NCBI RefSeq assembly: GCF_902713615.1
Contig: NC_052149.1
Span: 99,579,121-99,643,120, forward strand
Reading direction: 5' to 3'
DNA length: 64,000 nucleotides
DNA from: Scyliorhinus canicula
Lineage: Eukaryota
The stretch's first letter is position 1. Each line of letters begins with the position of its first letter. The position numbers were made by a program, and so were the translations under genes. The notes beneath the pieces are model-generated. The model saw only the letters and a list, made by a program, of their open reading frames with translations, searched no databases and had not been told where the DNA came from. Below, piece after piece: positions 1 through 64,000 of this stretch.

Positions 1-63
1 GAAGGGTAGATAGAAACCAGAGGCCACAGCCTAAAAATTAGAACCTCACTTTTCAAGACAAAA

Positions 64-385
64 GGGCAGCACGGTAGCACAAGTGGATAGCACTGTGGCT
101 TCACAGCGCCAGGGTCCCAGGTTCGATTCCCTGCTGGGTCACTGTCTGTGTGGAGTCTGCACGTTCTCCCTGTGTTTACGTGAGTTTCCTCCGGGTGCTC
201 CGGTTTCCTCCCACAGTTCAAAGATGTGCAGATTAGGTGGATTGGCCATTATAAATTGCCCTTGGTGACAAAAATAAAGGTTCGGAGGGGTTATTGGGTT
301 ATGGGGATAGGGTGGAAGTGAGGGCTTAAATGGGTCCGTGCAGCCTCGATGGGCTGAATGGCCTCCTTCTGCACTGCATGTTCTA
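64..385 (+). mobile_element. HE1-type tRNA-derived V-SINE with CR1/HER1-like tail
   Basis: A-box-like head and B box GGTTCGATTCC, V-domain CTCCGGTTTCCTCCCACAG, tail GAATGGCCTCCTTCTGCACTG. Sits within a decayed CR1 3' region. Confidence 0.9.
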
Positions 386-2662
386 AATCTAAATCACAAA
401 AAGTTAGCAAACTCTTCTGCAGGCAAAAGGTGTTAAGTATTTGAAGCCCTTGATGCAGGGTTAACTGCTCAATTTAAATCTGAGCTTGATGGATTTGTGT
501 TAAGCAAAGATATTAAGGGATATGGAGTTAGGCATGTTGTATTGAATGAGAGTTAAATAGTCTAATCCTGCTCCTGCGTTCTCCTGGGTGAAAACGTACC
601 GATGTCAGTCACAGAGGATGTAATTTGTGATTTTGGTTGAAGTTGTTCTGGTACCTTGAAAAGTGCAGAAACCCGAATAGAATATTTCAAGAGGCAGACA
701 GGAAAGATTGGCATTGATTTGACAAGGCACCCAGCATGTTCAAAATTTTGAGAAACGAGAGGTAGTTTACAGTAGTACAGGAAAGGTTTTTTTTTCAGCA
801 AAATGGTGAAAGGAAGCAGGACATTATCTGAAACAAGGAAATCATTTTTATTGACAGCGCGCATGAGAGCCAAAAAGGAAGCTGGGTGGTTAGCAGCTTA
901 GTTTAGCAAGAAGCCAGTCACACGGACAAGATGAGCTAGGAGACAGAACAAGAAAATGGACGGGAGAAAAACTAGAGAAACATTAATTCAGGCTAAGGGT
1001 AGGAGGATACATGGGGAAATCTTGGCTTGATGGAAAAGGAAGCAGTAGAAACTGCTGAATGGATGATCTCAATTTTGGTGAAAAAAGTTCATGACTCTTC
1101 ACATCTGCTGTTGGTGAGGGTGGAGGAGACAGAAAGAATTAGTTCCAAGAGATGTGGATAAAAATAGCCAAAGTTATATTTCCCCTCTTTCCTTTATTCT
1201 TTATTTAAAGGATAATTCTGAACTGGTTTGGAATCATTGAGGAGAATAAGTCTCTTGTGATTCATGATTTTGGTATGATTGCTTCAAAATTGTGGCGGGG
1301 CAGAAAGTTGAATAAAAAGTTTCAAAACAGGCATGGATTTGGTATGGAGAAGGGCTGGAGAAAAAAAGGGAAATGGTTTACAATAACACAGGATTAACCA
1401 CCCTGTTTCTTTTAGTGGAACGGACATGACAAATCTGAAAGTGAGTAGGACACAATCTGAGAAGAGGGAACCACTTGCAGTGTCAAATAGGAAGTTGGGT
1501 GGTCAGCAGTTGTCCAACTGGAACTGGTGATGATAAATGACTCACTGGGCACCGGTCTGGAACCTATGGATGTGCGAATCATGCCAAGGGGAACAATCAG
1601 AAGTGTTACAAATAGCTAGCGCATAGTAATATTTTAGAGGTAACTTTAAGTTCTGGGAAGATTGAAGCTTAGCTGTAGAAAATGAAATAAACGCAACTAA
1701 AGCAGTTTGAAGAATATTACACTTAAAAGGTTTGGGGCATGTTGACTATGGGGTTAACAGCAAAATCATAAAACAGCAGGTGGGCTTGCTTAGCTGGAGA
1801 ATTGGAGACAAAGATTCTGAATTGCTTACAGAGAAATGCAACCCAGAGGATTGATTTGTTTTAAAGAGTTAAAGCCTTAAACGTATTCCGTGAGCATTCA
1901 GAGGCTTGTTCCTGGAAAGTAAAACGTTTGAGGCCCCTCGTGAGGGAGACCATGTTTCAACAAGATTGGTTGACTCGGTCTTCACTGACATTGGGTGGAT
2001 TTCTGAAAAATCCATGGAACCATGTTGGTTAGTTTTGAATGCTACTCATTCCAAAAACTCTACTACATTATGGAGAACAAAACTGCTGCATTTGATAGAA
2101 TCAATGCGGTAGACATAGGAAAGGGCCTTACTGACCACCTAGGCATTAACATAATGTTGACCCAAATGCCTGAAAATCATCCGCTGTTCTTCTCTGCCAT
2201 CATTGTTGTGAATGAGTCACATTAGTGAAACAGCAGCTGGCTTCTTTTCTTTGCTGACAACCACCTATGAATTGTTTAAATCTTCCAGTACGGACCAAAT
2301 GGGCAAATATCTGAGCAGTGTCCATCTCATTGCTACTGCAATCAATATATAAAGCAGCACTTTTTTTTTCTGGAAAAGCTGCACCCAGATTAAGGAATTT
2401 TATAATTATGGAAAATAGGATGAAAGAAACAAACAGACATGCTTTTCACAATCTCAGGGAATCCCAAAATAATTTACAGCCACTTAAGTACTTTTATTTG
2501 TGAGTCATTGTAGGGAAGCAGAAACAGCTTGTGTCATTTTAACACAATGCTTCTATTATTTTCTGGCTTAGGGACAAGTTTATATGGATTCCAGTGCATG
2601 GCAAAAGACTTATTCGGTGAATTTCTCAAAAAATGCAACAATAAGATTCAACACAACAACAG

Positions 2663-2959
2663 GGGCGGGATTCTCTAATCCTGCGGCAGAGTGCCCACAC
2701 CGTCGTAAACACGAACCTTACATTGGGGTGAACGGGCCAACCCGGGACTTGCCGTTTTCACGACGGCCGCACCGCCCATCCCGGACCGAGAATCGGCGGG
2801 CCGGCCGTGCAGAGCAGCCTCCCGACCGGCACCGCCAACCACTCCAGCGCCAATACCGCCGATTCTCCGCAGAGCATGCCGCCGTCGAGGCAGCGTGGAG
2901 TGATGCGCGCCGGTCGCAGGGATTCTCCAGCCCGGCGTCGAGCTGAGCGAATCCCACCC
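2663..2959. mobile_element. GC-rich non-autonomous DNA transposon (PIF/Harbinger-type MITE)
   Basis: Terminal inverted repeats GGGCGGGATTC / GAATCCCACCC. 3-bp TSD CAG at 2660-2662 and 2960-2962. CpG-rich interior. Confidence 0.75.
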
Positions 2960-3106
2960 CAGATTTCTGCCATTTTATGATTTTAAGTGCGAAACAATAG
3001 AAGTTCAAGTCCATAAAGAAAATAATTAATCAAGCTGCTACAGATTATCAGGAGTGGAAGTGTGCAGATACCAGGAAAGAAAATACTCAAATCAAAAATC
3101 ATCAAC

Positions 3107-3414
3107 ACACGGTGGTTAGCATCAATGCTTCACAGCTCCAGGGTCCCAGGTTCGATTCCCGGCTGGGTCACTGTCTGTGCGGAGTCTGCTCGTTCTCCCC
3201 GTGTGTGCGTGGGTTTCCTCCGGGTGCTCCGGTTTCCTCCCACAGTCCAAAGATGTGCGGGTTAGGTGGATTGGCCATGCTAAATTGCCCGTAGTGTAAG
3301 GTTAATGGGGGGATTGTTGGGTTACGTGGGTTTAAGTAGGGTGATCATTGCTCGGCACAACATCGAGGGCCGAAGGGCCTGTTCTGTGCTGTACTGTTCT
3401 ATGTTCTATGTTCT
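3107..3414 (+). mobile_element. HE1-type SINE with (TTCTATG)n tail
   Basis: Same body as 64-385, ends GTTCTATGTTCTATGTTCTA. Confidence 0.9.
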
Positions 3415-4499
3415 AAATCATTGATCATCAATTGTCTGCGACTTTATATTGTACATATAAATATCGGTTTACTATCAGGAACACTAATCAAATCCTCACT
3501 GTTTGGAAAACAGTACCTGCAATTTTCTTATTTGCACATAAATAAAAATGTAATATGTTCTGAAAGATTTTTAGTCCAACTACATTAATCTAGAATGAAA
3601 ATAGTCCTTGCACACATCAGATAACAACTTTAACTTACAAAGAATGACCACAGCAAATTTCAACACATTTTCCTCCCACTTCCTATGTGAGGGTAAATAG
3701 GTGCTAAACATATGGTTTCATGTTACATTATCCAAAACCCTTCATGTGTCAGTACTCCAATATGCTACAATGAACTTGTATAAGTTGTATTGTATTGTTT
3801 GTCTACACCTCCATCAATCTACTTATAATATTCATTTGATGGGAAATTCTAACGGCTAGTTTCTATTTTTGTTATTGTGTCTGTAAACAATATGATTGAA
3901 AATGAAGATCAACTGCCAAATGAGCATCATTAACACAATTAACAAAGATGCAGTGTGGAGTGAAAAGGAAAACTGGTAAATGAAGGAGCAATAGGGGGTA
4001 TTACGTTAAACAGCCCCATTATGAAGCCACCTGTTCAGTTACAAATCATAGATCTTCATAGGCTGAATTGAGCACCAAAGTGGATCTGGAGAATAAGCAG
4101 GGAATTTAAAAGGCTATTGGTAGCAGAGACTATTCACACTGGTGAATAATATCCTGGAACGTTAATACTCAATCAAATCTTCACCCGATAAAATAACTTT
4201 TGGCACCTTTAACATAGTAAATGTGCCAAGGTACTCCAGAAGTATTATGCAAAGGCACACGCGGGCACGAGACTACACCCAAGTGAGACGTAGACTAATG
4301 AGGAATTGGCAATTTAGTTCAGGTGGGAATATGGGCAGAGGGGCAAAATGCTCCTTTTTTTCAATCTCCAGTGGTTGGTGAGTTTCCTTTTTTGTCTCCA
4401 AGCTAGGTGAATGCAATTTTCTCTGTGTAAATTATTAACTAGCTGACTACTTAAATAAACATGGTTGGATGGAAATGGCAGGGTTAGTAGCGTGCCTTG

Positions 4500-6840
4500 A
4501 CTGAAACATTCGGGAACCTGTGATATGCACAGCAATCCAGAACAGCCATAACTGCAAAAAGTGTCCCAACTGAGGCAACTTTGGCTTCAAGTTGCTGAAC
4601 TGGAATCGGAGTTGCGGACACTGTGGGGCATCAGAGAGGGTGAGTGATACCTGAACACTTGGTTCCAGAAGGCCGTCATTCCCTTTAGGTTAGGGAGAAC
4701 TTAAGAGTTGGTCAGCGAACAGGGGCAAGAGAGTATTTTTACGAGTGATGAAGTTAAGGAGAACGAGCATGTAGTGATGGAGGAGCCTCAGCCTTTGACC
4801 TTGTCCAAAAGGTATGAGATGCTTGTCACTGTGTGGCTGAGAAAATCTGCACGGTGGATGAGCAGACTGACCATGGCAACATGGTAAAAGATACCATTCA
4901 AGTAGGAGGAGTGAAAAGGAATAAGATAGTGACAGAGGATAGTGATAGTCAGGGGGATAGATACCCTCTCAAACAGAGAATCCAGAGAGTACAGAGTGTC
5001 CAGATGGCTGTGTTGTCTACCTGGTGAGAGAGTTAAGGGCATCTACCCTCGTCTAGGAAGGAACTTGCAGTGGTAGGCAGGGGATCCAGTGGTCATGGTC
5101 GATGTAGGTACCAACAACATAAATACAACTAGAAAAACGATTCTATATTAGGGAGAATGAGCAGGTTGGGGCTGTTATTATTCAGCCACAAAAAAATTGT
5201 TGTATGGTAAATAAGATTAGAGAAATTAATACATGGTTCAAAGTCTACACATGGTAGAAATTGCTTTCAATTCATAGGGTACTGGCACCAGTACTGGGGT
5301 GGGAGCTGTGCTGTTAGCACAGTCTACACCAAATCAATGCTGAGACCACTGTTCTAGCGAATCAGTAGAGTGTAAACTAAATAGTTGGGGGGGGGAAGGA
5401 ATCGTGTGAAAGGAGATATAGCAAAGGGAAACAAAGTAATTGCACGGAGCACATGTTGGGTACTAAGTTCCAAGGTGTGATAGGAGGGGGCAGGACATAC
5501 AATCATATGAGTGCACCAGCAGATGAAGTCAAATGGCTATTAAAAAAATAAGGTCTGGTATCTAAATATGTGCAGCATTTGCAACAAAAGGGATCAATTG
5601 TTAACACACGTGGAGATAAATGTGTATGACCTGATTGGCAATAGAGACATGGTTGAAAGGTGACCAAGGGTAGGACCTCAACGTAGAACGGTATTTGACA
5701 TATTGGAACAGGAAGCTACGAAATGTGGCAGGGTAGCTGTTATTTGAGTATGGCATTAGTTAAATACAGAAGCAGCTTGAAAGAGTAAGATTTGAGTAGA
5801 GATAAGCAATAGGAACGGTAAGGGATCACTCGTGGGAGTAGGTTATATTCCTTCCAAGAGTAGAGCGTGTAAGGTTCCGACGGTAACACTGCAATAACTA
5901 GAAAACAAATCTTAACTTCAACTTCAAGTTGAAGGGTAGCACAGTGGTTAGCACTGTGGCTTCACAGCACCAGGGTCCCAGTTCGATTCCCAGCTGGGTC
6001 ACTGTCTGTGCGGAGTCTGCACGTTCTCCCCGTGACTGCGTGGATTTCCTCCAGGTGCTCCGGTTTCCACCCACTAGTCCCGAAAGACTGTTTTGTAATT
6101 TGGACATTCTGAATTCTCCATCTGTGTACCCAAACAGGGGCCGGAATGTGGCCAATAGGAGTTTGTCACAGTAACCTCATTGCAATATAAGCCATCTTGT
6201 GACAATAAAAGTTATTAATTATTAAAATGTTATTGTGCCCAACAACAAATTTGCCATCAAGACATCAGTGTCACCTGTATCCCTTTTATATGTGTGTGCA
6301 GCCTATCAAACAATAAGTGTGGTCGATTAACCAATTACATTTCCAATCCTAATTTCAGCACTGGGGAACATTAACTCTTTCCTAACAGAGCATACATAAA
6401 AAATGGGAAGCACAAGAAAAGTACCATGATAATCATGGGTGACTTTAATCTACATGTAGATTGGGAAAAATCAGATTGACAAAGGGAGCATGACTTTTGG
6501 GACAAATCTGTGATTCTTAGTGTAGGATGTTCTAGAGCCAACCAGGGGGCAGGGTATCAGATATGTGGTAATGTGCAGCGAGTCAGGATTAATCACATCT
6601 AAGTGACAGCAATCATGATAGAATTTCATGTTCAGTTGGAAATGGAGAAGTATGGATCCATGACGAATATGTTCCATTTAAATAAAGGTATCCAGAATAT
6701 GAAGGCAGAGTTGGCTCTGGTGAACTGGGAAAAGGTAACACAGTAGAGTTGCAATGGCAGACTATATTTAATAATACGCAGAAAAGATGTATCCTAGTCG
6801 CAAGAAAGGCCTTTTGAGAAGGATGGTTCCCCTTGTCGGG
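4500..6840 (+). mobile_element. Decayed CR1 LINE (ORF1 esterase and endonuclease region), interrupted by a SINE
   Basis: Remnants GATCCAGTGGTCATGGTCGATGTAGGTACCAACAACATA and ATCATGGGTGACTTTAATCTACATGTAGATTGGG resemble the better-preserved copy at 23.4-25 kb. Confidence 0.7.
5934..6222 (+). mobile_element. V-SINE variant with alternative 3' tail (..TCACAGTAAC..GTGACAATAAA(TTA)n)
   Basis: HE1-like head and V domain, followed by a tail shared with the copies at 11211, 46301 and 61162. Confidence 0.85.
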
Positions 6841-8223
6841 AAGATTGCAGGTTTTGCTAAAGGGTGTCTGAAAGGAAGAAAATGAGGCAGGATATGGGAA
6901 GAGGAGTTATGATGAGGATTTCAGAGCTTAGGGTCCAGAGCAGCTGAAGGTACAGCCAATGTTAGAGCAATTAAAATTGGGCAAAGTTAGAGGAACATGA
7001 GTATCTCAGAGGGTTTTGGGATTACAGGTGAGCACAGAAAGAAGGGGGAGGGGGGCACGCATGGGGCATATGATAACCAGGATGGCAACTTTATCAAAAT
7101 TATGCTTTAACCAGATGCCAACAAAGGTCAGAAGGTACAGGGGTGAGAAGTGAACAGCTCTTGGTACAAGTTAAGACTCAGGCAGTCATGTTTTGGGCAA
7201 CCTAAACTTTACACAGGGTAGAACATGGAATGCTGGCCAGGGGTATGCTATAAGTGTTAAGTCTAGAGGCAAGATGAAGATTTCAGCAACAAATGAGATA
7301 GGGAGGAATCAAGCGATGTCATGGAGGCAGAATTATGCATTTTGATGATATAGTTGAAAGCTCATCTCATGCTCAAATAGGCACTGATGTTGAGAACATT
7401 CTGGTTCAGCCTGGACTGTAACCAGGAAGAATGAGGGAATTGGTGGCTGGGAGTTATGGCAGAGAGCAAAGACAATAGTTTACAGCTAGAGAATATCCTA
7501 TGAACAAAATCAGCCAACTCAACTCTATTGTAAATTGGCCAATGTGAGTTCATGACATATGGTTCACTAATGCCCTTTAGTGAAGGACATCTGCAATCCT
7601 TGCAAGATCTGGTCTTAATGACTCCAGAGCCACCAGGAATGTGGTTGATTCTTAAATCCCTCCGAAACGGCCGGGCAAGCCACTCAGTTCAAGGGCAATT
7701 AAGGATAGGCAATAAATACAGGCCCAGCCTGCGACGCCCAAATCCCATGAATTATTTTTTTAAATTATTATTACTGAGGTGGGCACAGTACAACTGTCCA
7801 CTTAGCGTTCATATCAAGCATACAACATCCCAGTGTCAGCCCCTACGATAAAGGTCATAAATGGCCTATATGATAGCATTATATCAACCGTAGAACTCAC
7901 AGCTTGAATCATTTCAATCTTATTTTAAGAATACATCAATCAAGCTGCATGATTCTGAAGCAATATAATGGCATTGAGGGAGCAAAGTATTTTCTCAGAA
8001 GCCCGGTCTCTTTAGAAATTCAAGAATTGCTGATGGGGCCTGTGTAGAATTTTGAAAGTAGTCATTTTGGTCATCCTAATGGACACCATTATATGGGCAG
8101 GTTCCTATCAGTATTCACTACCTGGACATGGACCTGAACCCAAGTGTATTAGAATCAAATTTGATCTCTCGGATCTGCATGGTCAGTTACACTGTAGCTT
8201 TGCCAACTGAGCCACAACTAGAA

Positions 8224-8542
8224 GGGGTGCCACAGTGGCTAGCATTGCTGTCGCAGAGCACCAGGGACCCAGGTACAATTCTGACCTTCGGTGACTGTGT
8301 GGAGTTTGCACATTTACCCCATGTCTGATGGAGTTCCACTGGGTATTCCGGTTTCGTCCCACAGTCCAAAGATGTGCAGGTTAGGTGGATTGGCTGCACT
8401 AAATTGCTCCCTAGTGTCCAAAGGTTAGGCGGGATTACGGGGATGGGGCAGGGCAGTGGGCCAAATTAGGGTGTTCCTTTGGATGGCCTTTGCAGATTCG
8501 ATGGACCAAATCGCAGCCTCCTACACTGTAGGGATTCAATGT
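8224..8542 (+). mobile_element. HE1-type SINE, diverged
   Basis: V domain plus GATGTGCAGGTTAGGTGGATTGG and a CR1-like tail. Confidence 0.85.
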
Positions 8543-9005
8543 ACCCAAATTATAATTGGCATCACCCATCCAGCACAGCAGTGACGTGATTGGCTGTTGC
8601 GGGAAAGATTTGCATCAGGTGGTCAGTGCTTCCAGAAAGTGGGCCTCAGAAAGATACGCTCCATGTTCGAGGTAAGGCAAGCATCCAGCAGAGTGGCGAT
8701 GCTGCTTGGCTGTTGCGGAGATTTGCATCAAGCAGTCAGTGCTTCCAGAAAGTGGTTTGTGGAGGAGCTGTTGTCACGGGTCAGTTACACCTGAAACAGT
8801 ACTTCAGTGTTTTCCTCCCTCCCTCCTCCTCAAACCAAAACAAAAGACGAGTCACTGTGAGGACCACAACCAAGAGAAAGAAAAAGGGAGGGAGGGAGAG
8901 GGGTGCGCTATTGGAAAATTTGCAGCAGAGTGCTTGAGTGGTGAGGCTTTGGCTTGAGGCTCTTTGGCAAGTGGTGTCTCAGCAGAGTACAGGTAATCTC
9001 AGGTC

Positions 9006-9120
9006 AAAGCTTTGACAAAGAGTCATCCAGACTCGAAACGTTAGCTCCCTTTTCTCTCCACAAATGCTGTCAGACCTGCTGAGATTGTCCAGTATTTTCT
9101 ATTTCATTCCAGCATCCGCT
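9006..9120 (+). mobile_element. Penelope-like element pLTR fragment with hammerhead-like motif
   Basis: AGCT-TTGACAA-A-GAGTC-ATCCA-GACTC-GAAA-CGTTA-GCT followed by ..GCTGTCAGACCTGCTGAG.. Homologous to 28361-28500 and 63505-63630. Confidence 0.75.
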
Positions 9121-9139
9121 TTTATAATTGATTATTCCT

Positions 9140-11015
9140 GTCTTGCACAAAATTAAAACTGGAAAGGTGCCTAATCCATGATTTAAAAGGGAAATTAGAG
9201 ATAGTATTCAATCCAAGGAATAAGCAGACAAACTGGCTAAGAAAAACAACAGGCCTGAGGATTGGGAGCAGTTTACAATTCAGCAAACAAGGGCCAAGGG
9301 ATTGATAAAGAAGGGGAAAATAAGAGTACGAGAGTAAGCTTGCAGGGAACATAAATACTGACTGTAAAACTTTCGATAGGTTCCTGAAGAGAAAAAAAAT
9401 TGGTGAAGGCAGTACAGTTAGGAATAGGGGAATTTAGAATGGGGATAAAGAAACCGCTGAGCAACTAAATATATACTTCCCATCACTAATGAGGACACAA
9501 ATAAGATACTAGAAATGTTGGGAGAAATGCGGGATTTAGTGAGGAGGAGGAACTGAAGGAGGAACTGAAGGAGATCAAGATTAGTAGAGAAATGGTGTTG
9601 GGGAAATTGATGGGATTGAAGGCTGATAAATCCCCAGGGCCTGATAATCTACAGCCAAGGGTACTTAAGGAAGTGGCTCTAGAAATAGTGGATGCATCAG
9701 TGGTCATCTTCCAGGATTCTATAGACTCCGGAACAGTTCCTACAGATTGGAGGGTAACTAATGTGATTCCACTATTTAAAAAGGGAGGTAGAGAGAAAAC
9801 AGGGAATTAAAGACCAATAAGCCTGATATCGGTAGTGGAGAAAATTCTAGAATCCATTAACGAAGGTGTTATAACAGAGCACTTGAAAAACAATGGCAGA
9901 ATCGGACAGTCAGCATGGATTTACGAAGGGAAAATCGTACTTGACAAATCTACTGGAATTCTTCGAGGATTAACTATTAGATTTAATGAAAAGGAGCCAG
10001 TGGATGTGGTTTATTTAGACTTTCAGAAGGCTTTTGACAAAGTCTCACATAAGAGTTTAGTGTGTAAAATTAAAGCACATGGGATTAGGAATAATGTATT
10101 GAGATGCATAGAACACTGATTGGCAGACAGGAAATAAAGGGTAGGAATTAACGGGTCTTAAATTGGCAGGCAGTGAGTTGTGGGGTGCCACTAGGACCCC
10201 AGCTATTCACAATATATATTAATGATTTATATGAGGGAATAAAACGTAAAATCTCCAAGTTTGCAGATGACACAAAGTTGGGTGGGAGGGTGAGCTGTGA
10301 AGAGGTTGCAGAGATCCTTCAGTGTGATTTGGACAAGTTGAGTGAGTGGGTAAATGAATGGTAGGTGCAGTGTAATTTGTATAAATGAGAAATTATCCAT
10401 TTCTGGCAGCAAAAACAAGACGGCAGACTATTATCTGAATAGCCATAAATTCGGAGTGGAATGTGCAGTGTGACCTTGGTATCCTCGCACACGAGTCACT
10501 GAAGGTAAGCATGCAGGTACAGCAGGTGGTAAAGAAGGCAAATGGTATGCTGGCCTTCATTGCGAGGAGGTTAGAGTACAGGAGTAGGGATGTCTTGCTG
10601 CAATTATACAGGCCTTGGTGAGGTCACACCTGGAATAGTGTGTGTAGTTTTGGTCTCCGTATCTGAGGAAGGATGTTCTTGCTATAGAGGGAGTGGAGCA
10701 AAGGTTTACCAGACTGATTCCTGGGATGGCAGGACAGAGTACGAGGAGAGATCGAGTTGACTAGGGTTGTACTTGCTGGTGTTCAGAAGAGTTGGGAGGG
10801 GGGGGGGGGGGGGAACAAAACATTGTATGTTTTCAAGAAGCAGTCAGATATAGCACTTGGGGTGAACGGGATCAATGGATGTGGGGGGGGGGGGGGGGGG
10901 GGGAAAGAAGAGGAGGAGATGGAATTTGGCTACTGAGTTGGATGATCAGCCATGATCATAATGGATGGCAGAGCAGGCTCGAAAGGCCAAATGGCTTTCC
11001 CCTCCTCCTGTTTTG
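9140..11015 (+). mobile_element. CR1 (HER1-like) LINE ORF2/RT and 3' end, degenerate
   Basis: ORF fragments KSPGPD, VDVVYLDFQKAFDKV, SKFADDTKLGG, followed by the CR1 3' UTR. Confidence 0.92.
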
Positions 11016-11210
11016 ATATCGGCTATCAGAAACAACAGTTTTAAGTCCTTTCGAAACAGAAAAAAAAATTTGGGTGTTTCACAGAGGCAAAAAAGAAGTG
11101 TTGAGCAAACAAAGTGACCAAATGCTTGGCAAGAGGTGGGTTTTAAGGAAAGTTTTAAAGGGAGAGAGCAAGGTAGATGGGCAAAGGAGCTGAGACACCA
11201 TGTTCCAGGC

Positions 11211-11501
11211 AATAACAATAATAACCTTCGTTGTCACAAATAGGCTTACATTAACACTGCAATGAAGTTACTGTGAAAAGCCCCTAATTGCCATCTGTTC
11301 GGGCCCACAGAGGGAAAATTCAGAATGTGCAAGTTACCAAACAGCACAGCTTTCGGGACTTGTGGGAGGAAACCGGAACACCCAGAGGAGACCCACGCAG
11401 ACAGAGGGAGAACGTGCAGAGAGTGACCCAAGCCGGGTATCAAACCTGGGACCCTGGCTCTGTGAAGCAACAGTGCTAACTACTGTACTACTGGGCTGCC
11501 C
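11211..11501 (-). mobile_element. V-SINE variant with alternative tail, inserted in an L2-like fragment
   Basis: Reverse complement of the 5934 family. Confidence 0.85.
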
Positions 11502-12119
11502 TTGGGCTTAAGAAACCGCAGGCCTGAGCACAAAAAGACAACCCAAGGGAGGGAATTATGCACAAGAGGCCAGAGTAATAGAACATCAAGATGATCATAA
11601 TTTGGGTCCGAGTGGTGGCATGGAGAGATTTTTAGAATGTTTAAATTTGAAGAAGTGAGGGATCATGAACCAACATGTATCAGAGAGAACAAGGGTGAGG
11701 GGTGAAAGGCATTTATGAGATAGCATGCTATCAGGCAAATTACAGTTTGGAAAGTCGGTCAGAAGAAGATTTAAACAGTCAAATCCATTTGTGGCAAAAA
11801 CATGGATGTGGGTTTAATAGCAGATGAATGATGAGCTATGGACAATGCTATGGAACTAGAAGTCTTTGTGACCCAGAGGATGTAGGGTCAAAAGTCCAAC
11901 TCAAATTGAATAAAATACTGGGGATGCAAAGAAGCATTCTGCTACATTTAATAAATATTTGACAATCCTACGCATACAACTCCCTTGAATATCTTTGCCA
12001 AGTAACTAACCTTCAAAATTGGCTTCAAACAAATGGTCTTTCACCTGGAACTACGAATGCAATCTCTGTCAAATGCCAAAGTGTTACAGTCTGGAAGCTA
12101 TCACTGAGTTAGAAATGGT

Positions 12120-12735
12120 CAACATATTTACATTGCATCTTTTGTGCAATGAAATGTCTCAAGGTGTCCACAAGTGTATTATAAAACAACTAGGGCACTG
12201 AGTCACATAAGGGAGAGGTTAGGTCAGATTACCAGAAACTAACTTTTTTAACCAAGCTTGAAAGAGCATCTTAAAGGAAGAAAGTGAGACAGAGGGAGGG
12301 TACTGCAGAACTTAGGGCCTTGACAACTGAAGGCACAGCCACCAAGGATTGAGCAACTAAAACTGGAGATTCTCAAGAGGCCTAAATTAGTGGAACACAG
12401 ATATTTCTGACAGTTATGGGGCTGAAGGAGATCAGAGTTAGGGAGGGGCAAGGCCTTGGTGGGATTTGAAGAGGAGCTCAATTTGGAGCCAATGTAGTTC
12501 AGAGAACAAAGAGGTGATAGGGGAATGGGGCTTGTTGGGATTCAAGTCACAGCTGCAGAGTTTTGAATTACTTCAAATTTATGGAGGATAAAATCGGAGA
12601 TCCTGACCAAGAACGTATTAAAATAATCTAACTTGTGAATTAACAAAACATGGATGAGGGTTTCAGCAGGTGGGCTGACACAGGGGCACGGTCAGATGAT
12701 GAAATCAAACGTGACATCAAGGATGTGAACTAAGT
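12120..12735 (-). mobile_element. L2-clade LINE 3' fragment
   Basis: Minus ORF ..LLRISSFSCSILGGCAFSCQGPKF.. resembles the L2 C-terminal GGRAFS.GPKLWN motif. Similar pieces at about 6850-7500, 11050-11900, 29370-29840 and 30270-30500. Confidence 0.65.
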
Positions 12736-12954
12736 GACTTATGCAAGCATATAATTTTTTTTCCTGGAACTTTCCTAACTTGTTCTATTGTGCATTTTCA
12801 AGTTTGGCTATTTGCATTTGTAACTGATTTTGATTAAACTGTAATTTCAATTTAGGTTTCATCTCTTAGTTCAACCAGGGAGTAGGCAAATTAATTACTT
12901 TTTCAACTTCCAAAAGCAATCAAGCACATTTCCATGCTTTTCAGTACTAAAAGT

Positions 12955-13870
12955 CGTAACGTATGCTTCGTCATTGCTGGACAGGCTTTTCAGGGAGTCA
13001 GGAATTGAGTTACTCCCCACAGAATTTCCAACTTCTAACCTGTGCTTGTAGCTGCAGCATTTATATGATGGGTCCGGTTCAGTTTTCTGTCAATGGAAAC
13101 CTTCAGCATGCTGAAAATCAGGGATTCAGCAATGGTAATGTCATTGAAAAAAAGGGAAATAATTAGATTCTTGGTGCAGATGGCCATTGCCTGGCTTTTG
13201 TGGGACACAAATGTTACTTGTGACATACCAGCACCAGCTGAATGCTGTCTACGTTTCGCTGCATAACAACACTGACTGCTTCAGTATCTTGGGTTTGGAA
13301 ATGGAGTGAGCATTGCGCAATCATCAAATATACCCACTTCTGGCTTTACAATAGACAAAGATCATTAATGAAGCAGCCAAAGATGGTTGCCCATACATGG
13401 ACTGAGGCTGTAACAAGACCTTTTTGGCTAGATGCTAGTAATGCAACCAAAGTGGAACAGCTTGACATGGAGTGCAACAGTTGGAATGTTGCCAGGGTTC
13501 ACATCCTTTGTTCACAGCGCATTCTGCCATTTCTTGATATCACATGGAGTAAATCAAATTGGCTGAAAATTGTTATCTACAATGCTGGGGACCTCACGAG
13601 GCAGGGATAAATCATCCAGTTATCAATTCTGGCTGCAAATGGTTGCAAATGTTTCAATCTCGTCTTTAACACAGATGTGTTGGACCTTCTAGGAGGGGAA
13701 TATTTATGGAGTGTCCTCCCCCAGTTGGTTGTTTAATTGTCCATCACCACTCACAAATAGATGTGGCAGGACTATAGATCTAGCATTTGATTGGTTCATT
13801 GAAGGATTACTTTATTCCATCCTATGTGACTACTGCTGTTTAGAATGCATGTAGTCCTGCGTTGCAGCTC
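12955..13870 (-). mobile_element. Degenerate non-LTR retrotransposon (CR1/L2 group)
   Basis: Minus ORF FNDITIAES..KVSIDRKLNRTHHIN resembles the LGVTID.KLNW..HI motif C-terminal to RT. Confidence 0.6.
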
Positions 13871-14912
13871 ATCAGACTCTTCAAGGTCATACTTCATTCA
13901 TATCCCTTTAATATAACCTGATAATATGTATACAACTGATGTATCCAACTCCAAATTACAATGAGACGACTCCCATCTCAGGAAAATCCAGCTACTCAGC
14001 CATGTCAGAATTGATCAATGAGAATAAATGGGGGAAATTATCCAGTATTTATGCAAGATTCACTAAAAAAGAAATACAGAACATTTTTACCTCGATGCCT
14101 GTTTTCAAGAAAGTAACTGCAATTATCACTTCACGACACTAAAGAATCGTTTTTGTAAAAATACAAGTTTGACTCCATAAGGATTTTTTAAAGCAGATCC
14201 AACCCACCTTGATATTCTCATGTGCAAAAATATCTGATAGGTTCAAACATTTTCTGTTTGCCTTTAGGATAAGGACAACACTGGTACAGCTACATATTCA
14301 TTGTCCTGAGTATATTAAGAATGAGCCATGTAGCATGGGACTGGAACCATTCATAGGAAAGGCAAAATAGATCTGTTTCCCCAAGGACTGCAGTAAGCCA
14401 GAAAACGTGGCAGCTTTCATGATCATTTCGTCTGTTGCTGTACCACAAATTACCACATTTATTCAATTTCACAATTTCCTTTTGTGGATTTGAACAGTAC
14501 CAAAGCTTGTAAGCTATTGAATCCTTTCATCTCAATTATCTTTCCTAGTAATTTATTCTCCAACTGTTATCCATTGATTATAAAAGCTCCAATTTCTTGA
14601 TTTACTGTTGACATCCTATGTTTATAACCTGTGCCAGCCAGCATTTGAAGATTTTGTCTTAGTGGACAATTTAGAACAATATGTTTGACTTTTTTTTTTC
14701 ATTCCCTTCCTAACCCGGAAACTTTCAATTAGATCATCCAGCGGTTTCACATTTTCAAAGAAAATAAAATATAATTCTTCAATCACGACTCAAATTTCTC
14801 ATACTGTACTTGATTTTCTTCATTGTTCACTTTAGTATCACTTGATAAATAATATTTTTCCAGCATCAGTGCTAACTGTGTCACCATGTCGCACATTCTA
14901 AAAACTACATTC

Positions 14913-14980
14913 ACGCCCCCACAACCTAAAGATGTGCAGGGTAGGTGGGCTAGCCACACTAAATTACCCGTTAATTAGAA
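14913..14980 (+). mobile_element. 5'-truncated short V-SINE with A tail and 13-bp TSD
   Basis: TSD AAAAACTACATTC at 14900-14912 and 14981-14993. Confidence 0.8.
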
Positions 14981-16873
14981 AAAAACTACATTCTCCATCA
15001 TTAGCCTAGTTACTTGTGGTTCCTCATTAGTTGCTCTGTACCCGTTTAAGTTATATGCAGATCTGCAAAGTTTATAACATCTTGAAGGTCATTAGTAAAT
15101 ATTAAAAGTAGCAATAACCCAAAGGCAACTCAGGGTCCTATTCATAAATTATCAACTGGAAAACATTTCCATAACGAGCTACCTGCTTCTTAACATTGAA
15201 GTAAAAGTTCATGAACTTTTACTTCAGTGATTTATTCTCAAAGTGAATCTTGTAAAAACCTTTTGAAAATCTAAGAATAAAGTCAAGTGCAATCTAGAAA
15301 GTTAAACAATTCCCTGAATTAGTTGCCTTCAACCACTCACTCAAAATTATTCTGAAGACTTTCCCAGAAACTAATGCTACACTTACTTTCTGATAAACGG
15401 ATATGTCACTTGGCTCATTTATATAAATTGAAATTCACCAGTTCTGTGTTTGGAGAATGTCAACCAAAATGGCCAGTTATGGAATTGAAGAAAACTATCC
15501 ATACCATCATTTTACTGGCTCTGCTAAAAAGACTGGATCCCTTTCCCCCATCAGCATCTGGTTGCAGTGTGAACAAAGAAACTCAGTGTTGATCAAACAT
15601 GCCACAGGAAGCTTCTTTAGTTTCACTCATGCTTCCAGCAACATAATCACAATGAGACTGACAGGGTTTCTCTGTTCAGAGACTATCGCCAACTAATTGG
15701 AAAATACTTCTGTAGTTGTAAAAGAAAGAAAGAAGAAACAGCATAATTGTAGATCAGTCCCCTAAGACTGGGCATCTTCTATAGAATGCTTTTAGAACAC
15801 AATTGACAGATGAAACACATGTGATTAGTGACTGGCAAGATCAAGATGTGGCACTGTCATCTATACGTCAGCCGACAAGTCACACATGAAATGTGGTGGT
15901 TTAATGTCAGACACAAAAACAATGTTACTAACAGCACACAACTCAACAGCATGATCTGCTGTCCAGAGAAAACAAAAATACTTCAGTGAAAACCATATAA
16001 ATTAGAAAGTCAGTAGCAGCAAACCTTGGCAAGTACTAAAATCTATACTTTTGTCGGAAATCTACTTTAAAAGTTAATTCAAGGGATAATTAAAAACTGC
16101 ATTTCTACATTCCAGCTTTTCAGGGACTAATATTAAATAATATACGACTATTATTTGAAAAAAGATACACCACAGTACCTTTGAAATACACTATCAAACG
16201 ATTTACTGGACAAAATATTACTGATTACAGTAATTCTGCCTTTATCGCACACGTGTATATATTAAGCAATCAACAAAAATAATAAATTTAAGACCTGCCC
16301 TATGTCCATATACCTAGTCATTATTGATCTTATTCAGTTTAAACATTTTGATCAGCACAAAAGGGGACAGTATGAAGTAAGTAACTTATACCATTTGCTA
16401 TGTCACTCAATATCTTCTTGGCAGATTATTCCCTCACCAACAGTTAGACGGCAATTTTCATAGCTCTGGCCCCAGAGAAATCAACCGTGTATCATACGTT
16501 TCTTGCATTTATCCTAATTTTCACACCATCATTTAAGACTGAAAATTATCATGTGGTACTGGAGCTGCGTGTCCGAAACCGTTAATATAATTATAAAATG
16601 TAACATTGTACTGCTATTTGTCTAACTTATCAATGTTTATTTCTCATGTTTATTTATGTCCTCCTATTTCAGTGTCCATGGTCTCCATTTCCCACATAAA
16701 TAACCGCAACTTAACTCAGTTACCCCATAGATGTGGGAAGTAAGAGTAAAAGGCATAGCAACGGGATGCAATTACTTACCTAAGGAAGCATGCAAAATTA
16801 ATCCATTTTTAAAAATTAACTGCAGAGAAACATTTCTCTCAAACAAATACCACTTAACGTTTTTATTTTAAAA

Positions 16874-17052
16874 GTGAAATGAAAATCGCTTATTGTCACA
16901 AGTAGGCTTCAAATGATGTTATTGTGAAAAGCCCCGAGTCGCCACATTCCAGCGCCTGTTCGGGGAGGCTGGTACGGGAATGGAACTGTGCTACTGGCCT
17001 GCCTTGGTCTGCTTTCAAAGCCAGTGATTTAGCCCTGTGCTAAACCAGCCCC
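16874..17052 (-). mobile_element. Short tRNA-headed SINE lacking the V domain, tail CTTTTCAC..GTGACAATAAG(TTTCA)n
   Basis: Reverse complement begins GGGGCTGGTTTAGCACAG. Tail shared with the 5934 family and with the fragment at 34578-34640. Confidence 0.75.
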
Positions 17053-17141
17053 TTAGTAGCCCAGCTTTTCAGAGAAAGAATGGAATCAACCTAATCAAGG
17101 ATCTTATTTCAATTGCTTAAAATATGAATAAAAATGTGAGA

Positions 17142-17370
17142 GGCGGCACAGTGACGCAAAGGTTAGCACTGCTGCCTCACAGCGCTGAGGACCCGGGTTA
17201 GATCCTGGCCCCGGGTCACTGCCCATGTGGAGTTTGCACATTCTCCCAGTGTTTCCGTGGGTCTCACACCCACAACCCAAAATATGTGCAAGCTAGGTGG
17301 ATTGACACAATAAATTGCCCCTTAATGGAAAAAAATAATTGGGTACTCTAAATTTATTTTGAAAAAAGAA
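17142..17370 (+). mobile_element. Short V-SINE ending GGGTACTCTAAATTT + A-rich tail
   Basis: tRNA head and V domain, no CR1 tail. Confidence 0.85.
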
Positions 17371-17561
17371 AATAATAAACAAAAATGTAATTTTTCAATG
17401 ATGTTGAGAATAAAAACCTAGCCTTGATTATGGTCGAAATTATGCACCAGATTGACGATTTGGGAATGGGCAACAAATGCTGGTTTTGCCAGCAATACAT
17501 ATATCCATTGAATGAATGAATTCTTAAAAAAACAGTTTGCTATTTCACTTTGCCTAGTCTA

Positions 17562-17804
<243 letters not shown>

Positions 17805-18819
17805 TCACCACCACACACAGCTTTAGCAGATAAATCAATTCAAAACAGGATCACCTCACAGTTCATTTATCCAGAGGCACATCGTATGTGGATAGGGAAT
17901 TGCACTAATCAGGGCAGAATGCAAAAAAAAGGGAAAGGGCTAGTGTAAGAGAACAGACAAAATAGTGGCAATACAAATAATGAGCACAGTGTGCAATAAA
18001 TACATTGCTACAGATCTACCCATATAAACATGACTTTCCCTGACGTCATTCTCACTCACATGAAATCAACATATATTTAAAGACAAGGCAGAGAACTGAA
18101 CAACATGAACAGCAAACAAACGTATGAACTCTTACTGGGATGCCCCTACTTAACATCTTGGCATGGAGGTCAATTGAATCACTGCGCCACAATTCCACTC
18201 GAGATCAGCATACACACAGAAGAATTGAATTCAAGCTGCAACATTCTGGTTTGCACAGTTCAACTACATGTTGAATTCACCATACAAGACCTTACTGTTG
18301 TAGTTGGAAATTTTCCAATTTGTTCTTGTTTCACTACATTACAACAGTATTATATACAAAGACCACCAAAAAAGCCCAAGCTGAATTACTCAAGTACTCC
18401 TCAAATTGCTCAAAAGTAGACTAATGCAAACAAATTGCATGGATAAGGAGAAAATCAGAAGGCAATCAAAAATTATTCTCCAGCCAAACACAAAAATATC
18501 CAATAAAGACAACTCCATTTTAGTTATGAATGGTCAGCAGCATGAAGAAAATATTTTGCCGTGAGAATCTCAAAATAAAAGCATCAACCACTGAATTTAT
18601 TTGAAAAGCCACTGCTGTAAACCTGTTTGATTAATAGTACAGGCAGAGTAATGTATCGACCCAGTTGTACTGTCTCGCATCTCTACAGCTGAAATTCTAG
18701 TATGTTGCTCAAATGAAAACATGCATGCAAGCATCAAGATGATGCATCACATTTTTCTTTCAATTAATGCCAACTCCCCATATCGCTCAGTATCATGACA
18801 GACCAAAATCTATCTCAGC

Positions 18820-19092
18820 CATTAATGGTGTTTTTACAACTTCCAGGAAAGGGAGTGGGTTCTTTAATGGACCAAAGTGAATCAGGACTCGAGGTGGGAA
18901 GGAAGCATCATGAGGTTATACCAAGCTGTTGGAATGGAGGTGGTGAAGCGGCGTGCGGCTTTTAATAAAGCAAAGTCAACACTATCCATGAATGGAATCA
19001 GGTTCGGAGTGTTGTACCCGGCGAGGCTGAGAGTTACGTTTTGGTTGAAAGCGGAGGCTTTTGTCAAGGAGCAGGGACTTGGACTTGATTAA
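18820..19092 (+). mobile_element. L1/Tx1-like LINE ORF1 C-terminal fragment
   Basis: WEGSIMRLYQ..KRRAAFNKAK..GIRFGVLYPARLRVTF resembles the L1 ORF1p C-terminal domain (YPAKL motif). Confidence 0.75.
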
Positions 19093-19376
19093 ATGAATTT
19101 ATTTGGGACTTTAATGGGGGCGGTTGGGAGAGGTTGATTGAGAGGAATTGTAGTTTGTATCTGTCATATGCCTGGGATTGAGGGAGCTACGGTTGTCAGG
19201 GTCAGGTCACCGGAATGGGGAGTATATGGTCCCCTGAGGGAGTTTATTTAAGAGTGTTGGGTTTTGGTTGCTCTTCTCTAGCCAGTATGGAAGGGTCATT
19301 TTTCTTTGTTCTTTGAGCATACACCCTGCTAGCTATAAAGTTTCAGCTAGTTTCAGTTTAAACCTGGTTACTGTGA

Positions 19377-19603
19377 GGGCAGCATGATGGTGTAGTGGTT
19401 AGCACTGCTGCCTCACAGTATCAAGGACTCAGCTTCAATCCAGTCCCGGGTCACTGTCCGTGTGGAGTTTGCACATTCTCCCCTTGTCTGCATGGGTGTC
19501 ACCCCCACAACCCAAAGATGTGCAAGGTAGGTGGATTGACCACACTAAATTGCCCCTTAATTGGGAAAAAAAAAATAATCGGGTACTCTAAATTTATTTT
19601 TAA
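19377..19603 (+). mobile_element. Short V-SINE with A tail and 14-bp TSD
   Basis: TSD AAACCTGGTTACTG at 19360-19373 and 19604-19617. Confidence 0.88.
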
Positions 19604-21193
19604 AAACCTGGTTACTGCAAACACATCTTTAACTTGGAACACTACATTTACACTTCCTTGAATTCTTTTGACCAATACATTGGTCTCTGTTCACTTAACT
19701 TCAGCCATTTTAAACTTTCCTTCTCTCCCAGCTCCTTGGTTATCTGGACTATAATTTGTACTTTAGGAAGACTGCTTCTTTCCAGCTCCCATCCGGTCCC
19801 TTCTTTCTGCTGGTTGAGTTGAGACATGTTCACTCCCAAAGTCCTTTCTCCAACTGTCAATAAATTAGCTAAACTAAAACTAAAAAGCTTCTCTATCTTA
19901 CAGGGGCCCAGTTGCAAAACACGGCATACCTCTGCTGAGGTTTTTATTCTTGACACCATAGCCCTCTCAAAACACAATGGAATCATAGGTGGAACATAAC
20001 TAACCTTCATACATGCAAATACCTTTGCCCAACATTAACCTAATTATAGTTTTTACCCTTCCCAGGCACAGAAACATTAAATTAATCCCACTTAAAACTA
20101 TATCTTATTTCTAGTGTTAACCAATACAAATATAAATCCTTTAAAACTACCTTTATTTTCTTAACGATTGACTCAACGATTGAAAAAAGTAAAGAATTGT
20201 GTCCTTATCTCAATTCTAAATCAAAAGGACTTGCAGCATCACTACAGCAAACTTTCTGTTTCTAATCAACGTGATGAAGTATCCATTGCACAGGGAACAC
20301 AGGCTTTTTGTCGACAACCATGTTCAAAAACGATAGACTAAAATAACAATGTGAGTTAGCTTGTGAACGGTTTACTTAAATTAGTTTGCCCAGAAGAATG
20401 GCAGACTTGTATATTCTTATTATCTTTATGTTAGAGGGAACAGCTTTACGGGGAAACTATATTATGTTCACTCACACTGCGTTTAAAATAAACCGGTTTC
20501 TCATCATGTCTCACCTCATTAAAGTGCATTTCACTCCTCCTTTCAAAAAAAAACATGGCAACATTTACAAAATTAGAGTACAAATTGTGCTCGACCACAT
20601 GTACATGTTGCACTATCACTTCACAAGATGTTGGACAACAGAAGTGACCTGCTGAGCATAGAAAGTTCACGGCCTACTTATGACAATATATACTGCAGAT
20701 CTATGAACCCTATAACACTGGTTCAGAGCAGCACCAACGGTGATCTGGGGTCACAATACCTCTCCTCACAGCAGAATCAGTACAGAACAACTGCAAACCT
20801 GGAGGGCTGAGAGAAAATAAAGAACCTAACCAATCAACTAAAATATATTGCATTCTATAATTTTGCAGCCACTCAATAGAAACATATTGAAAAGTATCTT
20901 AAGGATTTGATCCAGTTTTGTTTAAATTACGGTTGCCGGTTGTTGGTGAGACATTGCTGAAACTCAGTAGAAATTCAAGTTAAAAACTTGTCAGGTGCAA
21001 ATAAGAATTGTTTTATTGAAGTTCATTGGTTACAACTTGAAAATGATTTAAAAGGTAGTTTGTAGACAATTTGATTTTCTTCAAAGAATCACAGGAATTA
21101 TCTTCTGAGACAATAGCCTGAACACAACTTTAAAAGTCAAAGGCTGAAGTCAAAGTATGAAAATTAAATAGGAATACAGAACTCTTTTCTAAT

Positions 21194-21228
<35 letters not shown>

Positions 21229-21350
21229 TGTTCTCTTTGTCTCTCTGACTTGTCTGTCTTCTTGCCTTTCTGACTTGTCTGTCTTCTTGCCTCTAGTCTT
21301 CTGTCTCTAGTCTTCTGTCTCTCGTCTCTAGTCTCCTCGCCTCTAGTCTT
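21194..21350. repeat. (CT)n microsatellite with adjacent pyrimidine-rich short tandem repeats
   Basis: CTCTCT run followed by repeated TGACTTGTCTGTCTTCTTGCC and CTCTAGTCT units. Confidence 0.85.
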
Positions 21351-22217
21351 AAAATGGTGGCCAAATTATCCATGGATATACTATTTGATATCTGTCTTAA
21401 GCGATCTGATCACACCCCAATATAATCCTAATTGGTTTAAACTATATTCAAAACACATTTGATTTGATAACAAGCCGTCCATCATGACAATGTAACGCCA
21501 CTTCTAATTGTTGCTTATTGGTATGTTTCTCATGGGATATTGTGCTTTATCAAAACCAGCAAAAACTGGTCTAATGCTGACCTACCTATTGCCACCATGG
21601 AGACCTCATGTTATCTCATTATGCTAGGCTAGGCATAATTCAGAACATACAACTCAAACTGTCTTTTATAAGATTGTTTCACTGAGAATGTTGGAATCAA
21701 ATATATACATATATATATTATATTTGAGTCGATGTTTTAACTGTCCATTTATTAAAAACAAGGCAATATAGTTCAAGATATTTTTTTAGCTTGTATAATT
21801 TATGGGATATGATTCAACCTAATCTCGAGCGGCGTGAGAACCGCACAATCCTTCATCCTTATCCCTCGTTGCTATGGATTCCGCCCTTGCCCTTGGAAAA
21901 ATGTGATGTTTTTATCAGTGGTTCTGTTTTTCCCAAACACATGTCTGAGTTTGGAAGTTGTATATTTCTTTCATTTTAAAACTGGGATTTAATATTTCTG
22001 TCTTAAACAGTCTTCTTACCTATATTAAGTGTATTTAAAATAGGCAGACCAATGTCTCTGCCACATGCCGTTAAAAAATATATATTCTATTTTTAAATTT
22101 CTGCAAAGTAGAATTGACCTGATTTTTACTATGTGGCCCACCAGAAACAACTTTAGACCCCAAGATGTATATTCAATTTTTTACAGAGCTTTTTGTTTGA
22201 TGGAAGATGTCATAATC

Positions 22218-22563
22218 GGGGCAGCAGGGTAGCATGGTGGTTAGCATAAATGCTTCACAGCTCCAGGGTCCCAGGTTCGATTCCCGGCTGGGTCACTGTC
22301 TGTGTGGAGTCTGCACGTCCTCCCCCTGTGTGCATGGGTTTCCTCCGGGTGCTCCGGTTTCCTCCCACAGTCCAAAGATGTGCGGTTTAGGTGGATTGGC
22401 CATGCTAAATTGCCCGTAGTGTCCTAATAAAAGTAAGGTTAAGGGGGGGGGGTTGTTGGGTTACGGGTATAGGGTGGATACGTGGGTTTGAGTAGGGTGA
22501 TCATGGCTCGGCACAACATTGAGGGCCGAAGGGCCTGTTCTGTGCTGTACTGTTCTATGTTCT
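22218..22563 (+). mobile_element. Full-length HE1-type SINE with (TTCTATG)n tail
   Basis: Closely similar to the 3107 copy. ATAATCGGG repeated at both junctions (22212-22220, 22564-22572). Confidence 0.92.
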
Positions 22564-22699
22564 ATAATCGGGAGATATTAGTAAATGGGGTCAAAAGCAA
22601 CTTAGGGGTTAAACAGACTGAGGAAAAAGACTGAGAGCAGCAGAGTCAGAGGGGTCACCCGAAGCCTGAGTTACCATGCCCCATTCAGACTTAACCAAT

Positions 22700-22781
22700 A
22701 GAGAGAGTGTGTGAGAGGGAGAGTGTGTGAGAGGGAGAGGGAGAGTGTGTGAGAGGGAGAGAGAGAGCAGTGTGAGTGTGA

Positions 22782-22820
<39 letters not shown>

Positions 22821-22835
22821 TGTGAGTGAGTGTGA
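22700..22835. repeat. (GA)n / GAGTGT microsatellite
   Basis: Direct inspection. Confidence 0.9.
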
Positions 22836-23439
22836 AAGAAAATGCTGTTTTGAACAGTTAGAGCAGAAGGCTGTGGAAATCAACCACAGGGGCCATGAAA
22901 GTTGCCATCAAGGCAGAGTTTGGAAAAGGGTTCTGAACAAATGTCCTTAATGCAAGAAAAATTTCTTTAGAAGTGCATGTATTGCTTTGGCCTATCTGTG
23001 TAAGTGGCATGAGAGTGGCAGATTATTTAAAGTGATGTTTAATATGTCTGTTAAGGTTAAGAAAGCTCTTGGATTCTGTTAGTGTTAGAGCGGAAGTAAG
23101 TTTAAATATTGTTTTCTTTTGTTTTAAAGAAGTTTGTTTATAAAATAACGAAGTGTTAACGAATGGGGTAAGAAACATTTCAATGATGTTAAGCATCCAA
23201 TAACTGACACGGATATGTAAAGAGACTGCAGATGGCCTTTGAGGCATGTGATATGATGACAGAGTTTTGGTACAGAGTGTGTTCAAGGAAAAATAAAGGT
23301 GTTTGGAAAAAGGAGTACAACTCTTGACTCTTTACTCAACAGCAGCCAAAGGCTAACACCAAGTCCTATTTCTTATATTGTCACTCTTGGAACAAATTGA
23401 TCTTTCTGCAACGTATTAAAACTTTAAAACGTTACGGCA

Positions 23440-26400
23440 TCTAGTCCTGTGGCTGTCCCCCTCTCTAATAGGCAAACCATTATCGATACTGTTGGGGGAA
23501 TAGCCTATCAGAGGAAAACAACAGCAGCCAGAACAGTGACACCACAACTGTTGCTCAGCAGGGGAGGGCACAGTGCAGGAAAGCGATAGTTATAGGGGAC
23601 TCTACAGTAAGGGGCACAGATAGGTGCTTCTGTGGAAGTGAAAGAGACTAGTTAGTCTGTTGTTCTAGGTAGCTGGTCAGACACTGGTCAGCAGGAGGCA
23701 CTACAGCCCACCCAAGGCAGGGGAGCATGCTGTCAAGAGACTGATGAGCAGAAACATCTCCAAGTAAAAGGATGATGTGTTGCCTCCCTGGTGCCAAGGT
23801 CAAGGATGTCTCTGAACGAACACAGGACATCCTAAAGGGGGAGAGTGAACAGCCAGAGGTCGTAGTACACATCGGTACTAATAACATAGGCAGGAAGAGT
23901 GATGAGGACCTGCAGAAGGAGTTCAGGGAGTTAGGCAGTAAACCAAGAGGCAGGACCTCTTGTAATCTCAGGATTACTCCCTGTGCCAGTAGCCAGTGAG
24001 GCTAAAAATAGGAGGATAGTGCAGCTAAACAAGTGGTAAACCAGTGGTGTAGGAGGGAGGGTTTCAGATCTCCGGACAATTGGGATCTCTTCCGGGGCAG
24101 TTGCAACCTGTACAAGAAGGCCGGGTTGCATCTAAACTCGAGGGCACCAATATCCTGGCTGGGAGGTTTGCTAGTGTCACTCGGGAGGATTTAAACTAAT
24201 ATGGCAGGGGGGTGGGAACCAGAGCGTTAGCTCAGAAGGTGTCGTAAGTGAAGGGGAAATGGAAAACAAAAATTGGAGAACATCTCCCTCAGGCAGTGCA
24301 AAAAAGATGATAAGTGTGAGATGGGAGGTGGTCAATTCAGGACTGAGGATATTGTACCTAAATGCACGCAATATACAGAACAAGGTAAATGAGCTTGATG
24401 TGCATATTAAAATTGGCCAGTACGACATTGTAGGAATCACAGAGATGTGGCTGCAAGGGGCTCAGGGCTGGGATCTAAATATCCAAGGATATGTGTCCTA
24501 GCGAAAGGACAGTCAGATGGACAAAGGGGGCGGGGTTGCATTGTTAGCAAGGAATTAAGTTATATCAATAGCAAGGAGCGATATAGAATCAGAAGGCATA
24601 GCATCTTTGTGGGCAGAGTTGAGGAATCGCAAAGGTAAAAAGAACCTATTGGGAGTTATGTACAGGCCCTCCAGCAGTAGTCAGGATGTGGAGCTGAAAA
24701 TAAATCAGGAGATAGAGAAAGAATGTAAAAAAGGCAATATCACAATAATCATGGAGGACTTCAATATGCACATGGATTGGGAAAATTAGGATCCCAAGAA
24801 AAGGAATTTGTGGAATGTTTCAGAGATGGTTTTTTGGAGCAGCTTGTGGTAGAGCCCACTAGGGGACAGACAATTCTGGATTTGGTGATGTGTAATGAGG
24901 CAGACTTGATTACGGAACTTAAGGTGAAGGAACTCTTAGGGAGCAGTGACCATAATATGATAGAATTTACCCAGTTTGAAAGGAAGAAGCTGGAGTCAGA
25001 TGGGCCCACAATTGTTCACAATTTACATAGATGATTTGGAGTTGGGGACCAAGGGCAATGTGTCCAAGTTTGCAGATGACACTAAGGTGAGTGGTAAAGC
25101 GAAAAGTGCAGAGGATACTGGAAGTCTGCAGAGGGATTTGGATAGGTTAAGTGAATGGGCTAGGGTCTGGCAGATGGAATACAATGTTGACAAATGTGAG
25201 GTTATCCATTTGGGTAGGAATAACAGCAAACGGGATTATTATTTAAACGATAAAATATTAAAGCATGCCGCTGTGCAGAGAGACTTGGGTGTGCTAGTGC
25301 ACGAGTCACAGAAGGTTGGTTTACAGGTGCAACAGGTGATTAAGAAGGCAAATGGAATTTTGTCCTTCATTGCTAGAGGGATGGAGTTTAAGACTAGGGA
25401 GGTTATGTTGCAATTGTATAAGGTGTTAGTGAGGCCACACCTGGAGTAGTGTGTTCAGTTTTGGTCTCCTTACTTGAGAAAGGACGTACTGGCGCTGGAC
25501 GGTGTGCAGAGGAGATTCACTAGGTTAATCCCAGAGCTGAAGGGGTTGGATTATGAGGAGAGGTTGAGTAGACTGGGACTGTACTCGTTGGAATTTAGAA
25601 GAATGAGGGGGGATCTTATAGAAACATTTAAAATTATGAAGGGAATAGATAGGATAGATGCGGGCAGGTTGTTTCCACTGGCGGGTGAAAGCAGAACTAG
25701 GGGACATAGCCTCAAAATAAGGGGAAGTAGATTTAGGACTGAGTTTAGGAGGAACTTCTTCACCCAAAGGGTTGTGAATCTATGGAATTCCTTGCCCAGT
25801 GAAGCAGTTGAGGCTCCTTCATTAAATGTTTTTAAGGTAAAGATAGATAGGTTTTTGAAGAATAAAGGGATTAAGGGTTATGGTGTTCGGGCCGGAAAGT
25901 GGAGCTGAGTCCACAAAAGATCAGCCATGATCTCATTGAATGGCGGAGCAGGCTCGAGGGGCCAGATGGCCTACTCCTGCTCCTAGTTCTTATGTTCTTA
26001 TGTAACGGTATTACAATTAAATAAGGGTAACTACAAAGACATGAGGGAGGTGTTGGCCTGAGTTGATTGGAAAAGGAGCAGAGGAGAGAAGACAATGGAA
26101 CAGCAACTGCAGGAGTTTCTGGGGGTTATTCAGGAGGCACAACAGAAATTCATCCCGAGGAGGAGGAAAGATGGTAAGGGGAGGACAAGGCATCCATGGC
26201 TGACGAGGGAAGTCAAGGACAGCATAAAAGGTAAAGAAAAAGCATACAAAGTGGCGAGCGTTAGTGGGAAGCCAGAGGATCGGGAATCCTTTAAAAGCGA
26301 GCAGAGGACAACTAAAAAAACAATAAGGGGAGAGATGAAGAAATATGAGCGCTAATAATATAAAAGAAGATAGGAGGAGTTTCATTCAATATATAAAAGA

Positions 26401-27997
26401 TAAGAGAGAGGCAAAAATAGACATTGGACCACTGGAAAACATGGCTGAAGAAGTAATAATAGGAAACAAAGAAGTGGCAGATGAACTGAATAGTTACTTT
26501 GCATCAGTCTTTACGGTGGAAGACACCAGTGGGATGCCAGAGCTCCAGGATAATCATGGGGCAGAGGTGAGTGCAGTGACCATCACTAAGGAGAAGGTTC
26601 TGGGGGAACTAAAAGGTCTGAAGGTGGATAAGTCACCTGAACCGGATGGACGACATCCCAGGGTCCTAAAAGAGATAGCTGAGAAGATTGTGGAGGCATT
26701 GGTGGTGATCTTTCAGGAATCACTGGAGGCAGGAAGGGTCCCAGAGGACTGGAAAGTGGCAAATGTAACACCACTGTTTAAGAAGGGAGGGAGGCAGAAG
26801 ACGGGAAATTATAGGTTGGTTAGCCTGACTTCAGTCATTGGTAAGATTTTAGAGTCCGTTATGAAAGATGAGATCGCGGAGTACTTGGAAGTACGTGGTA
26901 AAATAGGATTGAGACAGCATGGCTTTGTCAATAGGAGGTCATGTCTGACAAATATGTTAGAGTTCTTTGAGGAGATAACAAGGAAGTCAGACAAGGGAGA
27001 ACCAGTCGGCGTGATTTATTTAGATTTCCAGAAGGCCTTTGACAAGGTGCCACATACGAGATTGTTAAATAAGTTAAGAGCCCATGGTGTTAAGAGTAAG
27101 ATCCTGCGATGGATAGAGGATTGGCTGACTGGCAGAAGGCAGAGAGGGTGGATAAAGGGGTCTTTTTCAGGATGGCAGCCGGTGACGAGTGGTATGCCTC
27201 AGGGGTCTGTGCTGGGACCACAACATTTCACAATATACATTAATGATCTGGAAGAAGGAACTGAAGGCACTATTGCTAAGTTTGCAGATGATACAAAGAT
27301 CTGTAGAGGGGCAGGTAGTATTGAGGCAACAAGGGGGCTGCAGAAGGATTTGGACAGGCTACGAGAGTGGGCAATGAAGTGACAAATGAAATACAATGTG
27401 GAAAAGTGTGAGGTTATGCACTTTGGAAGGAGGAATTTAGGCATAGATTATTTTCTAAATGGAGAAATGCTTAGGAAATCAAAAGCACAAAGGGACTTGG
27501 GAGTCCTTGTTCATGATTCTCTTTAAGGTTAACGTGCAGGTTCAGTCGGCAGTTAAGAAGGCAAATGTAATGTTAGTATTCATGTCAAGAGGGCTAGAAT
27601 ACAAGACAAAGGATGTACTTTTGAGGCTGTATAAGGCTCTGGGCAGACCCCATTTGGAGTATTGTGAGCAGTTTGGGGTCCCGTATCTAAGGAAGGATGT
27701 GCTGGCCTGGAAAGGGTCCAGAGGAAGTTCACAAGAATGATCCCTGGAATGAAGAGCTTGTCGTCTGAGGAACGGTTGAGGACTCTGGGTTTGTACTCGT
27801 TGGAGTTTAGAAGGATGAGCGGGGATCCTATTGAAACTTACAAGATACTGCAAGGCCTGGATAGAGTGGACGTGGAGAGGGTGTTTCCACTTGTAGGAAA
27901 ACCTAGAACCAAAGGGCACTATTTCAGGTTAAAGGGACGATCCATTAAAATAGAGATAAGGAGGAATTTCTTCAGCAAGAGAGTGGTGAATCTGTGG
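23440..27997 (+). mobile_element. Long CR1 LINE (ORF1 SGNH esterase, ORF2 endonuclease + RT), frameshifted, carrying a nested CR1
   Basis: IVIGDS and CLPGAKVKDV..VVVHIGTNNIG (esterase); YLNARNI, GITEMWL, LGSSDHNMI (APE endonuclease); 345-aa RT ORF at 26345-27382. Confidence 0.95.
25003..26002 (+). mobile_element. Young 5'-truncated CR1 copy nested in the older CR1
   Basis: Removing it restores the host frame (LESD|VTVLQLNKG). ATG at both junctions. RT C-terminus has only one internal stop. Ends in a (TTCTTATG)n tail. Confidence 0.92.
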
Positions 27998-28500
27998 ACC
28001 CCTTTGTTTTCATTCCATTCCATTTTAACTGTGTTTTACTATTTCTTTCTTGTCTTTCTTTACATACATTTCCCCACCCCTTCCCCGTCTCCTACCCGTG
28101 TTCCCCCCTCCCCCTCACATCTACATCGGTCTCTCTCCCCCCCCCCTCACATCTATGTCAGTCACAGCTAACCCTCTGATTTTAGTTTCTCTGTTGTTTG
28201 GCCTTTCATACCTCTCATTCTCTCTGGGGACTGCCACTAGCACTCCTTTCCCTTGGTTTATGTGGCTATTAGCATTTTTTTCCCTTGGTTTCTGTGGTTT
28301 TGACTCATCTTTCATTCCCTCACCGCATAGTATAAATATCTCCCACTTCCTATGCCTTTTAACTTTGACAAAAGGGTCATCTGGACCTTAAACATTAGCT
28401 CTTTTCTCTCCCTACAGATGCTGCCAGACCTGCTGAGATTTTCCAGTGTTTTCTCTTTTGGTTTCAGATTCCAGTATCCACAGTAATTTGATTTTAAATA
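27998..28500 (+). mobile_element. Penelope-like element 3' end/pLTR
   Basis: Pyrimidine-rich region, then TTGACAAAAGGGTCATCTGGACCTTAAACATTAGCT..GATGCTGCCAGACCTGCTGAG. Confidence 0.75.
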
Positions 28501-28629
28501 AGTAGAATGATTTGATAATCCGTTGACGCTATACGATCTCAAATATTGCAGCATAAATTTTGCAAATGGGCATTTTCTTCCTAAATATACTCCACTCGGA
28601 GTTTGACTTCAACATTATTCAATGAGAAA

Positions 28630-29050
28630 GACCTCGCATTTCAAAAACACTCATCATGATTTCAAGACTTTCCAGAGCATTTAATAACCAAAATAGTCAA
28701 TTTTTTAAATGTAAAATGTAGTCAAGGTTGTAGGAAATTGTAGCAGCCAAATTATGTACAATGAGTCACACAACAGCAAGAAGATAAATGACCAGATAAT
28801 GTTACAGAAATGCAAGTTGAAAGATAAATGTTAACCGACACCTGGAGAACTCACTGCCCTCCCATTCATTTTCAAATAATGTCATGGAATCTTTTAATGT
28901 CTTGTTCAACGCCCCAATCAAGAGACTATTTCAGACAGTACACTCTCAATACACCGCTACTGCATTAAAGTACCCCTCTAGATTACATGCTCAGGTCCAG
29001 GATGGTTCAGCTCATAAGTGAGTTAGCTATCACCAAACCACAATTGACAC
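28630..29050 (-). mobile_element. DeuSINE (SacSINE1/AmnSINE1-like), decayed
   Basis: Homologous to 49040-49465 (GCAGCCAAATT.., AAATAATGTCATGGAATCTTTTA..). Confidence 0.6.
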
Positions 29051-29070
29051 CTAATATGTTGCATTGATAA

Positions 29071-29197
29071 TTTTTTTTAAATAACTTTAGATTACCCAAT
29101 TATTTCTGTTTCCAATTAAGGGGCAATTTAGCGTGGCCAATCCACTTAACCTGCACATCATTGGGTTGAGGGGGTGAAACCCACGCAGAGACGGGGA
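29071..29197 (-). mobile_element. Short V-SINE 3' fragment
   Basis: TACCCAATT..CCAATTAAGGGGCAATTTAGCGTGGCCAATCCAC. Confidence 0.8.
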
Positions 29198-29849
29198 ACA
29201 ATTTAGCAAAAAGATGTATTTCTTCAAAGGAATAAAAGAGTCTTATTTAATTACAAACCTACGGTAATTACTGTAACCTTAGTCCACAATGACCAAATAC
29301 TAAATAGTAGTGAAAGTATATTTAATTCTGTGATGCAATTTGGTTTTCATTACTTTCCTTTATCATTACATCAACAACTGCAGTTACATAACAACTTTAA
29401 CATAGTGAAACATCCAAGTTGCTTCCCAGGATTAATGAAAAATTTGACACTGAGCACATGAGATACTAGGACAGGTGACAGCTTGCTCAAAGAGCTATGT
29501 TTTCAAAGTGGAAGGAGGTCACAAATTTAGGGAGGAAATTAAAGACTACAGGCCGAGGCAACTGGAGTCAAGGTTGCCAGCATTGGGAGTGACAAGAAAT
29601 AAGGATACGCAAAAGGACAAAATGAGAGGAGTGCCGAGATGTGGGAGGGTAGTAGGGTTGAAAACGATTAGACACAGGAAGGCACTGAAGTGGTTTGAGA
29701 ATAAGGACAAGAATTCTCTCATCAAGACTGGACCAAGAGACAATGTAGGTCAACAAGCACAGTAGTGAAGGATGCACAGGAAGTCATGCAATTTCGGACA
29801 TTGACAGTGGAGTTTTGCACAAGCTCAGGTTTATAGAGCTTAGAAGCCA

Positions 29850-30258
29850 TTAGGCTGGGAGTTTTCACTATCTTAGCCAAGATAGTGGAGGAGGAGATGG
29901 GCCTGGACCCGTTGGTCGCGACATTTTGGGTTTCAGAGAAGCTGGAGCACCTGGCGAGGAGGAAGGCTGATTGCATGGTGGCAAATTTTGCTGGAGTGAC
30001 AGTCGGCATCGCTACCTGGGGTAGCGGCTTGGTTGGGTGACCTGTGCGACTTCCTGCGGTTGGAGAAGATAAAGTATGAATTAAGGGATTCTGCAGGGGG
30101 GTTTGAGAAAATGTGGTGGTGGTTTTGTTGGGGGGGGGGGGGGAGGGGGTGTACATTAGTGCAGACCGTACAGTTGATTTCTGGGAAGTATATTTCCCGG
30201 GGTGTTTATTTGTTGTAACCTTTTTTGATACATGTTTGTAATAAAATAAAATAAATGT
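29850..30258 (+). mobile_element. L1/Tx1-like LINE 3' end
   Basis: DFLRLEKIKYEL..FEKMW ORF2-end-like peptide, G tract, AATAAAATAAAATAAA tail. Confidence 0.6.
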
Positions 30259-30864
30259 TTTTAAAAGTGTTAGGCCAACGAGGAGAGCACTGGAGTAATC
30301 TGGTCTGAAGGTAACAAAACAATGGCTGAGAGTTTCAACAGAAGCGAAGCTGAGGCATAGGCAAAGACAGTCAATGTTACAGAGATGGGAGTAGGCAGTC
30401 TTTGTGATGGAAAGGATATGGAATAGAAGTTGAGCTCAGAGTCAAACACGTTGCCGCGGTTGGAAACAGGGTCTGGTTCACCCTCAGACATTGGTCTTGA
30501 ATAATAGTAGGTGGTGAGGATGCTAAGCATTACTCAAAGGAATTAAGTAATTAGAAGTAAAGCTCAAAGTCATTTCATGGCATAAAATAAATATATTCAT
30601 ACATTTTGGAATGGGGTTCCACGGGGTCACAACCCAGTCGAGTTAAGAAAAAATATACTCAAAATAAATGCTTCTATTATCAGAATGAATGCATTATATT
30701 TTACAAGAAAATTAATTAACTTAATTAAAGAAACTGTCTTGTAGCAGTCTTGCAGACACCATCACTGGCAAAGGTGTATATCTTACTCTGGTAAATTTAA
30801 ATGGGTAATTTCCAGTACAAATGTGGGCACTGGAATTTAAAGGGAAAAGATGACCAGGAGTGCA

Positions 30865-31110
30865 TACAATCGTAGAGTCCCAAAAGTGCAGGAGGCCATT
30901 CAGCTCATCGTGCCTGCACGGACCCTGTAAAAGAGCACCCCACCTAGGCCCACTCCCCTGCCATTTCCCCGTAACCCCAGCTAACCTGCACATCTTTGGA
31001 TTGTGGGAAGAAACCAGAGCACCTGAGGAAACTCACGCAGACACGGAGAGAATGAGTGTACACATTCACCCGGGTCCCTGGTGCTGTGAGGCAGCATTGC
31101 TAACCACTGT
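30865..31110 (-). mobile_element. HE1-type SINE
   Basis: Reverse-complement V domain and tail. Confidence 0.85.
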
Positions 31111-31447
31111 AACGGTGCATTATTAATATAGTAACAATTGAGAAATTCAGTTTATTAGTTTCAACAATGCTCTGATGTAACAAAAATGTCAATGTCAATA
31201 TATTATAATCAAAAAAATGTTTTAAGTTGCCAGAAAATTGACGTATGAAAACAATTTCAAACAGTTAACAATTGGGTACAGTACCTTAAATGCAGAAGTG
31301 AAAATTTAAAGCACTCCTGTATCAAATTGGAGCTATATGCCATAATTAGAATTACTAAAACTTTACATGCTTCCCAAATTGCCAAGACCAATTTTGTATT
31401 TAACATTTTTCCACACATTTGGGAGAGCACCACAGTAAATATATTCG

Positions 31448-31990
31448 GGGAGACGGTGGCATAGTGGTAACTGTTACTGGACTAGTAACCCAGAGTAACG
31501 CTGTGCGGACCCATGGTTGAATCCCACCATGATAGATAGTGGAGATTAATTCAATAAAAATATGATATTCAAATCTGACAATTATCGCAAAAAACCCATC
31601 TGGATCACAAATGTCTTTCAGGGAAGAAAATTTGCCATACATGCCCAGTCTGCCCTAAATGTGACTCTTAAATGCTCTCTGAAATGGCCCAGTAAGCCAC
31701 TCAGTTGTATAAAATCACTACAGAAAATTGCACAAGGAAACAAACTGGGCAGACTATCGAGCATCGACCAAAGCACTAGAAACACTGTCAGGTCCTCCTT
31801 ATTAACATTTGGAGGGTGGCCTTAAATTTGGAAGAGCTAGGTCTCAAATTAGTCAAGCAACAGCCAGCATAGTCTTACACATTAAATCATACTTTACAGA
31901 TAATGGATATGTCATGTCCTACCAGCACAGTAAGGAAGGAGGTGCCCTGGGTTCTCTTAACATTGGCTCTAGACCCCACGTAGTCCTCTT
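31448..31990 (+). mobile_element. tRNA-headed repeat (SINE or LINE 5' end)
   Basis: GGTGGCATAGTGG..GGTTGAATCCCACCA head. Body shared with 7555-7760, 14290-14480(-) and 63405-63500(-). Confidence 0.6.
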
Positions 31991-32329
31991 CCCAGATGAG
32001 AGATATGAAATTGTGCATTTCTGTCATGTTTCAAAATTTTGGTGAGCCTTCCAACTGCTCTAGAGGTTTTGTTGCTTTTCAACTGTTGAATGGTTTTCTC
32101 GACTTTGTTCCAGAAAAGGGTGGCCAAACCGGACGGAGATTGGAGGAATGGAATTGAAAGCCTTTCAGTCAAAGACGGAATCTCAGTTGAGGTGTTTTTC
32201 AAACTGTTCTCTCTAGCGAGCACCAACCCGCTATTTGATGAGCTCCCTCAATGCTTAGTTCTCAGCTCAGTGGGTCCTTGAGTGTCTTGATGATGCTGAA
32301 GAAACTATACATGCCACTGGTGCCCACAA

Positions 32330-33500
32330 GTTGTTGAATCTCACTACCTCATTCTCCCTACCACTTGTTTTTTATGTTACAGGGTCAAACAAGGCTATGT
32401 CATCACAGCATCCCTTCTCTCTTCCTTTGCAGCAATTTGACACCTCACTTCCAGCAAGCCACCTACAGACAGAGACAATTCATAGAACATACGTGAAAAT
32501 GTTCAACCTATGCCACCTTCAACCAAAGCCAAAAAGTTATTGAGCTTCAGTATACAAATCATACTTATGTGGTGAGAAAATGAGCGACAAGTCACTGTCT
32601 ACTCTTCAGTAAAGCATATTTGAAAAGAAGTCTTTCACTAAACATCCTGAAAACAAAGATTCTCTTCCAACCAGCTCCCACGGAACAACGCCTCCTTCAT
32701 CGAATATGATCAATGGCGAGATCCTGAAAAATGTGGACTATTTTCCATATCATGGGAGCCTCTAAGCAAAAGCAAATATAAACAACAAAATTACTGCCTC
32801 CAAAGTGCCAACTCTAACTTTGGAAAAGAATATTTGAAACCCAGGTCTCAAACCCAAACCCAAGGTCATGGTTTACCAGGCAGCAGTGATTTCTTTTATG
32901 CTATGGAGACTTGGTCAACCTTGGTCAACCAACTGCAGGGGCTTCAAAGCACGAGAGAAGTGCCTCCAGTGTTGCCTGCACACGATCCTCCAAGTCCAAT
33001 GAAAAGTGGGTCTGACAGCAACCTAACCCAACCCAACATCAAGGCACTAATCACTCATAACCAGCTCTGCTGGTCAGGACATATCATCTCTACCGCTGAC
33101 ACCAGGCTCCCAGGGCAACTGTTCTGCTCGGAACTTGGTCACAGCAGTAGGCTCCCAAAAGTACAGAGGAAATGCTTAATGTCCTCAAAGCAAAGGATCC
33201 TTGAAGGGATCAAAAATCCCTGCCTACTTGTGGAAATCCATAGCCTGTGACCGACCAAAATGGAGAAGGTTCATTCGGGAAGGCACTGAACATAGAAAAT
33301 GTTTAAAGAACACACAGAGGCAAAGTTTAAGGCATCAAAGACAGCACACAACCCTCCAAACAATTCATCTACCTGACCCTTCAGGTATCAACCTTCTCCA
33401 CTTGTGGCAGAGCCTGCAGATCAAGCTTCGGACTTATCAGTTATCTCGGAACCCATTGAACCAGATTGAACCTCAACCCAGGGGTCTGCCTAAGAAGAGA
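32330..33500 (+). mobile_element. RTE-clade LINE RT/3' fragment, degenerate
   Basis: Remnants IELQY, KTKILFQPAP, INGEILKNVDYFPY.GS, QLCWSGHI..DTRLP.QL..SEL, WKSIACDRPKWR. Confidence 0.8.
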
Positions 33501-34640
33501 AAAGCTATAGGAAGGAGTGAGAATGATTGGCTAAGGATGATGCAAAATAAAGAAATATAAACAAAATAAAATATATGGGATGTAAGTACATTTTAATACA
33601 GATACTAGCAGGATAAGAAATAATGGAATTGGAAGCATAAACATAGAGAGAAAAGTGCAATGCAACTGGTACACAAATGGCATTGACAGAATAATTAAAA
33701 GTTTATAAAAAGGGAAAGTCGGAATAAAAAAGAAATATCAATATAGGTGAAGAAAAAAGTAATCTTCTGAGAAATTAATGCGTTTTTGGCAGAGATACGC
33801 AAGCTACAATTGGTATGAGCATTAAAGGAAACAGTGATTTCAGGATAATCTTCTGAACCGCCTGGAAAAGAGGAAGGAGAAAATCAAAAACTATAAAATT
33901 GTCAGAACTTAATGATGGTAGCTTCACATTATGGTAGACAGCAGATGCCTTATGAGCCAATAGCTTTATCCCTCCCATGATACATTTCCAATTTCTTCTC
34001 CAGATAGTTCTGTTGCTCAAATCTAATTTTAATTTTGAATCAATAGGCTGTTTTAAAGTGACAATTGGTAGCCAATGTAGTAACCAGCTAGTCTTACAAG
34101 TCAGTATTCAGCCCATTAATGGTTTAAAAAATGATTTTGAACTGAAGAGCCAATGAGCAGAGAACATGCTGAATGTATGACCTTCCACTTATTGTAACAA
34201 CACAGCAAGCAACGCATATCCAACTCCATTTCAATGGTGAATACTGGTCATTGGTAGGATAGACAATTATTTAACGCTGTTACAAGCTGCATAATGGAAA
34301 CACACAAAATTCCAGCAGAGTGCAGCCAAGCAGAGCTGCTGATTGGCTGTTGCGGGGAAAATTTGCATCAGTGCATTGCGGTCACTGTATCCAGAAGGTG
34401 ATTTGTGAGCTGTTGTCAAGTGACAGTTAAACCCCAAACACTTCTTTCGTGTTTCCCTCCCTACCTTCTCTAACCAAAAAAAAACAATCATGCTCAGGAT
34501 CCCAGCCGAGTAAAGATCAAGAAGGAGACTCGAGGGCAGGTACAAGTAGAAAGAAATTGAACCGTTCAACTTCTTTCAGCAGTAACTTCATTGAAGCCTA
34601 CTCGTGACAATAAGCGATTTTCATTTCATTTTTCATTTTC

Positions 34641-35170
34641 AGATGGAGTGCAATCCGGCCAAATGCGAGGTGATGCATTTTGGAAGATCCAATTCAAGAG
34701 CGAACTATGAGGTAAATGAAAGCCCTGGGGAAAATTGATGTACAGAGAGATCTGCTTGTTCAGGTCCATTGCACCCTGAAGGTGGCTGCGCAGGTCGATA
34801 GAGTGGTCAAGAAGGCATATGGCATGCTTTCCTTCATCGGAAGGGGTATTGAGTACAAGAGTTGGCAGGTCATGTTACAGTTGTATAAGACTTTAGTTCG
34901 GCCACATTTGGAATACTGCGTACAGTTCTGGTCGCCACATTACCAAAAGGATGTGGATGCTTTGGAGAAGGTGCAGAGGAGGTTCACCAGGATGTTGCCT
35001 GGTATGGAGGGTGCTAGCTATGAAAAAAGGTTGAGTAGATTAGGATTATTTTCATTAGAAAGATGGAGGTTGAGGGGGGACCTCTGAGGTCTACAAAATC
35101 ATGAGAAGTATAGACAGGGTGGATAGCAAGAAGCTTTTTCCCCACCAGAGTGGGGGACTCAATTACTATG
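34641..35170 (+). mobile_element. CR1 LINE RT C-terminal fragment
   Basis: ORF 34716-35087 LYKTLVRPHLEYCVQFWSP. Confidence 0.92.
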
Positions 35171-35914
35171 GACACACACAGCTTTTTCCTTCAACTTTTT
35201 CTCCAATAGAAACTCATCTCTCCTCATTGCTTTGAACCAAACACTCTGCTATGCCTTAATGTTTTTTGCCTCTTGGGAGTCTATTACTATCCTCCTCACT
35301 ATCTACTGCATTTGGGTAGTTATTTTTTTTTTGGAGGCCAAGAGTGGTTTTAATGGGTATTCACTTTGCATGCATATTTTATGCTAAATTCATGTACACA
35401 CACACCACCCAAATTAATTTTATTATGAGGATTATACTTGGGTATTCAAATGTACTCGGGTCAAAGAAAAACAGAAGATGATCTTGTTCAAATTTATAAC
35501 TTTATCATTCGTGTCACCCACATTTTCACATTTTTTTTTAGAGACATGAAAATGTCTCTTTGTTCTTAGTGCTGTATAATTCCTTCTCATTAATGAATTT
35601 GAATTATTTTGCTGTTTATCACAATTTTATCAATAATGGTTAATTCTAGAAAGTATTAAATTTCCTTATTTTAAATGTTGTCTATCATTTTTGTGCTGGA
35701 ATAAAATGCAAATTTCGTAAATTTTCGTGTCCAGTTATTTACGCTAGATCTCTAATTTAAAAGGTATGTAAATTTTTTTTTAAACTCCGTTGGCAAGTCA
35801 GTCTTGTTTGTATAAAATAAACATACATTAGCAGCGCACATTACAACATAAAACATTAAATATAGCCTACATTTTTAACAAAAAATGTTGCAAATACCTT
35901 TTTAATGATGATAA

Positions 35915-36161
35915 ACGGTGTCCCCAAAAACTTTACGTCTTCCATGTTTGCGCATGCGAAAGACACTACCGGCGAAACTTACAAATCGAAAAATCACCTG
36001 ATTCGACAGCACCCGGATGGACCTTCCTCGTGTGCGAGGTTAGAACACGTGAACTACTACACTTTTAAAATTTATGAATGAAACGGCATTGTGTCCTGCA
36101 CTTTACCTTGTTCTTCCGTTTACGCTGCGGTTTGGAATTCATCAATGAATCACAGGTAAGC
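35915..36161 (+). promoter_or_regulatory. Orphan CpG-retaining promoter-like island with candidate first-exon donor
   Basis: About 16 CpG in ~230 bp of AT-rich non-repetitive DNA. NRF1-type TGCGCATGCG at 35949-35958, E-box CACGTG, donor CAG|GTAAGC at 36155/36156. Confidence 0.45.
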
Positions 36162-37044
36162 TAAAGATTTCTTGAGAGATTCTTTCTTATTTTTGTAGAT
36201 TAGGGTTATTTTTAAATGTTCAAACAGTTTAAATCAACCAGGAAGCTTTTGCACTCGTGCTAGAAAGGCACAGTGTGCGTTTTAAGTAGGATGGGGAAAC
36301 CATTTTTTTGTGTCCAGTCTTTACGTTGTAAACTCTGTTTATAATATTTTTTTTAAAGCTTACAACCATTATTTGTGCTTTGGTTAATCTTTTTTAATCA
36401 TACAAATGTTTTATATTTATTATACAGTACCTTAACCATACAATTTATTTAAAGCTAATAAAATGAATAATTAAATAAGGCAGGGTGTTTTATTTTAAGT
36501 GTAAAGATTAATTGCATCACATTATAAGTGATGCAATTAATGGCAGAATGCTTTGCGATACCAAAATTTGTACAAATTTCTGAAAGGTCAGTTGTTTCTC
36601 TAATTTAAAAACCCATCTTTAAGCAAATTTGATAATTTTGAAATTTTAGGTCAAATGTCACATGTTGGACCCATAATTAAATTAACTACCCATTTCTGAG
36701 TCTCCAGTTGTAAACTTGGACGCTATGTTCCGTATACCCAAGTTCGGGTCATTAAGATAGATAATATAGAGCAGTGACCCAACACCAAATTGCCACTGCA
36801 ACTTGTAGACTCAAAAAAACACCATTCGCCACTACTCAGTTATTACCGCTTTAATTCTATGGCAATGTGTTTGGTTTAAAGAATGACCTACACTTTAAAC
36901 ATTACCTACTGTGCTCAACCTCACCCCTCCCCTTCTGTCAGCAGCAGAGAGCCATCAACCACCCCATCCCACAAATTTTCACTTTGGGGTCAGACAAAGT
37001 CTGTGGCATTAAAATAAGGTCACACTGGAAAACGGTTTGGGAAG

Positions 37045-38012
37045 TGTAGCCATCTAAGATGGACACTGGGCTACAAAATGGAGAACTGCTAAGGCTGCAG
37101 GGAAAAACAGTCTTAGTGACGACAAGCAGTTTGCAGAAAACTAATTTGCATTCTGCACGTACAGAAACCAGTTTTTGGCCAGGTGCAGAGTTTCAGCCAA
37201 AGGTGCAAATGGAAACAGATCTGCATAGTAATGAGGTGATCCAGATCCAGACCCCGCACAATAGAAACATTTAAGTATCAATGGATACTTTTGCGTAGAC
37301 GCCCAGACAGAATGGCGCCACAGCAACCAACACAAAGAGCCGTAGGGACCGCCCCACCCATCAAGGAACGACCCTCAGATTGGGGGGTTTGGAAGATATC
37401 GATTGAGAAAGGCCCAATCGATACCTGGCAGGTAAAAGAACCGCCCCAAGGGGGCACGGACTTCTAGGACCTATAAGAGTAGACCCCGCACATGGCTCGG
37501 TCTGTTGTTGCTCCGGCTCTGCTCTGCTTTGCTCCGGCTCAGGACTGCTTGCTACATCGCATCCTGACTCCAGTTTCATCACCAGCCGTTGAGCCATCAG
37601 CCATCGAACTGTAAGTGCCAATACAACGATCGCTACGTGATCCAGACCTTGCTAGATCTTGACAACTTTACGATTCAGAGAGTTGCAGACCAAGAACGGG
37701 ACGAAGGCCTTGTTCCCTGACCTTGCCTGTTCCTGTCTAGATAAGTATTTAATTGTTTAGTATTAGAAGTTAGTCTCTTTAGCGTATGCATGTGTATTTA
37801 TTATATTTGTTATAATAAACACCAATCGTTTGGACTTACTAATCGGTGTACAGATTTATTACTTTGAACCTGACCTTGATATACTTGTGACGGTGTCTCA
37901 ATACGGCACCTGCCGACTCCGAGCATAATTACACATACAGAGCCATAGCAGTGTTAAGCACACGGCCTTTAAACGGAGGCGTGTTAATCACACTCCAGTA
38001 AAACGAGCAACA
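37045..38012 (+). mobile_element. Solo LTR (Gypsy- or ERV-type), 968 bp
   Basis: TGT..ACA termini, 4-bp TSD GAAG (37041-37044, 38013-38016), CCAAT, TATAAG at 37472, AATAAA at about 37814. Confidence 0.85.
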
Positions 38013-38518
38013 GAAGCACGGTCCTATAAACTACAATTTTGTGAACAATTCGATGGTACTTGATCAAACACCTCTTGAAAGTTCATACACATCAACTGTA
38101 CAAATCTCATCAACCCTCGCCATTACTTCCTTAATGAACATAGGTCATCAGATATCTGCTCCTGTATGAACAAGATTTTACTTCTAAAAATTTCATTTAA
38201 ACACTTTCTGCAATAACTAATTGACATAATGTCTAAAATATGACTATAAGCACAATTTAAACAAAATTAAAAGTTAAAATATTATATATTCGGTAACATG
38301 GTCTATCTATTGAATAATACTTCCATTAAATTTCAAATGATGATCTCCAGCTCACCAAAATATCTGGCTTTATTTCTGATATTATTAACTAAAACCACTA
38401 ACTTAGCTCAATTAAGACTGTACAGTTTCAACATTTATGATATATTTAATTTCCTAACATGTATCAGTATTGTTCAGCTGAAAACATTTCTACGGCAGAG
38501 CCCTGGCCAACGGAGACT

Positions 38519-38845
38519 TAGAATCATAGAATACCTACAGGGCAGAAGGCCATTTCACCCATCGAGTGTGCAACGACCCTCTGAAAGAGCACCCTGCCCA
38601 ATCCTCCATCATATCCTCGGAAACCAACCGAACCATTGGACACTAAGGGACAATTTAGCATGGCCAATACACCTAACTTGCACATCTTTGCACTGTGGGA
38701 GGAAACTGGAACACCCGGAGGAAACTCACGCAGACGCGGGGAGAACGCACAAATACCACACAGGCAGTCACCCGAGATCGGAATTGACCTGGGTCCCTGG
38801 CGCTTTGAGGCAGCAATGCTAACCACTGTGCCATCATACCACCCC
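38519..38845 (-). mobile_element. HE1-type SINE
   Basis: Reverse-complement HE1 body and tail. Confidence 0.88.
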
Positions 38846-39006
38846 ATTTATACCTGCAAGGTCAAAAGCAACCCTGACTCCTCTACTAAATTCCTCAAGA
38901 TGCCTGACCTGGAAAAATACATTCTTTATCCAAAATCCATAAGAAGTGGAAGGTACATCACATGACTTCCGAGCTGCCACAACCTGTAATATGACCATGT
39001 GCAACT

Positions 39007-39904
39007 TGTTGCTTGTTCTGGTTGAGTGCGCTTTACACTCAATTGGCTCTGTTTTATTACTTAGCTCTAGAGTCGCCAGGTATCCTTATGATACCACCAC
39101 GAGGTTCAAGTTCAGATCAATGACTCAATACACCAATTAGTAAGGTTCAAATCAAGACACGTTTATTAATACACAGTTAATCGCTACTCATGCGTATAAT
39201 ACTAAAGGACTAGGCTATTCCTACCACTAACAGGCCAATACTTATTTGGATAAGGGACCCGCTGGGCCAGGGAACAATGGCCTCTTGCTCGATCCTGAGT
39301 CTGCAGGCTTCCAGCTGGTATGGACTAAGGGGTCAGGAGCATCTATCTCATAGCGTGCATTGACTTAACACTTACTTGATGGTGCAGCAGTTGGCCAGGC
39401 CTCTCCTTCTTATGGTCAAGTTCTTCGAGAGCTGCTAAGGTGTTCTGCTGGGAGGGCCGGCTAAGATAGTGAACTGAACTTGGGACCTGTCTTTTATAGG
39501 TCCCAGGGGCTTCGCGTCCTTTTGGGCGGACCACGAGCTTACTTCCAATCGATTGGATCCCATACCAATCGATTGGTTTGAATTCCCCAATACTGGGGCT
39601 GTTTCTCGATCGCTGGGCGGTTCTTTCTGGCTTGTTTGTCTCCTTTGTTTCGGACTCCCGTTGGCGCCGAGGAGTCTGACTTGCTATTGAGTGTCTTAAA
39701 TGTAGCTAATTGTTGTAGCTATTGTTCCCGGGGATCGCTCATCAATATGTATAACTGCTGGTTTCAGTGCTGTCTGCTTTCTTTGCAGGCAGAGTACACA
39801 GGAAAAGTCTGCAAACTGCTTGTTTCTCTAGGATTGTCCAATTTCCCTGCTGTCTTTGTGTTTCTCCATTTTGTGTGGGGAAGTGGCCAACTCGGGTGGC
39901 TACG
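39007..39904 (-). mobile_element. Solo LTR related to 37045-38012, 898 bp
   Basis: 4-bp TSD AACT (39003-39006, 39905-39908). Its 5' end CGTAGCCA..CAAAATGGAGAA..CAAGCAGTTTGCAGA matches the first LTR. TATAAAAG and AATAAA on the minus strand. Confidence 0.85.
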
Positions 39905-41300
39905 AACTGAACCAAGCAGCCTAACATTCTACCAGCCAACAGATAGCAGCAGAAAGAGTTCTATCCAGGTAAATTGCCTAGCCCTCCTACATGGTGTACT
40001 ACTTGAACTCCTGGATCAGGGCCTATAATTCATCTCTGCGTGCATTCTTCCATCATCTATCTGCTCACCTGTGGAAGACAGATCACCCTGCAAACAGTTT
40101 CAGCCTGCTAACCTCTGAAAGAATACACCATTTGATTTTTGACTCTGGACTCGCATTAAACCATAACTCTTATTTTTATTGTGGTCTTGCCCATATCCCT
40201 CTTTTATTGTACGAGTGCAAAAGGGCAGGCATTGCAAAACCCGTTCCATGTTGTGTGTGTGTAAAATAAACCAACCCTCTCTCTGCTAATTATAGCTGAA
40301 CTACCATTTTCTGGCTTTAAGTCTTACTTTGATGCCCAACAATTAATTCACAGATATGGTCTTCAATAAGGAATGCCATTGAAATGCAATACACTCAATG
40401 CCTGTCTAACAAGCAAGCCATTTAAAAACTTCTCGCAAATGAAGTCTGAAGTAATTAAAATAAACCAGCATCTGGGCTACCTAAAATTCAAGGGACCATT
40501 CTTAAATACCATTCTTCACTGACAGTACAATAAGAATAAAAAGCATGAAAATGCATTTGAAGGATGGTGTGAAACATTGTGTGGATACTGTGAAAAATAT
40601 AGGGATACCAAATAAACAATCTAATTTTACAACAGATAACGATTGAAAGGACTCATAACCTCATTGTCATTTTACATACGTGTGCGCATGATAATTCAGG
40701 TTGCGCAACAAGTTAAATCATCACAAGGTTGCTCTTCACCAAGCATTTTACCCCTGGATTGCACATTAAAGCAACATCTAGCTTAAAGGATAGAGGTGGC
40801 ATCTTTTTTGGTAAAAAAAATTAACCATGCTGCACTGAACTCAAATACCCTTTTTATAACTATATTAATCAATTTCTCTGACCAGAGAGACTAGGAGTCT
40901 GAATTACAATGGCAGGCTAAATTCTACTCTAGTTAGTACATGCAGATTTGAACAGTCAACTTCTGCAGTGCACCATAAAAGAATGTAGAGTATTCTGAAA
41001 GCCAACTGCAAGCAATATAGGTGGCATCAAATCCTGTAAGAAGTTCACAATCTTGCACACAAGGGAACATAGAGCTGTAAAATTTGGTCAACAGTGCCAC
41101 CGAAGCCAAAGTTGCAAAAAAATGAAACACTGTTCAAAATTTTACAGCCTATCTCCCAGTTTGCTTTACAAATCTGACTCGCAGGGTGAAATCTGAAAAT
41201 CACTGAATGGTGAATATATTGTTATCCTTGCAAACTCAAATTGAAATTTTTAAAAACGAATCAAAAATGAATAGTGAAAAATAAAAATTACTTACCCCAA

Positions 41301-41486
41301 GGGGGCGGCACAGTGGTTAGCACTGCTGCATCACGGCACTGAGGACCCAGGTTCGATCCCAGCCCCAGATCCCTGTCCGTTTGGACTTTGCACATTCACC
41401 ACGAGTCTATGAGGGTCTCACCCCCACAACTCAAAGGTGTGCAGGCGAGGTGGATTAGCCAAGTAAATTGCCCCTTAATTGGAAAA
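41301..41486 (+). mobile_element. Short V-SINE
   Basis: tRNA head with GGTTCGATCCC, ends AAATTGCCCCTTAATTGGAAAA. Confidence 0.85.
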
Positions 41487-41694
41487 GATTTCCAGTCAGA
41501 GGGATACGCCCACATCTGGCCGAGTTACATTGTCCCATTGAGACTTAAACTGTCAGTGGGAATACATAGGATGGCCCGGTTCAGCAAGGATGATTCAAGA
41601 TCCATTATCTTTTGGGGCACTCCTGTCTGACCAGCTATCAGTCGATTACAGGGAGAGATAGGAGGGTGCAGAGAAAGAGAGAAAGAGGGGGTTG

Positions 41695-42096
41695 NNNNNN
41701 NNNNNNNNNNNNNNNNNNNNNNNNNNNNNNNNNNNNNNNNNNNNNNNNNNNNNNNNNNNNNNNNNNNNNNNNNNNNNNNNNNNNNNNNNNNNNNNNNNNN
41801 NNNNNNNNNNNNNNNNNNNNNNNNNNNNNNNNNNNNNNNNNNNNNNNNNNNNNNNNNNNNNNNNNNNNNNNNNNNNNNNNNNNNNNNNNNNNNNNNNNNN
41901 NNNNNNNNNNNNNNNNNNNNNNNNNNNNNNNNNNNNNNNNNNNNNNNNNNNNNNNNNNNNNNNNNNNNNNNNNNNNNNNNNNNNNNNNNNNNNNNNNNNN
42001 NNNNNNNNNNNNNNNNNNNNNNNNNNNNNNNNNNNNNNNNNNNNNNNNNNNNNNNNNNNNNNNNNNNNNNNNNNNNNNNNNNNNNNNNNNNNNNNN
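41695..42096. other. Assembly gap (402 N)
   Basis: Run of n characters. Confidence 1.
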
Positions 42097-44980
42097 CGAG
42101 AGACGCAGAGAGCGAGAGAGCAGAGAGCGAGAGAGCGAGAGAGAGCGAGAGAGCGAGAGAGAGCGAGAGAGCGAGAGAGAGCGAGAGAGCGACGCAGAGA
42201 GAGAGCGAGAGAGCGACGCAGAGAGAGAGCGAGAGCGACGCAGAGAGAGAGCGAGAGCGACGCAGAGAGAGAGCGAGAGCGACGCAGAGAGAGAGCGAGA
42301 GCGACGCAGAGAGAGAGCGAGAGCGACGCAGAGAGAGAGCGAGAGCGACGCAGAGAGAGAGCGAGAGCGACGCAGAGAGAGAGCGAGAGCGACGCAGAGA
42401 GAGAGCGAGAGCGACGCAGAGAGAGAGCGAGAGCGACGCAGAGAGAGAGAGCGAGAGCGACGCAGAGAGAGAGCGAGAGACGCAGAGAGAGAGCGAGAGC
42501 GACGCAGAGAGAGAGCGAGAGCGACGCAGAGAGAGAGCGAGAGCGACGCAGAGAGAGAGCGAGAGCGACGCAGAGAGAGAGCGAGAGCGACGCAGAGAGA
42601 GAGCGAGAGCGACGCAGAGAGAGAGCGAGAGCGACGCAGAGAGAGCGCGAGAGCGACGCAGAGAGAGCGCGAGAGCGACGCAGAGAGAGCGAGAGCGACC
42701 AGAGAGAGCGCGAGAGCGACGCAGAGAGAGCGCGAGAGCGACGCAGAGAGAGCGCGAGAGCGACGCAGAGGGCGAGAGCGACGCAGAGGGCGAGAGCGAC
42801 GCAGAGGGCGAGAGCGACGCAGAGGGCGAGAGCGACGCAGAGGGCGAGAGCGACGCAGAGGGCGAGAGCGACGCAGAGGGCGAGAGCGACGCAGAGGGCG
42901 AGAGCGCCGCAGAGGGCGAGAGCGACGCAGAGAGCGCGAGAGCGACGCAGAGAGCGCGAGAGCGACGCAGAGAGCGCGAGAGCGACGCAGAGAGCGCGAG
43001 AGCGACGCAGAGAGCGCGAGAGCGACGGAGAGAGCGCGGAGCGACGGAGAGAGCGCGGAGCGACGGAGAGAGCGCGGAGCGACGGAGAGAGCGCGGAGCG
43101 ACGGAGAGAGCGCGGAGCCACGGAGAGAGCGCGGAGCGACGGAGAGAGCGCGGAGCGGCGGAGAGAGCGCGGAGCGACGCAGAGAGCGCGAGAGCGACGC
43201 AGAGAGCGCGAGAGCGACGGAGAGAGCGCGAGAGCGACAGAGAGAGCGCGAGAGCGACAGAGAGAGCGCGAGAGCGACAGAGAGAGCGCGAGAGCGACAG
43301 AGAGAGCGCGAGAGCGACAGAGAGAGCGCGAGAGCGACAGAGAGAGCGCGAGAGCGACAGAGAGAGCGCGAGAGCGACAGAGAGAGCGCGAGAGCGACAG
43401 AGAGAGCGCGAGAGCGACAGAGAGAGCGCGAGAGCGACAGAGAGAGCGCGAGAGCGACAGAGAGAGCGCGAGAGCGACGCAGAGAGCGCGAGAGCGACGC
43501 AGAGAGCGCGAGAGCGACGCAGAGAGCGCGAGAGCGACGCAGAGAGCGCGAGAGCGACGCAGAGAGCGCGAGAGCGACGCTGAGAGCGCGAGAGCGACGC
43601 TGAGAGCGCGCGAGCGACGCAGAGGGCGAGAGCGACGCAGAGGGCGAGAGCGACGCAGAGGGCGAGAGCGACGCAGAGGGCGAGAGCGACGCAGAGGGCG
43701 AGAGCGACGCAGAGGGCGAGAACGACGCAGAGGGCGAGAACGACGCAGAGGGCGAGAGCGACGCAGAGGGCGAGAGCGACGCAGAGGGCGAGAGCGACGC
43801 AGAGGGCGAGAGCGACGCAGAGGGCGAGAGCGACGCAGAGGGCGAGAGCGACGCAGAGGGCGAGAGCGACGCAGAGGGCGAGAGCGACGCAGAGGGCGAG
43901 AGCGACGCAGAGAGCGCGAGAGCGACGCAGAGCGCGAGAGCGACGCAGAGAGCGAGAGCGACGCAGAGGGCGAGAGCGACGCAGAGGGCGAGAGCGACGC
44001 AGAGAGCGAGAGCGACGCAGAGAGAGCGAGAGCGACGCAGAGCGAGCGAGAGCGACGCAGAGAGCGAGAGCGACGCAGAGAGCGACGCAGAGAGCGCGAG
44101 AGCGACGCAGAGGGCGAGAGCGACGCAGAGGGCGAGAGCGACGCAGAGCGAGAGCGACGCAGAGAGCGAGAGCGACGCAGAGGGCGAGAGCGACGCAGAG
44201 GGCGAGAGCGACGCAGAGGGCGAGAGCGACGCAGAGGGCGAGAGCGACGCAGAGCGCGAGAGCGACGCAGAGGGCGAGAGCGACGCAGAGGGCGAGAGCG
44301 ACGCAGAGGGCGAGAGCGACGCAGAGAGCGAGAGCGACGCAGAGGGCGAGAGCGACGCAGAGAGCGAGAGCGACGCAGAGAGCGAGAGCGACGCAGAGAG
44401 CGAGAGCGACGCAGAGGGAGAGCGACGCAGAGGGAGAGCGACGCAGAGGGCGAGAGCGACGCAGAGAGCGAGAGCGACGCAGAGAGCGAGAGCGACGCAG
44501 AGAGCGAGAGCGACGCAGAGAGCGAGAGCGACGCAGAGAGCGCGAGAGCGACGCAGAGAGCGAGAGGGACGCAGAGAGCGAGAGGGACGCAGAGAGCGAG
44601 AGGGACGCAGAGAGCGAGAGGGACGCAGAGAGCGAGAGGGACGCAGAGAGCGACAGCGACGCAGAGAGCGAGAGCGACGCAGAGAGCGAGAGCGACGCAG
44701 AGAGCGAGAGCGACGCAGAGAGCGAGAGCTGGACGCAGAGAGAGAGAGATAGACACAGAGAGAGAGAGATAGACACAGAGAGAGAGAGATAGACGCAGAG
44801 AGAGAGATAGACGCAGAGAGAGAGATAGACGCAGAGAGAGAGAGATAGACAGAGAGAGAGAGAGACGCAGAGAGAGAGACGGAGAGAGAGAGAGAGAGAT
44901 GCAGAGAGAGACGCAGAGAGAAAGGCAGAGAGAAAGGCAGAGAGAAAGAGACGGAGAGAGAGAGAGACGCAGAGAGAGAG
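42097..44980. repeat. CpG-rich GA-derived minisatellite (18-22 bp units, core GAGAGCGACGCAGAG)
   Basis: Direct inspection. The plus strand has almost no T, and the array grades into (GA)n-like repeats at the right end. Confidence 0.97.
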
Positions 44981-45664
44981 AAAGTAAATGCTGTTTAGGA
45001 CTAACCCAATACCAGATCCCCGGTATTTATCAACCCTTCCACATTTTCTACCATTAAAAAAATCAAAGAAATAGAAGGAGGGCATTATGGCCCAATGGCA
45101 TTATTGTTCCATTGCAGATCTCCAGTTTCTACTGTGGAATATTTGGGACTACTCCATAACTAAATCGGTACAAACTGAATGGAAGAATGAAGGAATTAGG
45201 TTTCCCAAATATCTTCGCTAATGGAGCACAAAATGGGAATTTACCTCACTATTTCAAAATAATAGGATGTAATTTAGGCGCTTAAAGCTAGCCTCGCTTA
45301 TACTATCAGAGTACTGGAGCTGTTTGGGATCATCCATCCATTCAAAACAGGATTAGCGTTAGTCCTAAACTTGTGTTTGGGAGTTAGGTACCTGCTTTAG
45401 TTTTTTTTACATTAAAAGCCAACATTGAAACATTGTGCAAAAGCTATGAGGCTGTTTACTGAGTATTTGTTGAGAAATGGAAGAGAAACAAATATATGGA
45501 TAATGAGAAATGAGAGGGGATGTGGTGAATTAAAACTGTGTTTTTAAAAATGAAAGAATGAAAATGAAATCATATCAATTGACTTTAAGGGACAAATCTG
45601 AAAGAATTGATAACCATCATAACAAAGGTCTTTAGTTGACTTGGGCTGTCACAATGTGCACAAT

Positions 45665-45940
45665 GCAACACCTTTGTGAGAAGTCATTTTTCCTCATCTC
45701 GGGTTTAAACCTGTTACCCATTATCCTAAAACTATGACCTCTCGTTCTAGATTACCCCACAAGGGGATGCATCCATTCTACTTATACTTTGTCAATACCT
45801 TTTATCACCTTATATACCTCTATTAGTTCTCCTCTCATTCTTATAAACTGGAGAGTGTATAGGCAGGTATAAACCGCTCAATCGCTCCTCATAAGACAAG
45901 CTCCTCATCTCTGAAATTAATCTAGTGAATCTCCTGCACT
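45665..45940 (-). mobile_element. Decayed CR1 3' fragment
   Basis: TGACCTCTCGTTCTAGA..CCTCTCATTCTTATAAACT matches the antisense CR1 RT end. A similar piece lies at 48030-48510. Confidence 0.7.
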
Positions 45941-46300
45941 AAAAATCTTTTCTGCCTTTTTTCACATTTCCAATATTATTTTGTTTCTGAATTATAAGTT
46001 TTATGTCTTTTTAGCTTAATTTCCTGGCTTTCGTACTATGCCTTTATTTATAAAGCCCAAGATCCCACATGCTTTATTAATCTGTCTTCCAAAGCACCCA
46101 AAGTATGTCTGTTCTTTCGGCTGCGCTTTATAATTGGACTATTTACTACATGTAGCCTCTCCTCGTTTTTCCTACCATGTCAGATATGTTCAAACTCCCT
46201 GATTGTAAACTTTGCAAACCATTTTAAGCATGAAGTCTTTCTAAACAATGCGTGTATGTGTTTGATGCTAATTTCTACATAATTCTGTAACTGTTTTCCA

Positions 46301-46487
46301 ATAATAATCTTTATTAGTGTCACAAATAGGCTTACTTGAACACTGTAATGAAGATACTGTGAAAATCCCCTAGTCGCCACACGCTGCCTGTTCGGGTACA
46401 CTGCGGGAGCATTCAGAATGTCCAATTCACCTAACAAACATGTCTTTCGGGACTTCTGGAAGGCAACTGGAGGAAACCCATGCAGAC
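46301..46487 (-). mobile_element. V-SINE variant (alternative tail), 5'-truncated
   Basis: ATAATAATCTTTATTAGTGTCACAAATAGGCTTAC..GTGAAAATCCCCTAGTCGCCAC. Confidence 0.8.
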
Positions 46488-47424
46488 TCTTCATTTGTTA
46501 CTTCACAGAGTTGCAGAGTCAATGCAAAGTCTTTTCTGTCCCTATTACACCACTTACAGGGGTCAAATATAACAGCTAGAAATAGGACATGCTACACTGA
46601 ATATCACTGCAATCAAATAGTTACTCCTGTAAATAAGAGACTAGACTGTATTCAATTTCCTAAGCAGAATCAGTTTTCTACAATTAATAGTCTCTGCATA
46701 ATTATCCTACATTGGGGAAAATGCCCAAATTTTGAAAAATCTATGTGGAAATATTAATGCAAGATTGCTTCTCCAGCAAATGTTGAACATTCTAGTTTAC
46801 ACAATATAGTTTACAGCAACATCCACAACTGTACCAGAGTTTTATTTAGACCAAATAAAGCAGATATAACATCAGAAAATTTAAAGTGATTTTTTGTTCC
46901 TCATTTGCTACACATTAAAAAAACTAATTTTCTATAAAAACAGATAAGACTGGTTACACCTGGTCACAAACCTGTTTTCAATGGACTCATTAAACCTTTC
47001 TGTACATTTCATTAAGTACATGATTTATCAGAAAAAACTAAGATTGAATTTCCTAGTCAAAATTTGCATTCAAAAAATCTTGGATTAGAAATGTAAGCGG
47101 AAAGATTCTTGAAGCTTTTAGACAATGAGAGTAAAATACATTATTTGTCTGCATTGTAAACAAACTATTGAATACTAAAGATTTGCAAATTTATATTTTT
47201 TTTAATTACTTTTTTGTTTTGGTTTTAGCTTCTCAGCTAAATAAATTTCACATAACCACAAATGGCATTTATTTGACCATCACCTGATGAACTGCTGGTC
47301 TACTCAACTGAGAGACCAAGTATTTCTATGCTGCAAAGAAAAATCTAAAAGATCGCTAAGCTTTTTCTTTTCTGGGGGATCTGGAATGAGATGTGGCATA
47401 CATTTAGGGATAATGTGAATTTAC

Positions 47425-47503
47425 CTTCTTTCTTTGCAAATCTTTCCTGATCATATCTGTTGTATGCTGCTGGAATAGGCTGTTTATTTCGCAGTGCTGG
47501 GTC
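47425..47503 (-). CDS. CDC73: CDC73 internal exon (exon 9 equivalent), 79 bp, [26 protein letters not shown]+G
   Basis: Contains [16 protein letters not shown] of parafibromin. Acceptor cag at 47506-47504, donor gtaa from 47424, phase 0/1, in frame with both neighbours. Confidence 0.97.
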
Positions 47504-48517
47504 CTGCAACGCATAAAATTAGACTTACTGTGAAGCATGAATTGTAAAATTACTTCTTTCTGAAATGCAAAATACACTTAAAAAAAACAGAAGTGGAAGT
47601 CATTTAACAACTGGCTGTAATAGAGATAAGCAAGGATCTACTGAAGAAATGTACAGCGGTGGAGATTCGGGTATTAAATATGAACTGCATTTTTAAAACT
47701 TAACTATCTGACATGATGAATAATAGATTGCAAGAGACAGTCGTGGTATAGAGTTGTATAGGATATAAAGGAATTAGCTAATCTTTGTGGACGCAAAAAT
47801 CATTACCAGAATAGTTAATGTGTTTCCTCGGTCAAATGAGTAATTTGGTTAATTTACTTCCAATGTTTATTCTATAATAATATCTTGCTGCATTTATCTT
47901 TTATTTTCTATCAAGCTGGGTTACAGTATTTCAAATGGGAAATTGCCAATACTGTAGCAGCAAAGTCTCTCAGTACTATTACAGCTGAGAAGCAGATTGC
48001 ATCCAAAAGATACATTATAATTACAACTGAAATCATAGAACCTTACAACATAGGAAGAAGGCCATTAAACCCTTTGTGACTGTGTCAACTCTTGGAAGAA
48101 CTGTCCAAATTGGACCCACACTTTTTCAGAACCCTGCAAGTCCTCTTCAACTACATGTCCAATTGTCTTTCGAAAGTTACTACAGAATCTGATTCCACCA
48201 CTCTTACAGCAAGTCCATCACTGATATTAACCTGTGGGAAGAAATTTCCCATTTCCTGCCTAGTTCCTCTGACAATCATTTTAAAATCTATGGCCATTCA
48301 TTGCAGACCCACTTACCTAGTAGTCACAATTGTGTTGGGAACACGGCAGCCAATTACCTTGAGGAAATAGTTTCTCCCTACTTACTAAATCAAAACCCCT
48401 CATAATTTGGAATATCTCTTTTCAGTCCCCTTTAATTTTCTCTAATCTGAGAACAATTTAGCTTCTCCAATCTCTCCATAAAATTAGTACCTCACCCGAA
48501 GTATCAAACTGGGAAAG

Positions 48518-48837
48518 AAGCCCTACAGCGCAGAAGGAGGCCATTCAGCCAATCGGGTCTGAACCGACCCTCCGAAAGAACATACTACCTGGGCCCAATC
48601 CCCAGCTCTATCCCTTCCTAACCTTTGGACACAAAGGGGCAATTTAGCATGACCAATCTATCTAATTTGCATATCTCTGCACTGTTGGAGGATACCGGAG
48701 CACCCGGAGGAAACCCATACAGATACTGGGAGAATGTGAAAACTTCACACAGACAGTAACCAGAGTAAGAATCGAACCCGGGTCCCTGATACTGTGATGC
48801 AGCAGTGCTAACCACTGTCTGTGCCATCATGCTGCCC
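48518..48837 (-). mobile_element. HE1-type SINE
   Basis: Reverse-complement HE1 body. Confidence 0.88.
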
Positions 48838-49039
48838 AAAAAGCTCCTCTCTACCCTCTCCCAGGTCTTAACTGAATTATTTGAAGCACTGAGTACAACA
48901 CTGAGCAGATGCACTTCAAGCAGAATTCAAACACGTACAGAAGAAACACGCCAGACATGGAGCTCAGTACCTTAAAATATGATTGAGATGGCCAAGTGAT
49001 TTGTACAATTACTGGAAACACTTCACATATTAGTAAGCA

Positions 49040-49465
49040 TCTGCGAACGAAACAATTGCTATGTCCTTCCACAACCACAAGACATCTCAAAAGTACTTTA
49101 CAGCCAATTAAACACTTTTTGCAGTAGTCACTGTTGTATTAGGGAACACAGCAGCCAATTTGTGCATAGCAAGCTCTCACAACAAGTGTGATAAAAAGCA
49201 GATAATCTGTTTTGTTGATTCAGGGATAAATACTGGTTATCGCACCGGGGATAATGCCCCTGCTCTTCATCAAAATAGTGCCATACGACCTTTTACATCT
49301 ATTCAAATGGGCAGGCAGGACTTCAGTTTAATGTGTCATCAAATAAACAGCAACTCTGACAATGCAATACGGCACTCACAGCCTTGATTATTCAAGTCCT
49401 CACTCAATACTCAAGTCCTGGAGCAGAGCCTGAACTCACAACCTTCGGACTCAAGACACCACAGT
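49040..49465 (-). mobile_element. DeuSINE (SacSINE1/AmnSINE1-like)
   Basis: Deu-domain-like CCCTGCTCTTCATCAAAATAGTGCCAT..CTTTTACATC..GTTTAATGTGTCATC, with a tRNA-like head at the right end. Confidence 0.65.
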
Positions 49466-49928
49466 GCTACTATTCTTCTGAAGATGGTGCAGATCAAGTG
49501 CCAGGACATCAGATCTGGCCCACAATGAAAGTTAAATATGACACCCCTGTACTAGAGTTCAAGGAAAAGTATTCTGTTTAAAATATTACATGATGAAGGT
49601 TTTATTATCACTTACTGTTGTTAGCACTATATATTGCCTAATAAAAGTGGTCTATACAAATTACAAATTACTCAGTGATACTGTACGTAATTTTGTAAAT
49701 CATGCTGAAAATTCTTACTTAAGCCTATTTTTTATGTTTTTCAAATAAAGGTCGTTTGTACTTTTCTGTAATTCTGATTTAAATTTTCTAAATTTGGGTG
49801 TGAGGAGAAAGGGTTTCAGGTGGGGAGTATGCAATCTCTTAACAAAAGTTCCGAGAAACATCAGTTCAATAAGTCAAGCACAATATATTTTACTCCTCCT
49901 TAAAGGAGAGAGAAATAATTCTTCTTAC

Positions 49929-50027
49929 CGGTTGTATTACGTTCTGTGGGGGTCTCTGTTCCGGTGCTCGTCCTTCTTCCCTAGCTTTTACCGACTGTAA
50001 AATCGCAAATATGTTCTTCGAAAAATT
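49929..50027 (-). CDS. CDC73: CDC73/parafibromin internal exon (human exon 8 equivalent), 99 bp, [33 protein letters not shown]
   Basis: Manual minus-strand translation matches recalled parafibromin [26 protein letters not shown]. Acceptor cag at 50030-50028, donor gtaag from 49928, phase 0/0. Confidence 0.97.
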
Positions 50028-50239
50028 CTGAGGGATGGAAAAAAACAATCAGCACTGGAAATTTTAAATGTGGGGAATATAGTCGCATGACCTGTTTTGT
50101 TCATACAAAACTGATAACTGTGAACGCAGAAGAATGATCAACAGAAAATATAGTTCAAATTCGCACAATTAAGAATTAATCTGAACTTCATTATCTTTCA
50201 ACCTACATACTGCCATCTTTTGTGCAAAAGGAATGCCAG

Positions 50240-51390
50240 AATTTGGCCAAGCACCAACTCTCAGATATTTCTTCCTACCTGCCAGAGACCATGACCCCAC
50301 CAATGAATATCAAGCTATTGTTTCCAGGATTGCCACTGACCTCTTCTCCTTCAGAGATCTTCCCTCCACAGTCTCCCACCTCATAGTCCATTGATCCAGA
50401 ATAGTCCACTTCTTCCTCCTTCCCAAAATCCACAAACAGGACTGTCCTGAAAACCTATCGTTTCGGCCTGTTCCTTCGCCACTGAATTTATTTATTCCTC
50501 TATTTTTTTCTACCCTTATTCAGTCTCTTCCCACTTACATCCATGACTTCTCCTACATTATTCCAACAATTTCCAATTTCCTTGTCATAACCACTTCTCC
50601 AATACAACTCTCTTAACATCCATCTCCCACCAGGATAGTCTGAGGGCTCTCTAATTCTTCCTTGAACAGAGGCCCAAAGGAATCCCCTAACACAGCCATG
50701 CTACTCCTGATCTGGCTGAACTGATTTGCTCATTGAACAATTTTTCCTGTATCTCATGTCCTCCAAAAGGTGTTGTGATGGGCACTTGCATGGGCCCCAG
50801 ATATGCAGGTCTTTTTGTGGTGTACGTGGAACATTTCTTCTCCCAGTGTCACCCAGGCCCGTCACCAATTCTTTTGCCAGTTCATCAATGACTACATCAG
50901 TGCCGCTTCCTGCTCAGAACTTCTTCTAATTTCCACCATTTTCTCACCTTCACATCTGTCTCCAACATTTCCTTTCTCAACTTCTCTGTCTCCATTTCTG
51001 GGGACAAACTATCCACTAACTTTCATTATAAGCCCACTAACTCCCACAGCTAACTAGACTATACGTCTTTACACCCTGCATTATATGAAGACTCTTTCTA
51101 TTCTCCAAGTTCTTCATTGCATTTGTTCTGATGATGCTATCTTACACATCTCCCTTTCTCGTCAACCAAGGATTCCCCCCCATCCACTTTCCACTAAGGG
51201 GCCCTCAACCATGTTCGACCTATTTCATGCACCTACTACTCTCATCTCCTTCCATCCCTCCGAGAACATGATTGGGTTCTCGTTGTCCTCACTTTCCATC
51301 CCACAAACCTCCGCATTCAAAGGATATGCCACCAACAGATGATCTCCCCTTCCCCCATCAGCATTCCAAAGGGAGACACTTTTTCTGCTC
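50240..51390 (+). mobile_element. Penelope-like element RT region, degenerate
   Basis: Remnants FFLLPKIHKQDCP, GVVMGTCMGPRYAGLF and FINDYISAAS (YIDD motif). Confidence 0.85.
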
Positions 51391-51859
51391 TCCCTCCCCT
51401 TCCAAAAGGTTTAAAACATTTCTACCTCCCTTCAGTTCTAAGAGTCACTCAACTCGAAATGTCAATTTTGTTTCCCTCTCCACAAATTTTGCTAGTCCTG
51501 AGTTTTCCCATGCTTTGTTTTTGTGCCAGAATTTGGATGGTGCTTCCTTAAGACCAATTTTAAACTTAACGAAAACCACAAAACTAACTTTACAGCTGCT
51601 GGTAAATAACTGCATTAATAAGAGCAGGAAATTGCAAAGGAATCATGAATCTTTAAAATCATCATAGTTATATTTGAATGTAAAGATAGTGTCATCAGAA
51701 GTGAGTTTAAAGGAGGATAGTGGAAGCAAGGGAATGTTACAGCTGCTCCTTTGAAGGTAACGGTAGCCTCAAAATAAAACTAGACTAAACTGAATGGGCT
51801 GGATACAACAGTCCATTGTATCAATGCTATTTAGATTAAGTCAGAGAAAAGAATGGCAA

Positions 51860-53555
51860 CATATACGTAAATACAATATGAAAGTAAGCCAGTGGGAAAC
51901 ATAACAAATTTCTATATGTATGTAAAGAGAATAAGATCAAGAAAAACAAATGTAGGCCCCTTACAGTCAAAAATGGGGGAATTCATAACAAGAAACAAAG
52001 ACATGGCTAAGGAACTAAATTCGTACTTTGTTTCTCTCTTCACAAAGGAAGACATAAATAATGTACCAGAAGTTGTGAGAAACACAGGGTTTAATGAGAA
52101 GCTCAAGAAAATTAGTATTAGTAGAGAAATGGTTTGGGGGAAATTAATGGTATTGAAGGTGGATAAATCTCCAGGTCCTGTTAATCTTCATCCCAGAGTA
52201 CTTAAGTTGCCTTAGAAATAGTAGAGCCATTGGTGGCCATTTTCCAAAATTCTTTGGACTCTAGAATGGTTCATACAGATTGGAGGGTAGCTGATATAAC
52301 CCAACTATTCAAAAAGGTAGATAGAGAGAAAACAGGGAACTGAGACCAGTGAGTCTGATGTTGGTAGTAGGGAAGTTGCTGGAGTCCAGTTTCATAGCAC
52401 AGCATGTGGAAAGCAGTGGTATTATCAGACAAAGTCAGCATGGATTTACAAAAGGGAAATCATGCTGACAGATCTACAAAAATTCTTTGAAGATGTAACG
52501 AGCAGAGTTGACCAGGGAGAACCGGTGGCTATGATGTGGTTTAAGAATGTTTTCGATAACGTCTCACATAGCATATTATTATGTAAAGTTAAACCACATG
52601 GGATTGCATGTAATGTCTCGAGACGGATAGAAAGCTAGTGACAGGCAGGAAGCAAAATGTTAGAATAAATGAGTCTTTTTCCGGTTGGCAGGCAGTGACG
52701 AGTGGGGTACCGCATGGACCTGCCTTAGGACCCCAACTGTTCACATTATATGATTTGGACAAGGAAAATAAATATATTTCCACATTGGCAAATGATATAA
52801 AGTTGGGTGTGAGGGTGAACTAGGAGGAGGATGCAGAGATGCTTCAGCGGAATTTGGACAGGCTGACTGAGTGGGCACATGCATGGCAGATGCAGTGTAA
52901 TGTGGATAAATGTGAGGTTATCCACTTCAGTAGCAAAAATAGGAAGGCAGACTTGAATAGGTGTAAATTGAGAGAGGTGGATACTCAGTGAGACCTTGGT
53001 GTCCTTGTGCAGCAGTCGGTGAAAGTAAGTGCTCAGGTACAGCAGGAAGTAAAGAAGGCAAATCGTACGTTGGCCTTCATAACGAGAGGATTTGAGTATA
53101 GGAATAGAGATGTTTTATTGTAATTCTATAGGGCATTGGTGATGCCACTCCTGGAGTATTGTGTACAGTTTTGGTGTCCTTATCTGAGGAAGGATGTTCT
53201 GGGAGTGCAGCAAAGCTTTACCAGGTTACTTCCTGGAATGGCAGGACTGTCATGAGGAGAGACTAAATTAGTTAAGATTATATTCATTGGAGTTTTGAAG
53301 AGTTGGGGGGGTGATCTTGCTTCACCCACAGAGTGGGTAATCTGTGGAATTCACTACCACAAAAAGTAGTTGAGGCAAAAAAAATTGTGTGGTTTCAAGA
53401 AGGAATTAGATTTTGCTCTTGGGACTAAAGGGATTAAGGGGTATGGAGGGTAGGCAGGATCAGGGTATTGAACTTGATGATCAGCCATGATCATAATGAA
53501 TGGTGGAGCAGGTTCGAAGGGCCGATGGCCTCCTCTAGCTTCTAATTTCTACGCA
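51860..53555 (+). mobile_element. CR1 LINE RT and 3' UTR, degenerate
   Basis: KSPGPVNLHPRVLK, WQAVTSGVPHGPALGPQLF. Similar to 9140-11015. Confidence 0.92.
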
Positions 53556-53561
53556 CAATTC

Positions 53562-53773
53562 TTTTTTTTTTAGTATAAATTTAGAGTACCCAATTCATTT
53601 TTTTTCCAATTAAGGGGCAATTTAGCATGGCTGATCCAACTATCCTGCAGATCTTTGGGTTGTGGGGGTGAGATCCATGCAGACGTGGGGAGAATGTGTA
53701 AACTCCACACGGACAGTGACTCAGGGCCGGGTCTTTGGCACTGTGATGCAGCAGTGCTAACCGCTGTGCCACC
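53562..53773 (-). mobile_element. Short V-SINE inserted in the CR1 tail
   Basis: TTTT..AAATTTAGAGTACCCAATT..GGGGCAATTTAGCATGG. Confidence 0.85.
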
Positions 53774-53957
53774 ATTCTATGTATGTTTCTATGTATGAAT
53801 ACTTCAGGAATTTTCAAGGTCACTGAGAATATTTAACTGGTTGCACCATTTAGCCTCGAGTCAAGTTCTGTTGAACTTGTAAAAAGCCACGGTTTTTAAG
53901 TCAGCTTAGATTTTACTCAGCAGAAGCACAACAATCATGCTGCTTATAAAAACTGGA

Positions 53958-54131
53958 CCATAAGACCACAATACATAGGAGCAGAATTAGGCCACTCGGC
54001 CCATCGAGTCTGCTCCACCATTCAATCATGGCTGATATTTTTCTCATCCTCATTCTCCTGCCTTCTCCCCATAACCTCTGATCTCCTTATTAATCAAGAA
54101 CCTATCTATCTCTGTCTTAACGACTCTCAGT
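53958..54131 (-). mobile_element. CR1 3' terminus
   Basis: CATAGGAGCAGAATTAGGCCACTCGGCCCATCGAGTCTGCTCC. Confidence 0.85.
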
Positions 54132-54896
54132 GGACAAGTGTGGAAACAGAGACTGACATTATATTTTTACAGGAATATCTCAGCAGCTACATGCCAAAAA
54201 TGTCTGTTGATCAATTTCTATAGTACAACTAGCCAACTGCTAAGACTGTGATATATAATTCATATTGTTTACTTAGCACTGGATTATATTTAATACATGG
54301 TTTCATAACAGTGGAATTATTGGCGTCAATATTATGTGTTTATGGATCTCAACGGCTCACAGCCAATCACTATTTTCTTTAGTATATCAATGATTTTGTA
54401 GAATCAAAATCAATGAGTGTAATTAGAGAATTCAACTGGGAAAATGCTTAATACAAGCCTTCACACATAATCCACAATTATCCTTGTTCAACAATCCAAT
54501 TCAAATTTAAGGTAAGTGTATCAATTACATTCAACAGAAACTAGAACATACTTAAGTGCTTCATAATCACAATTAGTAAACTTAATATTCAACTTTATTT
54601 CAACCTAGCAAATCAGCAAAATCAGATATATTGCACTCTCTGATCTGGAAAGTGATCATGATGATAATAAATGGTATCATTGAGGGGATAGCAGCTCTGG
54701 AATGATCAAACTTATGATCTAAGATTTGGAAAAAATGAAGACTAAGAGCAAAGTATGTCATTTTAAGCAGCTAACAAAGACAATGTGGCAACAATGCAAG
54801 CCAATATTTGAGTGTTAAACAGCATTTCAGCAGTTGGCAAGTAGAATGCTTTTAAAGATAGAAAGCAGAGCATGATGATTAATACATTCAGGATCA

Positions 54897-55025
54897 GCAC
54901 ATTCTCCCCGTGTTTGCGTGGGTTTCACCCCCACAGCCCAAAGATGTGCAGGGTAGGAGGATTGGCCACGCTAAATTGCCCCTTAATTGGAAAAAATAAT
55001 TGGGTACTCTAAATTTATTTTTAAA
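54897..55025 (+). mobile_element. 5'-truncated short V-SINE with ~19-bp TSD
   Basis: AATACATTCAGGATCAGCA (54881-54899) and AATACATTCAGGATTAGCA (55026-55044). Confidence 0.85.
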
Positions 55026-55455
55026 AATACATTCAGGATTAGCAGCACAGACAAATATAACCCTGATCCTAAATAGATTAACAACTTAAACCGGAAGCAC
55101 GAAACATGGAGAGCAATCACTACAAATCCTGCTGGGAATAAAAGGTGAGATACACTTGATAAATATATGGACATATAAAAACATATTAAAAGATGACTAG
55201 AGGAGTAAAGATGAAAATGCAAAAGACAGTTTTATTGCGAAGTAAAACAGATCAGTCAAACATTCTCAGTATTTTAACAGAAGACTTTAGAAAAGTCTAA
55301 AAGTTTCCAACAGAGTTCAAAGTCAGAAAAAATTAATATACTTAATGATCACTGACACAAATTGAGTATTCTTTATATTTTTATCTCCTGCCCAATAGGA
55401 AAGATTACATCCATGAACGAGCCTATTATTCATAAACTGAAATGTGTGTTTACAT

Positions 55456-55982
55456 TGTTATGGGCAAGGGCTTAGAAACTCCAAAGTATATTATGAAGTT
55501 CACCTGATTTACAACTTTTATGTTGAATTTGACTAGGATGAGCACAAGAGGTGTGACTCAACGGTCTTCCCAGACACTTTACCAAAACAAGCTTTATTCT
55601 AAGAATTTAGCTAACATTTAGATGACACATAGGGTGTGGCCAAGCACTCTGCATTCTCACTTGAACAAGACTGGCCTTTCCTGAGATTCTGACCCTGTCT
55701 CACCAACAGGTTTAAACCCTTCCGGAAAGCAAACTGTATCTTTTAAGTTATCAAAGCAAGTAGCAAGAATCAATGTTTTTTTTACTGGAACAGATCCTAA
55801 AAATGAAGATAGGGAGAGGCAGGCCAAAACACTTATTTTCACTGTCTGTAATACACAGCAGTCAAAACCGAAAGCGAAAGTAAAACAACCCTCTCAGCCC
55901 AGCTCAGCTCCACCCACAAAATGACATCACTGAAGCCATGTGATAAGACAAAAACCTTTCTTAAAGGGAAACCCCCATGACA
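55456..55982 (-). mobile_element. Solo LTR, 527 bp
   Basis: Termini TGTTATGGG / CCCATGACA (8 of 9 inverted match), 4-bp TSD ACAT (55452-55455, 55983-55986), minus-strand AATAAA at about 55592. Confidence 0.8.
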
Positions 55983-57971
55983 ACATATAAAATAATTCTG
56001 GGGGTGATGAATAAACCATTAACCTACTGAAAGCAATTAAAAGTGCCTGCACCTCCTGGTCTCTTGACTGTCAGACAAGCAACAGTGAAAATTTGATAAT
56101 TGACATTACTTGGAATAAAGGCCTGCAAGCAAGTGTTTATTTAAAGTGTTTATACATAACTCAGATATTGAGTACTTCAGTGGCGCAGACATTCATTACT
56201 GAAACCTTGACATAAAACTCTACTTCCTCATTTTAAAACCAAGGCAGGACACCAGACATGTAAGGAGGTGTATAAATAGTAACAAATTGTTGCAATTCAA
56301 AGGCATCAGTTGGTTGGACAGATTTTCCATAATATTCAAACTCGCACCATTAGAGCAATTTTCCTCCCCTTTGGGTTCAGGTTTCCAAACAATTAGCTCT
56401 TTCCCACAGCCAGGTAATCAGCATTTGCATTGTTATGTGTGTGAACTTAGTAACTAATTTTCCTGGAATTAACCACTCAACAGAAGTGACACATCAACGT
56501 TTTGAAACTTCAACACAAGGCAGCATCCACATCCTTTCATGTAATAGAGGTAATGGGTATGCAGCAAACAAATCTATATTCTTCTCAGTTTGCTGCGCCG
56601 CCTATGCATGGTTTTAGGAGCAGACGTCCAATATTTGTAGCCTCCTCTTGACCTCGTAGCCTGGTATGCCAAAGACGAAACCCCATACACCTGGGCCGAA
56701 TCATTTGCAGTGTTGTCGGAAGGTGTTCGCTGGAGGGAAATGCCAACCACCTAACAGGACTCCACTCCAGATGTTGAGTCAGGTTTATTTCTTTAGACAT
56801 TTGCTCTCAATGGATTATAGCGAACGAGGTTTACCAACCGAAGACAAGTTTGATGATACCCTTTTGCATCAACAACTTAGCATTGGAAAGGTACAGCTAT
56901 GAACATGTATTATTTGGCAGGTGGAGGAGAGAGGACAAAAAGGTGCTTCAATCATGCTTCTAGTGCTTGCACAGGTCGAGGTGTATTCAAACAAACTGGT
57001 TAAAGTCGAACCAATGTGCATTTCAGCTACATGTGCATGCAGTTTGTTGTCAGCAAACAATAATTATGTTCAGTGGCCAACAGTTAGAGAATATACAAAG
57101 TCCCTCCCCTTAAAGAAATTACAATAAGTACCTGGTACGATTTCGAACAAACAGATCAAACAAAGTAAAATGGTTATTTCTCCTAAGTATTCACATGACT
57201 GACATGTCCTCCTTAGATAATAATAATCCAAGTAGGTAGCAACATTGATACAAATGAGATGGAAATATTAAACAGGCTGAAAACAACCAAATCTCCAGAG
57301 ATTATATCCATCCCAGAATATTGAGATATATGGAGTGCGTGTGATCATTATGAAGCAGTCAAATACAAGGGAAGTCCCAGTAGATGGATAGAGGCTTGAT
57401 GGCGTATGTTTTCAAAGACAACAAAACAAATTCTAACAGCTCTTCAACTTTGTCTAAAATAGTGGAATCTAATAACAGGAACTTTCTTCAGGATTGCCTG
57501 CACAACGATGACCTAATAAATCACAATCAACATAGAAATGTGAAAGATATTGGCCAGACAGCAGCCTTTTTTTGAATTTCAACAAGTGACATCTCAGTGG
57601 ACTCCACCATAGAGTCATAGATGATGCAGCACAAGAGGTCAGTGAGACAATCAAGTCTGTGTTGGTTCTTTAATAGAGTAATCCACTCAAGCCAACTGTC
57701 CATCCATTTGCATAAGACCATAAAACATAGGAGCAGAATTAGGCCATTTGCCTCTCGAGTCTTCTAAACGATTTCCTGAAACGTATTTTCCCTATTCTTT
57801 AAATAGTATTGCGACAGTCTTGTCACAATTACATAGAACCTTGCTGGGGCTTTAACTGAAGCATTAACTGAAGGACGGATATGGTTGCCTTAGACAAAAT
57901 GCAAAGCAGTCTCAGACTGATTTACATGAGAAGATTGTCCCTTGAGGAGAGATTGTGTAGAATGGACCTAA

Positions 57972-59180
57972 TGTTGTGATTCAATGATTTGTGCACAAGT
58001 GATATTAACCTGTGATTTCACCAGCTGACCAATCGCATACTGAACTGTTTAACCATTTTCATGACAAGAATAGACACTGACCAAAGATGGCTGCCATAGG
58101 TCATCCGACTTTTGGTATTGCGGGTGATCAGTTTCTTTAAAGTTCCAATATGGAACAAAATTCAGTCATGCCACAACATACCTGTCTGGGATTTCACACC
58201 TGAGGATATCAAGAACCACTTCAAAGCATTTTACTGAAATGTACAAGAATAGCTTTTGCATTTCCATAACAATACCTTGCCAGCAGAGACAGAAAGCCGG
58301 AAAGAACTATGGTTATATGGAGATATGACTTTCTAGTTCATCAAGATGGAAAATTCAGGGGATTAATGGTTGGGACATTACAGAGACTAATCCGTCAACC
58401 ATGAAATAAAAGCAACTGTCGGTTCAGATAAACAAACCCTTTTTTAAAACTGTTATTGGGAGAAAGTGAAACAACCATTTTAATATTTCTAACACAAGCT
58501 GCTAAAGACAGCAGTGAGTCATCTGGAAAAGATGCCAATAAATCATAGGCACTCCTTTGTTCTTTCTCTCCATCCCACCTCCCCCCACCAAGTTAAGACC
58601 CTATGTTTTAAAATTTAGCACTGACATGATGAATTTTCCATCAAAAGGAACCTCAGATGTAAAACTATGGGACATTTGGAAGAGGCGGATAAAGGATTTA
58701 AAAGAAATAATGTCAAGCAATTGCAGTTATGTGGGCTTCAACTCAACTCCTGGAATCTAAACACACTCGGGGAAAAATCTGCTGCAGCCACAGTGAGGCA
58801 GCCAAAGGGTGAAATAATTAACTCTCAATTTCTTTATCTTTCAACATTGAACCGCAATTTATTGAAGCAAGTAACTACATATGGTATATCTTGTATTTTT
58901 ACATGCATGTCTAAATATGGATCGTAAAATTGAGAAGTGCTCTTTTAAGTATTTTGCCATCTTTACCTGGGTGGGTGTTGAACAAAAGAAAACCCCTGTT
59001 TGTTTTCAACCTCAAGAAAGCCTGCCAGACTGGCTTTTCTGTAACCAGTACAAATAGTTAAATATAGACATTCATAAAATTCCTTCATCCTTCTTTATTC
59101 ACAAAAAAAACCGTAAGACATACACTTGGGAAGGTAGGGCAGGAGAGTTTTATTTTATCCCTCCCCATTTGGCCATAACA
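57972..59180. mobile_element. Probable solo LTR inserted in an old CR1
   Basis: TGTTGTG..CATAACA termini with TAA on both sides. CR1-like sequence resumes after it. Confidence 0.5.
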
Positions 59181-59372
59181 TAATAAACCCCAAGCTCAGA
59201 TGAATGAGAGGGAGTTCAGATGAATGAGAGGCAATATCATTGAAATATATAAAATTCTGCAGTTGTATCTAAAGGCAAATAACTAACAGGATGCTCCTGG
59301 GCGGCGAAGGCCCGCTAATGGGTCACAGACTCAAAATAAGGAATCAACCATTTAGGATAAAGATAAAGAACA

Positions 59373-61040
59373 CTTGGATTGGATTGGATTTGTTCATTGT
59401 CACGTTCGCCGAGATACAGTGAAAAGTATTTTTCTGTGAGCAGCTCAACAGATCATTAAGTACATGGAAAGAAAAGGGAATAAAAGAAAATACATAATAG
59501 GGCAACACAAGGTATACAATGTAACTACATAAGCACCGGCATAGGATGAAGCATACAGGGGTGTAGTGTTAATGAGGTCAGTCCATAAGAGGGTCATTTA
59601 GGAGTCTGGTAACAGCGGGGAAGTAGCTGTTTTTGAGTCTGTTTGTGCGTGTTCTCAGACTTCTGTATCTCCGACCCAATGGAAGAAGTTGGAAGAATGA
59701 GTAAACCTTGTGGGAGAGGTCTTTGATTATGCTGCCCGCTTTCCCCTGGCAGCAGGAGGTGTAGATGGGAGTCAATGGATGGGAGGCAGGTTCATGTGAT
59801 GGACTGGGCGGTGTTCACAACTCTCTGAAGTTTCTTGCGGTCCTGGGCCAAAGCAGTACCCATACCAGGCTGTGATGCAGCCAGATAGGATGCTTTCTGC
59901 GGTGCATCTGTAAAACTTGGTAAGAGTTAATGTGGACATCCCAAATTTCCGTAGTTTCCTGAAGAAGTATAAGCGCTGTTGTGCTTTCTTGGTGGTAGCA
60001 ACGACGTGGGTGGACCAGGGCAGATTTTTGGAGATGTGCACCCATAGGAATTTGAAATTGCTAACCATCTCCACCTCGGCCCCGTTGATGCTGACAGGGG
60101 TGTGTACAATACTTTGCTTCCTGAAGTCAATGACCAGCTCTTTGGTTTTGCTGGCATTGAGGGAGAGATTGTTGTCGCTGCACCACTCCACTAGGTTCTC
60201 TATCTCCCTCCTGTATTCTGACTCATCGTTATTCAAGATCCGGCCCACTATGGTCGCATCGTCAGCAAGCTTGTAGATGGAGTTGGAATCAAATTTTACC
60301 ACGCAGTTAAATGTGCACAGGGAGTAGAGTAGGGGGCTAAGTAAGCAGCCTTATGGGGCCCCGGTATTGAGGACTATTGTGGAGGTGTTGTTGTTCATTC
60401 TTACTGAATGTGGTCTGTGGGTCATAGAGTCAAGGATCCAGTTGCAGAGTGGGGAGCCAAGTCCGAGGTTTTGCTGCTTTGATATGAGCTTGGCTGGGAT
60501 TATAGTGTTGAAGGCGGTTCTTTAGTCAATAAATAGGAGTCTGATGTAGGAGTCCTTGTTGTCGAGATGCTCTAGGGATGAGTGTAGGGCCAGGAAAATG
60601 GCGTTTGCTGTGGATGAGTTGTGGCGGTATGCGAATTGCAGTGGGTTAAGGCGTTCTGGGAGTATGGAGGTGATGCACTTCATGACCAACCTCTCAAAGC
60701 ACTTCATTACGACTGAAGTCAGGGCCACCAGACAGTAGTCAGTCACGTTGCCTGGCTATTCTTTGGCACCGGTATGATGGTGGTCTTCTTGAAGCAGGTG
60801 GGGACCTCAAAGTGGAGTAGGAACAGGTTATAGATGTCTGCCAGCTGGTCCAAGCACACTCTGAGTGCACAACCATGGATCCCGTCCGGGCCCGTCGCCT
60901 TCCGAGGGTTCCCTTTAGGAAAGCCAATCTGACTTTGGAAGCTGTGATGGTGGGTATGGGTGAGTTATGGACTACTGGTGCACTGGACAGCGGATTGTTG
61001 GTTTCCTGCTCAAACCGAGCATAGAATGCATTGAGTTTAA
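59373..61040 (-). mobile_element. Rex1/Babar-clade LINE (RT and 3' end) inserted in a CR1
   Basis: [29 protein letters not shown] and KLADDATIVG..LSLNASKTKELVIDFRK. (ATCCA)n tail. Confidence 0.88.
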
Positions 61041-61161
61041 GTGAACTCCTTCACTTAAAGGACTGCGAATCTGTGGAATTTGCTATCACTGAGCTGTGCA
61101 TATCCAGTCAAGTCAGAGATTGACAGATTTTGGGATACTAAGGGAATCAAGGACTATGGAG

Positions 61162-61462
61162 ATAATAATAATTTTTCTTGTCACACGTAGGCTTACATTA
61201 ACACTGCAATTAAGTTACTGTGAAAAGCCCCTAGTCGCCACATTCTGGCACCTGTTCGGGTACACAGGAGGAATTTAAAATGTCCAATTCACCTAACAGC
61301 ACTTCTTTCGGGACTTGTTGTAGGAATCCGGAGCATCCGGAGGAAACCCACGCAGACACAAGGAGAACGTTCAGACTCCTCACAGTGACCCAAGGCGGGA
61401 ACTGAACCTGGGACTCTGGAGCTGTGAAGCAACTGTGCTAACAACTGTGCTACCATGCTGCT
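61162..61462 (-). mobile_element. V-SINE variant (alternative tail)
   Basis: Same family as 5934 and 11211. Confidence 0.85.
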
Positions 61463-62013
61463 CTTTGGTGCAGGAAGGAAGGAATCACAGAGCATAGATG
61501 ATCAGCCAAGAATTAATTTATTGATTGGCACAGCAGGCTTAGAGGGCTGACTGTTCTACTTCTGTTCCTATTTCTTATGTTTTGATTACTGAATCTGCTT
61601 CTGTCATCTTTTCAGGAAATTAATACCAGATCACAACAACTCGTAACAAAGTCAACAAATTCAGGTGGAAAATAATAGCAGATTAAATATAAAGCAGAGC
61701 ACAAATGTTGCCCATAACAAGAGGGCAGACTATGACTGGCGTACTCCATGACTTGAGTCAAAATCATTACCAGCACAATTGTTCTTTTAATTTCCTTGCC
61801 AAACTGATCTCTGTACATCATTTACCACTTTCAAACTCATCATCTCCTTTCACCATTACTTTCCCTTTTGCTCAACTCCATTGGCATTTATGCTCCACAG
61901 GAGTCTCCCCCCCAACTATCTTTATCTGACCCCATGAAATAGCCTACACAAATTTCTCCAACTTCGCATGAATAGCTTTTATGCTATGTCTTATCCCAAC
62001 ATTCTCTATCTTT

Positions 62014-62053
<40 letters not shown>
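62014..62053. repeat. (TA)n microsatellite
   Basis: Direct inspection. Confidence 0.95.
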
Positions 62054-62056
<3 letters not shown>

Positions 62057-62079
62057 TCTAGATTTTTTGATTTCCCACA

Positions 62080-63410
62080 GATGGGTCTTTATGATCACCA
62101 TGGAAGGCTGTGACTAGCGGTGTTCCACAGGGATCAGATCTGGGGCCTTGGTTATTTGTGGTGTATATAAATGAGTTGGAAGAAAATGTAGCTGGTCTGA
62201 TTAGTAAGTTCGCAGACCACACAAAAACTGATGGAGTTGCGGATAGTGAAGAGGATTGTCAGAGGATACAGCAGGATATAAACTAGTTGGAGTTTTGGGC
62301 GGAGAAATGGTAGATGGAGTTTAATCCGGATAAGTGTGAGGCAATGCACTTTGGAAGGTCCAATGCATGTAGGAATTACACAACAAATGGCAGAACTCTT
62401 GCGAGTATTCACAGTCAGAGAGATCTGGGCGTGCATGTGGATACGGTGGTCAAGAAGGCATACGGCATGCTGACCTTCATCAGTCGGAGCACTGAATATA
62501 AAACTGGCATGTCATGTTGCAGCTGCAAAGGACCTTAATTAGGCCTCATTTGGAATTTTGTGTACAATTCTGGTCGTCACACTACCAGACAGATTTGGGT
62601 GCTTTGGAGAGAGTACAGAAGCGGTTTACTAGGATGTTGCCTGGTATGAAGGGCATTAGCTATGAGGAGAGGTTATGGGCAGCACGGTAGCCTTGTGGAT
62701 AGCACAATTGCTTCACAGCTGCAGGGTCCCAGGTTCGATTCCAGCTTGGGTCACTGTCTGTGTGGAGTCTGCACATCCTCCCCGTGTGTGCGTGGGTTTC
62801 CTCCGGGTGCTCCGGTTTCCTCCCACAGTCCAAAGATGTGCAGGTTAGGTGGATTGGCCATGATAAATTGCCCTCAGTGTCCAAAATTGCCCTTAGTGTT
62901 GGGTGGGGTTACTGGGTTATGGGGATAAGGTGGAGGTGTTGACCTTGGGTAGGGTGCTCTTTCCAAGAGCCGGTGCAGACTCGATGGGCCGAATGGCCTC
63001 CTTCTGCACTGCAAATTCTATGATAAACTTGGTCTGTTCTCACATGAACAACGGAGGTTTAGAGGTCCACAAGATTATGAGTGGCATGGACAGAGTGGAT
63101 AGTCAGATGCTCTTTCCTAGGGGACATAGGTTTAAATGTGAGGGGGAAAGTTTAGAACCGATATGTGAGGCAAGATTGTTTTTTACACAGAGGGTGATAA
63201 ATATACGGAACGTGCTGTCTGGGGAGATGGTGGGACAAGGTACATTAGTGGCATTTAAGGGACATCTGGACAAATATATGAATAGGGTGGGAATGGAAGG
63301 ATACGGACTCTAAGTGCAGACAGTTTTAGTTTAGGCAGGTGCCATGGTTGGTGTAGGTTTGGAGGGCCGAAGGGCCTGTTCCTGTCTGGTATTGTCTTTG
63401 TTCTACTACT
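62080..63410 (+). mobile_element. CR1 LINE RT C-terminus and 3' end, interrupted by an HE1 SINE
   Basis: MEFNPDKCEAMHFGRSN and VVKKAYGML. CR1 3' UTR GGGCCGAAGGGCCTGTTCCTG. Confidence 0.88.
62677..63022 (+). mobile_element. Full-length HE1-type SINE
   Basis: Complete head, V domain and CR1-like tail. Confidence 0.92.
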
Positions 63411-63504
63411 GAGATTAGCTTTGAATTCCTCAAATATTAATTAATTGAATTTAAATTCCACCAGCTTACATGATGCGATTCACAGGTCTCCAGAGCATTT
63501 AAAC

Positions 63505-63630
63505 GAAAGCAAAATACTGTGAATGTTGGAGACCTGAAATTAAAACAGAGTGCTGGAAAAGCTCAGCAGATCTGGTAGCATCTGAACTAGCTCTGAAGAA
63601 GAGTCATATTAGACGGGAAATGTCACACTG
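63505..63630. mobile_element. Penelope pLTR fragments in inverted arrangement, with hammerhead core CTGAAGA
   Basis: Antisense pLTR end (..GCTCAGCAGATCTGGTAGCATCTG) joined to sense AGCT-CTGAAGA-AGAGTC..GAC..GAAA. Confidence 0.6.
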
Positions 63631-63634
63631 GATT

Positions 63635-64000
63635 GAAAATTAGCAAACGTGACACCACTGTTTAAAATAGGAGGTAGGCAGAAAGCAGGTAATTATAGGG
63701 CAGTTAGCTTAACTTCAGTAGTAGGGAAGATGCTGAAATCTATCCACAAGCAAGAAATAGCGAGGCATCTGGATGGAAATTGTCCCATTGGGCAGACGCG
63801 GCACGTGTTCATAAAGGGCAGGTCGTGCCTAACGAATTTGGTCGAATTTTTTTGAGGGCATTACGAGTGCGGTAGATAACAGGGAGCCAATGGATGTGGT
63901 ATATCTGGATTTCCAGAAAGCTTTTGACAAGGTGCCACACAAAAGGTTGCTGTATAAGATAACGATGCATGGCATTAAGGGTATAGAAGATTGGTTAATT
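63635..64000 (+). mobile_element. CR1 RT fragment, runs off the window end
   Basis: VTPLFKIGGRQKAGNYRAVSLTSVVGK, YLDFQKAFDKVPH. Confidence 0.92.

What the first reader, a model, noticed from the sequence alone, without database searches (positions are those of the whole stretch)
5934..6222. V-SINE with a swapped 3' tail resembling the Rex1/Babar LINE end: likely change of LINE partner
Seen: copies at 5934, 11211(-), 46301(-) and 61162(-) keep the HE1-type head and/or V domain but replace the CR1-like tail with consensus CTTTTCACAGTA...TACTTGTGACAATAAA(TTA)n. The Rex1/Babar LINE in this window ends (reverse complement of 59373-59430) CTTTTCACTGTA..ACGTGACAATGAA(ATCCA)n. The flanking motifs and a TCAC/GTGA stem are shared. 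Established: stringent LINEs mobilise SINEs that carry their 3' stem-loop, and HE1 pairs with the CR1-clade LINE HER1. Inference: this family is mobilised by a Rex1/Babar LINE. I do not recall this pairing being described in sharks.
Basis: partly seen in the sequence, partly recalled or inferred. Interest (0 to 1): 0.7.

Follow-up and report, generated by a model that had tools for sequence, protein, structure and literature searches.

The report
Shark SINEs carrying a Rex1-like tail
Two families of short shark retrotransposons, one of them a V-SINE, end in a small RNA hairpin that copies the end of a Rex1/Babar LINE. This suggests they hijack that LINE to spread, a pairing not found in the searchable literature for vertebrates.

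Summary
Four V-SINE copies (5934, 11211-, 46301-, 61162-) match ordinary HE1-type copies up to about 20 nt before CCCGAACAGG. From there they carry a different tail of about 95 nt.

Both families also occur in Scyliorhinus torazame.

I collected 11 Rex1-type LINE 3' ends from sharks, a sawfish and a charr. All share one architecture: TCAC, a 5-bp upper stem, a one-base bulge, GTGA, CAATAAA, then variable short repeats. The SINE tails keep this architecture. The one LINE-invariant pair that differs, U-A, is changed on both sides to A-U.

A covariance model built from LINE tails alone ranks the tRNA-head SINE tails as the best non-LINE hits (20-23 bits, noise about 12.5). The V-variant tails, which have a longer loop, score near noise.

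Limits:
- Only about 45 nt are LINE-like.
- No LINE with the full SINE tail was sampled.
- There are no target-site duplications.
- Mobilisation was not tested.

The V-variant probably acquired the tail by exchange with the other SINE. At least ten unchecked first-reader notes on other DNA of this genome make the same claim. I rate it a new member of a known kind, of moderate interest.

The parts
5934..6128 (+). V-SINE copy 1: tRNA-like head (box A TAGCACAGTGG, box B GTTCGATTCC) and V domain
   Evidence: About 86-90% identical to classical HE1-type copies of the window over the first 140-155 nt.
6129..6222 (+). Copy 1: alternative tail module. It runs from CCCAAACAGG to the hairpin (about 6166-6202), then CAATAAA and AT-rich TTA-type repeats.
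11211..11500 (-). V-SINE copy 2 with the alternative tail (tail 11211-11303)
46301..46490 (-). V-SINE copy 3, 5'-truncated inside the V domain, with the alternative tail (46301-46396)
61162..61460 (-). V-SINE copy 4 with the alternative tail (61162-61260)
16880..17052 (-). Second SINE family: a different tRNA-like head joined directly to the same tail. It ends GCGA plus TTTCA-type repeats.
   Evidence: A S. torazame copy of this head is called tRNA-like by ARAGORN.
34573..34643 (+). 5'-truncated, tail-only copy of the second SINE family, inserted in a CR1-like LINE
59373..61038 (-). 5'-truncated, frameshifted Rex1/Babar-type LINE fragment holding RT pieces, a PF09004 segment, the C-terminus and the 3' UTR
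59388..59433 (-). LINE 3' terminal element: TCAC/GTGA helix with a bulge (59422-59400), CAAT, a linker, then (ATCCA)3 down to 59373. The upper stem of this copy is decayed.
22220..22562 (+). Classical HE1-type V-SINE with the long CR1-like tail, used for comparison. Other copies lie at 65-400, 3108-3440, 38500-38840(-) and 62680-63015.

Best explanation
The window holds two non-autonomous retrotransposon families that share one 3' tail module of about 80-95 nt. One is a V-SINE of HE1 type, the other a short SINE with an 88-nt tRNA-like head.

The last ~45 nt of that module imitate the 3' terminal recognition element of Rex1/Babar LINEs. That element is a hairpin with a 4-bp lower stem (TCAC/GTGA), a one-base bulge on the 3' side and a 4-5 bp upper stem. 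It is followed by CAATAA(A) and short tandem repeats of variable sequence.

Inferred mechanism:
1. Pol III transcribes the SINE from the A and B boxes in its head.
2. The reverse transcriptase of a Rex1-type LINE binds the hairpin at the RNA 3' end, as it does on its own RNA (stringent recognition).
3. It copies the SINE into the genome by target-primed reverse transcription, with the terminal repeats helping priming.

The V-SINE variant most likely arose when an HE1-type V-SINE, normally tied to a CR1-clade LINE, exchanged its tail with the tRNA-head SINE or their common source. That exchange changed its LINE partner.

Shown here: the anatomy, the conserved LINE architecture, the compensatory change, and the presence of both families in two shark species. 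Inferred: binding by the Rex1 enzyme, the direction of the exchange, and which LINE subfamily was the partner.
For: **LINE identity**
- RVT_1 plus PF09004.
- Relatives are spread across teleosts, S. torazame, Pristis, Mobula and Hypanus.
- The peptide motifs encoded by the published Rex1 primers lie 570 nt apart, against a published amplicon of about 550 bp (PMC4635592).
- The conserved 3' UTR end followed by variable oligonucleotide repeats matches the published description of Rex1 (PMC6274825).

**LINE tail architecture**
- In 11 tails, 92.9% of cells are paired, against 6-62% when partners are slid. Three pairs change on both sides.

**SINE tails**
- In 16 copies with both arms, the lower stem is 97% paired and the upper stem 89%.
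- The LINE-invariant U-A pair is A-U in 14 of 16 copies.

**LINE-only covariance model**
- The best non-LINE hits are SINE tails: 23.2, 21.0, 20.9 and 20.6 bits in L013 (E 0.035-0.13, noise 12.5) and 19.6 bits in L014.

**LINE-invariant pattern**
- 0.01 matches expected per 64 kb.

**Tail exchange**
- The V-variant aligns with classical HE1 copies until about 20 nt upstream of CCCGAACAGG, and with the tRNA-head SINE from CCCGAACAGG on.

**Distribution**
- Both families occur in S. torazame.

**Mode of insertion**
- 5'-truncated copies exist.
- There is no poly(A) and no long target-site duplication.
Against: - Similarity to the LINE is confined to about 45 nt and is split by a loop of 11-24 nt, against 4 nt in shark LINEs.
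- Generic alignment gives only z 1.2-4.8.
- V-variant tails score 14-16 bits with the LINE-only model, close to noise.
- Folding energy is not better than shuffles.
- The first ~35 nt of the tail module have no counterpart in LINE 3' UTRs.
- None of 18 SINE-type tails in 251 kb follows a LINE ORF, so no LINE with this exact tail was seen.
- Terminal repeats differ: (ATCCA)n or (TCAA[A])n in LINEs, ATT- or ATTTC-type in SINEs. They also vary within the SINE family.
- All copies are old, with pairwise K2P about 0.22. Activity periods could not be compared.
Confidence: 0.6

Rival explanations
1. The tail comes from, and is used by, a LINE that is not Rex1/Babar, for example an L2 or CR1-group family not sampled here whose end happens to carry a similar hairpin. 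The sampled Rex1 elements would then be look-alikes only.
For: No sampled LINE carries the full tail. The 5' 35 nt have no Rex1 match. Terminal repeats differ from the sampled Rex1 copies. CR1-group LINEs in general end in a hairpin plus short repeats (PMC3747384).
Against: The [GT]G[AG]C(T)AATAAA-plus-repeats terminus recurs in all Rex1-type LINE ends fetched, including distant ones. The CR1-like tails of the window show no similarity to the SINE tail. Of the 18 columns invariant in the five-tail LINE alignment, 16 are kept in the SINE consensus, and the two that differ form one base pair.
Confidence: 0.15
2. The resemblance is chance or convergence. The tail is an ordinary SINE body, and the AT-rich end is used by a relaxed, L1-like enzyme.
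For: The matches are short. The LINE-only model gives E of 0.03-3 per 130-200 kb searched. There is no thermodynamic signal. One copy ends in poly(A), at L013 58873. Another first-reader note reports A-tailed V-SINE forms in this genome (s1-223521, unchecked).
Against: The match sits exactly at the 3' terminus in both elements, which shrinks the search space by about four orders of magnitude. The helix is kept in 16 old copies, 89-97% paired, with a two-sided change. No long target-site duplications were found. The usual ends are ATT or ATTTC repeats, not poly(A).
Confidence: 0.1
3. The tail was once Rex1-derived, but the V-variant copies are dead products of a single old recombination and were never amplified through it. 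The few copies would then come from segmental duplication or be chimeric insertions.
For: Only 4 copies lie in the window and about 4-5 in 187 kb of S. torazame. All are diverged.
Against: The copies lie in unrelated flanks, on both strands and in two species, with the same junction and the same family-specific 11-nt loop insertion. That pattern is what retrotransposition of a master copy produces.
Confidence: 0.1

Closest known systems
HE1 SINE / HER1 LINE of elasmobranchs (Ogiwara et al. 1999; listed in PMC3747384)
   Same: Same tRNA-like head and V domain. Classical copies with the CR1-like tail ending ATTCTATG lie in the same window.
   Different: The tail module from CCCGAACAGG onward is replaced. 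It ends in a Rex1-like hairpin, CAATAAA and ATT repeats instead of the CR1-type end.
UnaSINE1 / UnaL2 of eel (stringent recognition of a 3' stem-loop plus terminal repeats; cited in PMC3747384)
   Same: A short conserved 3' stem-loop followed by short tandem repeats is shared by LINE and SINE. Stem sequence may vary while pairing is kept.
   Different: That pair belongs to the L2 clade and has been tested experimentally. Here the LINE is Rex1-type, the SINE loop is much longer than the LINE loop, and nothing has been tested at the bench.
SINE2-5_NV / Rex1-24_NV of Nematostella (PMC3747384, Table 1)
   Same: A SINE whose partner is a Rex1-clade LINE. It is the only Rex1 pairing in that compilation.
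   Different: It is a cnidarian element with no V domain. No vertebrate Rex1 pairing is listed there or was found in the searchable papers.
CmiSINE and SacSINE1-CM sharing the L2-2_CM tail in Callorhinchus (PMC5499810)
   Same: Two SINE families with different heads or bodies share one tail. The SINE-SINE shared region is longer than the LINE-like part, which points to SINE-to-SINE module exchange.
   Different: The partner there is an L2 LINE with about 79% contiguous tail similarity. Here the partner type is Rex1 and the similarity is mainly architectural.
Bivalve V-SINEs with several LINE partners (PMC11481361)
   Same: One V-domain superfamily is tied to different LINE clades through swapped tails.
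   Different: The partners reported there are CR1, CR1-Zenon, L2 and Nimb. Rex1 is not among them.

Membership tests
V-SINE superfamily (HE1 type) | [quoted passage not shown] | tested here: inconclusive
   Box-like motifs TAGCACAGTGG and GGTTCGATTCC are visible in the copies. ARAGORN and Rfam call no tRNA in these decayed heads.
V-SINE superfamily (HE1 type) | Conserved central V domain | tested here: met
   About 80% identity over ~190 nt to classical HE1-type copies of the window. A 20-mer of the domain occurs verbatim in primers printed for grouper and tiger shark. The published V consensus itself was not available, so identification as V rests partly on my own knowledge.
V-SINE superfamily (HE1 type) | 3' tail homologous to the CR1-clade partner HER1 | tested here: not met
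   The tail differs from the CR1-like tail of classical copies from CCCGAACAGG onward. This is the point of the finding: a V-SINE, but not the classical HE1 family.
Rex1/Babar LINE (the element at 59373-61038) | Reverse transcriptase of Rex1 type | tested here: met
   RVT_1 plus PF09004. Relatives are in teleosts and elasmobranchs. The peptides of the Rex1-specific primers ([FY]SSAFNT and RLFxLR) lie 570 nt apart in relatives (PMC4635592). Identity to the window's CR1-like LINEs is only 22-32%. No tree with named Rex1, CR1 and L2 references could be built.
Rex1/Babar LINE (the element at 59373-61038) | Conserved terminal 3' UTR followed by oligonucleotide tandem repeats of variable size and sequence | tested here: met
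   Eleven tails share the terminal element. The repeats are (ATCCA)n, (TCAA)n, (TCAAA)n and (TTTGA)n. Description of the feature: PMC6274825.
Rex1/Babar LINE (the element at 59373-61038) | AP endonuclease upstream of RT; no ORF1 | tested here: inconclusive
   The window copy is 5'-truncated inside RT. The upstream ORF of a distant relative (L007) gave no endonuclease hit.
Stringent-type SINE/LINE pair | SINE 3' end homologous to the 3' end of a LINE in the same genome | tested here: inconclusive
   Motif, position and helix architecture are shared, with a compensatory change. Contiguous similarity is short, and no LINE with the full tail was sampled.
Stringent-type SINE/LINE pair | The same terminal repeat unit in SINE and LINE | tested here: not met
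   The sampled LINEs end in (ATCCA)n or (TCAA[A])n. SINEs end in ATT- or ATTTC-type repeats, once in poly(A). Repeats vary among Rex1 elements by definition, so the weight of this failure is uncertain.
Stringent-type SINE/LINE pair | LINE-dependent mobilisation of the SINE tail | not testable with these tools
   Needs a retrotransposition assay.

The most novel reading that the evidence does not exclude
Rex1/Babar LINEs use stringent recognition of a minimal 3' element: a 4-bp stem, a bulge, a 4-5 bp stem, CAATAAA and repeats. This element has been conserved from sharks to salmonids. In sharks two unrelated SINE heads captured it, which would be the first vertebrate SINE families driven by Rex1. 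The long SINE loops would then show that only the helix base and the 3' flank are needed.
Probability: 0.45. Interest if true: 0.55.

Novelty: new member of a known kind. Interest (0 to 1): 0.4.

Why it matters
SINE-LINE partnerships are documented mostly for the CR1, L2 and RTE clades. In the compilation I could read, Rex1 has a single partner, in a sea anemone. It is also reported as the most frequently horizontally transferred element of the CR1 group (PMC13343379).

If Rex1 drives two abundant shark SINE families, three things follow:
- The V-SINE superfamily gains another partner clade.
- It becomes a clear vertebrate case of escape from a partner by tail exchange.
- The natural variation (loop length, compensatory pair, variable repeats) marks out the RNA element that the Rex1 enzyme probably needs. 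That can be tested directly in a retrotransposition assay.

For annotation, these tails would otherwise be filed as unclassified SINEs.

Tried and rejected
- **Read laying:** No read-based family consensus or copy numbers could be made. Whole-window local scans had that stretch only as a passive target. The classical copy at 62680-63015 was left out of later comparisons.
- **Generic Smith-Waterman of SINE tails against LINE tails:** weak, z 1.2-4.8.
- **BLAST of whole SINEs against the window's LINEs:** only a 15-nt match. The accepted HE1/CR1 pair gives just 33 nt at 79% with these decayed copies, so single-copy BLAST has little power here.
- **RNA folding energy against shuffles:** no signal.
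- **First two LINE-only models (4 and 5 tails):** window SINE tails at E 1.5-4.5, and one S. torazame tail at E 0.053.
- **Strict signature with exact CAAT:** only 2 SINE sites against 0.86 expected.
- **Rex1 PCR primers at the DNA level:** uninformative, 7-12 mismatches. Only their encoded peptides match.
- **LINE origin for the 5' 35 nt of the tail:** scores at chance in all shark LINEs. A 10-mer match to a Salvelinus LINE ORF end (4 of 500 shuffles) is probably coincidence.
- **Target-site duplications:** none found.
- **Rfam and ARAGORN on the window heads:** nothing found.
- **Distant LINE relatives L007-L009:** they share only the terminal CAATAAA-plus-repeats part.
- **Literature searches for the tail letters:** only unrelated primers.

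Full report
**1. Observation**

A local BLAST shows that their first ~190 nt match about ten other V-SINE copies of the window at roughly 70-90%. Those classical copies, for example 22220-22562, carry a long tail ending in the CR1-type ATTCTATG motif. A multiple alignment places the divergence about 20 nt upstream of CCCGAACAGG, and CCCGAACAGG marks the start of the segment shared with the second SINE.

**2.

The same tail is joined to a completely different head at 16880-17052(-). A 5'-truncated, tail-only copy lies at 34573-34643(+) inside a CR1-like LINE.

In Scyliorhinus torazame DNA fetched through LINE proteins (L001, L013, L014; 187 kb), both families recur. Together with the window there are 18 SINE-type tails:
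- 8 are preceded by a V-type head.
- 5 are preceded by the other head according to BLAST.
- Several more are assigned by their junction or loop type.

One S. torazame copy of the second head is called an 88-nt tRNA-like structure by ARAGORN, directly followed by the tail. None of the 18 tails has LINE coding remnants upstream.

**3. The LINE**

The fragment 59373-61038(-) is 5'-truncated inside the reverse transcriptase and is frameshifted. Its pieces hit RVT_1 and PF09004. Relatives are numerous in teleosts and in S. torazame, Pristis, Mobula and Hypanus.

The peptides encoded by the published Rex1-specific primers, FSSAFNT and SRLFLLR, have counterparts in intact relatives ([FY]SSAFNT and RLFxLR) 570 nt apart. 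The reported amplicon is about 550 bp (PMC4635592). The window's CR1-like LINEs have LDFQKAFDKV instead and are only 22-32% identical. [quoted passage not shown] I could not build a tree with named reference elements, and the endonuclease could not be checked.

**4. The LINE 3' element**

I gathered 11 tails: the window, five from S. torazame, one from Pristis, one from an ENA contig, two from Salvelinus and one more S. torazame subfamily.

All have the same layout:
- TCAC (TCGC in one tail);
- a five-base upper arm;
- a loop of 4 nt in elasmobranchs and 23-24 nt in Salvelinus;
- the complementary arm;
- one bulged base;
- GTGA, then C(T)AATAAA and short repeats that differ between copies.

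On the alignment, 92.9% of cells are paired, against 6-62% when partners are slid, and three pairs change on both sides. Better-preserved S. torazame copies of the same (ATCCA)n subfamily show that the odd upper arm in the window copy is decay. More distant relatives keep only the CAATAAA-plus-repeats terminus.

**5. The SINE tails against that element**

In the 16 SINE copies that keep both arms, the lower stem is 97% paired and the upper stem 89%. The bulge sits at the same place. The pair that is U-A in all 11 LINE tails is A-U in 14 of 16 SINE copies. Loops measure 11-13 nt in the tRNA-head family and 24 nt in the V-variant, which has an extra 11 nt.

Of the 18 columns invariant in the five-tail LINE alignment, the SINE consensus keeps 16. 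The two exceptions are the two sides of that one pair. Adding more LINE tails reduces the strictly invariant set to 10 columns.

**6. Is it more than chance?**

Results depend on the test, so I give them all.

| Test | Result |
|---|---|
| Generic local alignment | z 1.2-4.8 |
| Folding energy against shuffles | no better than shuffles |
| Pattern from LINE-invariant columns, exact | 0.01 expected per 64 kb; also matches a S. torazame SINE tail |
| Same pattern, at most one mismatch | LINE plus four SINE tails in the window, against 0.2 expected |
| Covariance model from the 11 LINE tails, L013 | after the LINE tails, the next four hits are SINE tails: 23.2, 21.0, 20.9, 20.6 bits (E 0.035-0.13); noise starts at 12.5 bits |
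| Same model, L014 | tRNA-head tail at 19.6 bits |
| Same model, V-variant tails | 14-16 bits, near noise |

All copies descend from one tail, so this counts as one independent event with E of roughly 0.03-0.1 in an unrestricted search. The match lies exactly at the 3' terminus of both kinds of element, which reduces the search space by orders of magnitude. I take the similarity as real. It is clearest for the tRNA-head family, and the V-variant inherits it through the shared module.

**7. Limits**

- The first ~35 nt of the shared module have no counterpart in LINE 3' UTRs or ORF ends.
- No sampled LINE has the SINE-type stem, loop or repeats.
- Terminal repeats are ATT-type in the V-variant. 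In the other family they are mostly ATTTC-type, but one copy has ATT repeats and one has poly(A).
- No target-site duplications were found.
- V-variant copies differ pairwise by K2P 0.22 and classical ones by 0.30, with one young pair. Nothing can be said about overlapping activity.
I worked beside that stretch from then on.

**8. Interpretation**

The best reading is a stringent-type partnership with a Rex1/Babar LINE, reached by tail exchange. The region shared by the two SINE families is longer than the LINE-like part. The V-variant therefore probably took the tail from the tRNA-head SINE or a common precursor, not from a LINE. This is the same reasoning used for the CmiSINE and SacSINE1-CM families in Callorhinchus (PMC5499810). 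The general mechanism, SINEs borrowing a LINE enzyme through a common 3' stem-loop and repeats, is established for other clades (PMC3747384). Its application to Rex1 here is inference.

**9. Novelty**

Known V-SINE partners are CR1-clade LINEs (HER1, ZfL3, LfR1), an L2 in Xenopus, and CR1, CR1-Zenon, L2 and Nimb in bivalves (PMC3747384; PMC11481361). The only Rex1 pairing I found listed is in Nematostella. Searches for Rex1 with SINE terms, and for the tail letters themselves, found no description in sharks or other vertebrates.

At least ten first-reader notes on other parts of this genome make the same claim, and none is marked as checked. The result is a new member of a known kind, moderately interesting to transposon specialists.

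Noticed in passing
window 41525-45085: A long low-complexity tandem-repeat block that includes a run of N. It gives artificial ORFs of more than 1000 aa on both strands.
   Followed up: no
window 49089-49116 (+): Scores 15-18 bits with the LINE-tail models, but the whole hairpin is missing (AAAAGTACTTTAC..GCCAATTAAAC). It is either chance or a deleted Rex1 tail. No RT remnant was checked upstream.
   Followed up: partly
window 61038-61162: The 5' end of the truncated Rex1-type LINE lies only about 120 nt from the 3' end of V-SINE copy 4, on the same strand. This is probably coincidence, and I did not examine the junction.
   Followed up: no
L006 1522-1587(-) and 4170-4238(+); L005 6078-6158: Salvelinus alpinus Rex1-type LINE tails have the same helix and bulge, with 23-24 nt loops and (TTTGA)n repeats. 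In one lineage the upper stem is fully replaced (TACAC/GTGTA). This is natural evidence that loop length is free in LINEs too.
   Followed up: partly
Pfam PF09004 hits, e.g. window 59772-60302(-): The Pfam family ALKBH8_N matches a segment just after the RT domain of these LINEs. Many fish proteins named 'AlkB homologue 8 N-terminal domain-containing' in public records look like Rex1-type LINE fragments.
   Followed up: partly
L013 58873(-) and L014 24464(+): Copies of the tRNA-head SINE end in poly(A) and in (ATT)n rather than the usual ATTTC-type repeats. The terminal repeat is therefore not fixed within the family.
   Followed up: partly
L013 48435-48480 (+): A copy of the tRNA-head SINE whose loop is reduced to a few bases. 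Its hairpin is the same size as the LINE's, and it scores 20.6 bits with the LINE-only model.
   Followed up: partly
L003 1940-3435: In an ENA contig, the Rex1-type ORF is cut off by a sequence with a TATA-like box and AATAAA, followed by a 393-aa ORF. This may be an LTR element insertion.
   Followed up: no
Nothing was laid and the single call was consumed. The stretch was not used as a query afterwards.
   Followed up: no
window 19360-19617: Another first-reader note (s1-213901) describes a tail-less short V-SINE form here. BLAST shows a head-only match at 19394-19500.
   Followed up: no
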